NCBI GenBank assembly: GCA_963733675.1 | Contig: CAVTET010000012.1 | Span: forward strand, 32,001-96,000 | Length of the DNA stretch: 64,000 nt | From: an uncultured Methanosarcinaceae archaeon | GTDB lineage: Archaea; Halobacteriota; Methanosarcinia; Methanosarcinales; Methanosarcinaceae | Direction: 5' to 3' | In this document: piece after piece, positions 1-64,000 of the stretch | Position numbering within the stretch: position 1 is the first letter of the stretch | Layout: every line of letters starts with the position of its first letter | Notes under the pieces: generated by a model | Seen by the model: only the letters and a program-made list of their open reading frames with translations | Told to the model about the DNA's origin: nothing | Database searches by the model: none | Translations under genes and position numbers: made by a program

Positions 1-923
1 ATAACAGAAAGGGACCGAATGCCCCCTACAAGCATTATAGGGATATTTACTGCTTTTTTTATTGCTTTAGAATATTCTCTAAAATATGCTTCTTCAGCTG
101 GAGAATTAATTGCGGTTCTTACAGTTGCTCCACCTGCCTCACTTATCCCTCCGCTAACTTCAATTGAGCACACTCCAGCTTTCTCCAGAAGTTTTGCAGT
201 CTCCACAACCTGCAAAATAGTAATTCCAAGCTCTGCTTTTTGCGAACCCGGCTTAAAACCATCCGTTGCATTCAATTTGACAAAAATAGGGAAATCAGAT
301 CCAGCTAGTTCTTTTATTCGCTTGACAATCTCTGTTACTATTCTTGCCCGATTTTCCACTGAGCCACCCCAGCGATCCGCTCTTCTATTTGTATAGGGGG
401 AAATGAAATTACTTAAAAGGAAGCCATGAGCACAATGAAGCTGTACGCCGTCAAAACCTGCTTTTTTTGCCCGGATAGCTGCTTTTGTAAAGGCCTCGAT
501 TACTTCCAGTATTTCCTGTTCAGTCATTTCGCTAGGTACAACTCCCGAGAGTTCATCTTTGATTTCCGAAGGAGCCATCAGGACCGGGTATTCTTCAAAA
601 ATTGCTGCCTGCCTCCCTCCATGCACTATCTGGAGTACAGTTTTGCTTCTGTACCTGTGCACCATTTCGGTTATCTTCATATAGGGTTCAATAAAAAGAT
701 CATCATAGATTCCTTGCTGGTAAATCACACTTTGCGCACTAGGAAGTACAGAGGAAAAGCCTGTTATGATCAACCCGACGTCATTTTTTGCAAGTTCCTC
801 GTAGAGATTGCCTAACTTTGAAGTGGGCTTTCCATCTTTTTCAGCCATGGATTCATGTGTTGCGGATCTTACAAATCGATTCTGAAGATCCATGTTGCAG
901 ATTGTGATAGGATCAAAAATCAT
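1..923 (-). CDS. NADH:flavin oxidoreductase (Old Yellow Enzyme family), 3' end outside window
   Basis: Manual translation from ATG at 923: MIFDPITICNMDLQNRFVRSATHE...AGFDGVQLHCAHGFLLSNFISPYTNRRADRWGGSVENRAR (OYE motifs). Open to the window edge, so absent from the ORF track. Confidence 0.92.
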   Translation of the reverse strand, partial: MIFDPITICNMDLQNRFVRSATHESMAEKDGKPTSKLGNLYEELAKNDVGLIITGFSSVLPSAQSVIYQQGIYDDLFIEPYMKITEMVHRYRSKTVLQIVHGGRQAAIFEEYPVLMAPSEIKDELSGVVPSEMTEQEILEVIEAFTKAAIRAKKAGFDGVQLHCAHGFLLSNFISPYTNRRADRWGGSVENRARIVTEIVKRIKELAGSDFPIFVKLNATDGFKPGSQKAELGITILQVVETAKLLEKAGVCSIEVSGGISEAGGATVRTAINSPAEEAYFREYSKAIKKAVNIPIMLVGGIRSLSV

Positions 924-1309
924 GGAAAATAGTAAGAGAGAGCAGGACAAATAATTATCCAGCATTCCTAAAAAAGAAAGTTTTTACCCAATAACTTTTT
1001 GATAACTCGATCATTCCATATAAGAAAACAAATTGAAGGCTTTCCATACCCGCCAATAAATGACTTAATCTCAGCTCTACAGTAGGTTTCTAATATTTCC
1101 TTGGTGGACATCCATCCTACTCAAAAAAAGGCTTAATTAGTTCCACATCTGTTAATTTGTTTATTGCAAAGTAATAGTAGGACAAAACCTTAGTTTTTGT
1201 GAAATTTCACAAGAAAAAAATGATCATTTACTTTAACTAAAATTTAATATAGTTAAATCTGGGAAATAAGAGCGAAAATATCTATCTTAAATAAAAATTT
1301 TTATTAGCT

Positions 1310-1520
1310 TAGGTGATCAGGTTGATCTTAGATGTCAAAAAGGTAATCTTTTGAGCTGCGGGGGGAAATGCCTACAGCTAGATCAGATATCGACTTGAGT
1401 ATATGGGGTTATACACCAGGTATAATTAAATTTAATTAATTATATACGTTTATTTATATATTATACGAACCTAAATTAATTAGTATTAACATTATGTGGT
1501 CCTGGTCTCGTGAATTATAA
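1310..1520. repeat. Dispersed repeat family B, copy 1 (hairpin with G-rich loop, sRNA-like)
   Basis: AAAAGGTAATCTTTTGAGCTGCGGGGGGAAATGCCTACAGCT; similar to 36580-36760 and 39737-39950. Confidence 0.7.
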
Positions 1521-2084
1521 TCTAGGGAAGCCTTTCCAGATAATCAATAAATCACGTCATCTCAGCCTCTAAAACACGTTTTTTGAGTGTTATCGAAGGG
1601 ATAACCTTACTAGACTCGAGAAAATGTCCTACACTGCCCTCACATGCGTTCTTAGCTGACTAGAGTCTATCCAAATGGTGAAAGTGGCATGGTGTATGAC
1701 TTATAATCGATCCACATCATCCGGCTACCGATTCTAATTATGTATTGTTTATTGTAGGACTAAGGACTTCGATTGTATTCTCTATCCATGAGTGTTTTTG
1801 GACAGTTATGTTCTACCTTACAATGCAACTTTTCTTAGCTTTTATCCTAATTCAGATTAAAAGTTCTTTCCTGAATAGCTTTTTCCAATTTAAAAATTTA
1901 TTGCATTTATGGAATTTTGAAAGTTCAGATAAATTTTAAAAATAATACCCAAATTTGTTTAATAAATTAAAAAATATAATTTTCAAGTAGGTAAATTTTA
2001 TTTATAAAGTGGAGTATTAATTCTTGTACATTTGTTTAGTTTTTTTCCATCGTTAATGTCTAAAACAATATCCTATGACTGAAT

Positions 2085-2636
2085 ATGAACACATCTAAAT
2101 GTGATGAAGCGAGTAGACTACATATATTCATAAGGTTTTTAGGAATCATTGCAGTGTTGTTTTTAATGCCAGTTAGTATCGCGGGCTGCGTGCCATTTGC
2201 AGGCATTCCAAACTCCAGAAGCAAGAATGCTTCTATATTAAACAAGTCCGATGATGTAATAGCAGCGTTTGACAAAGCAATTGAAAGCAACCCATAAAAT
2301 CCAGCCGGTTGGGGCAATAAATGATATGCACTATATAAATTAAATAAATCCGATGAAGCACTAAAAGCATTTGAAAAAGCAATTGAACTTAACCCGCAGG
2401 ATTTAGTGGCTTGGAGCAATAAAGGAGCTGTTCTGGCCCATTTAGGTAGGTTCGATGAATCAGTAACAGCACATATTAAAGGAATTGAAATCAACCCGCA
2501 ACTCAGAAGCTTGGTAGCTTATCCGATGGAACAATAAAAGTTTGTGACAAAGTAATTAAAATTGATCTGCAGGATTCAATAGCTTGGTTAGTAAAGGACC
2601 TTTATTTAAATAGATTAAATAAATCCAATTTGTAGA
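2085..2636 (+). pseudogene. Secreted TPR-repeat protein pseudogene
   Basis: Signal peptide, then TPR units (AFDKAIESNP*NPAGWGNK*YAL; AFEKAIELNPQDLVAWSNKGAVL) with in-frame stops and a later frameshift. Confidence 0.85.
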
Positions 2637-2749
2637 TTGAATAGCTACTTAATTTTTATTCAGGGATTTTGTTTGTTGGTAACTATTTAACCTACCAAAA
2701 ATCAGTTAATCGATATCTATTTTGATGCAATAGTTATTTTTTATCTAAT

Positions 2750-2983
2750 TTATTTGCCTTGTTGCATCATTTCCTTAATCTTTTGAACATCAGCTATAGC
2801 AGTTTTCTTTAACGAGATCATTTTTTCCAGATCACTGATTTTTATTTCCATCAATTTTATTATCATATCCATTCTCATTACTGCAACTTTCTTTTTCTGT
2901 TCTACTGTCAGAAGTTCCCACATTTCAACCATTGCAATCTGCATTATTGGACCCTTTTCTACCATTAAATGTTCTTTGCACAT
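2750..2983 (-). CDS. Small Met/Lys-rich helical hypothetical protein
   Basis: 77-aa ORF preceded by an AGGAGA Shine-Dalgarno (SD) motif; coiled-coil-like composition. Confidence 0.7.
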   Translation of the reverse strand: MCKEHLMVEKGPIMQIAMVEMWELLTVEQKKKVAVMRMDMIIKLMEIKISDLEKMISLKKTAIADVQKIKEMMQQGK

Positions 2984-3580
2984 GTTTTAAAATCTCCTTT
3001 CATAGATAATATTTTTTAAAAAATAAGGATTATTAAGAGAAAAAAATGAACTATATATTTAAATAGCCTTATCAGAAGAGTTTGTTTTTACGACTGGTTC
3101 AGCTGTCTTTTCTGCGTTAACGTTATCAGCTTTAGGTAATACTTTCGGATCTGACTTTATCATACTATATACCCCTTTCTAATTTAATATATATTATGCA
3201 GATTTGTTCGTAGTAATTGTTTTTACAGTATAGATATGTTGCAGCCTATATGTACCAATGTATTTTTTTAATTTCTTTTTGAGTCTATTTAAAAATACAC
3301 AGCTTAAGCTTATGATGAGCTTAATGTAATGAAGCCTTTAATTATTGTGAGAATTTAATCATTACGGAGAGATCTATTTGGAAGACTATAATGGAAATTT
3401 TTCTGATATTTTCTATTTATGATTGTCATTTAGTTTAATTAGTTCCAAGTGTTCCACTAGCTCTATATGCGCTATGAGTTCCAGAAGTTCCATGAGTAAT
3501 ACATTCATACCCTTTTCTTATTTTGTGTGGAACTCAGGAAATGCAGAGATTTTGCCACAAAAAAGCTATGTATCAAAAAC

Positions 3581-4433
3581 GGTTTCGTTGCAAAAAATCC
3601 TTTCTAATGATGCAATAGAATAAAACGAAAACCAAAGATAGTAATATGCTATCTAATTCCTTTAAATGGAAGCCTTATGAAGGAGAAATTATCCTATTGA
3701 ATGTAAGATGGTACTTAAAATACCCATTGAGCTATATAAATTTAAAGGAAATGATGATAGAAAGAGGAATTCAAGTTGATCACAGTACTATAATGAGATG
3801 GGTACATCAATATTCCCCTGAAATAGAAAAGAAAATAAGAAAATATTTAAGACCAACAAACGATTCGTAGAGAGTTGATGAAACCTATATCAAAATAAAA
3901 GGTAAATGGAAATATTTTTACCGAGCAGTTGACTCAAATGGAGATAAAATTGATTTTATGTTAAGTTCAAAACGAGATAGAAAGGCAGCGAAGAGATTCT
4001 TTAAGAAAGCTTTGAGTTCTAATAATAATCAAATTCCGAGAGTAATAACAGTTGATAAGAATCCAGCTTATCCACCTGCTATAGATGAACTGAAAAATGA
4101 TAACATACTACCTAAAAACGTAGGCATTCGACAAATCAAGTGTTTGAATAACATTATAGAACAAGATCATAGATCTATAAAGCGAATCGTTAATCCAATG
4201 TTAGGATTTCAGTCTTTTCGGTCTGCTAATAAAACTTTAAAAGGAATTGAAGCTATGAATATGATCAAAAAAGGACAAGTCAATAATTTAAATTACTCGA
4301 TTCTTAATGAAGTCAAATACATTAATCAGTTGTTTGGTATTATTTTATAATGTTAGTACATTTTCCTTAAATATTTTGATTTTTTTATACGCATAGATTT
4401 ACATGCTAATTTTGAAGTTTTTGCAACGGAACC
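3581..4433 (+). mobile_element. IS6-family insertion sequence; transposase 3646-4350 interrupted only by an in-frame TAG at 3868-3870
   Basis: Terminal inverted repeats (TIRs) GGTTTCGTTGCAAAA / TTTTGCAACGGAACC; DDE motifs DETY, TVDKNPAY, NNIIEQDHR; both ORF pieces are in the same frame. Confidence 0.95.
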
Positions 4434-4657
4434 CAATTTGTTTCACTTATTGTAAGATTACTGTGAGTTAAAGGGCATAAAGAGTACTTGAAACGCGTGA
4501 ATAAAATCAATAAGTCACTGATATCCATTTTATTACTTTTATAATATAAGATATATATCATTTATAAGTTTATGACGAAATTTAGGCTTTTTATCAAAAT
4601 GTTCTATAATTAGAAATTATTTAAATAAAAATAACCAAATGCTGGAATTGAGAGGAA

Positions 4658-5146
4658 ATGAAAACAAATAAACAAAAAGTAATAGTCTCACTGATTGTAG
4701 TTATTATAATAGCGTTTATACCCCTAGGAGCAGCAGCTCCTGCAGGGATATCAGAATCTGCAGTATTAGAAGCCGCAAAAAGTTGGATTGGAGTTGAATC
4801 CATTCACGGAGGCAGTGATAGATCGGGCATTGATTGTTCTCACTTAGTATATCAAATATACAAAAAAATCGGAGCCAAAAGTATAATCTTACAAACTGTG
4901 CCAAATATGAAAAAAAATGCATATTATATTAACATAAGCTCTCCAACTCCTGGAGACGTGATCTTTTGGGAAAAGGATGTCACTAAGAATGACAAAAAAT
5001 ATTGGCTTTCCGTTCATGTAGGAATATACATCGGAAACGGGCAATTTATACACACGTCTTATGACACAAAAAAAGTTTCCATAGATAATATCAATGGTCC
5101 TTATCAAGATGGAATGCCATACTTCGCAAGATGGTCACATACTTAG
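4658..5146 (+). CDS. Secreted NlpC/P60 (C40) family peptidase
   Basis: N-terminal signal peptide; GIDCSHL, PGDVIFW and HVGIYIGNGQFIH supply a Cys-His-His triad. Confidence 0.9.
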   Translation: MKTNKQKVIVSLIVVIIIAFIPLGAAAPAGISESAVLEAAKSWIGVESIHGGSDRSGIDCSHLVYQIYKKIGAKSIILQTVPNMKKNAYYINISSPTPGDVIFWEKDVTKNDKKYWLSVHVGIYIGNGQFIHTSYDTKKVSIDNINGPYQDGMPYFARWSHT

Positions 5147-6470
5147 AAGATTCCATTTACTTTTTTTTCTTTGAAGGAATCTCATCCAAGTCTTTCCAGC
5201 AAATTTTTGTATTTGCCCTTATTTTTTCTCGTCTCGTTCAAAATTCATTTATTTCAAAGATTCTTCCACTATCTTGTACTGGGTGTGGTATATGGGACGT
5301 TTGAAGTGTCAAAAAACTTATGAAATATAAATATTTTATTATGTTACAGATTTTATTTTAATTGGAAAGCACCTTTCGATGAATTTGAATAAGATCTTAT
5401 TTGAGAAAAGTATCAAATTTTATCTTAAAACCTGATAGTAGCATAGTAAATACTCAAGCAAAAATTACTTCTGTCAATATTCTCAAGTTACCGAATTATT
5501 AAGAGATTAATATTAACAATATACACTATATAAAACATTATTTTAAATACTAAGTATTTAGAAAGTGGTATTGATAAGCTGTTGCTGTGCTGTGACATTA
5601 ATGTAGAAAAAAAGTAAATAATGTATCAAAACAGTTAATGATCAAATAATTTATTGTTAGATTCTAAAATTAGTCTAGCTTGTATTCTAAATGTATTGCA
5701 TTGTGAAAAATTTGTAGAATTGGATGAGGCTTTAATATTCGGCAGAACAAATTAACAAGTTAGAACAGGGGAAACGATGGTCAAAAAAAGGAATAAAAGC
5801 AATTTGGTGAATACTAGAACAAAACTTATAATTCCATGCAAAAATGGAGGGGTATGTATAAAAAACCCTAAAAATACAGCAGATATAATTTGCAAAGGAT
5901 GTGAAAGAGAAACAATATGATAAAACATTGCTATTATGGTATGAGCTTCTTAGGTTTGTTTTAAATTCAGTGCAAAGACATTTCTTCAAAAATTATTGTT
6001 TCCTCACAGCATGCACTTAGTAACACGAAAACATGATTTACATAATACTCAAAAGATACTAAAATTGAGTTTCGATATAATATTTAAACTACATGAAGTT
6101 TCACCACAAATACGACTATTTGAAATTAGTTCATATGTGCCAGCAAACTTAAGTATTACAAATCTTATACGATTAGATTTTTTTGTCTTCTTGAATTATT
6201 TGCACCACATTATAATTATCCAAAATTTTAACTGTTCATATTAAGCATCATTTGTATTAAATTAAATCACTTTTGTACCAAAAACCATCTTTTTGCTTCA
6301 GCTAACACTTTGCGAATAGATATTAACAGTAGTTTGAAATCAGTATTTAATTAGGACTATTGAAAATAATTTAGTAGACCTATGCTAAATCTGTAGTTGA
6401 GTTTCCCATTTTCTTTGAATTTAACTTTTCAAGTGCAGTAGTCTCCAAATTTGTTCAGAAAACCTCATTT

Positions 6471-7346
6471 TTACATCAATCCCAGTCCTGGGCCTAAGTT
6501 TGGAATTATCCCAAACAAAAAAATGTTTATCAAGCCATTAATCATTATTACAAATGGAAGGTTCTTGGTTCTATAAAAGCAATAGCCAAGAAAACCCCCT
6601 ACAAGGGAAGCAAATACCATTTCGAAGGGAGTGCCGTAACTAGAGTGCATTATTCCAAAAAGAAGGCTTGCTAGAAGGATTCCACCTGTCGACCCTACGA
6701 ACTTTTCCAGCCTTTTTTGGAGGATCGCCCTGAAAATAAATTCCTCTATCAGACCTACTATAAATATCATTATGATTATAAATAAAAGTACATTTGCCGG
6801 AGAGATGTCTTGGATAAGGGATCTGTTTCCAATTACCATATATTCTGCTTCCCCAAAAACCAGGCCTGCAAGGATGGCTAGAGGCACCTGACTCAATATT
6901 TTTTTAAGAGTATCTTCTTTTTTCTTAAATGTGATTTTCTGATGGTTGATAGCGATTACTAAAGGAATTGTCAGGGGTGCATAAATGAATACAAAAGAGT
7001 AAAGATTAATCTCGGAAAAAATTGGCATTGAAAGGTTTACCAGTCGAAAAATTGGCAAAAGCAGAAAAGCCTGGTGAATTTCGCGTACTTCCTGTTTTTT
7101 CATAACTGTGGTAGAAAATGAAAGGATCAATAGAAGAAAGGTGTAAGCTATAGCAGCCTCTTCTAACCTTCCTTCGAAAATCAACAGTTCGGAAAAAATG
7201 ATCACAATTATAGGGGTCCCTGCGTAGAACATCTTTTTCAAGAATCCGATCTTTTCTTCGGTTAAAATTTCAAAGGTTTTTACTAGTTCCGGCAAAGTGA
7301 TATTTCCTACTTCTATCTCAGACGGTGAAGAGTCTGCTGATACCAT
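6471..7346 (-). CDS. CPBP-family intramembrane glutamic endopeptidase (CAAX protease-like)
   Basis: Multiple TM helices; EEFIFR and FGIMH motifs. Confidence 0.88.
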   Translation of the reverse strand: MVSADSSPSEIEVGNITLPELVKTFEILTEEKIGFLKKMFYAGTPIIVIIFSELLIFEGRLEEAAIAYTFLLLILSFSTTVMKKQEVREIHQAFLLLPIFRLVNLSMPIFSEINLYSFVFIYAPLTIPLVIAINHQKITFKKKEDTLKKILSQVPLAILAGLVFGEAEYMVIGNRSLIQDISPANVLLFIIIMIFIVGLIEEFIFRAILQKRLEKFVGSTGGILLASLLFGIMHSSYGTPFEMVFASLVGGFLGYCFYRTKNLPFVIMINGLINIFLFGIIPNLGPGLGLM

Positions 7347-7348
7347 TT

Positions 7349-8236
7349 TCAGGTCTCCTTAGCAACGTTAATCCAAAGATGCAGATTTCTATAAGGCGTT
7401 TGCTTTTCGGTTTCATTAAACAGAAGAAATTCTAGCTTCATATTATTTCCTTTGAAGGGTGGGATGAAAGTTACTGGTTCAATCCATGACATATTATGTG
7501 CAATGCTTATTTGTTTTTGGTCCTCTGGAAGACGCAGAGATTGATTTTCAAGTCTTATTTCCATTGTATAATCTACTGGCCTGTATTCGTGATTTACTAT
7601 TCCTACAATAACGGTCTCATTTTTTCCCAGTACTAAATCTGTAGGATAGCCATCTGCTGTTTTGTTAGCTCCAAGGATGTAAAACTCGGTAAAGTGCTCT
7701 CTCTCTTTTTGATTTCCGATTATGTGGGCCAAACCGACAACAGAGGTAAGGATTAAAAGGACCAGGAGAACTGCAAAAACTCTGTCAATTTTGGATTCGG
7801 GCTTTTTCATGATTTCGGTTTTCATTCTCAGGAAAAAATCTTTGAATGGAACTTCAAAAGTCTCTTCTTCTGGCAACAAGCTTCTCCTATGGTATGCAAT
7901 TGCGCACATTAGGAGTATGAAAACCGAAAGACTAGTCAGTAGAGTAATTTCCTGGATTCCCCATATAGTATAGTTCAGTACAAGTCCCATTATTGGGACT
8001 ATTGCAATACTAAGTCCAAGGGAGATTACAGCTCTCTCAATTCCCTCTAGGTCTTTTTTTGCCGGGAAGATGGCTCCAGTCAGGGCATAACCTGGCACGA
8101 AAAGCACTAGTAGAATGCCTAAATATGTGCGTAGGAAGCTTCCATTAAGCGCAGGCACAAGCACTAAGATATCAATAAAAAATACAAGACCTGTAACGAG
8201 GAGCAGATCCTTAGGAGTTTGTCTTCTTTCTGCCAT
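7349..8236 (-). CDS. DUF1616 domain membrane protein
   Basis: LFVPGYAL...LEGIERAVISLGLSIAI and FTEFYILG...YPT motifs; ATG at 8236 after GGTGA. Confidence 0.85.
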   Translation of the reverse strand: MAERRQTPKDLLLVTGLVFFIDILVLVPALNGSFLRTYLGILLVLFVPGYALTGAIFPAKKDLEGIERAVISLGLSIAIVPIMGLVLNYTIWGIQEITLLTSLSVFILLMCAIAYHRRSLLPEEETFEVPFKDFFLRMKTEIMKKPESKIDRVFAVLLVLLILTSVVGLAHIIGNQKEREHFTEFYILGANKTADGYPTDLVLGKNETVIVGIVNHEYRPVDYTMEIRLENQSLRLPEDQKQISIAHNMSWIEPVTFIPPFKGNNMKLEFLLFNETEKQTPYRNLHLWINVAKET

Positions 8237-8683
8237 CTTCACCACTGCTATAATTTTTTATAATCTATCTTCTTTGAATTTATACTTATTTACTTACTCC
8301 ATTAATTTGATATCCTTTGCAACTTTTTCGAAACATACTTATCTTTTCAGGTGTTCATGTTACAACAAAATAGGGGATGATCTGCTTTTAGATCATATAA
8401 AAGATATATATAGTATTATTTTCGATTATGAAATTTCAATTCCGAGTTAGATAAACTCATTCTATCATGTTCTTGTTTTTATCTCTACATTAGTTATCTG
8501 CTATAATTTTTTTTGTATTTATCTTTTTTAAACATAGGTAGTTCTAATATGAAAATTTTTTCATTGATTGATGTATTCACATCCGGAGTTATTTTTGGCA
8601 TATTCCAAAATATTTCCACTCCATCCATAAATTTCAGGACAAGCATAGAAAATTTTATTATGTAGTTCCCCTTTCCTGAAAGC

Positions 8684-9580
8684 ATGAAAGTATTGGTTAC
8701 AGGGGGAGCAGGTTTTATAGGCTCCCATATAGCTGAGTATTTTGCAGAAACCGGGCATACTGTCAGAATCATAGATAACCTTGCTACTGGTTTTATCTCA
8801 AATATTGTACAGTCTGAAAATATAAAGTTTATTCAGGGAGACATATGTGATTATGTTTCAGTTGAAAAAGCAGTTTCTGGAATGGACTATGTTTTCCATG
8901 AAGCAGCTCTTGTATCCGTACCTCTAAGCTGCGAAAGACCTGCTGAGGCTTTCCGGGTCAACACTCTTGGAACACTCAATGTGTTACAGGCCTGCGTTAA
9001 AGCTGAAGTTGATAAATTTGTAACTGCATCTTCAGCTGCTGTTTATGGAAACAACCCGATCCTTCCAAAAAGTGAAGATATGTATCCTGAGCCGACTTCT
9101 CCTTATGCTATTGCAAAACTCGACGGGGAGTACTTGGCAAGGATGTTTTATAAGGATCAGGGGCTTAGAACAACTTGCTTGCGTTACTTCAATGTTTACG
9201 GTCCTCGTCAAAACCCTACATCTCAATATGCAGCTGTTATTCCTCTTTTTCTGGATAGGGCACGTGAAGGAAAAGACCTTGTTATCTATGGGGATGGGTT
9301 TCAAAGTCGGGATTTCGTGCATGTCAAAGATGTAGTCAGAGCAAATGCTTTAGCACTTGAATATGGGGATGGACAGGTCTTCAATGTGGCTATGGGGAAA
9401 AGCGTGACAGTTCGCGAGCTTGCTGAAAATATTATTAAGCTTACTGAATCTCCTAGCAGGATGGTACATGTGGCTCCAAGAGCAGGTGATGTTCGGGATT
9501 CAAGGGCAGATGTTTCAAAAATTTCTACCTGGTGGAAGGGGGAAATCGAATTGTATGAAGGGTTAAAAAGTCTTATTTAA
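8684..9580 (+). CDS. NAD-dependent epimerase/dehydratase (extended SDR, UDP-sugar epimerase-like)
   Basis: TGGAGFIGSH, SSAAVYG, YAIAK (YxxxK), RYFNVYGPRQ. Confidence 0.93.
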   Translation: MKVLVTGGAGFIGSHIAEYFAETGHTVRIIDNLATGFISNIVQSENIKFIQGDICDYVSVEKAVSGMDYVFHEAALVSVPLSCERPAEAFRVNTLGTLNVLQACVKAEVDKFVTASSAAVYGNNPILPKSEDMYPEPTSPYAIAKLDGEYLARMFYKDQGLRTTCLRYFNVYGPRQNPTSQYAAVIPLFLDRAREGKDLVIYGDGFQSRDFVHVKDVVRANALALEYGDGQVFNVAMGKSVTVRELAENIIKLTESPSRMVHVAPRAGDVRDSRADVSKISTWWKGEIELYEGLKSLI

Positions 9581-9960
9581 ATGGTTATAATAGCAGTTTA
9601 ATTTGAGGATTAAAAAGAACTTTTTCTCCTTGACTAAGCAACTTTCTTGGCTGGGCAGCAGCTAACTCACGCAGCTCGAAATCAAGTTATTCTTTATTTT
9701 TGGAACGTTGTTTTATAAATAAAGTTAAGGTTAATTCTCTAAACTCCTAAATTTCGTTCTGCACTTATATGCGGTGTATAGATATTTCTTGAAATCAAAA
9801 GTTTATCGAATCCTCTTAAAAAAGACTTGATGTTTTTTACCTGTTAGAATTTTTTTCATGGATTATGTCCCTTTTTTTTCATTGTATTCATGCAAATAAT
9901 GGAGGCTATAGGTAACCCTACGAAGAAGTTGGCAACTTCAATTTTTTTTGATTTCGTTTC

Positions 9961-10030
9961 AGTTGAGTACCCTGCAAATTGCTGCGGGATGGAACCCCTT
10001 CCAAGAATCTTTATTAACTAATGGATTTAT
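9961..10030 (+). mobile_element. IS200/IS605-type end hairpin remnant
   Basis: AGTTGAGTACCCTGCAAATTGCTGCGGG...TCTTTATTAACTA resembles 48597-48660, which precedes a tnpA remnant. Confidence 0.45.
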
Positions 10031-10324
10031 ATTTCAAACAACTTGCATACTATTGAAAACTGGGCCTTATTGATGCAAATCATTGCAGCTACAAAACGAC
10101 ATGAAATTTTTCGAATAACATGCACAAATAAATGAAAGTACTTCCCACATTACTTTTTTGAGGCACTACCGAAAGTTCTGTAGAATATTATTTACTCTAT
10201 ACCCCTTTTCCAGTCACTACAAAAAATAGTGGTTTTTATTAAAACACGGGTTATGTTAGAAAGCCTAAAAGTTGCTATATTTGTCTCGTGAAGGATAAAA
10301 ATAACTGAAAATTAAGTGATTATT

Positions 10325-10565
10325 CAATCTACAAATCGGGTTTATTTAATCTATTTAGATAACGTTCCTTGCCTTTCAAGGTTGTTGAATCCCGCGGGTT
10401 AATTTCAATTGCTTTGTCATATGCTTTTATTGATTCATCATACTTGTTTAAAACAGAAACATTGTTGCTGCTAGAGTTTGGAACACCTGCAAATGGCTCC
10501 GTGCTTATATGACACTCACTAGCATTAAAAGCGCCAGCGCAATGATTCCTAAACCCATTATGTGG
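10325..10565 (-). pseudogene. Internally deleted paralogue of the TPR gene at 2085
   Basis: Reverse complement encodes PFAGVPNSSSNNVSVLNKYDESIKAYDKAIEINP and shares the 3' tail (AAATAGATTAAATAAA...TTTGTAGATTGAATA) with 2610-2642. Confidence 0.8.
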
Positions 10566-11784
10566 ATATACCCTCTACTGACTTTATTATATGTAGTTTT
10601 TTTTTCATTTTAAGCTTTTTGATATATTTTTAAACATATAATGATGAAACATGACTACAAAAACACAAATAAATAATGTTCACTCAGCAAAATAAATTTT
10701 TCGACTAAAAAATTTTATTTATTAAGTAAAATAATTTTTATATTACTTTTGGTTATTAAAACTTTAAAATTTTTAATAATATCCTCAGGAAAATAAAATT
10801 TTAACTTGCAAAAAATCTACCCTTTAGGAAAACGGAGTTACACAGAAAAATTCAACTTAGGATTACTGCAGTAGTCATAATTGCTACTACAATCACTGAA
10901 ACCACGGTGATCACTGTAACCACTGTGATCACTAAAATCACTGCGACTATTGAAATTTCGTTATCTCCATTATCTCTCTAGCAAGATAGTTCACAGTACA
11001 ATTATTTTCGTAAAAGTACTGCATTATTGCGAGAATTTGGCTGGAATTGCGTTTCGTCTATTAAGCTTACAGGCAAAATACAGTATTTCTACAGGAAAAT
11101 TATTGTATTTTGAGGAAGGCTCATGAGGTTTTTTTTATCGGAGTTTTTGTAGCTGTTGTCGTTTATGATCTCAGAAGTATTTCCGTGGATCTTTCCATGA
11201 TGTGGCTTGATCTGGAAAGTACTCATAAAATGACCACATGAATGGAGTAGAATAATCCCATCGTTTAAACTGAGAGTTTTGCCTTTTGAAATGAGACTGT
11301 CGTGCATTAGTAGCTGGTTGATATTTTATCTTTGAGTGTCTTTGCTTAGTTGCATATGTTTTTAAGCTTAACTGTGTACAGAAAATTGAGTGTACATAAA
11401 GTAGAAATGATAGCGAAATGCGAATTTATGAATACTCTGGAAAATATCAACTGATTATTGGTGAGCCCCTCTTCTTTTCGATTTTTCAAAATCAATTTGA
11501 ATTTTTAAGCGATTATTTTCAAGACTGAAATAAATTTTAAAATTCTATATTGACCTAGTCGCTCAGTAAAACAGTGATCTACAAAATCTAAGATCAATTT
11601 CTTGTTTGTATCAGAAATCTGTGCAACGATTAGCTATTCTAGCACTTTTTGAAGGCTGAATTTATATGTATCCACATCTACTGTATCACATTCTTCAATG
11701 AAAAAGTGGGCTTTAAGCAAAAAATAGAAAAAGCCTCGAGCGAGATTATATGTTAATAGTTTAAATTTACACAATTTGTATAAA

Positions 11785-11850
11785 GAAGTGCAAAACCCTT
11801 AGGTCTTTAGCCTATAGCATATCAGCGTCAATTTCCTCGTTTTCTTGTTA
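11785..11850 (+). mobile_element. IS200/IS605 left-end-like hairpin remnant
   Basis: GTGCAAAACCCTTAGGTCTTTAGCCTATAG...GCGTCAA imperfect hairpin; similarity judged from memory of Methanosarcina IS605 ends. Confidence 0.4.
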
Positions 11851-12023
11851 TTGATTTAATTAACTAGTTATACAATAACAGATCTTAGAGACATTTTAGT
11901 ATTTTTGGGGGTTTTGATTAATTGCAGTCAAAAGCTAGTGAAATTAATAGTAAACTTATGCAATACTTAAAAATATTAGAAAGTCTCTTATTTTATCAGC
12001 TTCAAGATAGTTTGGGAATAAAT

Positions 12024-13196
12024 ATGAGAAAAGAGCCGTATCAGTTTCCACAGAATGAATTTTTTTCAAGAGACGACTTTAGAAAAATTAAAAAATTTTC
12101 TTATGGTAAAGAGACACCGTTTTTGATTGTTGATTTGGAGGCGATAAAGAAAAGTTATGATTATTTGATTGAACACATGCCTTTCGCAAAAATTCATTAT
12201 GCTGTAAAGGCAAACCCTATGGATGAAGTTGTTCTTGCCCTGAAAAACAAAGGTTCTAATTTTGATGTAGCAACGGTTTATGAACTTAATCAATTGCTCA
12301 GGCTTGGAGTGGAACCTGAAAGAATGAGTTATGGCAATACGATAAAAAAAGGAAAAGATATAGCCTATGCATATGAAAAAGGGATGAGACTTTTTGTTAG
12401 TGATTCAGAGAGCGATTTAAAAAAGTTAGCTAAAAATGCTCCGGGTTCCAAAATTTTTTTTAGAATACTTACCGAAAGCGACGGCGCTGATTGGCCCCTT
12501 TCAAGGAAATTTGGCGCACATCCTGATATTATATACAAGCTTATTCTAGAAACCGAAAAACGGGGGCTTGAGCCTTACGGACTTTCTTTCCATGTTGGCT
12601 CCCAGCAGAGAGATATTGGTCAATGGGATAATGCCATTTCCAAATGCAAGTATCTCTTTCAAGCAGTAGCTGAAAAAGGTATCCATCTCAAGATGATTAA
12701 CCTTGGAGGAGGTTTTCCTGCAAAATATCAGGCAACGGCAAGTGACCTTGAAACCTATTTCAAAGAAATTCGACGTTTTTTACTAGAGGACTTTGGAGAT
12801 AAGCTCCCTGAGATCATTATTGAACCAGGGCGCTCTATGGTCGCCAACGCAGGTGTAATCGTAAGTGAAGTAGTAATGATTTCCAGGAAAGCCAGATTTA
12901 ACCAGTATAAATGGGTTTATCTCGATATTGGAAAGTTTGGAGGCCTCATCGAAACTCTTGATGAATGCATTAAATACCCTATTTTTTGCGATAAAAAAGG
13001 TTGTGCTGAAGAAGTAATCCTTGCGGGTCCAACATGTGACAGCATGGATATCCTTTACGAACATCATAAGTATTCTTTTCCGGATACGATGAAAGAAGGT
13101 AACAAAGTATATATCTTTACAACCGGCGCATACACTCAAAGCTACAGTTCAGTAAGTTTTAATGGCTTCCCTCCACTCAGGTCTTATCTTATTTAA
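12024..13196 (+). CDS. Ornithine/lysine decarboxylase (fold-type III PLP enzyme)
   Basis: HYAVKAN (PLP Lys), FDVA, SFHVGSQ, NLGGGFP, EPGR, GPTCDSMD, GAYT; likely start MRKEP at 12024. Confidence 0.93.
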   Translation: MRKEPYQFPQNEFFSRDDFRKIKKFSYGKETPFLIVDLEAIKKSYDYLIEHMPFAKIHYAVKANPMDEVVLALKNKGSNFDVATVYELNQLLRLGVEPERMSYGNTIKKGKDIAYAYEKGMRLFVSDSESDLKKLAKNAPGSKIFFRILTESDGADWPLSRKFGAHPDIIYKLILETEKRGLEPYGLSFHVGSQQRDIGQWDNAISKCKYLFQAVAEKGIHLKMINLGGGFPAKYQATASDLETYFKEIRRFLLEDFGDKLPEIIIEPGRSMVANAGVIVSEVVMISRKARFNQYKWVYLDIGKFGGLIETLDECIKYPIFCDKKGCAEEVILAGPTCDSMDILYEHHKYSFPDTMKEGNKVYIFTTGAYTQSYSSVSFNGFPPLRSYLI

Positions 13197-13472
13197 AAGA
13201 TATTAGACCTTAAGCAATTAAGTACAAAATCAGTAGAAATAACCCCTAAACTATCTAAAATGTGAGTTTAACAATAATAGATATAATGCTTGATTTTATC
13301 ATCAAGTGAGTAAGTCCTAAGTACAAAATAAAGATCAACACAACAAGTGCGCTATGCAACAGGTACCAGAGTAAACTATATTTAAATGTGGATATTATGT
13401 TAAGAAACAAGAGCTGAAGAAATAATTATCCAAAACAAATCTACTCATTTACTTACCAAAAACTCTCTTAAT

Positions 13473-14502
13473 CTATTTTTTTCTGCATTAAATTGGTTGA
13501 TACCTTTGCAGTATTCTCGAGCAGCTTAAAAGCAATATCCTGACCTAGCCAGAAAGCCAGCACGCAATCGGATTCGAATACTTTATGCAATCCCCATGAA
13601 TGGAAAAAGCCGGTTCAAGCTTTTTTTATGGCATCTGGAGTCTCGAATTCAGTTATAATTTTTTGCATGTACTTCTTTTGCTTCCAGGCATTAATTCCAT
13701 ATTTTTCATTGATAATACTTATAAGACTGAAACTATCGGTTCTCAGTATTCCGATTTCGACAGAAGTATTTGAATCTTCCAGTACTTTTCTGTCCAGAAG
13801 GTCCAAATAGGAAGGATTTCCAGCATACTCGAATCCGATGACATTGATAGGTGTCTCACATATAAGCTTATATTTCAATGGGGAGTACAGATGAATCTCT
13901 ATGTCTGCTCTCTGTTGCAGAGCATAGGTAGGAGCAGTTGTAAGAGCTGAGATGATGTCCGCGTCAGAAAACTCAATCTTATCAGTTAATCCTAGGCTGA
14001 TTTCATCCAGAGCTATAACTTTAATCTTAAAATTTTTTGCTGTTTAAAATGCCTGTTTAATGAACTTCATAATACTCTGCGCAAGGATATGATACGCGTC
14101 TAAAAAGGCTGTTGTTCCGAATGTCTGAAGGTACAGATCTGTTGGACCTGCAGTACAAACTCTAACTCCAAGAGTCTTGTCGGTCTCTTTTTTGTATTGT
14201 TTTACAACCTCATCAATTATTTCCAGCTCAAAGATCTTTGCATTTTCTTATATTAGCACGTAAGGTTCATAACAATTCTTCTCATCTTTTATGATATCCA
14301 GGAACTGACCTATCATATCTCTAAATTAAGGATATATAGGAACGTGCACTCCCACATCAATTTTTCTCTGAAAAGCCTCCCTTATAATGGGAAAGAGTTT
14401 TTTATCTTCATTTCGATTTTCAGCTGCAGCTTTTCCCCACTCCCTAGTAATACCCTAAGGTGTGGGAAGGCTGCCTTCATCGATAAAAATAATCTCCTGC
14501 AT
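13473..14502 (-). pseudogene. Archaeal core (cobalamin-independent fold) methionine synthase-like pseudogene
   Basis: Stitched translation MQEIIFIDEGSLPTP*G...VPIYP*FRDMIGQFL...VCTAGPTDLY...LDEISLG...IHLYSP...GILRTD...(P)DCVLAFW; several stops and frameshifts. Confidence 0.8.
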
Positions 14503-14506
14503 GCCT

Positions 14507-14552
14507 GGTATATAAAACAGATGACGTTTGGTATATAAAACAGATGACGTTT
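14507..14552. repeat. Perfect 23-bp tandem duplication
   Basis: GGTATATAAAACAGATGACGTTT x2, immediately upstream of the pseudogene start. Confidence 0.95.
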
Positions 14553-14779
14553 TATAGTTATTGCAATTACTCAACGCTAAAGTGTAAATATCCTAAATTT
14601 AGGATATAATAACAATTTATGTAAGGGCATTTTTATTTAAGATTAAGAAATCGAACTAAGAATCAGTAGCAATAAACTTCTTGTTTTCTAAAAGTCTCAA
14701 CTGTTTAAGGCTAATTGAGGTGACAACGTCTATTATCATCGATTTTTACTTTAATCAAGAAGTCCTATGCAGAAAGAAA

Positions 14780-14890
14780 AAGGAAAGAGTTAGCAAAGAA
14801 AACCTGGGAAATTGAAGATTATCATAGAGGATTAAAATCGTTTTGTGGGGTAGAACTCTGCCAGGCCAGGAAAGATAACGTACAGAGAGT
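14780..14890 (+). mobile_element. IS701-family transposase fragment
   Basis: KELAKKTWEIEDYHRGLKSFCGVELCQARKDNVQR matches the WxIExxHRxxKxxCG motif. Confidence 0.75.
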
Positions 14891-15751
14891 ACTCTTCAAT
14901 CAATTGTGTGGTACGAATATACCCCGTTGCTGCAGTGAGGTTCACCATCACAATTTTGATTAGACAGTTAAAATTAGCGAAGTAATGAGACTTTATAGAT
15001 ACCAGTGTGACTCTTAACACAAAATTATATTAAATTTTTATCTCAGAAGAGGTCTCAAATATTAATATTTTTTAGGAGTAGCTGCATGCAAACATATTAG
15101 TTAATTTTTCCTAGACGAACTTTTTGCTATTTGTAATAAATTAATTTCGGTTACCAAGCTTTAGAGTAATATTCTAAGAAATATAGAGCTTAGAAAGATG
15201 AATTTTAAAATTGGACAAAGATTTTCTGGTGCGAATTCTATTCTCAAATTGATCGAATTTTTTTGCAAAAATGTTTTGAAAAACAGGATATATTTTCGAT
15301 GTCATGAGCATATCAAATCTGCTTATTTTTAAGTCTGAGATACCTGTTAATAAGCATTTTTAGCCCTTCATAGTAGGGTACACAAATTTCATGCTGTCTG
15401 GTAGTATGAAATTTTTGGTGATCAGGGGTAAATATTTATATTTTAAAGTCCAAAATTATAAAAATATGTTAGGTTATGAATTTGTTAAACACATACTGTA
15501 TAACTATATTTATCCTTAAGGGCTAGATTTTGATTTTCTATTAATGTGGCTACTTGATATTTAGTAATTGTTTTTTTCATTAATCTTTGAATTTAGTCCT
15601 TATTGACACATGTTTTTAGCTTCTAAATGTAGCAAAAAAATTAATAAGTATAAACTCCAATTAACTATTTGATTTACTACAATAAGGACATTTTAGTTAT
15701 GAGAAAATTTTGAGCCACTTGTAATTTTAAAAAGGCAAAGAGGAAATCCGT

Positions 15752-16867
15752 TTGATAGTCAGAAAAAATATTTCGATTGATCAGTGCTACGTGGATAAAT
15801 TAAAGCCCTTTCTTGAAAAAAATGACGGAAATCTAAGTGCGGCAATAAGGGATGCTATAGAAACTGCCTCTCTGACTTTGGCTGGGAAAACAGGTGAAAA
15901 TGGAGACAACCCTTCAACTAAAGATTTACACTATGCTGAATTTCGAAATAAGTTAATTGAAGAAAAGGAGTTTCTGCTTGTCCATCACACCCTGCTTGAA
16001 TGGCTTATTAAAAAAACGTCGGGACTATTGATGGATGAATCTATTATATACGAACTAATTAATCCTTATAAAGTTAAAAGAATTCCTGATATTGTCAATT
16101 ATCTAAACTCGCTCAATGAGAAAATTGGCTGGAAAATTAAGTTTAATGTGGAATGTGATCAAGATCTTGAGCCTGAAGCTGCAAATCTTACTCTCTCAAA
16201 TGGAAATTCCTGTTTTCGGGAAGTAATGGCTCATAGCCTTGCTCTTTTTATGGCAAAACAGATGAAACTTGATGTCCAAGGATTATTCAGCAAATCCAAC
16301 GTAACAAACGTGTACTTTAAGAGGTTTGAATTCCTTGATCATCAAAAAGTTCCGAAGGGTTTAGAGGACCACTTTGGGCCAATGGAAAGTACTTTCAGGG
16401 AAGTCCAGAAAAGACCAGATTTCTGGAAAAACCTCATCAAAACATACAGGCAGCAGAACTACCAGCGGCTCAGTATAAACAGGAGGATTTTTGAAGCATT
16501 TATCTCCGGAAATATCCCTTCAGTAGCTGAAATGACACGAAATTTTGAATTAGCTGTAGGCAAGCCACCGGCCGCTTTCACTCTTGCCGAGAACATTAAA
16601 ATTTTCAAAGAACTTTACCTTACTGATGGTATCGGAACTGATATTGAAATTTGCACTGAAAAGGGGGGTGAATATGTAAAATTGATCCATGACTATTCAA
16701 ATCGAAAAGTGTGTGAATGTATTAAATTGTATTATCTAAATATTTTTAAGTCAATTGGTCATCCTTTTACAACCACTACCAATCACCACATGATCGTGTT
16801 CGAATTCGTGGAGGGCTTTTGTCCGACCTCTATCTCTGAGTCTGAAATAATTGGTATTGAGTCCTAA
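15752..16867 (+). CDS. Hypothetical protein with N-terminal ribbon-helix-helix-like segment
   Basis: 371-aa ORF with GAGGA SD; RKNISID...GNLSAAIRDAI resembles an RHH motif. Confidence 0.75.
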   Translation: MIVRKNISIDQCYVDKLKPFLEKNDGNLSAAIRDAIETASLTLAGKTGENGDNPSTKDLHYAEFRNKLIEEKEFLLVHHTLLEWLIKKTSGLLMDESIIYELINPYKVKRIPDIVNYLNSLNEKIGWKIKFNVECDQDLEPEAANLTLSNGNSCFREVMAHSLALFMAKQMKLDVQGLFSKSNVTNVYFKRFEFLDHQKVPKGLEDHFGPMESTFREVQKRPDFWKNLIKTYRQQNYQRLSINRRIFEAFISGNIPSVAEMTRNFELAVGKPPAAFTLAENIKIFKELYLTDGIGTDIEICTEKGGEYVKLIHDYSNRKVCECIKLYYLNIFKSIGHPFTTTTNHHMIVFEFVEGFCPTSISESEIIGIES

Positions 16868-16935
16868 ACTGATTGATTTTCTGATCATTCGCATCATATA
16901 AATACATTCATATATGAAGTTTCAGATCCTCTTTC

Positions 16936-17502
16936 ATGAATGATGTGATTTTGCTCTGGGACAGCCCTCTTCTTTTTGAAAAACTGTTTTTGGAATATGG
17001 GCTTAATTGCAGTCGTGTGCTTTCAACATCTCTTGGTACACCTTATCTTCCTGCTTGTAAATTTATAATTTTGCCAACAGGTTTTGCAAATAACCAATAT
17101 ACAAAAACAGGTACATGGCTTGAGCAGGGCAAACAATTCCTTGAAAAATTTGTCACAAAAGGAGGAATACTGCTGGTATTTGGTCCTCTAATCCCAGAAT
17201 ATGGGTACGAATGGCTTCCTTTTTCTCTTAAGTACGTAATGGAAGAAAACTCATGCACTCCTCAGCCTTTGGGTGAAAATTCTGCTCAAAAACTTGTGAA
17301 AAATATAGTGCTTCCTTTGGGATGTGACGGTTATTTTGCAGAAACGGATGCTGATGTGGCACTCAAGGATAACATTGGAAGGCCTATTATGGTCGTAAAA
17401 GAAATCGGTGACGGAATGATTGTTGCAACCACAATACATGAATTGCCTTCAGCTGAGTTTTTTGAGTGCAGGTGTGCATGTACGAAAAAGGGAAAAGCCT
17501 GA
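16936..17502 (+). CDS. Hypothetical protein (class I glutamine amidotransferase-like fold, tentative)
   Basis: 188-aa ORF; IILPTGF...FVTKGGILLVFG...GDGMIVATTIHE. Confidence 0.7.
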   Translation: MNDVILLWDSPLLFEKLFLEYGLNCSRVLSTSLGTPYLPACKFIILPTGFANNQYTKTGTWLEQGKQFLEKFVTKGGILLVFGPLIPEYGYEWLPFSLKYVMEENSCTPQPLGENSAQKLVKNIVLPLGCDGYFAETDADVALKDNIGRPIMVVKEIGDGMIVATTIHELPSAEFFECRCACTKKGKA

Positions 17503-17532
17503 AAACAGAAAGATTCATTTTTTATAAAATAA

Positions 17533-18385
17533 GGTTCCGTTGCAAAAACTTCAGAATAAGCATTAAATCTATGAGTATAAAAAAGTCAACCGATCCGAGA
17601 GAAATATGCCAACATTATAAAATAATACCAAACAACTGATCAATATATTTGACTTCATTAAAAACAGAGTAATTTAGATTATTGACTTGTCTTTTTTTAA
17701 CCATATTCATAGCTTCAATTCCTTTTAAAGTCTTACTAGCATAGTAAAAAAACTGAAAACCTAGCATTGGAACAATTATCCGCTTTATAGATCGATGATC
17801 TTGTTAAAATAATGTTATTCAAATACCTGGTTTGTCTAATTTCAATATTTTTAAACAAGTTCTTCTCATTTTCCAGTTCATCTATAGCAGATGGATAAGC
17901 TGGATTCTTATCAACGGTTATTACTCATGGAATTTGGTTGTGATTAGAACTCAAAGCTTTCTTAAAGAATTCTTTGCTGCTTTTCTATCTCGTTTTGAGC
18001 TTAACATGAAATCAATTGTGTCTCCATCTGAGTCAACTGCTCGGTAAAGATATTTCCATTTACCTTTTACTTTGATATAGGTTTCATCAACTCTCCATGA
18101 ACCATTTGTTGGTCTTAAATGCCTTCTTACCCTCTTTTCTATCTCAGGTGAATATTGATGTACACATCTCATGATTGTTATATGGTCGACTTTTATTCCT
18201 CTTTCTGCCATCATTTCCTTTAAATTTCTATAGTTCAATGGATATATTAAGTACCATCTTACTGTTTGCAGAATGATTTCGCCTACAAAGTGTTTCCATT
18301 TAAAGGTGTTTAATGGCATATTATATACTCTTAAATTTATATTTATTTCATAGTATCGATCTCATATTTTTTTTGCAACGGAACC
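17533..18385 (-). mobile_element. IS6-family insertion sequence, frameshifted transposase
   Basis: Perfect TIRs GGTTCCGTTGCAAAAA; ORF 18319-17951 contains SWRVDETY, followed by frameshift, deletion and stop. Confidence 0.93.
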
Positions 18386-18889
18386 AACATCTATCTCGGT
18401 TCTGAATTTTAGTTTTATCGTATGTAACTGGTTACGATTTGGTTACAGTCGCTGATTAAAAATTAATATCAAAGTTAAAGTCAAAATCAGTATAATTTTT
18501 TTTAGTCAGTCTCCATTTTTGGAAAAATAATAAAATTTTATCCAGATTTAATAGATGAGTTACATATTTCAGAACAGTTTACCCACTTATATCTATTTTT
18601 TATATAAATTTACGATTTTAGCCAGAATTATTGATAGTTATCATCTTGAAGTTACCCATACTTGGATTTTGCCCTCATCTTGTTAAAAAAAAATATTCTT
18701 TTCTGATCGCATATTCCCAAAAATAAATCTATAAATGATACCTAGGGTATCATTAAGAAATAAACGAATCCAAGAACGAAAAAGTGCTGTGGAAAAAGAT
18801 GTAATAAATAATAGAATATATTTGAACCAGAACAACAGGAAAAGGTGAGTGGAAAAAAGTTAAAAAAGAAGTAATTATTTCAATTAAGT

Positions 18890-19246
18890 ATTGAATTTAG
18901 TTATTCTGTTTAGATAAAACTCCTTTTTTTGTACCAAGCATATGAATCCTGCGAGTTAATTTCAATTACTTTGTTATAGGCTTTCATTGCTTCATCACAT
19001 TTAGTTAAAGCAGCCCCTTTCTTGCTCCAAGCCTTTATTGTACCAAGCACATGAATCATGTGGTTTAATTTGGATTGCTTTGTCACAGGCTGTTATTGTA
19101 TCATCAAACTTGCTTAATTTTGCTATATTGACTCCTTTACTGATCCAAGTACCTGAATCTTGCGTAGCGCCTGCAATACTTACCAGCACTAAAGCTATAG
19201 TTATTGAAACTAAGGCTATCGAGCATAACTTTTGCTTATTGATCAT
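18890..19246 (-). pseudogene. Secreted TPR protein, frameshifted/truncated
   Basis: Signal peptide ...LVSIAGA; ACDKAIQIKPHDSCAWYNKG; the next TPR (AYNKVIEINSQDSYAWYKKG) is in another frame. Confidence 0.75.
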
Positions 19247-19514
19247 TTATTCCCCCAGTCCTTCACTAAGTAAATGTGGATAAATAGTATAAAATATAAC
19301 TATTAATACACTAATGAGATTATTAACTGAAATACTTAATAATTAATAATTCATAACGACTATAAAAACGTATTTGACAATACAAAAGTAAATGTTAAAT
19401 TTAAAATAGTATCTGTAGGAAACCAATTATTTAATGCAGTTGTTTTAATAAAATCTACTTATTAATTACTAAATTTTATTAAAAATAACCTACAATTTGG
19501 ACTGAAATTGAGAA

Positions 19515-19667
19515 AATGTATAGATTTTGTCACAAAAAAACTCTGCATTTAGGAAATCCGGAGATTTTTAAGATAAAAATTATGCATAAAAAATAAAAAA
19601 TTATGTTTTCATGATAATGATAAAGGATAAAAAGGCAATTGGAATTTACAGAACTTTCGATACACTG
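19515..19667. mobile_element. MITE-like element, family 2
   Basis: Left palindrome ATGTATAGATTTTGTCACAAAAAAACTCTGCAT and right end AATTTACAGAACTTTCGATACACTG; same layout at 21818-21942. Confidence 0.6.
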
Positions 19668-20589
19668 TTATTCGATTAATTAGTTTATAAGTTATCTTTC
19701 TAAATGAAGCTCTAAAGTACTGCCCGCATATTATTTAGTTCTCATTGTTCCCACCATTTTCCCCTCCGCTTCCTAAAATGCCCAAAATATTTACTATTTT
19801 CATGTTCCTTACATCTTTATGTTGACCGCTTGAGAATATAATCTCTTTGGGGAGACTAGACTATTCAATGAAATAACAATATTCAAATTGTTTCATTTTG
19901 TTTACTCCACTCTATTTTTGAATATCTTTACTTCAAGCTAATTTCATATTGGTTGGTTATGAAGCATGTGCAATTTTCTATAAAATTTATTTCCCATCCC
20001 TTAGTCTTTTTTTCTTACCACTGTTCTATAATTATTATACTTATGTACTGTAATCTATTTCCATTTATATCGATGGGTATTGTCGATGTTTTTAATAAAT
20101 TATGATTCTATAATTTATCGGAATATACAAATTTCAACCGATTACTTACCCATTAAATACAAAAAAAAGTATTAGAAACCCATAGATAAAAAGTAGTATA
20201 CTGAAAGGTCTGTAAAAATGATTTTTCGCCATCCATTTCTTTCATTACAAAAAAGGATTTCTTGGTTTCCACTGATGCATAGTTTTATATAAAATAGACT
20301 ATATTTAATTAACGAATTAACATTCAAAGATTGATCAAGAAGAACAGAAGGTTAAATATTAAGTTACTTCTTAAAAATTTAAATATAAAAAAGCCCTAGT
20401 GGAAGTTCTGGTAACTATACAGCTTAAAGGCCAGTTCAGTATACACGGCAGGCCAGGAGTAGGGTAATGGCCCTAGCAGGGTAAATGATCCTAGTAGGGT
20501 AAAAAAGGCAACAGCTTAAAGGCCAGTAAAGTACTCAAGGTAGGTCAGTAAGTTGTCAATGATTCCTCACCATTGAGGTATTGTTACAC

Positions 20590-21208
20590 TTATGGTTTTT
20601 TAAAAAGATTCGGATACTTTTCTTTTAATGGTATGAGAAGTTTATCATCTAAACTTGCATTATAAAGTGTTTTCACTTCAGACAACTGATTAATTGTTAG
20701 ATTTTTTGCTTCAATTAGGTCAATGTTTACTAGGTACGCATTCGCAAGTTTAGTATATTGAAGATTAGCTCCTGAAAATTTAGCATCTTCAAGATTAGCT
20801 TCAGAAAGATAAGCTGCTTGAAGGTTAGCCCCTCCGAAAATTGCCCCTTGAAGATGAGCTTGAAGGTTAGCCCATCTGAGGTCAGCCATCAAAAAGTTAG
20901 CTTTTTGAAGGGGTTAATCCCTACTAAAATTGCCTGTTTAAGGGTAGAGACTCTAAAGTTGGCTCCTGACAGATGAGCGCCTCGAAGGTTAGTCTGTTCC
21001 ATCTTAGCGCCTTCAAAGATAACTCCGGTACCATAAACATATTCCAAGTCAGCAGAACCGAGATCACGTCCAAGAAATTACATCCGGTTAAGTTACATCC
21101 AATTCAATCAACCCCTCTAAGGTTAGCATTATGATAGTCCTGATCCACTACAAGAGCCTCATTTTCGTCACCCCCGGAGCCATGTACTTTTAAGTTATTA
21201 TCCAACCT
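20590..21208 (-). pseudogene. Pentapeptide-repeat protein pseudogene
   Basis: A(N/D)LxxA repeats (ADLRWANLQAHLQGAIFGGANLQ); upstream repeats (HNANLRG, TNLRGAHLSGANF) are separated by stops and frameshifts. Confidence 0.85.
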
Positions 21209-21625
21209 ATTCAACTCCTTTAAAATTAGCTCCGCGATAATCGGTTCTTTTTTGAGCATTCATTTACAATTAATAGTTTTTGAACTAACAAAGACATTAC
21301 TATGCTAGTAAAACATCTTGTGCTATTAGTTTTTGAGTTTTTAAAATAGGGTAAACGAAAGAGCTTCCCCGGGGACAGTAAACAATTTATCTCAAAGACC
21401 CCGAAACCCGCAAAAAGAGAGTACTGAATGTGTTTATATAGATACATATTTAAAATAATTAATACTTTTGGCAGCTCAAAAATCGTTCAGTTCCCTTAAA
21501 ACTCAACCAAAAATCCCCTGACTTTTTACATCCGGCTTTTTTGAGTACTATCCTCAGTGGATTACATAGAACCTTAATTTCAACTCATATCAGATATATA
21601 AAACTGGATATATATTATGAAATAC

Positions 21626-21775
21626 GTTTCCGTTGCAAAAATAATATTTCTGCAATTTGACACTATAATTTTCACCTTTATGTGTCATTTTCTCCAGAAT
21701 TAAAATGATTAACTTCCCGAATTGTGATGTTTTTTAATGTTTTTGTGAAAAAGCCAGATTTTTTGCAACGGAACC
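21626..21775. mobile_element. 150-bp non-autonomous MITE with IS6 TIRs
   Basis: GTTTCCGTTGCAAAA ... TTTTGCAACGGAACC with no coding capacity. Confidence 0.85.
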
Positions 21776-21817
21776 AGCAAAAATAGCTACATTTTATCCG
21801 TGGCGGGTATGTAATAA

Positions 21818-21942
21818 TATTGATGCATAGTTTTTGTCACAAAAACTATGCATCAATAAAACCGAAAAATCCTATTTTTGTGATAAAGAAAAGTATGTTG
21901 AGTCGATTAGAAGCTTAGAATTTACAGAACCTTTGTACACTG
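21818..21942. mobile_element. MITE-like element, family 2, with a perfect palindrome of 20-bp arms
   Basis: TATTGATGCATAGTTTTTGT-C-ACAAAAACTATGCATCAATA; right end AATTTACAGAACCTTTGTACACTG. Confidence 0.65.
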
Positions 21943-22299
21943 TAGTACAAGATAGGACAATGTAAAAATGTTTTTAAGCACAAAGTTTGAATAAGAATGC
22001 GATTTCATAAATGACGATAACCAGTTACATACGGTCAAACAGAAGTTAATAACTCATAGATATATTGAATAGGTATATTTTGCTTGCTGTCTTGCAAAGT
22101 CATAGATTAAATATATGTTTATTATTTTACTGAAGAAATATTATTTAATTTTCAAGTAATAATAAACAATAGCTGCAAACAATAAAGATTTTTATGGTAG
22201 CTTCATTCAAACTAATTGGTCTGATGAGTAGATTCATAAACCTTCATCATCAAATTTTTCTTAATTAATAATCCATCAGAAATTTTGACTCATATATAA

Positions 22300-23199
22300 T
22301 TATTTATGAGGCTTCTCCGGCTTGTAGACCATGGTTCCGACTCCACAGTTGGTAAAGAGTTCAAGAAGCATGGAGTGAGAAAAGCTTCCGTTAATTATAT
22401 GTGCCCTCTCAACCCCGCTTTTTACTGCCATTGCAGCGCCCTTAATTTTAGGGATCATCCCTCCATGTATAATGCCCTCAGAGATGAGAAGATCTATATC
22501 ATCCAGAGTTACATGAGATATACGACTGCTTGGATCCTTTAGGTTTTTCAGAAGGCCTGAAACATCAGTCATCAGTATTAGTTTTTTGGCATGCAGAGCT
22601 GCAGCAATATCGCTTGCTACCGTATCAGCATTAATATTCAGAGCATTGCCCTTAGCGTCCACAGCGATGGGCGAGATAACCGGAATGTAACCTTTTTCAA
22701 GTACTATATAGAGAATGTCAGGATTAATGACTTCACTTTCTCCTACCCAGCCAATATCCACTTCTGTTTCAATACCTTCTACAATTACTTTCTTGGTAGC
22801 CTGCTTATGACCCAAGATCATTCTTCCGTCATATCCCGTAAGACCAATACCTTTTCCTCCTAAAACTCCGATTAAGGATACCATTTTGGTATTGATGTTT
22901 CCAACGAGAACCATCCTGGCAATTTCCATAGTTTCGTCATCTGTAATGCGGAGCCCCTGGTAAAATTCAGCCTTTTTACCCATCCGCTCCATTTTTTCCG
23001 TAATCTCAGGCCCGCCTCCATGTACTATGACGGGTTTGATTCCCACATAGCGTAGTAGTAGAATATCTTTAATTATATCCTCCAGTATCTGGCCGCTGAT
23101 CATTGCGTTTCCACCCACCTTGATAACCATTATTGAATCGTAAAATTCCTGCATATAAGGTAGGGCTTCAATGAGCACATTCTCTCTTTTAAGTTCCAT
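22300..23199 (-). CDS. argB: Acetylglutamate kinase
   Basis: VIKVGGNAM, VHGGGPEI, NINAD, GGMIPK. Confidence 0.97.
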   Translation of the reverse strand: MELKRENVLIEALPYMQEFYDSIMVIKVGGNAMISGQILEDIIKDILLLRYVGIKPVIVHGGGPEITEKMERMGKKAEFYQGLRITDDETMEIARMVLVGNINTKMVSLIGVLGGKGIGLTGYDGRMILGHKQATKKVIVEGIETEVDIGWVGESEVINPDILYIVLEKGYIPVISPIAVDAKGNALNINADTVASDIAAALHAKKLILMTDVSGLLKNLKDPSSRISHVTLDDIDLLISEGIIHGGMIPKIKGAAMAVKSGVERAHIINGSFSHSMLLELFTNCGVGTMVYKPEKPHK

Positions 23200-24076
23200 G
23201 ATGTAAGAATCAGAAAATCTGTTTTTAAAATTATCGTTGCATGTCCTTAATCAAAGTTGCTGTGTTTCATCCAGTTGACAACAAAGAAGTATGCTCGCGC
23301 CCCAGCTATGGATATAAAGGAATCGTTTAGAATCAAATATTTCCATTTGCTTAGATCTCACTTTTGAAGACTTATACAAAAATGCCATCAATCTTCTTAA
23401 TATAGAAACAGATTAAAAACTAATTAATATTTTAATAATAATAGTAGGCAAATAGGCGAACTAATTCGATATATGTTTATATTTGCAGAATATAGATTAT
23501 GTGCTTTTTTCCACGGTTTCCCATATTTCAAACAGACTTTTTAAATTCTATCTGAAGTTGTCATATCACCAACAGTTTAATGTGACCTCCCTCACTCCTA
23601 AGTCACAACCCCATAATTTTTTTATCTCAAAGTAATCTTTTAAAATTTATCTTTATCTGATAATTTTTGTAATCTACCTAACTCTTGAAGGATAATATTT
23701 TGGCCTAGACCAACGAAAAGATATACCTGATCATTATCATTACCTGTTGTATCAAACTCAAAACAATATCTTCTATCAATTTCGAAGCATATATATATCG
23801 AATAATTGATGATTTCATTTTCTTAAAGAAATTTTTTCCCGATGCGCGTAGAAGTTTCCATTCATGCATCAAGCTGTGTAGTTTTCGGCTGGAATAAAAA
23901 TAAAAGTCAGCTATGTAAATAAACAAAGATAATACGGTCAGAACTCAAAAAGGGTAATGAAATAAGCCAGCTTGGATGGTATTAAGATTAAATACACTCC
24001 CAAGCTAATTCCTTTATGGATATCTAAAAGAGACGAAAAGAATCCAATTTAAAGGGTATATGATTGAAATTATATT

Positions 24077-24361
24077 TTACTCGATTTTGTCTATTTTATC
24101 TTTCTTGACAAAGGGCTTACTTATTTTCTCCGGCATCCAGCTAGGCCTGTTTTTTGGTGCTGCGACAAGTTCCTTCCATGCCTTAAAAACGTGCACTTTC
24201 TTTGTCCCGCGTTCCCTGAGTCGGATAGTATCAGGTTTGGATTTGGTCCCAGTTCCCCTGTTTGCAGCTTTCAAGGCAGCTTGTCTGGGTTGTTTTCCAG
24301 TGAAAACTCCATGCTCATTGCCTTCTTCATCTCGTAAAACAAAATTTCTTGTGTCGGATAT
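24077..24361 (-). CDS. Non-histone chromosomal protein MC1
   Basis: RNFVLRDEEGNEHGVFTGKQPRQAALKAANRG...RLRERGTKKVHVF...WMPEKI; the expected Met position is ATA (24361). Confidence 0.95.
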   Translation of the reverse strand: MSDTRNFVLRDEEGNEHGVFTGKQPRQAALKAANRGTGTKSKPDTIRLRERGTKKVHVFKAWKELVAAPKNRPSWMPEKISKPFVKKDKIDKIE

Positions 24362-24946
24362 AAAGGTCACCTCGAAAATTGTATTGCAGATATTGATTAA
24401 GTTTTAAAGTATATAAAATCTTTCTTTGGATGTTGCCTGTAGTTATTGTTTTATGTAAAATTTCACCTAAATATGAGGGTTTGTAAACCAAATTTGTCCC
24501 TATTTTTGGCTACATGGGAAATATTTAAATATTTATATCTTATTAGAAATTTAATTCAAAGTAGTTCCTGAAAGTGATTCTGGAATACATTTTGTTTGTT
24601 ATCATATTATACATTTGGAAGAAAATCTCGAAAGCATAAGCTTTACATGTTAAAACTCATTATGGTTATTAAATTTCGTCATGCACTCTAAGTGGTTGAT
24701 ATTTGATAACCGATTTCTCGAATATAGATTAAGTTTTTATTTTTATTGCTCGTAGCCAATGGGTTCGGGCTTTTCCAGGACACTGGACAAGAACTACCTA
24801 GAAATGACATTCAGATCTCATTGGAATGATATCAACCAATTAACTAAGAAACACCTATATTTTTCTAAGTATATGTTATGAAAGTATGTATCTGCCAATA
24901 ATTCGTTCTACAAATTAAAAACTTATTTTTCACGGATTTGGTCAAC

Positions 24947-25906
24947 ATGGAACATTGCACTTTCAACCTCCCGGACGTCCAGGCCAGCAAACCAAGTGTA
25001 GCTATTAACCTTACCCGCGTTGGGGTAACAAATATGAAAAAGCTTGTAGAGATAAAGCGTAAAGACAAACGTCCTATCGTTCTGATTTCAACTTTTGACG
25101 TTTTTGTTGATCTCCCCTCAGACCGGAAGGGGGCAAACCTTTCACGAAACTTTGAAGCTGTAGACGCGGTGCTTGAAAAGGTACTCAGTACACCAATATA
25201 CGAAATTGAGCAGCTTTGCAGTGATATCGCATATAATTTGCTTGGTAGGCATGAATATGCCAATCAGGCCGAAGTCCGTATGAGAAGTGAATATATGATT
25301 AGGCGCGCTTCTCCATCAACAGGGATCAAATGCCAAGAAGTTGTAAATATCTTTGCTGAAGCTTCTGCTATAAAGGGACACGGGGGTAATGGCTACTTTA
25401 ATTTAAAGAAGCTCATAGGTGCCGAAGTTGTAGGAATGACAGCTTGTCCATGCGCTCAGGAGATTATGATAGATAAAGCTGCATATGAGCTTTCAGAATT
25501 GGGAGTTGATAAGGAAACGATTCTAAAATTCTTGGAAAGGGTTCCAATGGCTACCCACAACCAACGTGGTAGGGGTATTATCTCGATCAAGGTTGCACAT
25601 AACTTTGATGTTTCTTTAGAAAGTATTATCAATATTATTGAGCGTTCCATGAGTTCCAGTGTGTTTGAGGTCTTGAAACGCGCCGATGAGAAAGTCGTTG
25701 TGGAAACTGCTCATAAGAATCCGAAATTCGTGGAAGATTGCGTAAGAACTATGGCAGATAATATCGTAAAAGACTTTCCTAATCTCCCTGATAATGCAGT
25801 AATTACTATCAAACAGACTAATGAAGAAAGCATCCACAGGCACAATGCTTTTGCCGAAAGGGTTGCACTGATGGGAGATCTTAGGATGGAAATTAGTCAA
25901 AATTAA
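24947..25906 (+). CDS. mptA: GTP cyclohydrolase MptA (methanopterin biosynthesis)
   Basis: [49 protein letters not shown]. Confidence 0.95.
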
Positions 25907-26257
25907 AAACGCAGCAATAAAACCCATATTTCGCAGATGGACACTAGAATGTCATTTATTTTCTCAATATGACAGTAGCTTAAATATTAATCTAACTTTA
26001 ACTGAATAATAGTGGTCAAATAGGCAAACAAATTATACATCTTTGTACATCTATTGGATGTCGGATGAAAAACATTTATATTGGACTTATTTTTTTGGAA
26101 ATTCGAAAGTTTCTGAAATATTCACTGAGTAGAAATCTTGAAGAATTCAGGCCATATAAAATTTATTAGATGGACTGGATAACCTATAATTAACTAACAA
26201 GAGGGAGGATTTTCAGGGCTTGAATACAATTGTCTTGGAAACTTTTGAGGTGAGAAC

Positions 26258-26584
26258 ATGGCTGAAGCTGACGAGATAACAACAGTAGGTAGTAACAAGA
26301 ATATAATTGAAGTGGGAGATGTTGTAAAGTACGTAAATTCCGATACTGTAAGTCGTGTGAATGACATCAAAAAGGATGAGCAGGGTACAGTGTGGGTTCT
26401 GCTCGAGAGTACCGATCTATGGTATAAGGAAGATACCCTAGAAAAAACTGCCATCAAACCTAGTGGAAATAAAGAAGAAAGGGAATTTACTGTAGATGAA
26501 CTGGAAGAAAGGTTTAGGAAAACAAGTGAAACACTCCAGGGATTTGAGCTCGGAAAAGCAGGAGGTGGAGGAGCAGGAGGTTAA
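26258..26584 (+). CDS. DUF2098 domain protein
   Basis: GAGGTGA SD; IEVGDVVKYVNSDTVSRV...WVLLESTDLWY; Gly-rich tail. Confidence 0.8.
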   Translation: MAEADEITTVGSNKNIIEVGDVVKYVNSDTVSRVNDIKKDEQGTVWVLLESTDLWYKEDTLEKTAIKPSGNKEEREFTVDELEERFRKTSETLQGFELGKAGGGGAGG

Positions 26585-27158
26585 TTATTTGTATTCATTT
26601 TAACAACTTTCAGTTTTTATATTTATATTTTTCTCTTTTTTGGAAACGTTTTGTTATTTTTTCTCTCCAGATTTGAACTCTAAACCGTTCAAAATGATAC
26701 TTTTTAACTTAAATTTGATGGATCATATAAATTAATACAGTGGTTTCTTACAAAACAAAAACACTTCTTCTGCACATAAACTTCCTGAAAATGATAGAGA
26801 ATTTCGATAAACCACCGCTTTCAACAAATCGCTTACATGCGCTTTATAAGCAACCAGCCGAAAATTTGGTTTTATCGACATCTCGATAAATGCTGAAAAT
26901 CAAAAAAACAAGATTTAATTTTTAATTATATGAATAAAACAAATTTATGAGGCCCATTCTATGCATTATGAAATATATGTTTATGTCTAGTTCGGGTTTT
27001 AACATTTTTGGGGATCGCTGAAATTTACCATGAGAATTTTTATCATTTTTTAAGTTTTTAATTGATTGCGGTCAATTGCCAGTAGAATTAATGTCGAATT
27101 TTTGTGATCCCGCGAGGTATTAAAAAGTCTTTATTTTTGAAATCATTTTATTGAATCA

Positions 27159-28604
27159 CTATTTCTTATATCTTTTTTCCTGTAGCTTCATTCTTTGTGC
27201 AAGAATGCATTTCCCTCCATGGCTGCCGCCGAGAGGGTTTTGCGAAGAACCCAGAGAGTTCATACAGCGGGCCATCACAGCTGCGCCTCTGGCAAGCCCA
27301 TCATCTGCAAAAACTACCCGCTCATCTATTTTAGGAGTAAGGTTCATTTTTTTAAGGCACTGCAGAATCAGTTTGGGTTTATTTCCTGTAATGCCGGCTC
27401 TGCCAGTAATTCCGATAGTTGTATCTTCAAAAATAAGGCTCTCTTCTCTTGCGATCTCGATTAGTTTGCATACCACTCCTGCCATTACCTCGTCAATAAT
27501 AGCATAAACAACCTGAAGTCCGTGGATCTTACATATTTCCATTCCGATAGCACTAAGCTTATCCATATCTGTACCGTTTTCACCTACATCGCAGCCTATA
27601 AGTGTCACTCCTATCTGCTCGGCTGCGTCTGGCCTTACAGGCACGCTTCCATACCTCTTTCTACCCACTGGAACTTTTTCTATTATAATAAGTTCATGGA
27701 TGCGCTTTGCATAAGTTTCAATAGTTTTAGCTTTTATTTTCAAGGTAAGGAAAGAAGGTGGTTTCTGTTTCTCAAAAACTTCTAGAGCAGTCCCTACTTT
27801 GGGATCTACTATTTCCGAACCTCGAATAATCGCATCAGGAATTGCTCCTGCATAACCGCAGAAGTTTCCAATGGTTTTTGCGTACGGCAGGTCAGGGCTT
27901 GTGATTCTGCCGTCAAGAGTAGTACCGAAATCGATCGAAATACATGGGTTCCTAAAATCTACATCTGTAAGTTTAGCTGCTTCCTTAATTCCTGCTGTCG
28001 CAAGCTCCCCCTCCATTTCATTTGCAACAATTTCAACACCAGTTGAGCCTATAGGTGGGATTACTCCGGCTACAGCTCCATCAAAGATTACTTTATCCAG
28101 TTTGCTGTATTTCTGGAGCTTTTGAACGATATTTGAAATAGACATCGGAGGTGTCATATTTTTTGGTGGGACCCCTGCCATAAGACAGCCATCTGCCAGA
28201 CCTTTGATGAATTCACCAACTTCATCGGGGGAATCGAAACCTGCAACTATACCAGTGGAGCGGACAACGAAGTTCAGATCAGTTTTTATATCCAGGTTAG
28301 CTTTTTCCATAGATTCAGTTAGGGTGGCGCGCACTAGATCTGCGACGGACTCACGAGTAAGTTCCACACCTGTAAGCGTCTTCCCAAATACGACTTCACT
28401 GGATTTTGGAGGACGGACATCTCTTGTCATCCTAACGATTTTATTTATTATATGGGTCCTGCAAGTATCCATATTGGTAGCTGTAAGGATAGATTTGGTT
28501 GTAGTGTTTCCGACTTCTACGGAAGCTACTATAAAGAAAGGTTTTGACTTAAGATCAATTAAGCGAACATGAGGAGATTCTGTAATTCTTGGTTTCATAG
28601 CCAT
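27159..28604 (-). CDS. Methanogenesis marker protein 14
   Basis: VASVEVGNTTTKSIL, FVVRSTG, NEMEGEL, DFGTTLDGR, DDGLARGAAVMARCMNSLG. Confidence 0.92.
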   Translation of the reverse strand: MAMKPRITESPHVRLIDLKSKPFFIVASVEVGNTTTKSILTATNMDTCRTHIINKIVRMTRDVRPPKSSEVVFGKTLTGVELTRESVADLVRATLTESMEKANLDIKTDLNFVVRSTGIVAGFDSPDEVGEFIKGLADGCLMAGVPPKNMTPPMSISNIVQKLQKYSKLDKVIFDGAVAGVIPPIGSTGVEIVANEMEGELATAGIKEAAKLTDVDFRNPCISIDFGTTLDGRITSPDLPYAKTIGNFCGYAGAIPDAIIRGSEIVDPKVGTALEVFEKQKPPSFLTLKIKAKTIETYAKRIHELIIIEKVPVGRKRYGSVPVRPDAAEQIGVTLIGCDVGENGTDMDKLSAIGMEICKIHGLQVVYAIIDEVMAGVVCKLIEIAREESLIFEDTTIGITGRAGITGNKPKLILQCLKKMNLTPKIDERVVFADDGLARGAAVMARCMNSLGSSQNPLGGSHGGKCILAQRMKLQEKRYKK

Positions 28605-29392
28605 TTTTGATCCTTCCTGAGAATATGGGCGTAGATGAATTTAGAGATGGAATTTTTTGTAATATTTATTCAAAGAAATTCAGACTTATTTGTAGGTTGT
28701 TCGAACTTAATTCGAATCAGATGGATAAATCTAGTTTAAATATTTTATTGAGTCGCTAAAATTTCCCATTAAATCTGCTATCAATTGGCTTTAATCAATC
28801 AAAAACCAGAAAATTATAAAAAGGGTAGCATGCACAATTTTCTGTAAAATCTGCTATATACCTTTAGATCTTCTTTTTTGATTACTGTTCCATTACTATA
28901 TACTTGTTTCGCGTTATTCAGTCTTCATTTATATCGATGAGTATTCAGGCTGCTAGTCTCAATACTAATTTCTCATTAGGAAATCCCCATCAATTCTCTT
29001 CTTTTTTTAGTTTTTTGTTAATCCTTTCCATCATATTTGTTGTTCTTATTACAGTCGAATACCTTGCAGCTTGTTGTAGTGATTGAAACAGCCCAAATAA
29101 CTTTTATTAACTAACTAATTTGTACTTTAGATAATTTCGATGAACTTCAGATTTAAATAAATTAATTATATATACTTTATATACAACCGGCTAAAAATTG
29201 GAGTTTCTCGAAATTCTCTCTGGAATATTATGGAAATCAACAGAAATTTCTTGAACTTAGTTTTAAGATCCATTATCTTAAAAATGCCATCATTTATTTT
29301 CCTAAATGAAGAAAGACTATTTCACATAATTTAATCTTATAAAAATTTAAAGAGTATGTTGTGAAAGAATTTTTGTTTTTATATTTCCTACC

Positions 29393-29635
29393 TTAGATCG
29401 TTGATTGTAGATTCAAGAGATTTGTAGAAGGTGTTGCAACATGAGATAAAACATTAAGAACTTCTTGATAGCTATAGTTTGCTTCATCAGGTAAAGTTAT
29501 TGTATCAAACGATGTTACATAATTAAGAAGATCAGATAGTGAGTTGACTGTATTTATACTATGAGTGAAGTTATTTTTTGTTATAATCAAACATTTAATT
29601 ACATTAAATAATTTTTTCGATAGAGATTGTAGCAT
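29393..29635 (-). mobile_element. ISH3-like transposase N-terminal remnant
   Basis: FDTITLPDEANYSYQEVLNVLSHVAT resembles an ISH3 transposase N-terminus; truncated. Confidence 0.45.
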
Positions 29636-30820
29636 GTCCTAAAAAAGGCTATAATATCCATTCCCTATTTTATAGAACTCATAGAAAGACTTCAATAGCC
29701 ATGGAATAGCAATAGATGCTACCGCTTCCCTTGAAGATATATTTCCTGATTTTTGTTTATATGGACACAGGTCTTCAGTGTTTTTCTTGACCGGTTAATA
29801 ACCACCAAACAATCCATCAGTATTCATCTAAGACATACTAGAGGAGAGCTGGCACAGCTCCTCTGTCTTTACCATTTATTTGGGCATATCAGACCTTGCT
29901 TCATACACATAACAATCGTACCGAATCTTTTCAGTTTCTAAACCATCTCTACAAATGGAATAAGATACCGTCACTAAAATGCAAAAAGGTTCATACGGCC
30001 TTTTCTTCACTTGATGTGCTGGAATCCTTAAAATGTGACTCTTTAACATGGCACACTTCAACAATGACAGAATTAGAGCATTGATAAAGCTATGGGATTA
30101 AATTTGAAAATTAAGATAGCATTAAAATCCAGAAAGAAAGGTTTAAAGTTATTCTGAAAGACGGACAAGAACATGTCTTCAAGATTAGTGATTTTGACGA
30201 ACATAGGAGTTCTTCTTACAATTTTTGCAATTATCTACAGCTTTAAAATCTGGTATATTATTTGATGTAGATGGCAGCGCAAGAGGCTTGTCAACTATTT
30301 TCCTGATTATTCTGATGATACTAAATAAATATTCAATAGAACTGTAGACAAATGGTAAATTAAAGCTCAGCATTTTACATGACTAATTTGAAAAAGTATT
30401 CTAGCTGGTAAAAATTACTGAGGTTCAGATGTATGACTTTGACAGAGAATTTAAGGCTTAAAACTCCAAATAAATAAAAAAGTTCTTTTGAGCGAGTCAA
30501 ATAACATCTTGATGTAGAAGCGAAATTCGGTTGAGATAGAAGACTTGAGACTTCAAATAAATAAATCGTTCTCCTGAGAGGGAGAAATAAACTAAAAAGG
30601 GCATCTGCAATTATTTTTTAGTTGGCCTGATCGAAGTTTGGTCGCAGTGTCATTTAATAGTTCTCTTGAACGAGCGAATTGAGTGAAAAGTACCTGTATT
30701 TCTGAATCAAAACTTGGTAGCTCAATTTGGGAGATGAATATATATTTATTCATTAACCTGTTTCTATTATGCAGTACTAATGACATTCTATTCAAGATTA
30801 CTCTGTTTTTGAGGAATTTT

Positions 30821-31102
30821 ATGATCACAAAAGAAGATGTAGAACATATTGGTTGGCTTGCTCGTATTGACATCAATGAGCAGGAAAAGGTCGAATTCAT
30901 GGAAAAACTTAACTCAGTATTAGAATACTTCGGACAGCTGGATGAATTGCCAACCGAAAATATAATCCCCACTTATCATGTAGCTGAGATTTATAATGTG
31001 TTCAGGGAGGATGTGATAGAAGAGTGCCTCCCACAGGAAATTGTTCTCGCAAATACCGAATATAAGCAGGATGGGGCTTTCAGGGTTCCTAAAATTGGCT
31101 GA
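30821..31102 (+). CDS. gatC: Asp-tRNA(Asn)/Glu-tRNA(Gln) amidotransferase subunit C
   Basis: MITKEDVEHIGWLARI...NVFREDV...FRVPKI; GAGGA SD. Confidence 0.96.
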   Translation: MITKEDVEHIGWLARIDINEQEKVEFMEKLNSVLEYFGQLDELPTENIIPTYHVAEIYNVFREDVIEECLPQEIVLANTEYKQDGAFRVPKIG

Positions 31103-31114
31103 GGAGATGTTTTG

Positions 31115-32542
31115 ATGGCAAAGTGGATGAGTGTTGCACAGGTTAAAGATCAAATTGAAGAAAGCTCAGCCGAAGAAGTAATATCCAGCTACCTAGAAGT
31201 TATAAGAAAGAGCAAAATTAATGGCTATATATCAGTTTCTGAAAAAGCTATTGAGCAGGCAAAAAAAATAGATAATGAAGGGCAAGACGGTCTTCTTGCA
31301 GGTGTACCAATCGCAATAAAGGATAATATTTCCGTAAAGGGGCTCCCAAATAGCTGTGGTTCGAGAATCCTTGAGGGCTATATTCCACCATTCGATGCCC
31401 ATGTTGTAGAAAAGCTTCTTGTTGCGGGCGCCGTAATCCTTGGGAAAACAAATATGGATGAATTTGCAATGGGATCCTCTACGGAAACCAGCTATTTTGG
31501 ACCTACTGCAAATCCCTGGGACCTTGAAAGGGTACCTGGAGGATCTTCTGGAGGCAGTGCAGCTGTTGTTGCAGCAGGAGAAGCACCTTTTGCACTTGGT
31601 TCTGATACTGGCGGATCTGTACGCTGCCCTGCGGCTTTCTGCGGCGTTGTTGGGCTTAAACCAACCTATGGGATAGTTTCTAGGTATGGAGTGATTGCTT
31701 ATGCAAATTCCCTCGAACAGGTAGGTCCTCTTGCGAACAACGTGGAAGATATCGCAATTCTCATGGATGTTATTGCAGGCTATGACCGCAGAGATTCTAC
31801 TTCAATTGACAGAAAAATAGCATATCAGAAAGCTTTGGTTAACGATGTAAAAGGTCTGAAGATAGGGATTCCAAAAGAGTTTTTTGGAGAAGGTATTCAC
31901 TCAGATGTTGAAAAGGCGGTATGGAATTCTATACACAAATATGAAAGTCTTGGAGCGACCTGGGAAGAGGTTTCAATGCCCAATATAAAGTATGCTCTTG
32001 CTTCATACTATATTATTGCAATGAGTGAGGCATCCTCAAACCTTGCCCGTTTTGATGGAACACGCTATGGATTTAGAGAGAATTGCGAAAACTGGAATGC
32101 TATGGTTTCAAAGACAAGAGCTGAGGGCTTTGGTACAGAGGTGAAGAGAAGGATTCTTCTAGGAACTTATGCTCTTTCTGCGGGTTATCATGATAAATAT
32201 TATTTAGAAGCTTTGAAGGTCAGAACCCTTGTAAAACAGGATTTTGATAAAGCTCTTGCAAAATTTGATCTTCTAATGGCCCCGACTATGCCGAATCCTG
32301 CTTTCAAGATCGGAGAAAAAATTGAAGATCCTCTAACTCTCTACCTCTCAGATGTGAATACCTGCCCGATAAATCTTGCAGGTGTACCATCCATTTCCAT
32401 ATCTTGTGGCTTTACTGACGGTCTTCCAATTGGGCTTCAGATAATAGGGAAGCCCTTTGAAGAGCTAACTGTCCTAAGAGCTGCGTACACGTTTGAGCAG
32501 AATACCGATTACCACACAAAGAGACCCTTAGAGGTGGCATAA
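31115..32542 (+). CDS. gatA: Amidotransferase subunit A
   Basis: [43 protein letters not shown]. Confidence 0.98.
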
Positions 32543-34030
32543 ATGGTCTACGAAAACCCTGAAGGTATCAGAATTGGTCTTGAAATTCATGTCCAGCTAA
32601 ACAAGCTTAAGACCAAAATGTTCTGTGGTTGTTCTTCTGATTATCATAATGCAGCTCCGAATGCTCATACCTGTTCTATTTGCCTGGGTTTGCCAGGAAC
32701 GCTCCCTGTCCTTAATAAAAAAGCAGTCGAGGCCGCAATTAAGGTAGGACTTGCTCTAGAAGGAGAAATTGCTGAAGAGACTCAGTTTCACAGAAAGAAC
32801 TATTTCTATCCAGATCTTCCAAAAGGTTTTCAGATCACACAGTACGACTTCCCCATAGTAAGCAAAGGAAAAGTTATGATCGAAGGAGAAGATGGGGAGC
32901 ATGTAATTGGGATCACCAGAGCTCACATGGAAGAAGACCCTGGCAAGCTTGTTCACTTGGGAAGCATTGAAAAGTCCAAAGGAGTTCTTATAAACTACAA
33001 TAGGTCAGGAATGTCTTTGATTGAAATCGTCACAGACCCCGATATGCGCACCCCCAAGGAAGCCAGACGGTTCCTTGACAAGTTGAGGAACATCCTTGAA
33101 TATCTGGATATTTTTGATGGAAATCTGGAAGGGGCAATGCGTGTGGATGCAAACGTTTCAGTCTACTGGGGTACTCGTGTTGAAATCAAAAATATATCCT
33201 CCCATAAAGGAGTTGAAAGAGCCCTTCTTTACGAGATAATGCGCCAGAAGAACGTAATCCTCCGAGGGGGGAAAATCATTCAGGAGACTCGCCACTTCGA
33301 TGAGGGGCGAGGCGTGACAATTTCCTTGAGGACAAAAGAAGAAGCAGAAGACTACCGCTACTTCCGCGAGCCTGACCTTATGCCCACGCGTGTAGCTGGC
33401 TGGATTTCTTCTGTCCGGGAAACGCTTCCGGAACTTCCAGACGCCAAACGTGTGCGTTTCATAGAAGAGTACTGTATCACTGATATGCATGCAAGAGCCC
33501 TCACGTCCAAGATAATGCTCGCCGACTTCTATGAAAGCATCTGTGCAAAAGGTGTGGATCCGAAAATTGCAGCTACATGGACTGCAGATGTTTTACTTGG
33601 GGAGTTAAATTATCGTGACCTTGCAATTTCCTCTTACGATGGAAAGAAAATCTTCTTCATCAATACAAAAGGCACGGAAATAGATAATTTCTTTAAGGTC
33701 TCCGATATGGTAGAACTGGTTCCCCTTTTTGCCGAAGGCAAAATCAGTGACAGATCTGCGGTTGAGGTCATCCGTAGCATCCTGGATGGCAAGGGAGAGA
33801 AATCTCCATCCCAGATTATAGAAGAAAAAGGGCTATCCAAAGCTGAAGATGATATCGTAGGTAAGGCTGTTGCCGAAGCGATCGCTGAAAACACAGGTGC
33901 AGTACAGGACTACCTAGGTGGTGCAGAAAAGTCCCTGAACTTTCTGATAGGGCAGGTTATGAAAAAAACAAAAGGTACAGCAGACGCGAAAATGGCACGT
34001 GAATTTCTTTTGAAGGGTTTGAAAGGATAA
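32543..34030 (+). CDS. gatB: Amidotransferase subunit B
   Basis: IGLEIHVQL, RKNYFYPDLPKGFQITQ, HMEEDPGK, DYRYFREPDL. Confidence 0.98.
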   Translation: MVYENPEGIRIGLEIHVQLNKLKTKMFCGCSSDYHNAAPNAHTCSICLGLPGTLPVLNKKAVEAAIKVGLALEGEIAEETQFHRKNYFYPDLPKGFQITQYDFPIVSKGKVMIEGEDGEHVIGITRAHMEEDPGKLVHLGSIEKSKGVLINYNRSGMSLIEIVTDPDMRTPKEARRFLDKLRNILEYLDIFDGNLEGAMRVDANVSVYWGTRVEIKNISSHKGVERALLYEIMRQKNVILRGGKIIQETRHFDEGRGVTISLRTKEEAEDYRYFREPDLMPTRVAGWISSVRETLPELPDAKRVRFIEEYCITDMHARALTSKIMLADFYESICAKGVDPKIAATWTADVLLGELNYRDLAISSYDGKKIFFINTKGTEIDNFFKVSDMVELVPLFAEGKISDRSAVEVIRSILDGKGEKSPSQIIEEKGLSKAEDDIVGKAVAEAIAENTGAVQDYLGGAEKSLNFLIGQVMKKTKGTADAKMAREFLLKGLKG

Positions 34031-34301
34031 CTCAAAGAGATTACCTTACAGCCTTTTAATTATTTTTGCTTGACATATTTTCCGGTTCAATTTTCCTAAT
34101 TTCTAGTTCCATTTTCCAGTTCTATTTGCCAGCCATAATTTGACAGTTTAATTTTCATTTTGGAAGGAAATTTTCACATTTTAGAGGAATGAAAAAGTGA
34201 TATTTCTTTTCAACAAATTTTTGACTTATTTTATATGATTTAATTTGATAGATAATTCTCTCTTTAGATCTTCATTTTTTTAAGTTTAGATCAAATTTTT
34301 G

Positions 34302-35159
34302 GGTTATGTTGCAAAAATTCATAATAAGGATTCAATTGAATAACGAGAAAATCAATAGAACGATAATATGCTATCTAATTCCTTTAAGTGGAAACATTAT
34401 GAAGGAGAAATTATCCTATTAAATGTAAGGTGGTATTTAAAATATCCATTAAGCTATCGGAATTTAAAGGAAGTGATGATAGAAAGAGGAGTACAAGTTG
34501 ATCATACTACTCAAATGAGATGGGTGCATCACTGAGATCGAAAAGAAGGTACGTAGGTACTTAAAGCCAACCACCGACTCTTGGAGAATGGACGAAACCT
34601 ACATCAAGGTAAAGGGTGAATGGAAATATCTTTACAGAGCAGTTGATTCAACTGGAAGCACAGTTGATTTTATGCTAAGTGCAAAGCGTGATAGAACTGC
34701 TGCGAAACGTTTTTTTAAGAAAGCTTTGAGTTCTAATCATAATCAAATTCCAAAGGTAATAACTGTAGATAAAAATCTAGCTTATCCATCTGCAATAAGT
34801 GAACTCAAAAATGACAAAGTATTACCTAAAAACGTAAACCTTCGGCAAATCAAGTATTTGAATAATGTTGTTGAACAGGATCATAGATCTATAAAACGGA
34901 TAATTCGTCCAATGTTAGGCTTTCAGTCTTTTTGTACAGCTATCAAGACTTTAAAAGGAATTGAAATCATGCATATTATAAGAAAAGGACAGATTAATGC
35001 TCTAAATCGATGTGTTCTTTCTAAAGTAAATTTTATAAATAAGTTATTTGGAATAACTGCCTAAATTTAAATGTTAGCTGAGAAATATTTTGCATTTTTA
35101 TGTTTTTGCTGTTAAACTAAAGTTTTTACTTCAATAGTAGGATTTTTTGCAACAGAACC
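34302..35159 (+). mobile_element. IS6-family insertion sequence, frameshifted transposase (34368-35064)
   Basis: TIRs GGTTATGTTGCAAAA / TTTTGCAACAGAACC; short deletion near 34530 relative to the copy at 3581. Confidence 0.93.
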
Positions 35160-35784
35160 AGAAATGGAGAAATGCTAATAAGCAGTAGTGGCAAAAAGGC
35201 TTCCAAATTCAGTATAGATAAATCAAAGTTTAATTTCTGGTCCTTATTTGATAAAGAGTTTATCTTCCTGAAGGATGCCTGATAAGATCACAAAGGCAAC
35301 TGATTATTTTATTCCCATACTATTCTCATTTATCCCAAAATATTCCCGTTATATTCCCATTGAAACGTAATCCGTTGACATTTTGTTCCCAAAAACCCGA
35401 AAATGAAAGAAAGAAATAGAAAATTACACTTTTTGACATTCTCATATTTTGGATATTACTTTAAAAAATCATATATCATTTTTTTTATTTTGGGAACATA
35501 ATACCCTTTTTTATATGATTTTAAGTTCCTTGTTATTGTTTTTATATTATTTCTAATGGGAATATAATGGGAAAATAGCGGGACTAATCGGGAACTAATG
35601 GGAATATAAATAACGGAGACATATTTGTAATAAGAAGTATATAGGAACGAACATTATAAAGCCTATGATATCTCATTTTCCATTTAAGATTGTGATTCAA
35701 CTTAATTAAGCCGATTGACAACAGGCCTTTTTTGTCTGTTAAATCTCAGAATGAAGATGTTCATAAATTTAAAATTATATTTCA
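35160..35784 (+). repeat. Repeat A copy 1: protein C-terminal stub plus origin-like inverted iteron array
   Basis: Colinear with 41338-41960; encodes ...MLISSSGKKASKFSIDKSKFNFWSLFDKEFIFLKDA* followed by TTCCC/GGGAA arrays. Confidence 0.9.
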
Positions 35785-36341
35785 GAAGAGCCAATTATTC
35801 CACTCGCGAAAAATATGCTTTAATAGTAGCCTTCACTAAGATTGATTGAGCAATTTTCAGTGGGCTGACTTTTATTTTATCAATTCTTTGAACTTATTTA
35901 ATCTCTCGAATGTCTCATCTTCAATCTTCTTCAATTAATTTCGCGATTAAGAGAAATCAAAGCAAATATTCCTATCAAGATACTCCAAAATGCACTGCCA
36001 ACCATGTCTGTACCCAAAAGATGTACCGTTTGCATTACTTTATTTTGTCATCGAGCACATAAATCACAACCAATGCGTCGTCGAAAGCCATCAACTACTT
36101 AGTTTTTTTAATTTAAATTCCCAGGCTGATCTCAAATGCTAAAAAATTGATCTTCAGCTGCAGGTGAAGAGAATCCTGTAGCCTGCCGAAAAGTCTACTG
36201 CAAGGTACGAAAGACCTATAAGAGATAAAAAGATTCAACTAATTATATATTTTTTGCATACATTCTAAATAAAAATATCAGAAACTGAAGAGTATAATAA
36301 TTGAGGTGATATCTCATCCCAAAATCCAAGTAAATACCCCT

Positions 36342-36555
36342 TCATATTTATTTATATATTGTAAAAGTAATAAAAATATATGAAAAATATCTGAAGGGTA
36401 CTACCGTGCTGCAGGATTAATATAATCGGGATTCCGTTTTGGTCCGAAAAATGACTTATTCTGGAGTCGCTGATGAGACTTTTATTGACCGTCTATTCAT
36501 ATACTTATTGTCATAGTCAAAAAATGCCTAAAATCGCTCCACAATCAATCTTCCT
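36342..36555 (+). repeat. Repeat C copy 1 (non-coding)
   Basis: AAAGTAATAAAAATATATGAAAAAT...TACCGTGCTGC...TTGGTC..AAAA..ACTT...GAGACTTTTATT; also at 40261 and 43721. Confidence 0.8.
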
Positions 36556-36579
36556 TAGTTTATTAGTTCCCACAGGCGG

Positions 36580-36760
36580 CCAGGTGGATTTAAAATTTAA
36601 AAAAAGTTAATCTTATGAGCTGCGGGGGAAATACTTACAGCCCAATGGAAAGTCTACTAGAAGGTGGGGAAACCTATAAATTATGACTAAGTTTGATCTC
36701 TGATATATCTTTTTGATATAGTTGAAATAGCACCAAATTGAATTTATTAATATTAATTTG
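36580..36760. repeat. Repeat B copy 2
   Basis: AATCTTATGAGCTGCGGGGGAAATACTTACAGC. Confidence 0.7.
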
Positions 36761-36908
36761 TTATTCGATTTTAAAACTTTTAATAGGCAAGTAATTTTTA
36801 TTAAAAAACAAATTTTTGAATTATTAATTTAAAAACTAAGTAAGTAATCTATACACTATAGTGTAAAGTAAATTCATATGGAAGCTAATTTTTATGGAAG
36901 TTGATACA

Positions 36909-37428
36909 ATGATTAAAAGTAATGCTCTAATACAGATAGGTTCACTAGAGCATTCAAAAGCAGCTGATGATTATGTAACAAATTTAATTAATATATTAAA
37001 TACCAGACGCACAAGTCGGAAAATTGATGAAGGCTAAGAGCTGGGAAATGTCAAATGTTAATCTTAAAACAATAACCGGGGAAGTATTTTCAAGTATCAC
37101 AAATAGTAGTTTGATAATAATTATATATTTTGATTCCAGAAATCAGGCTGAGAAAGGATTGATCACTTATATTGCAAATTTTACTTCTAAATGTAATTAT
37201 GAATCATATCATCCAGCTGGAAATAGTGACCTCAATTTTTTGACAACAGAATTATTGGATATCAATGGGCATCCCATCTACTCTGAACAGCTTACTCCAG
37301 ATTGCGTGATATCTTGTGTAGATTATAATAGTCGTAGGGTCTTCAGTGCAGATTATCCACCAAACTTATTTGATAATGCAAATCAGCCGTTGGTAAATTA
37401 TTCTGAAATTGCTCTGCAAAAATGCTAA
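36909..37428 (+). pseudogene. Hypothetical protein, probably frameshifted near 37025
   Basis: Short ORF MIKSNALIQIG...KIDEG* overlaps the 134-aa ORF in another frame; no recognisable family. Confidence 0.4.
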
Positions 37429-37610
37429 TCCCAAAGGGCTAAACTTTTTGGAGCTAATTTTAAAGGAGCTTATCTTAGGGATGTTTATCATTTAACATTT
37501 TACTAACTTTTTCAAGTAAAAACGCTTCGTAATATGCAATTGGATAAGACGCTACGATCACAACATGTTCTGTGAGTACGTATCTCAAAAGCAGTGAGGA
37601 GATATCCAAT

Positions 37611-38006
37611 ATGGCATCAACAACAGATAACGGAATCATCAACAAGCTGAGCAACCATTCGGTTGAGCAGACAGTGGAAAGGCTCAAGAGTATTCTGCAA
37701 TCCAAGGGAGTCACTCTGTTTGCGCTGGTCGACCACAGTGGAGAAGCGAAAAAGGTTGGAATGAGCATGCTTCCGACCAAGCTGTTGATTTTTGGCAGTC
37801 CAAAGGCTGGCACATCTCTTATGCTGGCCGCTCCTAGTATTGCCATCGATCTGCCTTTGAAGATTCTTATTTGGGAAGATAGCAAGGGTAAAGTTTGGGT
37901 TTCATACAACAGCCCTGACTACATTAAGGAGTGACACGGTCTGCCTCAGGAGTTGTTACAAAATATTGCCATCATAGAAACAGTGGCAGTAAAGGCAGGA
38001 GAGTAG
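37611..38006 (+). pseudogene. DUF302 protein with premature TGA at 37932-37934
   Basis: VDHSGEA, LLIFGSPKAGT, IDLPLKILIWE; the reading frame continues *HGLPQELLQNIAIIETVAVKAGE to TAG at 38006; GAGGAG SD. Confidence 0.85.
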
Positions 38007-38430
38007 TATTAATCCCTTGCTTACTTTGATATCCTTAAATCGAAAACGGATCTAAAGCCCAAATTAGATCCTATCCGAAATTTGTCTCTTACGCGTAGAA
38101 TAGTAAAAACCTAATAAACCTGTGATGTTTAGACAGTTGGGGATTTTCCATATATTTTTATTTCGCTACCTAACTAAAGAATAAAAAATCCTATTTAAAA
38201 ATCTAGGTAACTGTATATAACTTAGTTTATATTATTATCTAACAAATGAAATAAAGATAATATGTAAACCTAACAATTACTTCATTTTTCTTTATTATTT
38301 ATCAGTCCCGTAACATAATATTTTTCCCAGCTATTATAAAATCTGTAAATATGTCCAGATTCCGCAGACTTGACAGAGCCATTTCACGCTTGATCTTTTA
38401 AAGTTTTTCCATAGGTTTTTATTGTTTTGT

Positions 38431-39294
38431 CTAAAACAGTCTAAGCGAAAATTCTCCACCACTTTTGATAGTAAAGGCTGCCGCTCCTCTGTGCCCTCCT
38501 CCACCATATTTCTGCGCTATCTCAGCACAATCTATAGAGTCTGATCTAAGCGACACCTGGACCATATCATTCATCATCTGCCACATAACAGCTATATCAT
38601 ATTCTGGTTTTTGGTAAACATACTCTCCAATGTCGCTAGCATCGGTTGTAGTATTGATAAGTCGCGCTCTCAGTCCGTGAAAGTCGATATCTGTGCCCCT
38701 TTCGAATGCTTTCTCAATTTTAACTTTCCGGACATATGTGAGTGCATGCCCAACTCTCAGATAGAGTTCAACTTTTTCATTTTCATGATTACACGATGCC
38801 AACAAATCTTTCCAGTCTGCATCTTCAGGGGAATGAAGAAGAATTTGGCAAGCTCCAGTAAAAGCTGAAATTTCTTCTTTCTTGTCTCCGAATTGCCATA
38901 CGTCTCGCTTTGAAATGTACTCAACTGTTGTAGGAAGTGGGTGACCGCTTCTAAGATATTCCCATGTAAGTTGGGAAGCAGCTTTTGTGATATCCCGTTT
39001 TCCAAGAATGTTCAAACCCCACAATTCCTTATTTTCTTCCATTGCAGTCTTGTGGTGATCTATCCATATGAGTTTTTGTCCTGTTATTTCTGCAAGAGTT
39101 CCCATATCAGTAAACGTGAAATCAAGAACGTAGACTTCATCAGCTTCTTCTATTTCTTCTTTTTTCCATGTAGTGCCATTGTATTGCACCGCAATGCACC
39201 GTATCGGGTTGGTGGTGATGTCTTCCATCGACTCCCTGACCTGAGCTGCTGAGCACTGACCATCAAGATCATCGTGATAATATAGAACAATCAT
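38431..39294 (-). CDS. DHH/DHHA1 family phosphoesterase
   Basis: YHDDLDG, VLDF, WIDHHK, SLRS, GGGGHRGAAAF; AAGGAG SD before ATG at 39294. Confidence 0.92.
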   Translation of the reverse strand: MIVLYYHDDLDGQCSAAQVRESMEDITTNPIRCIAVQYNGTTWKKEEIEEADEVYVLDFTFTDMGTLAEITGQKLIWIDHHKTAMEENKELWGLNILGKRDITKAASQLTWEYLRSGHPLPTTVEYISKRDVWQFGDKKEEISAFTGACQILLHSPEDADWKDLLASCNHENEKVELYLRVGHALTYVRKVKIEKAFERGTDIDFHGLRARLINTTTDASDIGEYVYQKPEYDIAVMWQMMNDMVQVSLRSDSIDCAEIAQKYGGGGHRGAAAFTIKSGGEFSLRLF

Positions 39295-39736
39295 TCTTTT
39301 ATACTCCTTTAGCGAATACCGCATATTAGACTCGCTGTATCCTAAAAATTCAGCCATTTTTATTAGCAGATTGAAGTTAATGCAAAAATCAATCGAATTT
39401 AAGGCATATTTCACGGCTGATTTTCTAAACGGTATTAGATCATTATCATAAAGCTCTTTGGCTTCTTCTTTTTGTTAGATTAATATTGATTTCTTCATCT
39501 TCTTTGATTACAAGAATATTTCACTTCATAGTACTTTAGTACTTTAAGAGAGAATTCGAATATTTTTCTCTTTTTTGAAGCCTATATATTGCATTTCAGA
39601 ACGTTTCTATGCAATATTTGCCCAAATATATTTAGAGTATCTTTGTGTTCTGACGCTTTTTTTGCAGGATTTATTGTAAAAAGAGTATGAATACTTTCTT
39701 TCAAAATGAAATTCCATCGGCTTTATTTAATTAACT

Positions 39737-39950
39737 AAGGTGATCTGGATGATATTGAATATCAAAAAGGTGATCTGTGAGCTGCTTGCGAAGGGGATGC
39801 ACACAGTTCGATCGGTTATTTAATTTAATTATATAGGAAAATTTATTAATTATAATTTGATTTAATTGAGTATATAATTTGTGAATATATTATACTAACT
39901 TAAACTCATTATTATTGCCATTACATGATTCTGATCTCACAGATTATAGC
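39737..39950. repeat. Repeat B copy 3
   Basis: CAAAAAGGTGATCTGTGAGCTGCTTGCGAAGGGGATGCACACAGTTC; colinear with 1310-1520 over about 200 bp. Confidence 0.7.
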
Positions 39951-40260
39951 TTATCTTATATTATCTTATAAAAATAAAAATTAGTGTAACAATCTTACGA
40001 GTTGACCTACATATGTGAGCTTGACTAAGTGTGGGTGGAACTTCATGCCGTCTTATGCTTTTCAATTAGTATCAACAGCAAACATTTGTAAGTTTCTTGA
40101 TTAAATTAATTACTGATACTTACGTCTTTTATGGCTTTATTTACATAACATTTTTGTGGACCATAGGCAGTCATACTAAATTCATAAATTCCTAGAGTTT
40201 AAATCCAAAAACTTCAAATACATTTCCCGAGTTCTTAAAATCAAAGTAACTATATTCCAT

Positions 40261-40595
40261 AACTTAATTTATATTATTCCAAAGTAATAAAAATATATAG
40301 AAAATGTCTTGAAGGCACTTACCGTGCTGCTGAATTTAGATAATGGGGAATTAATTTGGTCTAAAAACGACTTAACATGAGGCCACTAGTGAGAAGACTT
40401 TATTAGAAGTCTAATGTTAGGTTCATTATCATACTCAAACAATCGCATACTGCTCCTGAGAATGGCTTCTGCTTGATTTGATGTATATACCCTCGCTTCG
40501 ATATAGAACAAAAATAACTTAATATTAAATATAAGCTTAGCTAATATCAATCATAAAAAATAAAAACCGGTGTTCACAATTGCACGTCCATCATT
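40261..40595 (+). repeat. Repeat C copy 2, ending in a terS-like start stub (ARPS)
   Basis: Colinear with 43721-44050; ends GGTG...ATT GCA CGT CCA TCA versus GTG GCT CGT CCT TCA. Confidence 0.8.
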
Positions 40596-40619
40596 ACTTT
40601 TATAAGGGGTGATTTTAAT

Positions 40620-40766
40620 ATGGCAGAGGAAAAAGATCAAAGTGAACAGAAAGAACTTAATAAGGATTCTCTGGAATCATTGCTTAAAGAAAATCAAAGA
40701 AAACAGGTTCGTTCAGATTATCGGCGTAGTCTGGGCAGCGAAGCTGGCAGAAGATACAAGGAATGA
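40620..40766 (+). CDS. 48-aa small charged protein (below ORF-track cutoff)
   Basis: GGGGTGA SD, then MAEEKDQSEQKELNKDSLESLLKENQRKQVRSDYRRSLGSEAGRRYKE*. Confidence 0.55.
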   Translation: MAEEKDQSEQKELNKDSLESLLKENQRKQVRSDYRRSLGSEAGRRYKE

Positions 40767-41337
40767 ATTAATAAAAAAAGTATTAAAGTATAACGATTAA
40801 TACATTATGCAGAACAGATTACTAAGCTTTCAAAAGTAAGTTAGATGCTGTTGGTGTGTGCAACATCAACGGTATTTTTCTACCAATTCATGATGAACTT
40901 TGATTTCCATAATAGTCAATTTTTGCAACACTCAAACCAATAATCCAAGTTCCGTCATATTGCAATTAAGCATTCTTTGGATGTGCGCTTAATAGGCTTA
41001 CTATTTTTGCCTCAATGTCCTACCTTTAACAATTTCTATATCTGATAGACCAACGAACTATTAAATATCGTTGAGCTATACTCATACTTAAGCCCATTAG
41101 CAATCAAATTCTAATCACTTGGATTTGTAGTTGTTTTTGGTCACCATAATTAAATAGATATAGAGTTACAACTAAATATTCATAACTCGGTAGAGCTGCT
41201 TTTAGGCAATTTATTGATACTCGTTCATCAACTTATACCCCCTACTCCAATGTCAAAGCAAAAAAGATCCAAACAACGTTGCGAAATAATATTTGCTTAG
41301 AACTATTCAGAATATTTATATAGACTGCAAGAAGGAA

Positions 41338-41960
41338 AGAGATCTCTTAATAAGCAGCAGTTGAAAGAAAGCTTCTAAATTCAGCATAGACAAATCAAAG
41401 TTTAATTACTGGTCACTCTTTGATAAGGAGTTTATCTTCTTGAAGGACGCCTGATCTATGCACAAAGGCAATTAATTCTTTTATTCCCCAATTTTCCCTT
41501 TTTTTCCAAAATATTCTCGTTTTTTTCCCATTGAAACGTAATCAGTTGGCATTTTGTTCCCAAAAACCCGAAAATGCAAGAAAGAAATAGAAAATTACAC
41601 TTTTTTGGACATTCTAATATTTCGGATATTACTTTAAAAAATCATATATCATTTTTTTATTTTGGGAACATAATTCCCTTTTTTTATATGATTTTAATTC
41701 CCTTGTTATTGTTTTTATATTATTTTTAATGGGAATATAATGGAAAAATAACTGGAATAATTGGGAACTATTGGGAATATAAATCACAGAAGACATACTT
41801 GTAATAAAAAAGGTACATGAACGAACAATTATGGAGCCGAAGATATCATATTTCATTATTTGTGATTGTGATTTAGCTTAATTAAGCAGATTGACAACAG
41901 GCTTTTTTTGTCTGTTAAATCTCAGAATGAAGATGCTCATAAATTTAAAATTATATTTCA
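41338..41960 (+). repeat. Repeat A copy 2: protein stub plus origin-like iteron array
   Basis: ...LLISSS*KKASKFSIDKSKFNYWSLFDKEFIFLKDA* followed by the same TTCCC/GGGAA arrays. Confidence 0.9.
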
Positions 41961-42384
41961 TTATTTTGATTTAATAATAAGAAAAATAAATTCTGAATAA
42001 AATACTGTCTATTATTCTTCAATCTTTTCGATCTGTTCGTTTTAGACTACAATATACCCAATGAGACTCAGCAAAATGCCTTAAATCTCTACACAATCGA
42101 TCTTCAAATATTTTATAATATTACTTCTATTTAAGTAAGTATGTAATCATAGAAACTCAAATTAGCTCTTGAAATCCCTCATCTAATTTGATGCTCGTTT
42201 CTTTTAAATATTCATTGCCGAACGATAGCATAGGTACATATCGACTCGTTCGGCAGCCTATTCGCTCACTTTGTCAGCGATCCAGGCAACTTCGTGTAGA
42301 TAAATAACACTGGTTCATTGTTCTGGACGTTGTCTTTTCTCCACTTCTAGCCAAGTTTATACTCCTGCAAAGCTAAATAAAAAC

Positions 42385-42921
42385 TTATTTTTTCTCGATG
42401 ATCCCACAGATAACCCTGTCACCACTGTTTCCAGCAGGGTTTGTCATCTCATCATCAGGATTAGCATGGATAACCAGTGAAGTACCGTTGGCTGTGAATA
42501 GCGTGGTCGGCCCTGGTGACAATGTCACAAGGGTGGTGGTGATATTCATATGTCCCATACCATCCACCCCCACTTCTAAATTCGGCAAATCACCTGCATG
42601 AGGGCCTTTCTGGTTGTTGAGACCATGCTCTTTGCTCAAAGGGTTGTAGTGTTCGCCGGCCGAGATGAACGACGGCCCAGTGCAGTTTCCTTTATTATGA
42701 ATATGGATGCCGTGCAACCCCGGGGTCAAGCCGCTCGTGTTTACGTTGATGCGAACCAGGCCACTAGCGTCCTCGGTAAAGTTGGCTAGCCCCACTGTAT
42801 TGCCCTTCACGTCCTTCAAGGTAGCTATGGCATCATGTGTGGCCCCTTCATAAGCACAGATCGTAGGTGCAGCCATCAGCATCGTCGATATAATCATTAC
42901 TAATAACAATCCAGTTTTCAT
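42385..42921 (-). CDS. sodC: Secreted Cu/Zn superoxide dismutase
   Basis: HGIHIH, C...AGEHYNP, EHG, PHAGDLPN, VIHANPDD, GNSGDRVICG; all metal ligands, the Arg and two Cys present; signal peptide; GGAGGA SD. Confidence 0.93.
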   Translation of the reverse strand: MKTGLLLVMIISTMLMAAPTICAYEGATHDAIATLKDVKGNTVGLANFTEDASGLVRINVNTSGLTPGLHGIHIHNKGNCTGPSFISAGEHYNPLSKEHGLNNQKGPHAGDLPNLEVGVDGMGHMNITTTLVTLSPGPTTLFTANGTSLVIHANPDDEMTNPAGNSGDRVICGIIEKK

Positions 42922-43720
42922 CAGTCATTCCTCCAAATTTTTATAAATTAGTAATCAGAATTATTTAATGCATCAAAATGGACATCAGACTTCATAGTAG
43001 GCAAGACTCCCACATATCTAATGTAATCAATTACTGGATACATTTTCCCCATCTCCTAGATCCCTCTGAAATAAAATATCTCAAATTCCGTGCTTGTTAG
43101 GTTATTACAATTTAGGTTTGCGTTGAATTTTGATACCCACAATTCCTGTAGATCCCTTATAGGCACCGTCATATACAATAGAATATACACGATTGAACCA
43201 AGAAATCTATAACTTATGCACTTAAGGACCAAAATCAAGCAACTTTTTAAACCAAAAACTGTCTAAATTTGCTCGTTTTAAGTTACAGTACACAATTGCT
43301 TCTTATTTATTTTAAATTAATTATACAAAAAATAATTTCTAAATAAAAATTACTTCCCCATAAAATGTTTTAAAACCAAAAAACAATTTTATATTAATTA
43401 TATTTTTATTCTACTCAGAGATCTTCACAAATTTAACACTGAGCTTTTATACATTGTACCTAAAAATCTGTAAATTCTGAGTGACTCTGTATCGATTTAC
43501 TTAATCACAAAAAAAGATGTAGAGTCAACAGCTTTACTGATAAAAATTCTGTTTCTATTTTGGAATCTTAATATAAATCTCTATATAGGATTTTCTTTCC
43601 AATCATCTTGTGGATAATATTAGCCAAAATCTTAAAGCTCTGGCAATTACCTTAGAACATTTCAATTCCTATAGCCTAAACGATGGCTTCTTATCTAATA
43701 GGATGAAATAAATTTTTATA

Positions 43721-44033
43721 AAACTTAATTTATATACATTTAAAGTAATTAAAATATATGAAAAATTTCTCGAAGACACTTACCGTACAACCACATTTAA
43801 AACATGGGGAATTAAATTGGTCGAAAAACGGCTTAAATGAGCTTACTAGTGAGACTTTTATTGAAAGTTTAATAGATTATTCATTAAAACGGTAAAAAAC
43901 GGCTTGTAGCGCCCGAGAATGGCTCATTGTTGATTTGACGTGTATAAACCCCGCTCCTATGCCGAACAAAACGAACTAAATATTCAAATACAAGACTAGT
44001 TAATATTAATTGTAAAGTAAAAACGGTGATAAT
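43721..44033 (+). repeat. Repeat C copy 3, directly upstream of the terS-like gene
   Basis: Colinear with 40261-40580. Confidence 0.8.
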
Positions 44034-44480
44034 GTGGCTCGTCCTTCAAAATTGACTCCGACTATACAAAAAAAGAATAGGTGATAATATTGCACTCGGT
44101 TTGACTTATCGGTTGGCTGACGAATCGGCTGGTGTAACTTACAAAACGCTAAATGATTGGCTTAAAAGGGGGCAGACAGAGAAATCTTGGAAATATTGTC
44201 AGTTTTATAAATATATCTAAAAATGTAATGCTGATGCCGCTAAAGTTCTTTTGGAATGCATAAACGAAGCAGCCAAAGACGGTAACACGCAAATGTGTAC
44301 TTGGATTCTTGAATGTCGTTTCAGCGAAGACTTTGGAAGACGAGTATATAGAAAAACTAATGTTGTATCAGAAAATCTAAATCAGATGTGATTGTTGATA
44401 TAGTAATCAATGATGCAGATGGCATTAGAGCACAGATTCTAGAGAAGTTTGCTTTTGGTAGAGAAAGTCAAGAGCCTTAA
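44034..44480 (+). pseudogene. Terminase small subunit / DNA-packaging HTH protein-like pseudogene
   Basis: VARPSKLTPTIQK/IGDNIALGLTYRLADESAGVTYKTLNDWLKRG...Y..FY...INEAAKDGNTQMCTWILECRFSEDFGRR; GGTGA SD; two frameshifts and one TAA. Confidence 0.7.
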
Positions 44481-44595
44481 AATAGTTAATATTCTTGTTC
44501 TAACCGGCCCTATTTTTAAAAATATTAAAAGAGTTTTAAATCACACATTATCGCCTAATTGTGGAATTGGTTTTGGTTATAGATAGCCATTAAAA

Positions 44596-45930
44596 TTACT
44601 TTTCATTTTTAAGCATGGCTTCCTTTAACTTTGAAATTTCATCAAGCTCCGTTTGTAATTCGTTCTTCATTCCCCATATTCTTTCAAGGTCTGAATATTT
44701 CATATAGTCGGCTTTGATAGATTCGGTGGCTTTCATTTTTTCTATCTCCGCCTTGAGTTCATGCAACTCTACTCTTTCGTCTCTTCTTTCCTGTGTCATA
44801 ATGTCAGTACTTCGCTTGTATGCATCCTTGTCTCCCTTCATTTGAACGAAAGCAGGGTGCTCAGTAGGATCTATTGACTTTTCAATAGTTAGATATGAAA
44901 TATATTTTGTATACTCTTCTTTCAACTTCTCAGGGGACGCTCTGTAATATGCTTCATGTGTCGCATCCAACTACTGGTGCCCGAATAAGAAATCCACAAA
45001 AAATATACTGGCATGTTCATTGAGTAACGTAGTATTAAAGAATCTCCTCATATTATGTGATCTGTTGACATTATATTCCCCACTCTCTGAACTGGTCTGA
45101 GCCTCTTCATTCAGTCTTTGATAAATTGATATTATCGTTTTTTTACCTAGCTTTCTGAGCTCTTCTTGATCTTTCGTTTTCTCAGATGTTAGATATTCGG
45201 AAGGCACAATCCTTGTGACAAACAGATATCCATCTTTAGTAGTCATATGTTGTTTTTCGAGTCGTTGCTCTTTTATTTTGCCATTATAATTAGGTTCCCT
45301 ATTTCGCCAATTAAGATAGTCCTGAATTGCTTTTGAAGCTTCTGGAGACAAAAAAGTATAGAAATTCATAGTTTTTCTTTTTTCTAAGCAGATGTAGCGT
45401 TGTTATGCCTGTTGTTGGGTCACAACCATCTACGAAATCACTAACGTTAAGATTAGAGATGTCCACAGCACTTAATCCACTACTAACGCCCACTAACACA
45501 AGAGCACGTTCAAGGGGATCACAAACATTAAGAATTTTTCTTATATCATCCTTAGTTGGTATTTTCTTTCGTTTTAATTCTGGTCTTGCATTTGTTGTAC
45601 CTTTTGGGAGTACTGGCAACTGAATATTATACAATCTCTAAAACGAGCATACTCCAGTCATTCTGCTTTTAATAGTCAGTGGAGCAAGATCTTTTCTCTC
45701 TAATTGTTCTCTAAACTCTCGGAGATAATGGTTATATTTCTCTCACGCATCAAGAGTCCAGCCCGAATCTCTGTTTCAGCTTCTTCTATAAGCTGTAATG
45801 GCGTTTTATGGGTGAACTCAGTAAATTGCTGCATTGATTGCAGATACATCTTTCTTGTATCATCAGCCGCTTTGATTCCGGATAACCAATCCTTAATTAT
45901 TTTGTCGGTTTTTAACTCTTTAACTTTCAT
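44596..45930 (-). pseudogene. Tyrosine recombinase/integrase pseudogene
   Basis: Four ORF pieces: SSGLSAVDISNL, HLLRKK, RSHNMRRFF (HxxR), FLFGH, AYY (catalytic Tyr), C-terminal coiled coil; two frameshifts and an in-frame TAG at 44971. Confidence 0.9.
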
Positions 45931-46022
45931 TTAAGATCGCATCCTAAAATAAATACCTTCACAAATTTATAAGTGTATTTGAAAATATCTAATAAAAGGA
46001 AATTTAGATCTGCTCCTTAAAT

Positions 46023-46050
46023 TTGAGACATAATCTAAGATATGTCATTT
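46023..46050. other. Putative att core (dif-like inverted arms)
   Basis: TTGAGACATAA-TCTAAG-ATATGTCATTT with inverted GACATA/TATGTC arms, about 95 bp upstream of the integrase start. Confidence 0.55.
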
Positions 46051-46290
46051 TTGTGGATACCATAAGTCTGAGCTAACACTAAAAAATAGAAAATGAAAAT
46101 GTCCTGATTGCAAGACAAAGCATGGTAGATATATTAATGCTTCAATTAACATCAAAAAATTTTCTCTCATTGATCAAATTTTGATTGTTATCTGACAACC
46201 GTAGAATGTGGGGGATGGACTTGGGTACTTGTTCTCAGAAAAAGAATGTATTAATCAAGAAGCTACCAATCTTCAGCAGAGTGATAGTGC
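46034..46290 (+). mobile_element. IS200/IS605 tnpB 3' remnant (Zn finger/RuvC-III) plus right end
   Basis: SKICHFCGYHKSELTLKNRK*KCPDCKTKHGRYINASINIKKF, followed by ...ATCAAGAAGCTACC right-end-like sequence. Confidence 0.85.
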
Positions 46291-47501
46291 GCGATATTCT
46301 ACTGATTCGTTGAAATTTCGCCGGACATTATATGGTTCAAAGCAGCTGTCCTCAGAATAAAGTTTATTTAGCATTGTATAGTCGACAAACAGGCGATTTT
46401 TTTGAGTAATAAATCTCTTAAAGTGTTTCACAATAATTCTGCATCTGAAGCTTTTTTGAAGAAGATAAGTAAAACTATTTAATAAAAGCTATTAATACAA
46501 GTGAACAATAGCTAGTACCTTCTTCGAATCTCAAAATAGTAGACGATTCAATGAGATCACTAATGTAATCAAAGTCGGTTTATCTTGGAAAGTTTAAAAA
46601 TATAATTCCATTATTTTTAATATCTAATTTAGAAAATTGTATCCTTAATAAATTCAACGGTGCCTCAAGTGCTTAGTCCCATAGGATACCAAAGTTATGA
46701 ATAGATCTTCGTTGAAAAACTTGTAAGCTTGTAAATATGTTTATAGTAGTGAGCTATATATACAAATATCGAGTGTGTGAAAATGATAAACGTAAAAAAG
46801 TATATAAGATATATAATCCTTGGTTGTTTTGTTGGATTATTACTGATTTACCTTCGTTTTAAGAAAGTAAATGTTCAACAATAACTTTCGAGCAGATATA
46901 CTCATTGCAATTTTTTAGAAATTTCATTTATAATGCATCCATATTTTCGAGCAAAAAATTCAAATTTATGAACCAAGATGAACCGAATTGAGGGATAGGT
47001 GTAACTCTCAAGCTGAGAAAAAAATTATCATTCCCCATCTTCACTGTTATTTAATGAGCAAATATATGTGGGCTGATTTTATTTAACTGTTGGATATTTA
47101 TCACTTTTTATTGAGCTTGTAACTTAATTAGATATCTAACCATAGCGATACTCTGCAAAACTGTTTACTTTATTTACCATGATTTAAAAGTACTTTTAAC
47201 TAAGAATTTAAGTATCCAGATTTCCCTAAGCCAGTTATGGGAATACCATGTATGGTACTAACAACCAGAAGCATATGCCTTTTAAGATGGTCATTTGGAA
47301 TTTTAGCAAATACTAAAGCTTGATAATTAAGAAAACTTTTTATTTGCATTCTCCAATATACTCAACGTTTTTAATCATCTTCTAATGGTTTATGAAGCAG
47401 TTGATAATCATTGAATCTTAAAGTTCATTTGATTCTACGTAAAGCCGCTAAAAAGCGAAAGATATCAATTTAGTTGCAAAATTATAAATCGAGGCTTATT
47501 A

Positions 47502-47753
47502 ATGCAGTACCAGGCAAAAGTTATAATTGAACTGAAGGCAGGCATGCTTGACCCTGAAGCCACTACAACAAAAAGGGCTCTTGGACATCTTGGCTATGAT
47601 GTCAGTAGTTTAAAGACCGCAAAGCTATATGAGATCGTAATAGAAGCCGGATCTTTAGACATCGCACAGCATAAGGTTGAAGAAATGTGCCAGAAGCTTA
47701 TTGCGAATCCGATTATTCACAACTACACAATCAAGCTCCAGGAGCTTAATTGA
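47502..47753 (+). CDS. purS: FGAM synthase subunit PurS
   Basis: LKAGMLDPE...MCQKLIANPIIHNY. Confidence 0.96.
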   Translation: MQYQAKVIIELKAGMLDPEATTTKRALGHLGYDVSSLKTAKLYEIVIEAGSLDIAQHKVEEMCQKLIANPIIHNYTIKLQELN

Positions 47754-47826
47754 GAGCTACTCAGCAAGAGGATTGAACATCTAGAAAAGTTAAAAATTTC
47801 AAAATGCTGAAAATTGAGGGAAAAAG

Positions 47827-48525
47827 ATGAAAGTTGCCATTATTCAGTTCGGAGGCACAAACTGTGACCTGGACGTACTACATGTTCTCAAAGATGTCGT
47901 GGGTGTTGACGCCGAGACTGTCTGGTACAAACAGGAAAAACTAACAGGCTTTGATGGAGTCATTATTCCTGGTGGCTTTTCTTATGGGGACTATCTGAGA
48001 GCAGGAGCAATTGCAGCCCGCACTCCAATTATGGATTCTGTAAAAAAACTTGCAGCTGAAGGAAAGCCTGTCATTGGGATTTGTAATGGTTTTCAGGTCC
48101 TCACAGAAGCGAGACTTCTTGAAGGGGCTCTTACTACTAATAAATACCCAAAATTTAGGTGCCAATGGACCAACATCAGAGTAGAGACTGTCAATACTCC
48201 CTTTACCTCTAGGTTCAGAAAAGGTGAGCTTTTAAGGATGCCTATTGCCCATATGGAAGGGAAATTTTACACCGACGAGGAAACTCTATCAAAACTTGAC
48301 GAAAAAGACCAAGTCGTTTTCCGTTATGTAGATGAAAATGGGGACGCAACAGATGCATCTAACCCTAATGGTTCTCTAGAAAATATTGCAGGAATAGTAA
48401 GTACTTCACGAAACATTCTCGGATTAATGCCCCATCCTGAAAGAGCTTCTGAATTAATTCTAGGCTCAGATGAGGGCTTACGTGTTTTTGAGTCAATGGC
48501 AGATTATATTACCGAAAATTTCTAA
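47827..48525 (+). CDS. purQ: FGAM synthase subunit PurQ
   Basis: PGGFSYGDYLRAGAIA, GICNGFQ, NPNGS, GLMPHPER. Confidence 0.97.
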   Translation: MKVAIIQFGGTNCDLDVLHVLKDVVGVDAETVWYKQEKLTGFDGVIIPGGFSYGDYLRAGAIAARTPIMDSVKKLAAEGKPVIGICNGFQVLTEARLLEGALTTNKYPKFRCQWTNIRVETVNTPFTSRFRKGELLRMPIAHMEGKFYTDEETLSKLDEKDQVVFRYVDENGDATDASNPNGSLENIAGIVSTSRNILGLMPHPERASELILGSDEGLRVFESMADYITENF

Positions 48526-48596
48526 CCCACATTATTTTTTAATCCATTTTTTTCAAGTTGACATACTAGATGATTGGAGATTTGATACTTTTTTCC

Positions 48597-48900
48597 AGTT
48601 GAATACCCTCTAGCTTGCATAGCGGTTGAGAACTTCTAAGGAAATCTCTATTAACTAGCTATTTATATTTTTAAGCTATTTTAGGAATGTAATATGTAAC
48701 TATTTAACACGAACTATTGAGTCTATGAAATTAGGTATCACATCATTCTTGGTATGAAGTATCGTAAAAAACTTGTTTTATACAATGAGATCATCAACTA
48801 TTTAAAACATATATGCTTTGAAGTGGTAAAAGATGTTGTTTTGAGTTTGATACAATAGAAGCCAGCGGTTGTCGTGTAAATCTTTTCGTTTGGGCTAAAC
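48597..48900 (+). mobile_element. IS200 tnpA (Y1 transposase) remnant with left end
   Basis: VYEIRYHIILGMKYRKKLVL...YLKHICFEV/CCFEFDTIEASGCRVNLFV (degenerate HUH region). Confidence 0.7.
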
Positions 48901-49072
48901 TACCATAAATACCTATATTGTTCGAAGGTATACTCAGTATTCCTGTGTTTATTGGAACATTTGAGATTTTGGAACATTTGGTAGTTATGAAGTATAGGAA
49001 ACATCCTATTGAGAATACTTTTATATAATCGTCTTCTCATAACTTTTAGTTCTCAATACAAACATTTATTCG

Positions 49073-49690
49073 TTATTTATGTATGCTATCGAGAATTGCG
49101 GATAAATATGCTGTGATTATTGGGAGTAAAAATGTCTTTATAATGGATGACGATGCTGTGATTATTGAGAGTAAAAATGTCGTTATAAAAGTACTGATCG
49201 TTTTGATATCAAATCTTTTATGCTTCCTTTCTTTTATTTTCCTTTCTTCTCTTTCAAGAAGATCCAGAATCATTTTTATTTCTTCAAGATCGTTTTTATA
49301 GTCACTATCTTTTTTGTTAAAACTAATTTCAATTATTTTGTCATAAGTTTCCTTAGACTTCATGTTTATTTTTTTGAGTTCTGATTTTATACCTTGCTCA
49401 ATTAAGTTCCTAATTATTTGTTGTGTTATTATAAAAAATATCAAACCTAAAAGAAGTATCAGAATTACTATAATCATTGAATATGTAATTTGTATATGTC
49501 GGGTGAACATTTCATAAAATAAACTTGGTGGTAGAGTTTCGATTATAAGCAATGTTGTCAACATGAAATAGCTACTCACAATCAACAGAATAAAAGATCT
49601 CAGGGGTTTAAGTCCTCTGGTTTCATAGCTGAACTTGAAGGAGCTAAAAATTAATCTGTTGACCAATTTTCTAAAGTGAAACCACTTCAT
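49073..49690 (-). CDS. Hypothetical membrane protein
   Basis: 205-aa AT-rich ORF with hydrophobic helices and a charged coiled segment. Confidence 0.55.
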   Translation of the reverse strand: MKWFHFRKLVNRLIFSSFKFSYETRGLKPLRSFILLIVSSYFMLTTLLIIETLPPSLFYEMFTRHIQITYSMIIVILILLLGLIFFIITQQIIRNLIEQGIKSELKKINMKSKETYDKIIEISFNKKDSDYKNDLEEIKMILDLLEREERKIKERKHKRFDIKTISTFITTFLLSIITASSSIIKTFLLPIITAYLSAILDSIHK

Positions 49691-50363
49691 GATGCAAAAT
49701 TAGACGAAGAACTTCTCAACTCAGTTAAAAAGGGATATATTAGTTTTTTTAAAAGGAGGTGGCCTCATCTTTTTAGAGAACCATTATTACTCCTTCTAAA
49801 GAACAGAACATAAAATAACTGCTGGATAGCAATGCTGCAAATTAAAATGTTGTTATCGTGGATATTTTTAATGCTTAGAGAAAAAATTAAAAGAAAGAAA
49901 ACTTATGCACTGATAACAGTTTATAAATATTATCTAAACTGATAGTTTATAATTTTTTTATCTTTATACTGTTTTCTAATTCTATCCAAGTCCAAAAGTA
50001 CCTATAGAGTAAAATTAAACATTCAATAATAGTTTAATATATAAACACAGGTTTTATAGTATAAACTATGCATAATCATGGGATTTACATTCAAAGATTG
50101 ATCCAGGAGAACAAATTAATAAGTACTGCGGAAGACTCAAAAAAGAAATAGGGCAATATAGATTACCTTAAGGGATATCATTATTACCCTGGAAAATTAG
50201 GTGAACAACCCTTTTAAATTCTGCATGGGGATTACATCATAAACATGAAATTAACAACAATAAAATGTTGTTTGTGTAGTTAGTGAGATAATCAACCCGA
50301 TGCTTTTAAGCTCATTTTTTTCCTAACTGTTTAACTCTTTCGGTTAACAGACTGAGCTTTGAA

Positions 50364-50771
50364 TCACTCTGTTTTTGCTCCTTCTGTAGTTTCGAGGCCT
50401 AAAAGTGCTTTAATGGATTTGTTTCCATATTCAACAACTTTGGCGTTGATCTGAACGATGTCATGAGCAATTTCTTTACCACGCATCATTTTTCTCCTGC
50501 GTTGTCCAGGGAGTTTAGGGGTATAACCTACACCTACTGCTAGCAAAATTTTCTGCCTTCTGGGACCCGGAAGATCTGGTCTCATAACAAAACCGCTGCC
50601 GTCGCAGCCACCCGTTATCTTGACTTTATATCCGGCCAGGCCGAAGATGTTACCTTCAACAACTTCACCAATTGATTTTCCTATTAATGCATTTGCTTCA
50701 GCGTCTTTTATGTTGAGCTGATAAGCAAGCGCTTCTTTTGGGTCAGAAATTACGACTCTAAAATTTGCCAT
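50364..50771 (-). CDS. rps6e: 30S ribosomal protein S6e
   Basis: [12 protein letters not shown]...[15 protein letters not shown]...[10 protein letters not shown]. Confidence 0.96.
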
Positions 50772-50907
50772 GTAATCAATCCTCAATATCAGTTTTAACT
50801 GCAATAATTACTTTGCCTTACCTTGTTTTCTTTACCAGAATCTCAACCCGAATTTTTATATAAATTCTTAAAGATCCTGAAGTTAGCCTATTTATCTTCA
50901 ATATCCG

Positions 50908-52686
50908 TCATTTTGCCCAAAATGGATTATCTTTTCTTTTGAGTCCAAGTAAAATATCAAGAGTTTCCTTTTCGTCGGTTGAAAGTGACTCATAGATCTC
51001 TTGTTCTAGGACTTTGGCATGCCTCTCAGGCACATTGATGTAGAGCACGTCTTCTTCTTTGATTTGTCTACCCACGGTTGCACCGTCAATTGCCATTGCA
51101 ATTTCCTTGCCTATCCTCGCAGAAGGAATATTTTCCCCTTCCGCCTGGAGGCCCTTGATCTTACCCACAACGGTCCCATTTTCGAGAATAATATCTACGT
51201 TCGTTCGCACAACTCCACCAAGTACTCTTACCCCTACAACTGCGGGTTTGCTCTGACGAAACACGCATCCTGGAAGAATTTTAAATTTTCCCGGTCGAAC
51301 AATAGTTTCGAAAATCTTTTTTTCTGACATTTCTTGCTGTTCTTTTACATACTTATGGTAATCCTCAATCAGACGGTAGATTACATCATTAATAAATACC
51401 TTCACATTACTACTTTCCTGTAGAAAATCTCTGGCATCAGAGTGAATTTTGACATTGAAACCAATAATTATCGAATAGATTGGATCTTCAACTGTAGAAG
51501 CACCAACTGTATCCCTGTGTGAGATGTCTCCGACCTCAGCTTTCCTTATTGGAACTTTATCTTTCTGGAACTCATGGGCAAGGGCTTCAAGAGAGCCTAA
51601 AGTATCGGCTTTGATCATTATTCCAGTAGAACCTGTATCAATTCTGACTTCATCAATTTCAGACTTTACCTGGGCTACAATTTCCTCAAGTGTTTCTTCC
51701 GTAGCGACCCGTATGGGAGCACCAGCAATAGCACCTTCGAGATCTGGAGCCGATATCTTTACGCCAACTGCAGCAGTGACCTTATTCACCTGCTGGAACT
51801 TGTTTTCGTAGCGTATCTCAGAGAGTTCCCTGGGCTTCAAGAGAGCCCTTACTTTTGTATTGATCGGTTCTCCTAGGCTTCCTATAATAATAGTATCGCC
51901 TTTTTTTAGCATCCCATCGTAGAGGATAATATCAAGTGTTGTACCCAGGCCCTTTTCTTCCTTAACTTCAAGAACTGTCCCGACTCCAGGGATCTTGGAG
52001 CTGTACTGCAGGTTCGCTTCAAGGAACTTCTGAGCCAATCCGATGAGTACCATCAGGATATCAGGAATTCCTTCTCCTGTAATAGCACTTGCAGGCACTA
52101 TACTTAGAGTTGTCTGGAAGTTCGTGACTCGATCATAGCGCTCAGATGCAAAACCCTGGTTGTATAGTTCACCAACTAATTCATAAAGTTTTGTTTCCAG
52201 TCTAGACTGGACATCTTCAAGCTGTTTTTTGAATGTAACGTCAAAAGGCATGTCTTTTTGTGAGATCCACCCCCTTATCCTGTCTATCTTGTTGGCGACA
52301 ACGACAAAAGGAGTCTTGAATCGTTTTAGGATTTGCAAGCTTTCGTAGGTTTGGGGCTTGAAACCCTCATTTATATCCACTACAACAATCGCAAGATCGG
52401 CAAGAGCTCCTCCTCGGCTCCTAAGAGTTGTAAAGGCATGATGTCCTGGCGTATCAATAAAAAGCAAACCTGGTACTAGAAAGTGATGTATAAGCTTTGG
52501 ATCCCCAAGTTTATCGGCAATTACACCGATCTTAACTTCAGTTGCACCAATATGTTGTGTGATAGCCCCTGCTTCTCCACTAGCAATTGTACTACCCCTT
52601 ATCTTGTCTAAGAGAGTAGTTTTTCCGTGATCTACGTGCCCCATCACGCAGACTATAGGAGTCCGCAAATTTTTCCTGTCGACCAT
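50908..52686 (-). CDS. infB: Translation initiation factor IF-2 (aIF5B)
   Basis: GHVDHGKTT, GAITQHIGA, DTPGH, NKID, KADTLGSLEAL. Confidence 0.98.
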   Translation of the reverse strand: MVDRKNLRTPIVCVMGHVDHGKTTLLDKIRGSTIASGEAGAITQHIGATEVKIGVIADKLGDPKLIHHFLVPGLLFIDTPGHHAFTTLRSRGGALADLAIVVVDINEGFKPQTYESLQILKRFKTPFVVVANKIDRIRGWISQKDMPFDVTFKKQLEDVQSRLETKLYELVGELYNQGFASERYDRVTNFQTTLSIVPASAITGEGIPDILMVLIGLAQKFLEANLQYSSKIPGVGTVLEVKEEKGLGTTLDIILYDGMLKKGDTIIIGSLGEPINTKVRALLKPRELSEIRYENKFQQVNKVTAAVGVKISAPDLEGAIAGAPIRVATEETLEEIVAQVKSEIDEVRIDTGSTGIMIKADTLGSLEALAHEFQKDKVPIRKAEVGDISHRDTVGASTVEDPIYSIIIGFNVKIHSDARDFLQESSNVKVFINDVIYRLIEDYHKYVKEQQEMSEKKIFETIVRPGKFKILPGCVFRQSKPAVVGVRVLGGVVRTNVDIILENGTVVGKIKGLQAEGENIPSARIGKEIAMAIDGATVGRQIKEEDVLYINVPERHAKVLEQEIYESLSTDEKETLDILLGLKRKDNPFWAK

Positions 52687-52841
52687 ATGCAAAACCTCTC
52701 TCATTCCTGCGTCATATCCCCTGCAGGTCCAGATGGATCAGAGTTTCCCACTACGGACCCATATTACAAGTACGAAGAATCTAATCCTGTAAACATACTC
52801 TTAAAATTTCAGAAATATTAAAAATCTTTGATGCACCTGCT

Positions 52842-53291
52842 TTATTCGTAAATACATACCTCATCAATCTTAGAATATTCCAAAATTTCGGAGTCCTTGA
52901 AGTGGATTGCAATTTCCCTTGCTGCAGCATCTGTGGAATCGGATGCATGAATTATGTTTCTGCCTATATCCAGAGAAAAATCCCCACGAATAGTTCCTGG
53001 AGTTGCATCTACAGGATTCGTAGCACCGGCTATAGTTCTCATGACCCGAATTGCGTCTTTCCCGGCAACTACCATTGAAATTGAGGGGCCAGAGATGATA
53101 TATTTAACTAGGGATGTGAAAAAAGACTTTGTCTCATGTTCACTATAGTGTTCCTTGGCATTGGCTTCCTTGATAACATTCATCCTGAGGGAGATTATTT
53201 TCAAACCTCTCCTTTCTATTCTGGAAATAATTTCTCCAACCAGCCCACGCTGAACTCCATCAGGTTTTACCATAACGTAAGTTTGTTCCAT
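52842..53291 (-). CDS. ndk: Nucleoside diphosphate kinase
   Basis: [27 protein letters not shown]. Confidence 0.97.
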
Positions 53292-53339
53292 TCTATACAC
53301 CGTGACGATATCCGAATAATTAATAGATAATTCCATCTA

Positions 53340-53528
<189 letters not shown>

Positions 53529-53544
53529 TTATTTCACCGCTTTT

Positions 53545-53769
<225 letters not shown>

Positions 53770-53784
53770 CTATACTCCTTGTTA

Positions 53785-54194
<410 letters not shown>

Positions 54195-54458
54195 ATAGTT
54201 TTTTAACACATATTTGTCGGCATTGAAAATTCAAATTCCGAAAAAAGAACCTGAAATTCTTCAATGTGTAGATTAATTTAGCTAAAACACATATCGATGC
54301 TGACTAAATGCTCAGATCGGACCTTAGAAGTACATAATCACCTATAAACTTTCTGCTTGAAAACAAGAATCACAAACTAAATGTAAAAGCAAAGCAACAA
54401 AAACAGGTATGTAAAAGAATATTTCCAATATAGGTATCAAGAAATAAATCAATTCGTT

Positions 54459-55109
54459 ATGGTTATAAATGATGTCATAATTTTGATTCTCATGGACACA
54501 ATTTGCTATGAAGCTTATAAAAATTTATACATTAACATTACTAATCGCTGCAGTGGAAACTGTATATTTTGCATCCGCAACTTTGCAGACGGAGTTCATG
54601 GATATGATCTTAGGCTTTCAAAGGAACCATCAATAGATGAAGTCATTGAAGTACTTGAAAAGCAGAATCTTTCTAAATATGAAGAAATAGTATTTGCAGG
54701 TCTTGGGGAGCCTACACTAAGATTCGAAGTCGTGCTCGCAGTAACACAATGGCTTAAAAACAGAAATCTCAAAGTCAGGCTAAATACCAATGGACATGTA
54801 GCCCTCATAAATCCCGAAAAGAATGTTATTCTCGAATTGAAAAACGTAGGAATAGATTCCATATCTGTTAGCCTGAATGCCGAGTCCGAAGTAAAATATA
54901 ATGAACTTTGCAGACCAATTCATAAAAACGCTTACAGAGCAGTACTTAATTTTATTAAGGGAGCAAGAAAGGCAGGAATCGGTATAAGAGTTACAGTAGT
55001 TAATTTGTTCAAAATAGATGTTGATAACTGTAAAAAGCTGGCAGAAAAGCTTGATTCTGAATTTCATGTAAGGGCATTATACGAGTCAGAAAATAACGAA
55101 ATTTATTAG
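54459..55109 (+). CDS. TatD-associated radical SAM protein
   Basis: LYINITNRCSGNCIFCIR (CxxxCxxC), EIVFAGLGEP, RLNTNG; start may be ATG at 54492. Confidence 0.88.
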   Translation: MVINDVIILILMDTICYEAYKNLYINITNRCSGNCIFCIRNFADGVHGYDLRLSKEPSIDEVIEVLEKQNLSKYEEIVFAGLGEPTLRFEVVLAVTQWLKNRNLKVRLNTNGHVALINPEKNVILELKNVGIDSISVSLNAESEVKYNELCRPIHKNAYRAVLNFIKGARKAGIGIRVTVVNLFKIDVDNCKKLAEKLDSEFHVRALYESENNEIY

Positions 55110-56318
55110 ATATTTAATACCAGAATTGAAAATTCGTGTATTGTGATAATGTTGGGACTTGGGCAGTTGACTTAAATATCAATGCCATTACACCTTTAAT
55201 TGTCTAATATAACATTTCACTAATTTAGAGGCAATGATTTTCTAAACCAGATCTCTGTATTTCAACATACATCTTTCTTCAGTAAACATATTAGTTTAAA
55301 TACGACTATATCTAATTTCTCTCTAAATTGCTCTTAGAATGTTCAATTTAAATCTCAAAATTAGATCCTGCAAACCAAAATTAATGTATTTTTTATTTCA
55401 GAAATGAAAGGATATACGAAATCATAACTCAATATTTGAGTCATTTTGTTCGACATTTATGCATGAGAATTAAGAAATTTTTTAATAGCTTCTGCGATCA
55501 CAAAAATCTATTACTGTTTCCCACATTCTTGGACTGTAATTAATAAAATATCACGAAATTGGTAAAAGCTCTCCTATTTTTTATAAATAATTTATCAAGC
55601 TTGAGGATACAGTTTTTGCCTGCCTTGACTTCAATTTCAGCTTAAGATTTTTCTTTCATCTCGGTGTTGCTCTGCAAAAAGCGGATTTGAGATATCAAGG
55701 AATGTTGAATGAACTAATTTTTATGTCCATAAATCGTTGAAAATCATAATAAAGACTATTCCTGAGATACTTGTTTTCATTTTTGATCATGAATCAAGGA
55801 ACGACCAGTTTTATTAATTTCCTAACTAAAGAGAAGAAACTTTTGATCTCCTACACATTTCAAATCTCAAAAGCCTGTAATGTTTCAGAAGTATTAGAAA
55901 AAAACACTTCTTTTCCGGTTATTTTCAGAATCCATAGATTTGTTGGCTTCAATTTCCTCCTCTAATTCAGCAGCATATTCAACCAGCCTGTTTATGCGAG
56001 AATTTTCAGAGATTATCCGAAAAGTTTCATTCTTTTTCTGCAATCCTGGTGCCATACCTTTATGCAGTAGGGGGCATCATTTCCCTCAAAATACGGGACT
56101 TTCCATAGCAAGACGGTACCGTTTAACAAAGGAACTTACCTAAAAAAAGCAAGTTCTATTATGAGAGTTCGGATCAGTGGTACAGAGCCTGGCTTGGAGA
56201 CAACTTGCTAAGCAGTCCTTGGCATGTTCAGAAAATTTATCAACTTTCTATCAGCTCAATTATCAAAGACAAAAAGACTAACCAAAAAATGAACTGAATT
56301 ATTTACTAATTTATCTGC

Positions 56319-56810
56319 TTACTTAATAGTATCTTTTGATATATTGCATATCCCACAGCTCGGATCACAGAAATGTCCTATATTTTCTGCCCTTTCGTCT
56401 TCACTTCTTTTTTCTTCACTCGAAAATTCGGATGCAAGGGCTCTAGTACTATCTGCAAGCACTGCAGCATTTGAAAGAGATGCTCCTATCATTATAGCAT
56501 AAAATATACTCACTTTATTAATCCCTCTTCTTCTCGCGACTCTAATATGCATTCTGAGGCAATGATCACAGCGAAGGGCAGAAGCCACGCCTATGGAAAT
56601 AAGTTCAACTACATCCGGATCTAGACTCTGTAATCCTCTCATGATGGAGTTATCATAAATTGTTTTAGGGATAAATATTTCAGGGAAATCTTTCATAAAG
56701 TTTGTAATATAAGGGACTTCTCCATACTGCTTCCGAACATCTTCAAGGAGTTCTGGAACGACTTTTTCAGGAGAATTTTTCAACATTTCCACAATATCCT
56801 CAAGTTTCAT
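56319..56810 (-). CDS. Carboxymuconolactone decarboxylase (AhpD-like) family protein
   Basis: ELISIGVASALRCDHCLRMH; C-terminal CDPSCGIC. Confidence 0.88.
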   Translation of the reverse strand: MKLEDIVEMLKNSPEKVVPELLEDVRKQYGEVPYITNFMKDFPEIFIPKTIYDNSIMRGLQSLDPDVVELISIGVASALRCDHCLRMHIRVARRRGINKVSIFYAIMIGASLSNAAVLADSTRALASEFSSEEKRSEDERAENIGHFCDPSCGICNISKDTIK

Positions 56811-56949
56811 AAAAAACCACCAGTATGCACAACGTGGAAACTGTATTCCAACTCCGTTTTTCGGGCAACTTTACCGTATAAAGGATTAGTGAAAAGTCAC
56901 TAAACCAGTAAAAATTTGAAATATAACTTTTAACTTAATGGCAAATGTG

Positions 56950-57882
56950 TTAAATTGCAAAACCAACTTCAGATTTAGATTTGATCTTTATCAATATATA
57001 ATTTTTCATCTTTGACCTTGAAATATTTCCAAGCTCAGAAAGGATAACACCTTCATCAAATTCCAGCTTTTCAATTTTTTCATGAAATTCATCATATGGT
57101 AGTTTGACCCTGATCCCATCGAGCTGAAGGGTAAGCGGAGCAGGAGAAAGCGCACTTTGGATCTCAGGGATCTGATTTTCGATCTCCGTCATGACTTTGA
57201 CAGGAAAAACTGAGAGTGGATCTTTTGACTGTCGTTTTCGAATCTTATCGGCCACCTTTCCAATTTCTTTACTAAGTTTGTCAAGGGCGTTAACTTCGTC
57301 TACTTTCCTTAATCTGTGAGAAGTCCTTCCAATATTTCCAACATAAAGGTCTGCTCCGGGGACTTCCTCAGTTTTCAGATCAGGCCCACCTGTCACAACA
57401 ATGGGTATTTCGATACCTTCAAAGAGTTTTGGCTTCTTATTAATAATGCAGTCACTGAAGGCTCCGAATGTGAATACGGCAATATCATGTTCATTGATAA
57501 GTTTTTTTTCATAGTCCATAGATAGGGATACCCGTCGTCCCATACCTCTGGCGAGACCTATCATGTTTGTGTTAGCTCCAGGACCACGAAGGGATTCTGC
57601 GACATCACAGGCTGAATGCGGAAGGTGGTGAGAGGCAAGAGTCGGCGAAACAACTGCAATTTCCACGCCTGTTAGGGGAGCTTCTGTAATGATTCCAAGA
57701 AGTTCATCAGATTGCTTTTTTACAATCGGAACATCCTTTTTAGGAATAAGCATTATAAGGTTGACTTCAGTCCCAGTAACTACTTTTTGGATTACATAGC
57801 CTCCTAGATCTTCGAGCAGTTCAATTAAAAGGCCATGTTTATGGACACCACCAGTGTACAGATAGGGAGAGAGTATAGCCAT
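56950..57882 (-). CDS. Methanogenesis marker protein 7
   Basis: GGVHKH, SPTLASHHLPHSACDVAE, GLARG; cluster position. Confidence 0.92.
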   Translation of the reverse strand: MAILSPYLYTGGVHKHGLLIELLEDLGGYVIQKVVTGTEVNLIMLIPKKDVPIVKKQSDELLGIITEAPLTGVEIAVVSPTLASHHLPHSACDVAESLRGPGANTNMIGLARGMGRRVSLSMDYEKKLINEHDIAVFTFGAFSDCIINKKPKLFEGIEIPIVVTGGPDLKTEEVPGADLYVGNIGRTSHRLRKVDEVNALDKLSKEIGKVADKIRKRQSKDPLSVFPVKVMTEIENQIPEIQSALSPAPLTLQLDGIRVKLPYDEFHEKIEKLEFDEGVILSELGNISRSKMKNYILIKIKSKSEVGFAI

Positions 57883-57883
57883 C

Positions 57884-58483
57884 TTATTTTTCCCCCGCTC
57901 CCTTCAATACTTCGAGCATTTTTTCTGCCTCTGTGATCCATTCATTTTTTAATGCCTCCTCGGACGCTACAAAAATAAAGCTATTACCTTTATACAGATG
58001 GTAGCGGACTCTAAAACCTTCTGGAGTTACTCGAATTGCAAAATCAACCAGATTTTCGTGGATCCTATGCCTTGGATCTGCAATCATCATTTCTTTAATA
58101 AAAGCCACTTCTTCTTCTGATCTATCCGTACTTATAGCTACGGTCAAGCGGTCCGGCTGGCTGATGTTAGCTTTTCCATAAAGCTTCCAAAGTTTCTCTA
58201 ACAGCTCCGGAATATACTTCTCTTTTTGAATCGAAATTATTATCTTCTTGGCTAATGATTTTGATTCCACTTCGGCAATATCAATTGTCTTAACCTTGCT
58301 GCCGACATCCCTGAGGATTATTACCATCTGAAAAAGGGAATCTTCAGGTCTTAACATAACCTTGATCCTTCCTATTGCCGGAGCAAGCTTGAGACTTGTA
58401 AGGTTATCCTCTATAATTTTTTTGTAAAACTCCTGCTCCGAAGCAATTACTGAATTTACAACAAAGGTCTCAAGGGAATCCAT
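57884..58483 (-). CDS. Methanogenesis marker protein 17
   Basis: RVTPEGFRVRYH, FVASEE; cluster position. Confidence 0.9.
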   Translation of the reverse strand: MDSLETFVVNSVIASEQEFYKKIIEDNLTSLKLAPAIGRIKVMLRPEDSLFQMVIILRDVGSKVKTIDIAEVESKSLAKKIIISIQKEKYIPELLEKLWKLYGKANISQPDRLTVAISTDRSEEEVAFIKEMMIADPRHRIHENLVDFAIRVTPEGFRVRYHLYKGNSFIFVASEEALKNEWITEAEKMLEVLKGAGEK

Positions 58484-58490
58484 CTGTCTC

Positions 58491-59738
58491 TCACACATCC
58501 ACAAAGCCAGAAGCAAGCAAAGCTGCTCCTACAGCTCCTATTAAGTGGGAATTTTCCGGCACAATGACATTGAGCTTAAGGAGCTTTGTGAGAGCTTTTG
58601 GAACTCCTTCTATAAGAGAAGATCCACCTACAAGAATCAAAGGCTCTCTAACATCTACTTCCTGCAGTTGCTGTTCGTATATCTGTTCCACAACACTATA
58701 GCAGGCTGCAGCCGCCACATCTTCTGGTGTAGCTCCTTTGGCAAGAGAATTTACGAGAGACTGTATTCCGAAAACTATACAGTAACTATTCATAAATACA
58801 TTTTCTTGCATTCCTTTGACTGCCATAGCTCCAAAATCAGTTATATCTACACCAAGACGCTTTGAGATCATTTCAAAGAAGCGCCCTGAAGCTCCGGCAC
58901 AGATACCTCCCATTGTAAACATTCCAGGAATACCGTCCTCAACTGATATTGCTTTATTGTCCATGCCACCTATATCAATAACTGTTGCAGAACCTTTCTG
59001 CCTATTCGCAAGATAAACAGCTCCCTTAGAGTTTACAGTGATTTCTTCCTGGATAAGTTGTGCTTTGAAGTGGTTTCCTACTAAAAAGCGTCCATACCCA
59101 GTAGTTCCCAAGGCCTGAATTTCTTCTATGGAAACCCCAGCTTCTTTCAGAGCAAGAGAATATGCTTCTTCTGCGCTTTCAATAACTTTTGTTGTAGGCA
59201 CCCAACCTTTGCCTATAATTTTATTATCTTTCATAACCACTGCTTTTGTAGTTGTTGACCCAGAGTCTATTCCTACAGTCAGTCCTGACTGAATCTCTCT
59301 TGTAAGAAGGTGCTTTCGCCTGACAATAGTTGTCAGAGCTTCCAGACGAGTAAGCAAGGTTCCTGCACTGGTGCGTTCGGTAAACGAATAACTAATTACT
59401 GGGATGCTTGAGTTCTTATGGATGTACCTTCGAACCTCATTTCTGACAATAGCCCCTTCAGCACAGCGAAAGCATGTGGTAATAAAAACTCCGTCTACAT
59501 TGGTTGTGCCCTCAACAATAGCTTTTGCACGTGCCATCATGAGCCTCAGGTCTCCGCTTGCAACCTCAAGGCCGAAATCCCTACCTATTGTATCCATGTC
59601 TGCGACGTCAATCTCAGGGTAAACGAACTTTGCATTCACTTTGTCTGCAGCAGATTCAAACTCAGGCTGAACCCCGGAATACTCAGAACCGCAGGATACA
59701 AGAGCAATCTTGACAGGTTTCAGTTCTTCAGAACTCAT
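58491..59738 (-). CDS. Methanogenesis marker protein 15 (ASKHA ATPase, CoA-activase-like)
   Basis: [42 protein letters not shown]. Confidence 0.93.
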
Positions 59739-60238
59739 TTTCCGGTCTCCTTTTCTGAAGGTTCTTTATCTGCTACTTTTTCATCATCTCCCAACTTTTC
59801 TTTAGGCAATGATTTCAGAAACTTTGCTATTTTACTTACAAAGTCATGCGCTTCCTCGTCTAACTCTGGATACTTTACCTCTAGAACTGGTATCCCTTTC
59901 GAGCGAATCAAATATTTCATCAGTTCATTAGTACGATTGCAACCAACACAACCGAAGCTTGTAGGTGGATTTTCAACTATTATTGAAGCCTCTGCATCTT
60001 CTATAAGGGGCCCTATTAGGGCCATCCTGCCTCTTACTCCAGGAGGAACTTCAATTGCAGCATACCGAAGTCCTAATTTAGGATCTTCAGGAGTGATATT
60101 TAGAGGGGGAGAATCCAAGCTAATATTTGTAACCTTTTCTCTTATTTGGTTCATAATGACAAGAGGCTTGTGCCCAAAGCGCTCAACAAGGTCAGCCAAA
60201 ATAAGACTATTTACAGGATAAATGAAAACCTTTGCCAA
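59735..60238 (-). CDS. Methanogenesis marker protein 5
   Basis: [42 protein letters not shown]; TTG start after GAGGTGA. Confidence 0.93.
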
Positions 60239-60242
60239 AAAC

Positions 60243-60686
60243 TCACCTCGCAAGCTCCTCTTCAATAATTTTTTCTAAAACAGAAACTTTAATCCTGGAT
60301 TTCTCATTAACTTTTTCTCTTACAGGTACTTTCTTTTCCAGTTCATCAAGTGCAATTCCTATAGCAGGGAGCATCTTGACCTCTTCTCTAAGGAAATGGA
60401 ATCCCGGCCGTGCCCCCCCTCCAAGAGTTGCACGGCAACGCCTTTCGTCTCCTGCCGGAAATCCTCTATCTTTTATAAAAATGTGATTTTTATCCAGCTG
60501 CCTGATTTTTTCGATCACTGTCTGGACATCCTCCTTCGGTCCTGTTACTATAAGTCCAAAACATGTCTCTTTCACCGTAACCGAGAACTCCGATTCATAG
60601 ATTTTCATAGCTGCATCTGATGGCAGCACTTTATCTGAACTGATTACAATGTACTTTGTAACCGTTTCATTTTTTGTTTCCGTCAT
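60243..60686 (-). CDS. Methanogenesis marker protein 6
   Basis: VKETCFG, KDRGFPAGDERRCRA..GGGARPGFH. Confidence 0.93.
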   Translation of the reverse strand: MTETKNETVTKYIVISSDKVLPSDAAMKIYESEFSVTVKETCFGLIVTGPKEDVQTVIEKIRQLDKNHIFIKDRGFPAGDERRCRATLGGGARPGFHFLREEVKMLPAIGIALDELEKKVPVREKVNEKSRIKVSVLEKIIEEELAR

Positions 60687-60976
60687 CTTTTGTCTCTCCT
60701 CAGCAACGGGAAACTTCAAATTCGATGGATTCCTACCGCGATTCTTCTTAAGCACTCACATTATATTTAGCAAGCACATTACAATGAGTTAACTTACTTA
60801 TTAGCAAGCTTTTAACAAAGTAGCAGCCAGCTTATTTGTTAGTTTTTAATTTACTTTTTATTACCACGATAAAGTATGAATAATACTTTTTATATATTAC
60901 AGCTTTATATTTATTAGATTAGCCATTATCACATCGTCTTCCCTTAAATCTCATTTTCTTAGCATTTTATTTCAGT

Positions 60977-62533
60977 TTACTTGCATAATACTTCACTTAC
61001 GTATATCGCATCTCCTTCCTTGAGATCTTTAAGCTTCGAAGGCTCGATAATCCTTCCTATAAGGTTTGTTGAGGAAAATTTTTCTCCAGTGGGACCGAAC
61101 AGATCATCATCTATAAGTTTGACACCTATAGTCCCCATCCTCTTTGCTGCCTGGTTTGTGATCCCTATTTCTCCAGCAAGTATCTTGTTCATTGGCGTAT
61201 TCTCTGGAAGGATTTCTTTATATTTTACGGTTTCTTTTTCAGTTTTGAACAGGTAAGTATTATCATATACCATGTAGACAGGCAATTTTCCGACTGTTTT
61301 TGTCTTAAGTCCAAGAGAATGACGGAAGAAGTCTACAGATTTAGGTGCTTTCTCAGGGTAAAGTTCAATTTCAATAAGTTTCGCCTTGGACACTGCATAA
61401 GCAGTTACTTTTGCTTCTCCAAGAATTTCCAGTGTTGTAGATGGATCATGACTGACAATTACTGCATCCCTCCCAGTATATCCAGCCTTTATTAGTTCAA
61501 TTCCTATGGAGGAAAGTACGGGATTAATCTCTTCAAAACTATGCCCAAGAAGTATTATCTGTGGAGGGATACTTTCAACTGATATTTTCTGGCCCACTTC
61601 TGCAAGCTTTATGAGTTCAATACCCTTAGTTACATGTCCTACAATCGAATGTACAAGACTTGAAGGCCGTTCTTCTTTGTAGATATAAGTTCTGCCTGTT
61701 CCGTATCCTACTGTGCGGATCGAAATAGCACCCTCGCTCCTCGGCTCAAAATTTTCGTATGGAACAGGTTCTCCTTTAAGGCTATCATCCGAGATAAATG
61801 AGCTAGTAAACACATCTACAGTAAGTGTTCCTTCACGGATCAGGGCATAAAATTGTTCTGCTCCTATTGGAGAGTTTCGGGAAAGCTCAGCCTCAAGATA
61901 AGTAAATATCCCATTCCCATTTTCAAGAGGTGTGGAAAGGTCAGTAGTGAAGGCTTTGTTTGAGAGTTGTTCCCATTCTATAATGGGCTTGATATTCAAA
62001 ATGCTATCATCTCTCGAAAGTGTGAACAAAATTTGTCTTCCGGTTACTATTTCTGCAAATACACTGTCCTTAGGAGCCCCATACTCTGCAGTATGTCTTT
62101 TTCGTGAAAATATAAGGTGAGTATTACTGGGGTCAAAACCTCCTGCACCAAAAAGGACATCAAATGTTTCAAAGCTTTTGACTTCGTGCAAAGGCTTAAT
62201 ATCGGCCTCAAAAGGCCCGAAAGCCAGAGCGTCAGGACTAGCCCAGTGTACAGATTTTCCCTCATATTCTTTAAAATGCTCAGTCCATAATTTTCCTGAG
62301 GGAGACTCGTGATTTTTAAGTTCGATCCTGAATTCCCCCTTAGGAGTATCGATAGCATATTCGGTGATTATCTCCATCCTTTTCGCAGCAGTCTCTTTCA
62401 GAATAACAATTGCTGTATCATCTATGTAGGGAGCTCTGGAAATTTTAAGGACATCTCCAAGGGTAGAGCCTGCAGGTAAAGTGTATTTTTGACCGTTCAC
62501 CTCTACGCTGATCTCATTACTCGTAATCAGCAC
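60977..62533 (-). CDS. Methanogenesis marker protein 3 (start uncertain)
   Basis: 518 aa; APKSVDFFR, GEIGITNQA, FGPTGEKF; between atwA and mmp6. Confidence 0.92.
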   Translation of the reverse strand: MLITSNEISVEVNGQKYTLPAGSTLGDVLKISRAPYIDDTAIVILKETAAKRMEIITEYAIDTPKGEFRIELKNHESPSGKLWTEHFKEYEGKSVHWASPDALAFGPFEADIKPLHEVKSFETFDVLFGAGGFDPSNTHLIFSRKRHTAEYGAPKDSVFAEIVTGRQILFTLSRDDSILNIKPIIEWEQLSNKAFTTDLSTPLENGNGIFTYLEAELSRNSPIGAEQFYALIREGTLTVDVFTSSFISDDSLKGEPVPYENFEPRSEGAISIRTVGYGTGRTYIYKEERPSSLVHSIVGHVTKGIELIKLAEVGQKISVESIPPQIILLGHSFEEINPVLSSIGIELIKAGYTGRDAVIVSHDPSTTLEILGEAKVTAYAVSKAKLIEIELYPEKAPKSVDFFRHSLGLKTKTVGKLPVYMVYDNTYLFKTEKETVKYKEILPENTPMNKILAGEIGITNQAAKRMGTIGVKLIDDDLFGPTGEKFSSTNLIGRIIEPSKLKDLKEGDAIYVSEVLCK

Positions 62534-62574
62534 CTCATTTTAGCATTTTTTTATACAAAAAGGTGGCAGAATAT

Positions 62575-64000
62575 TTATAATTCTTCTGCAGCTTTGATCC
62601 ATTCTTCTTCAGTGAGCTGTGAAAGCACATTCTTCGGTTTCCCTATATCTACAATCTTCCCTTCCCGCATGAGCGCCACACGGTCACAGATCTCGTTTAC
62701 AAAATCCATGTCATGAGAAACGATAAAAAAGGTTTCTCCGATTTCTTCTCTAGCTTTAAGAATGGAGGTTGCCACAGATATCTTAGTAATTGGGTCCATC
62801 GTTCCTGTAGGTTCATCCATTATTACGATCCTCGGCTCCTTTATAAGTACCTGTGCAAGTGCAATTCTATGTCGCTCTCCTTCACTTGTTTCATCAGTCA
62901 TTTTGGGTAAAATAGCTTTTGCTTTTTCTTCTTCAAAGCCTGCAGCTTTGAGCGTGATTAAAGCTTTTCTGACACCAAGTTCGAAAGGCAAGTCCAAGCT
63001 GATAGATTCAGTGAGGTTATCTATTACAGAGCTTTGAGTGTAGAGACCATATTCTTGGTGTAAGAATCCCATATATTTGGTTGCTCTTCCTTTATTTTCG
63101 ACTCCCAGCTTTGTCATATCAACCCATTCGTCTCCCACACGAACCTGAACTCCCCCAGATGTAGGTTGTAAAATTCCCATCAGAATCTTTGAGGTGGTAG
63201 TCTTGCCTGCTCCGCTAACACCGACTAGCCCAAATATTTCGCCTTCTTTTACATCAAAAGAGATTTTATCCACAGCTCTTACTACACCACGATCTACCGA
63301 TATATAACGTTTAGAGAGGTCCTTTACTCGGATTATAGGCTCTCCTATCATTGTGTTCTTTTCTTGCTTCACCATGCATATGCTCTTCATAAAAATTGTA
63401 GAGACCTCAAGAGAGTTCCCCTCTTGAACGATCTCTCCATTTTCAAGGAGAATCGCCTTATCTGCTAGATTTTCGATGACCTCAGGCCAGTGGGAAGTAA
63501 AGATCATGCTCATATTGTAATTCCTTACTGCTTTAATAATTGCATCATGTACTAACTTTGCAGTCATTGGATCGAGGGTACCGGTTGGCTCATCAGCTAT
63601 CAAGAGCAAGGGATTTCTTACCAGCTGTCTCGCAAGTACAACCCTCTGTTTTTCTCCACCTGAAAGTTCTCTTGCAACATGCATCATGCGGTGGCCCAAG
63701 TTTACTTCTTCCAGTAATTCAACTGCTTTTTTTACGGAATTCTGTCCCTGATACCCAATTTCATGTAGGGAGTTTATAACGTTTACAATAACTCTTTCAT
63801 CACCATAAAGAGCAAAGGAACGCTGCAACATGATTGCAATTCTTTTGCTAATATCTTTCCTTATCGGATCATAAAGGGGAAGTTTTATAAAATCAGCTTC
63901 AAAAGCTTCGAATATCTCTCCACAAACCGGACACTTCTGGTTTTTCATACTTGGGCGTTCTATGTATCCGCATTTCTTGCAACGAGCAAGATGGTAAATT
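62575..64000 (-). CDS. atwA: Methyl-coenzyme M reductase system component A2 (5' end outside window)
   Basis: Two ABC domains ([17 protein letters not shown]; [16 protein letters not shown]) and a Zn-ribbon; the frame is open to the window edge. Confidence 0.95.

Follow-up and report, generated by a model that had tools for sequence, protein, structure and literature searches.

Bacterial iteron plasmids such as pPS10, R6K, RK2 and P1 carry replicon-specific Rep-binding words adjoining an AT-rich unwinding region, and the alpha protein of the satellite phage P4 is a primase-helicase with a C-terminal DNA-binding domain that reads short direct and inverted words (ori, crr, type I iterons). SaPI origins, according to the excerpted description in bioRxiv 10.64898/2026.10.17.759575, are about 300 bp long, always lie downstream of pri and rep, and contain penta- or hexanucleotide iterons that are oppositely disposed around an AT-rich region and bound by the winged-helix C-terminal domain of Rep. 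The same excerpt describes one Rep type, that of SaPI2, as an MCM homologue, and pri and rep as fused or separate depending on the element (bioRxiv 10.64898/2026.10.17.759575). The archaeal plasmid pRN1 of Sulfolobus combines a Prim-Pol, a helicase and a winged helix in one protein, ORF904, and the excerpt of PMC4234260 places an essential cis element with dyad symmetry just downstream of orf904. For pC2A, a small plasmid of the same genus as the relatives described below (M. acetivorans) and the basis of current shuttle vectors, RepA was found to bind and nick supercoiled DNA, and a rolling-circle mechanism was proposed, as summarized in the excerpt of PMC9569500.

We analyzed a 64,000-nucleotide stretch of DNA from an uncultured Methanosarcinaceae archaeon, referred to here as the window, that holds two copies of a module of inverted repeat arrays (Table 1). 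Judging from sequence comparison and the likeness to known systems, this module is probably an iteron-type origin read by the winged helix of a Rep protein, belonging to a family of small integrating plasmid- or virus-like elements and forming an archaeal analogue of the SaPI pri-rep-ori arrangement. Copy A occupies 35284-35680, and copy B occupies 41455-41870, directly after the rep-stub stop codon (TGA, 41452-41454). The two copies can be aligned from about 35174/41350 to 35784/41960 with a mean column identity of 89%, and the module start lies 27 to 30 bp past the rep stop codon in both. The rep stub of copy A is truncated upstream and adjoins an IS6/IS240 transposase fragment.

Table 1. 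Features of the two module copies in the window
Feature	Coordinates	Strand	Basis or remark
Copy A, rep stub, 3' end (last ~40 codons + TGA stop)	35160..35283	+	tblastn, P0004 residues 705-744, 80% identity
Copy A, outer-left array, five direct TTCCC-like units	35310..35358	+	sequence, repeat search, conservation
Copy A, box GAAACGTAATCCGTTGACATTT between outer and inner left repeats	35362..35383	+	mean column conservation 0.927, 27 copies
Copy A, inner-left repeat TGTTCCCAAAAACCCG	35384..35399	+	conservation 0.928; inner-left pair or single unit also in distant families
Copy A, spacer at the center, A-rich and polypurine, 83% A+T	35400..35487	.	stability and composition scan
Copy A, inner-right repeat TTTTGGGAACA, inverted partner of 35384-35394	35488..35498	-	most conserved segment, 0.983
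Copy A, fixed-length AT-rich interval, 82% A+T, candidate DNA-unwinding element	35499..35554	.	
Copy A, outer-right array, five inverted GGGAA-like units	35555..35608	-	sequence, repeat search, conservation
Copy A, module tail, to divergence point of copies	35609..35680	.	conservation down to 0.81, then 0.75
Copy B, rep stub, 3' end (last ~43 codons + TGA stop)	41320..41454	+	tblastn, P0004 residues 701-743, 77% identity
Copy B, outer-left array: TTCCC at 41484, 41494, 41525, degenerate units between	41482..41529	+	sequence, alignment
Copy B, inner-left repeat TGTTCCCAAAAACCCG	41555..41570	+	sequence, alignment to copy A
Copy B, inner-right repeat TTTTGGGAACA	41660..41670	-	sequence, alignment to copy A
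Copy B, fixed-length AT-rich interval, 84% A+T	41671..41727	.	least stable 30-mer in copy B lies here
Copy B, outer-right array: GGGA at 41731, 41763, 41773	41728..41781	-	sequence, alignment to copy A
Copy B, module tail	41782..41870	.	alignment of copies

From its outermost left to its outermost right unit, copy A spans 35310-35608, about 300 bp, and the sequence separating the inner repeats from the right array is 82 to 83% A+T. The two inverted five-unit arrays and the inner pair described by an earlier, sequence-only reading are all present. The left array consists of TTCCC at 35312, 35343 and 35354, TCCC at 35333 and a degenerate second unit (TTCTC, 35323); the right array has GGGA at 35558, 35569, 35580, 35590 and 35600. 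A unit spacing of 10 to 11 bp had been assigned to both arrays. This was correct for the right array, whose steps of 11, 11, 10 and 10 bp recur in two distantly related loci (L050 and L054), and incorrect for the left array, where spacing is 9 to 11 bp depending on the register. The inner inverted pair is indeed perfect over 11 bp (TGTTCCCAAAA at 35384-35394 and TTTTGGGAACA at 35488-35498). An inverted-repeat search returned outer arms of 55 nt (35307-35361/35555-35609, 73% complementary, 193 nt apart) and inner arms of 27 nt (35380-35406/35476-35502, 78% complementary). The AT-rich core had been placed inside the inner pair, and the DNA there is A-rich and includes copy A's least stable 30-mer (35462-35491), but the AT element that is conserved across families separates the inner-right repeat from the right array. 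A polypurine word in the central spacer is common to eight of eight distant families (mean for shuffled sequences, 2.7). The layout is kept in copy B after the stub's stop codon, as had been proposed, with two right-hand units decayed (GGAAA and TGGAA). The structure had also been drawn as far as 35784; the module proper ends near 35680, after which the flanks of the copies become different from about ATATCACATTTT onward, and 35680-35784 is a repeated segment separate from the module.

Clusters of at least four TCCC or GGGA words within 60 bp occur 29 times in the whole 3.92-Mb genome, and the succession of a TCCC cluster and, 100 to 350 bp further on, a GGGA cluster was found genome-wide solely at four of the five full module copies, copy B lying below the exact-word threshold of this search. 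We also scored chains of 6-mers (at most one mismatch, steps of 9 to 12 bp, inverted partner array) against 50 dinucleotide shuffles. The score of copy A was equalled by 1 of 50 shuffles, and the statistic was uninformative for copy B because a different word was picked there. Scoring 7-mer clusters with no rule on spacing failed to distinguish real AT-rich sequence from shuffled sequence, with shuffles reaching 7 to 8. Chance or low complexity as an explanation was rejected on the genome-wide rarity of the clusters together with the chain statistic. A search of 35000-42100 against Rfam gave a single subthreshold match, to MEG8_3 (18.3 bits against a gathering threshold of 40, E = 0.43), which we took to be due to chance.

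The module belongs to a repeat of about 520 bp that is present in the genome as five full copies and three fragments. In all 12 related loci, which come from Methanosarcinaceae and Methanosarcina MAGs, it is found 3' of the rep stop codon at 82 to 88% identity. The upstream protein had been suspected to be replication related, and this was borne out by tblastn, in which the stub corresponds to the last 40 to 43 residues of a 744-aa primase-helicase (77 to 80% identity). Whether iterons are more conserved than spacers had been suggested as a check. Among 27 unique close copies, cores exceeded spacers on both sides (left, 0.908 versus 0.827; right, 0.966 versus 0.904), and register 0 was the best of 11 phase shifts; the contrast is only modest in the close family because conservation is about 91% over all 300 bp. 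With five intact rep loci among the 13 examined, identity was 0.869 for the module core, 0.773 for third codon positions of rep and 0.60 for the flank beyond the module, and the module exceeded the third codon positions in each of 10 pairs. Synonymous sites of rep change faster than the module, which is under purifying selection. The rep remnants attached to the copies measure 40, 43, about 70, 147 and about 420 codons; that of a third copy, copy C, retains 304 and 153 residues and has a frameshift. Because rep is cut to about 40 codons at both window copies and tblastn with the intact Rep protein P0004 found no intact rep in this genome, both are most likely orphan relics, that is, leftover replication origins next to the remains of a primase-helicase gene. 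The public runs containing the stretch were exclusively soil-metagenome DNA runs, with none of RNA among those listed.

In ten distant relatives, whose Rep proteins share 41 to 54% identity, the layout and spacings are kept and the repeat word has changed. These are all the loci in which Rep aligned to its C terminus (query residue 736 or beyond) and at least 500 bp of downstream sequence was present. Every one of them has an outer-left array, inner units, inverted inner units, an AT-rich interval and an inverted outer-right array, nine cleanly and one (L056) more loosely. The words are TTTCCCC, TTTTACC, TTTTTACA (three loci), ATTATACA, TTTTAACR, TTTTGCC, TTTCTCA and AATTGTAAA, repeated four to six times per arm at 10 to 11 bp. 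The chain statistic lay above all 50 shuffles in eight of the ten loci and was reached by 5 of 50 shuffles in L045 and by 22 of 50 in L056. Start to start, the inner-right unit and the first outer-right unit are 66 to 68 bp apart in all ten modules; the AT-rich interval between them is 55 to 61 bp long (78 to 85% A+T), and the least stable 30-mer falls inside this interval, next to the right array, in nine of ten. Word groups differ in the predicted recognition helix, which hardly varies among the three TTTTTACA loci; this covariation is confounded by overall divergence. Four loci with more divergent Rep proteins (L059, L060, L061 and L065; 31 to 40% identity, plus an additional domain of about 225 residues at the C terminus) had no such arrays just after the gene, and the region after rep in L057 was ambiguous. 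TATCGG..GACA boxes similar to GAAACGTAATCCGTTGACATTT of copy A were spotted in the distant families; this remains a by-eye observation because the search for shared 11-mers was dominated by AT-rich words, with shuffles reaching eight of eight families.

The intact Rep P0004 comprises 744 aa, with a Prim-Pol primase (residues 12 to 181; Pfam PF09250, E = 1e-14), a predicted MCM-like AAA+ helicase and, at the C terminus, a winged helix. Its AlphaFold2 model had a mean pLDDT of 84.2. In Foldseek searches with this model, the best-ranked matches were all MCM proteins (best E = 1.3e-9); MCM chains (AAA+ superfamily 6) made up 50 of 50 of the structural matches listed, and no SF3 helicase was among them. 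Superposition on 6mii_A gave a VIA Z of 22.3 and an rmsd of 3.4 Å over 281 residues, and several of the MCM alignments reach residue 742, through the winged helix. The predicted helicase fold is MCM-like. A profile of 15 Rep homologues compared with all PDB chain sequences reached a best E value of 0.067. HTH_24 winged-helix matches were found in relatives of Rep, and the 53 longer homologues are called bifunctional DNA primase/polymerase where a name is given. Neither rep fragment of copy C had a significant match in Pfam or PHROGs; the domain identity of Rep comes from full-length homologues only.

The genes that neighbor the module vary. Tyrosine integrase genes are neighbors in L010, L045, L049 and L054, and in L010 the integrase is located at the element end opposite the module. 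In L050, a T4-type large terminase is encoded downstream, and an integrase was not found among the ORFs scanned. The N-terminal primase has been exchanged among relatives (Prim-Pol, NrS-1-like, DnaG-type, absent, or a separate ORF), and the helicase, the winged helix and the module stay together throughout, despite changed primases and neighbors. The module is thus linked to rep and not to other element genes. Terminal overlap indicating a free circular form was found in none of 18 whole contigs, and tblastn searches with Rep in collections of plasmids and phages returned no match. The window contains no tRNA genes, so that a tRNA target for integration was not seen. Integrated copies have the module at the element edge, no more than about 80 bp from the point at which homology between copies stops. 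An archaeal chromosomal origin of the Orc1/Cdc6-ORB type was rejected because the module has five full copies in the genome and is linked to an integrase-bearing element; the neighboring gene is a mobile-element rep rather than orc1/cdc6, and intact carriers encode a tyrosine integrase.

These data also bear on the possibility that the module serves transcription and has no origin function, with the AT stretch acting as a TATA/BRE promoter and the arrays as operators through which Rep or a small repressor would control the next gene of the circular element or virus. The 55- to 61-bp interval does contain TTTATAT-like words with an archaeal TATA look just upstream of the right array, an ATG-started frame follows about 25 to 30 bp past the last right unit in L050, genes also follow in L039 and L054, and iteron plasmids often couple an origin with autoregulation. 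We nevertheless consider this reading improbable. The 17 aligned Methanosarcina-type copies pass into at least three unrelated continuations 70 to 80 bp beyond the right array and share no conserved downstream gene, and the unit is linked to the 3' end of rep and not to downstream genes. Moreover, the structure is two-sided, and since rep ends at the left array, that array is left without a gene to control. Slightly less probable still is a hairpin or cruciform formed by the inverted arms, as has been proposed for the pRN1 stem-loop, and recognized as a structure rather than through its words. The single-stranded fold of 35300-35615 is stable (minimum free energy of -42.4 kcal/mol compared with a shuffle mean of -25.7; z = -4.94; 0 of 100 shuffles as good), and the pRN1 origin is a stem-loop of about 100 nt located 54 bp downstream of the gene for the Prim-Pol-helicase-winged-helix protein (excerpt of PMC4234260). 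Against it, the complementarity of the outer arms is limited to 73% over 55 nt, and the inner stem alone is unexceptional (z = -1.73; 10 of 200 shuffles as good). Four to six words per arm at 10 to 11 bp are what would be expected if proteins docked on one face of the helix, and a hairpin does not need them; the arm-to-arm distance, moreover, varies between families, whereas the one-sided 66- to 68-bp interval is fixed.

A very remote reading treats the arrays as recombination or transposition sites, either arm-type sites near attR, bound by the integrase or excisionase of the element, or the inverted termini of a small, mobile but non-autonomous element that has spread to five places. The position at the element edge, the integrase at the other element end in L010 and the existence of several copies almost without rep are compatible with this idea. 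However, the arrays sit together on one side of the junction and therefore flank no crossover site, and they are internal rather than terminal. The unequal lengths of the rep remnants indicate independent decay and no defined mobile unit, and in L050 the module follows rep on a contig where a terminase gene lies downstream and the ORFs scanned included no integrase.

Under the preferred reading of the module as an iteron-type origin, the winged helix of each Rep subunit would read one short repeat word. Five words one helical turn apart could then dock one ring-shaped Rep oligomer per array, and the inverted orientation of the arrays would leave two oligomers facing each other across the AT-rich DNA. 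Melting would most likely take place in the fixed 55- to 61-bp interval by the right array, after which the primase domain would lay the first primers and host polymerases would take over. By analogy with SaPI Rep proteins, Rep may thus bind, load and unwind at this site. A bolder version of this model, which we regard as unlikely, holds that Rep is a self-loading MCM-family helicase that finds its origin through the winged helix, places two facing rings on the arrays and melts the 55- to 61-bp interval without Orc1/Cdc6, and that the five chromosomal orphan origins are still competent and could be fired in trans by a related incoming element that shares the TTCCC word. If this were true, firing in trans could cause local over-replication, or the incoming element could be hampered by titration of its Rep.

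Helical-turn spacing and a position just after a rep gene had led the sequence-only reading to liken the locus to SaPI or plasmid origins, and the comparison agrees with the excerpted origin description (bioRxiv 10.64898/2026.10.17.759575). In both systems, an origin, here a probable one, of about 300 bp with short inverted iterons around AT-rich DNA follows directly on a primase/helicase gene (here in 12 of 12 related loci and in all 10 distant loci where the Rep C terminus is canonical). Both also have a helicase with a C-terminal winged helix (a ring helicase in SaPIs, and here an MCM-like one by predicted fold), fused to the primase in some elements and separate in others. Here, in contrast, the host is archaeal, the module adds an inner inverted pair and the one-sided AT-rich interval of fixed length, and the carriers are integrative and plasmid-like, with a terminase on at least one contig, and are not phage satellites; the PDB-chain profile search gave no sequence relative of the archaeal Rep (best E = 0.067). 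The pRN1 element differs in being a stem-loop without iteron arrays in which, according to the excerpt, its authors found no sequence motif (PMC4234260), whereas the repeats of the Methanosarcinaceae module are short words at helical pitch; the pRN1 helicase belongs to SF3, whereas the fold predicted for the Methanosarcinaceae Rep is MCM-like. P4 is bacterial, has two separate cis regions (ori and crr) and uses another helicase class. Bacterial iteron plasmids have direct repeats of 17 to 22 bp, a dedicated winged-helix initiator and recruitment of the host DnaB, whereas the words of the Methanosarcinaceae module are 5 to 9 bp long, form a pair of inverted arrays and are presumably read by the helicase itself. 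pC2A, in turn, has neither a primase-helicase nor such an iteron origin, and the two replicons are unrelated.

At the level of search results, the literature on Methanosarcina iterons and related subjects yielded no description of such an origin. The module would be the first defined origin for a replicon of the Prim-Pol/MCM type in methanogens. A cassette of intact rep and module, about 2.7 kb long, could seed a second Methanosarcina shuttle-vector replicon, unrelated to the rolling-circle plasmid pC2A. With at least nine natural pairings of word and winged helix in one geometry, the family would offer a ready set for work on DNA reading by a winged helix that is part of a helicase, and it may provide a simple model of how an MCM-like helicase melts an origin with no separate initiator. 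In genome annotation, a multicopy noncoding repeat of the Methanosarcinaceae would be explained as the decayed origins of mobile elements.

Re-reading the window sequence, we found near base-for-base agreement with the layout that a sequence-only reading had described for copy A (35284-35680) of an origin-like module, in which inverted iteron arrays, an inner inverted pair and AT-rich DNA lie directly 3' of the stub of a replication protein gene (rep). An inverted-repeat search returned two pairs of arms: outer ones of 55 nt with 73% complementarity and a separation of 193 nt, and inner ones of 27 nt with 78% complementarity. The second copy claimed in that reading, copy B (41455-41870), has the matching layout after its own stop codon, with two right-hand units decayed. 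The copies aligned from about 35174/41350 to 35784/41960 with a mean column identity of 89%. Clusters of at least four TCCC or GGGA words within 60 bp occurred only 29 times in the 3.92-Mb genome, and a TCCC cluster followed 100 to 350 bp on by a GGGA cluster was found genome-wide only at four of the five full module copies, copy B lying just under the exact-word threshold of this count. The spacing-aware repeat score of copy A was equalled by 1 of 50 dinucleotide shuffles. The iteron pattern is not due to chance.

Features of the module copies and their surroundings, in window coordinates
Feature	Position	Strand	Remarks
Copy A, end of rep reading frame (TGA)	35281-35283		read from sequence
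Copy A, outer-left array	TTCCC 35312, 35343, 35354; TCCC 35333; TTCTC 35323		five TTCCC-like units, TTCTC degenerate
Copy A, conserved box	between outer-left array and inner-left repeat
Copy A, box resembling TATCGGTTGACA(C)TTTTG	35362-35383; 35611-35627		adjoins arrays
Copy A, inner-left repeat	35384-35394		TGTTCCCAAAA
Copy A, polypurine tract	35406-35416		AAAGAAAGAAA
Copy A, A-rich stretch	between inner-left and inner-right repeats
Copy A, inner-right repeat	35488-35498		TTTTGGGAACA, perfect inverted partner of TGTTCCCAAAA
Copy A, second AT-rich stretch	between inner-right repeat and outer-right array
Copy A, outer-right array	35558, 35569, 35580, 35590, 35600		five GGGA(A) units; steps 11, 11, 10, 10 bp
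Copy B, stop codon (TGA)	41452-41454
IS6/IS240 transposase fragment	34588-35064	+	Pfam DDE_Tnp_IS240, E 6.6e-45
Second repeated segment (TTAATTAAGCCGATTGACAACAGGC...)	35676-36296; 41866-41960
DUF302 protein	37572-37934		Pfam
DHH/DHHA1 phosphoesterase-like protein	38431-39414	-	Pfam
Cu/Zn superoxide dismutase	42385-42921	-	Pfam
Integrase-like pieces	44596-45634	-	three adjacent short ORFs

The polypurine tract behind the inner-left repeat, which reads GAGAGAGAG in other loci, was present in eight of eight distant families, compared with a mean of 2.7 in shuffles. The TATCGGTTGACA(C)TTTTG-like box was noted by eye only, also downstream of rep in L038, L039, L049, L052, L054 and L056 (loci with rep relatives in related genomes or metagenomes), where the iteron words differ; an unbiased 11-mer search across families did not recover it. 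Such recurrence next to differing words suggests a site for a conserved part of Rep or for a host factor.

Among genomes sampled at one per species, 12 close loci were found, in Methanosarcinaceae and Methanosarcina MAGs, and in all 12 the module directly followed the rep stop codon, with 82 to 88% identity. At L010, a tyrosine integrase and unknown ORFs precede rep (744 aa), the module and unrelated genes. L015 is syntenic with copy B, a Cu/Zn superoxide dismutase gene lying downstream in both, and its rep is present but split into three pieces. Past the module, the close copies diverge into at least three unrelated continuations. The reading frame was intact at 5 of the 13 loci with a near-full-length rep; the gene carries premature stops or frameshifts at the other eight (L011, L013, L015, L016, L028, L032, L034 and L042), where the module is kept. 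Judging from these loci, it seems common for rep to decay while the putative origin is kept.

Among the five intact loci, pairwise identity was 0.932 at the first two rep codon positions and 0.773 at the third (0.800 at unchanged amino acids). The module core reached 0.869 and the DNA past it 0.602, and the core was more conserved than rep third positions in 10 of 10 pairs. Iteron cores were better conserved than spacers in 27 unique close copies, drawn from 30 hits of at least 330 bp with seven shorter hits dropped (0.908 versus 0.827 on the left and 0.966 versus 0.904 on the right), a contrast that is modest because the entire 300 bp is approximately 91% conserved. Register 0 was the best of 11 phase shifts in both arrays.

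The genome (15 contigs, 92% complete) contains five full module copies (A to E) and three fragments. Comparison of 14-kb contexts defined a common unit of approximately 520 bp, comprising the last rep codons and about 400 bp of noncoding DNA and ending near 35680; positions 35680 to 35784 are part of another repeated segment, separate from the module. The left edge varies by copy, with rep remnants of about 40, 43, 70 and 147 codons and, in copy C, 304 plus 153 frameshifted residues. Because these edges differ, we regard the copies as independently decayed rather than as a mobile unit with fixed ends. No intact rep was found in this genome, the best being that of copy C, which is frameshifted and lacks residues 1 to 325. 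Both window copies are decayed orphans, and the interest therefore lies in the family rather than in this locus.

The rep of copy A is cut off at the IS6/IS240 transposase fragment directly upstream, and IS6/IS240-family copies also occur within 7 kb of copies D and E and fragments F and G. Behind the module, the TTAATTAAGCCGATTGACAACAGGC... segment is present in copies A and B, in part in copy D, and at several related loci; it is also found without the module elsewhere in the genome (G000 C3:325988-326113), and the continuation differs in other related loci. It could be the next stretch of the element or an att region. About 2.7 kb past copy B, the middle one of three short ORFs resembling a broken tyrosine integrase matched Phage_integrase (E 3.3e-4), possibly marking another integrated-element remnant. 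Coding density is low between gatCAB and the purine genes (35000-46000), where the only Pfam matches were DUF302, DHH/DHHA1 and Cu/Zn superoxide dismutase.

The rep fragments alone had no match in Pfam or PHROGs. Their 53 longer homologues, with identities reaching down to 42% and lengths mostly around 540 to 890 residues, are called "bifunctional DNA primase/polymerase" wherever the source gives a name, and P0004, a 744-residue full-length relative, has a Prim-Pol domain at residues 12 to 181 (E 1e-14). In some relatives, a DnaG-type primase (Zn ribbon, DNAG_N, Toprim) or an NrS-1-type helix-bundle domain takes its place, with an HTH_24 winged helix near the C-terminus. An AlphaFold2 model of P0004 from the 53-sequence alignment (mean pLDDT 84.2) had only MCM helicases as top Foldseek matches in the PDB (best E 1.3e-9). 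A second structural aligner matched residues 327 to 636 to the Sulfolobus MCM-DNA complex 6mii_A (Z 22.3, rmsd 3.4 Å over 281 residues), and several MCM structure alignments extend to residue 742, through the winged helix. From these domain and predicted-fold matches, Rep is predicted to combine primase, MCM-like AAA+ helicase and winged-helix domains in a single polypeptide, which upholds the earlier view that the upstream gene is replication-related. The same domain plan is described for replication proteins of mobile elements, whose winged helix is proposed to recognise the origin (PMC5862659).

Scanning metagenomes with a profile of 15 sequences, we obtained 44 loci and compared the 10 with 41 to 54% Rep identity, a C-terminus aligned to the end and at least 500 bp downstream. 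Directly after rep, all 10 share one plan. It opens with an outer-left array of three to six direct units and one or two inner-left units; a spacer rich in purines and in A separates these from one or two inner-right units in inverted orientation, and an AT-rich interval leads on to an outer-right array of three to five inverted units. Decisive in this comparison is that the layout is kept and the repeat word changes from family to family: TTTCCCC in L038, TTTTACC in L039, TTTTTACA in L043, L045 and L047, ATTATACA in L049, TTTTAAC(A/G) in L050, TTTTGCC in L052, TTTCTCA in L054, and AATTGTAAA at about 20-bp spacing in L056. Right-array steps of 11, 11, 10 and 10 recur in L050 and L054 and are approached in the other distant loci. 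The spacing-aware score exceeded all 50 shuffles at eight loci and was equalled by 5 of 50 in L045 and 22 of 50 in L056.

The inner-right unit lies 66 to 68 bp from the first outer-right unit in every family, while the inner units are anywhere from 75 to 140 bp apart. By nearest-neighbour energies, nine of the 10 modules tested have their least stable 30-mer inside this fixed interval; in copy A, the exception, it is found immediately to the left of the inner-right unit. The predicted recognition helix of the Rep winged helix differs among word groups and is near-identical in the three TTTTTACA loci, a co-variation that is suggestive and confounded by overall divergence. No arrays were seen after rep in L059, L060, L061 and L065, where the next gene starts at once and Rep, 31 to 40% identical, is extended by a further C-terminal domain of about 225 residues; L057 was ambiguous, and L058 was too short to judge. 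In L038, tandem GC-richer units of about 68 bp (…CTCCTGTGATCCTTGCAGGCTTCCAGGTTGCAGGCCTTGCCGG…) run from about 440 to 746 bp past the rep stop, to the contig end.

The N-terminal primase is variable: in some elements it is missing, in others it is DnaG-type, NrS-1-like, a fused Prim-Pol or, as in L043, encoded by its own ORF upstream. A tyrosine integrase neighbours rep and the module in L010, L045, L049 and L054. The sole constants across elements are the helicase, the winged helix and the module behind them, which argues against integrase arm sites or an operator of the downstream gene as the primary role. A promoter or operator is possible as a dual role, for the AT-rich interval looks like an archaeal TATA region and a reading frame in L050 begins about 25 to 30 bp past the array; as the only role it fits poorly, leaving the left array unexplained and the downstream gene not being conserved. 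Recombination sites or a MITE-like element are unlikely, given the independent decay of copies with differing left edges and a module that stays with helicase and winged helix as neighbours change.

A hairpin origin, of which pRN1 is an archaeal example (PMC4234260), would agree with the strong folding of the module as single-stranded DNA (z -4.94), but the inner stem by itself does not fold strongly (z -1.73), and helical-pitch repeats inside each arm indicate protein docking. Known replicons of related archaea differ from Rep and its module: the Methanosarcina plasmid pC2A is described as having a nicking RepA and probably rolling-circle replication (PMC9569500), an unrelated replicon, and the arCOG07809 protein reported with a superfamily 1 helicase in small integrated prim-pol elements of Methanomicrobia (PMC4158269) is a different protein. 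A limited survey of literature on Methanosarcina iterons and archaeal plasmid iteron origins with primase found no account of such an origin.

SaPI replicons are described as combining a primase and a helicase-initiator with an origin that in every case lies downstream of their genes; this origin, of about 300 bp, has penta- or hexanucleotide iterons in opposed orientation around an AT-rich region, the C-terminal winged-helix domain of Rep binds the iterons, some elements have pri and rep fused, and in one type Rep is homologous to MCM (bioRxiv 10.64898/2026.10.17.759575). The likeness to SaPI origins noted from sequence alone proved apt, since rep and the module show every sequence-level element of this description, and we therefore propose an origin at which one Rep ring would dock on each array by way of its winged helices. 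With the arrays inverted, two such rings would face each other; melting of the AT-rich interval would follow, and synthesis would be started by the primase domain of Rep. The sequences show the anatomy of the module, its conservation, the exchange of words and a predicted fold of Rep, from which binding, the loading of rings, the place of melting and activity as an origin are inferred. Unlike the SaPI origin, the archaeal module also has an inner pair, and its AT-rich interval is fixed in length and lies on one side only.

L050 also encodes a T4-type large terminase (5452-6795; Terminase_6N E 2.7e-30, Terminase_6C E 2.3e-17), about 1.4 kb downstream of its DnaG-type Rep and the iteron module that goes with it. 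L050 is a probable tailed virus by its gene content, and this replication cassette would thus also serve a probable tailed archaeal virus. What appears to be new is a proposed SaPI-like iteron origin in archaeal elements, paired with a predicted MCM-like Rep.
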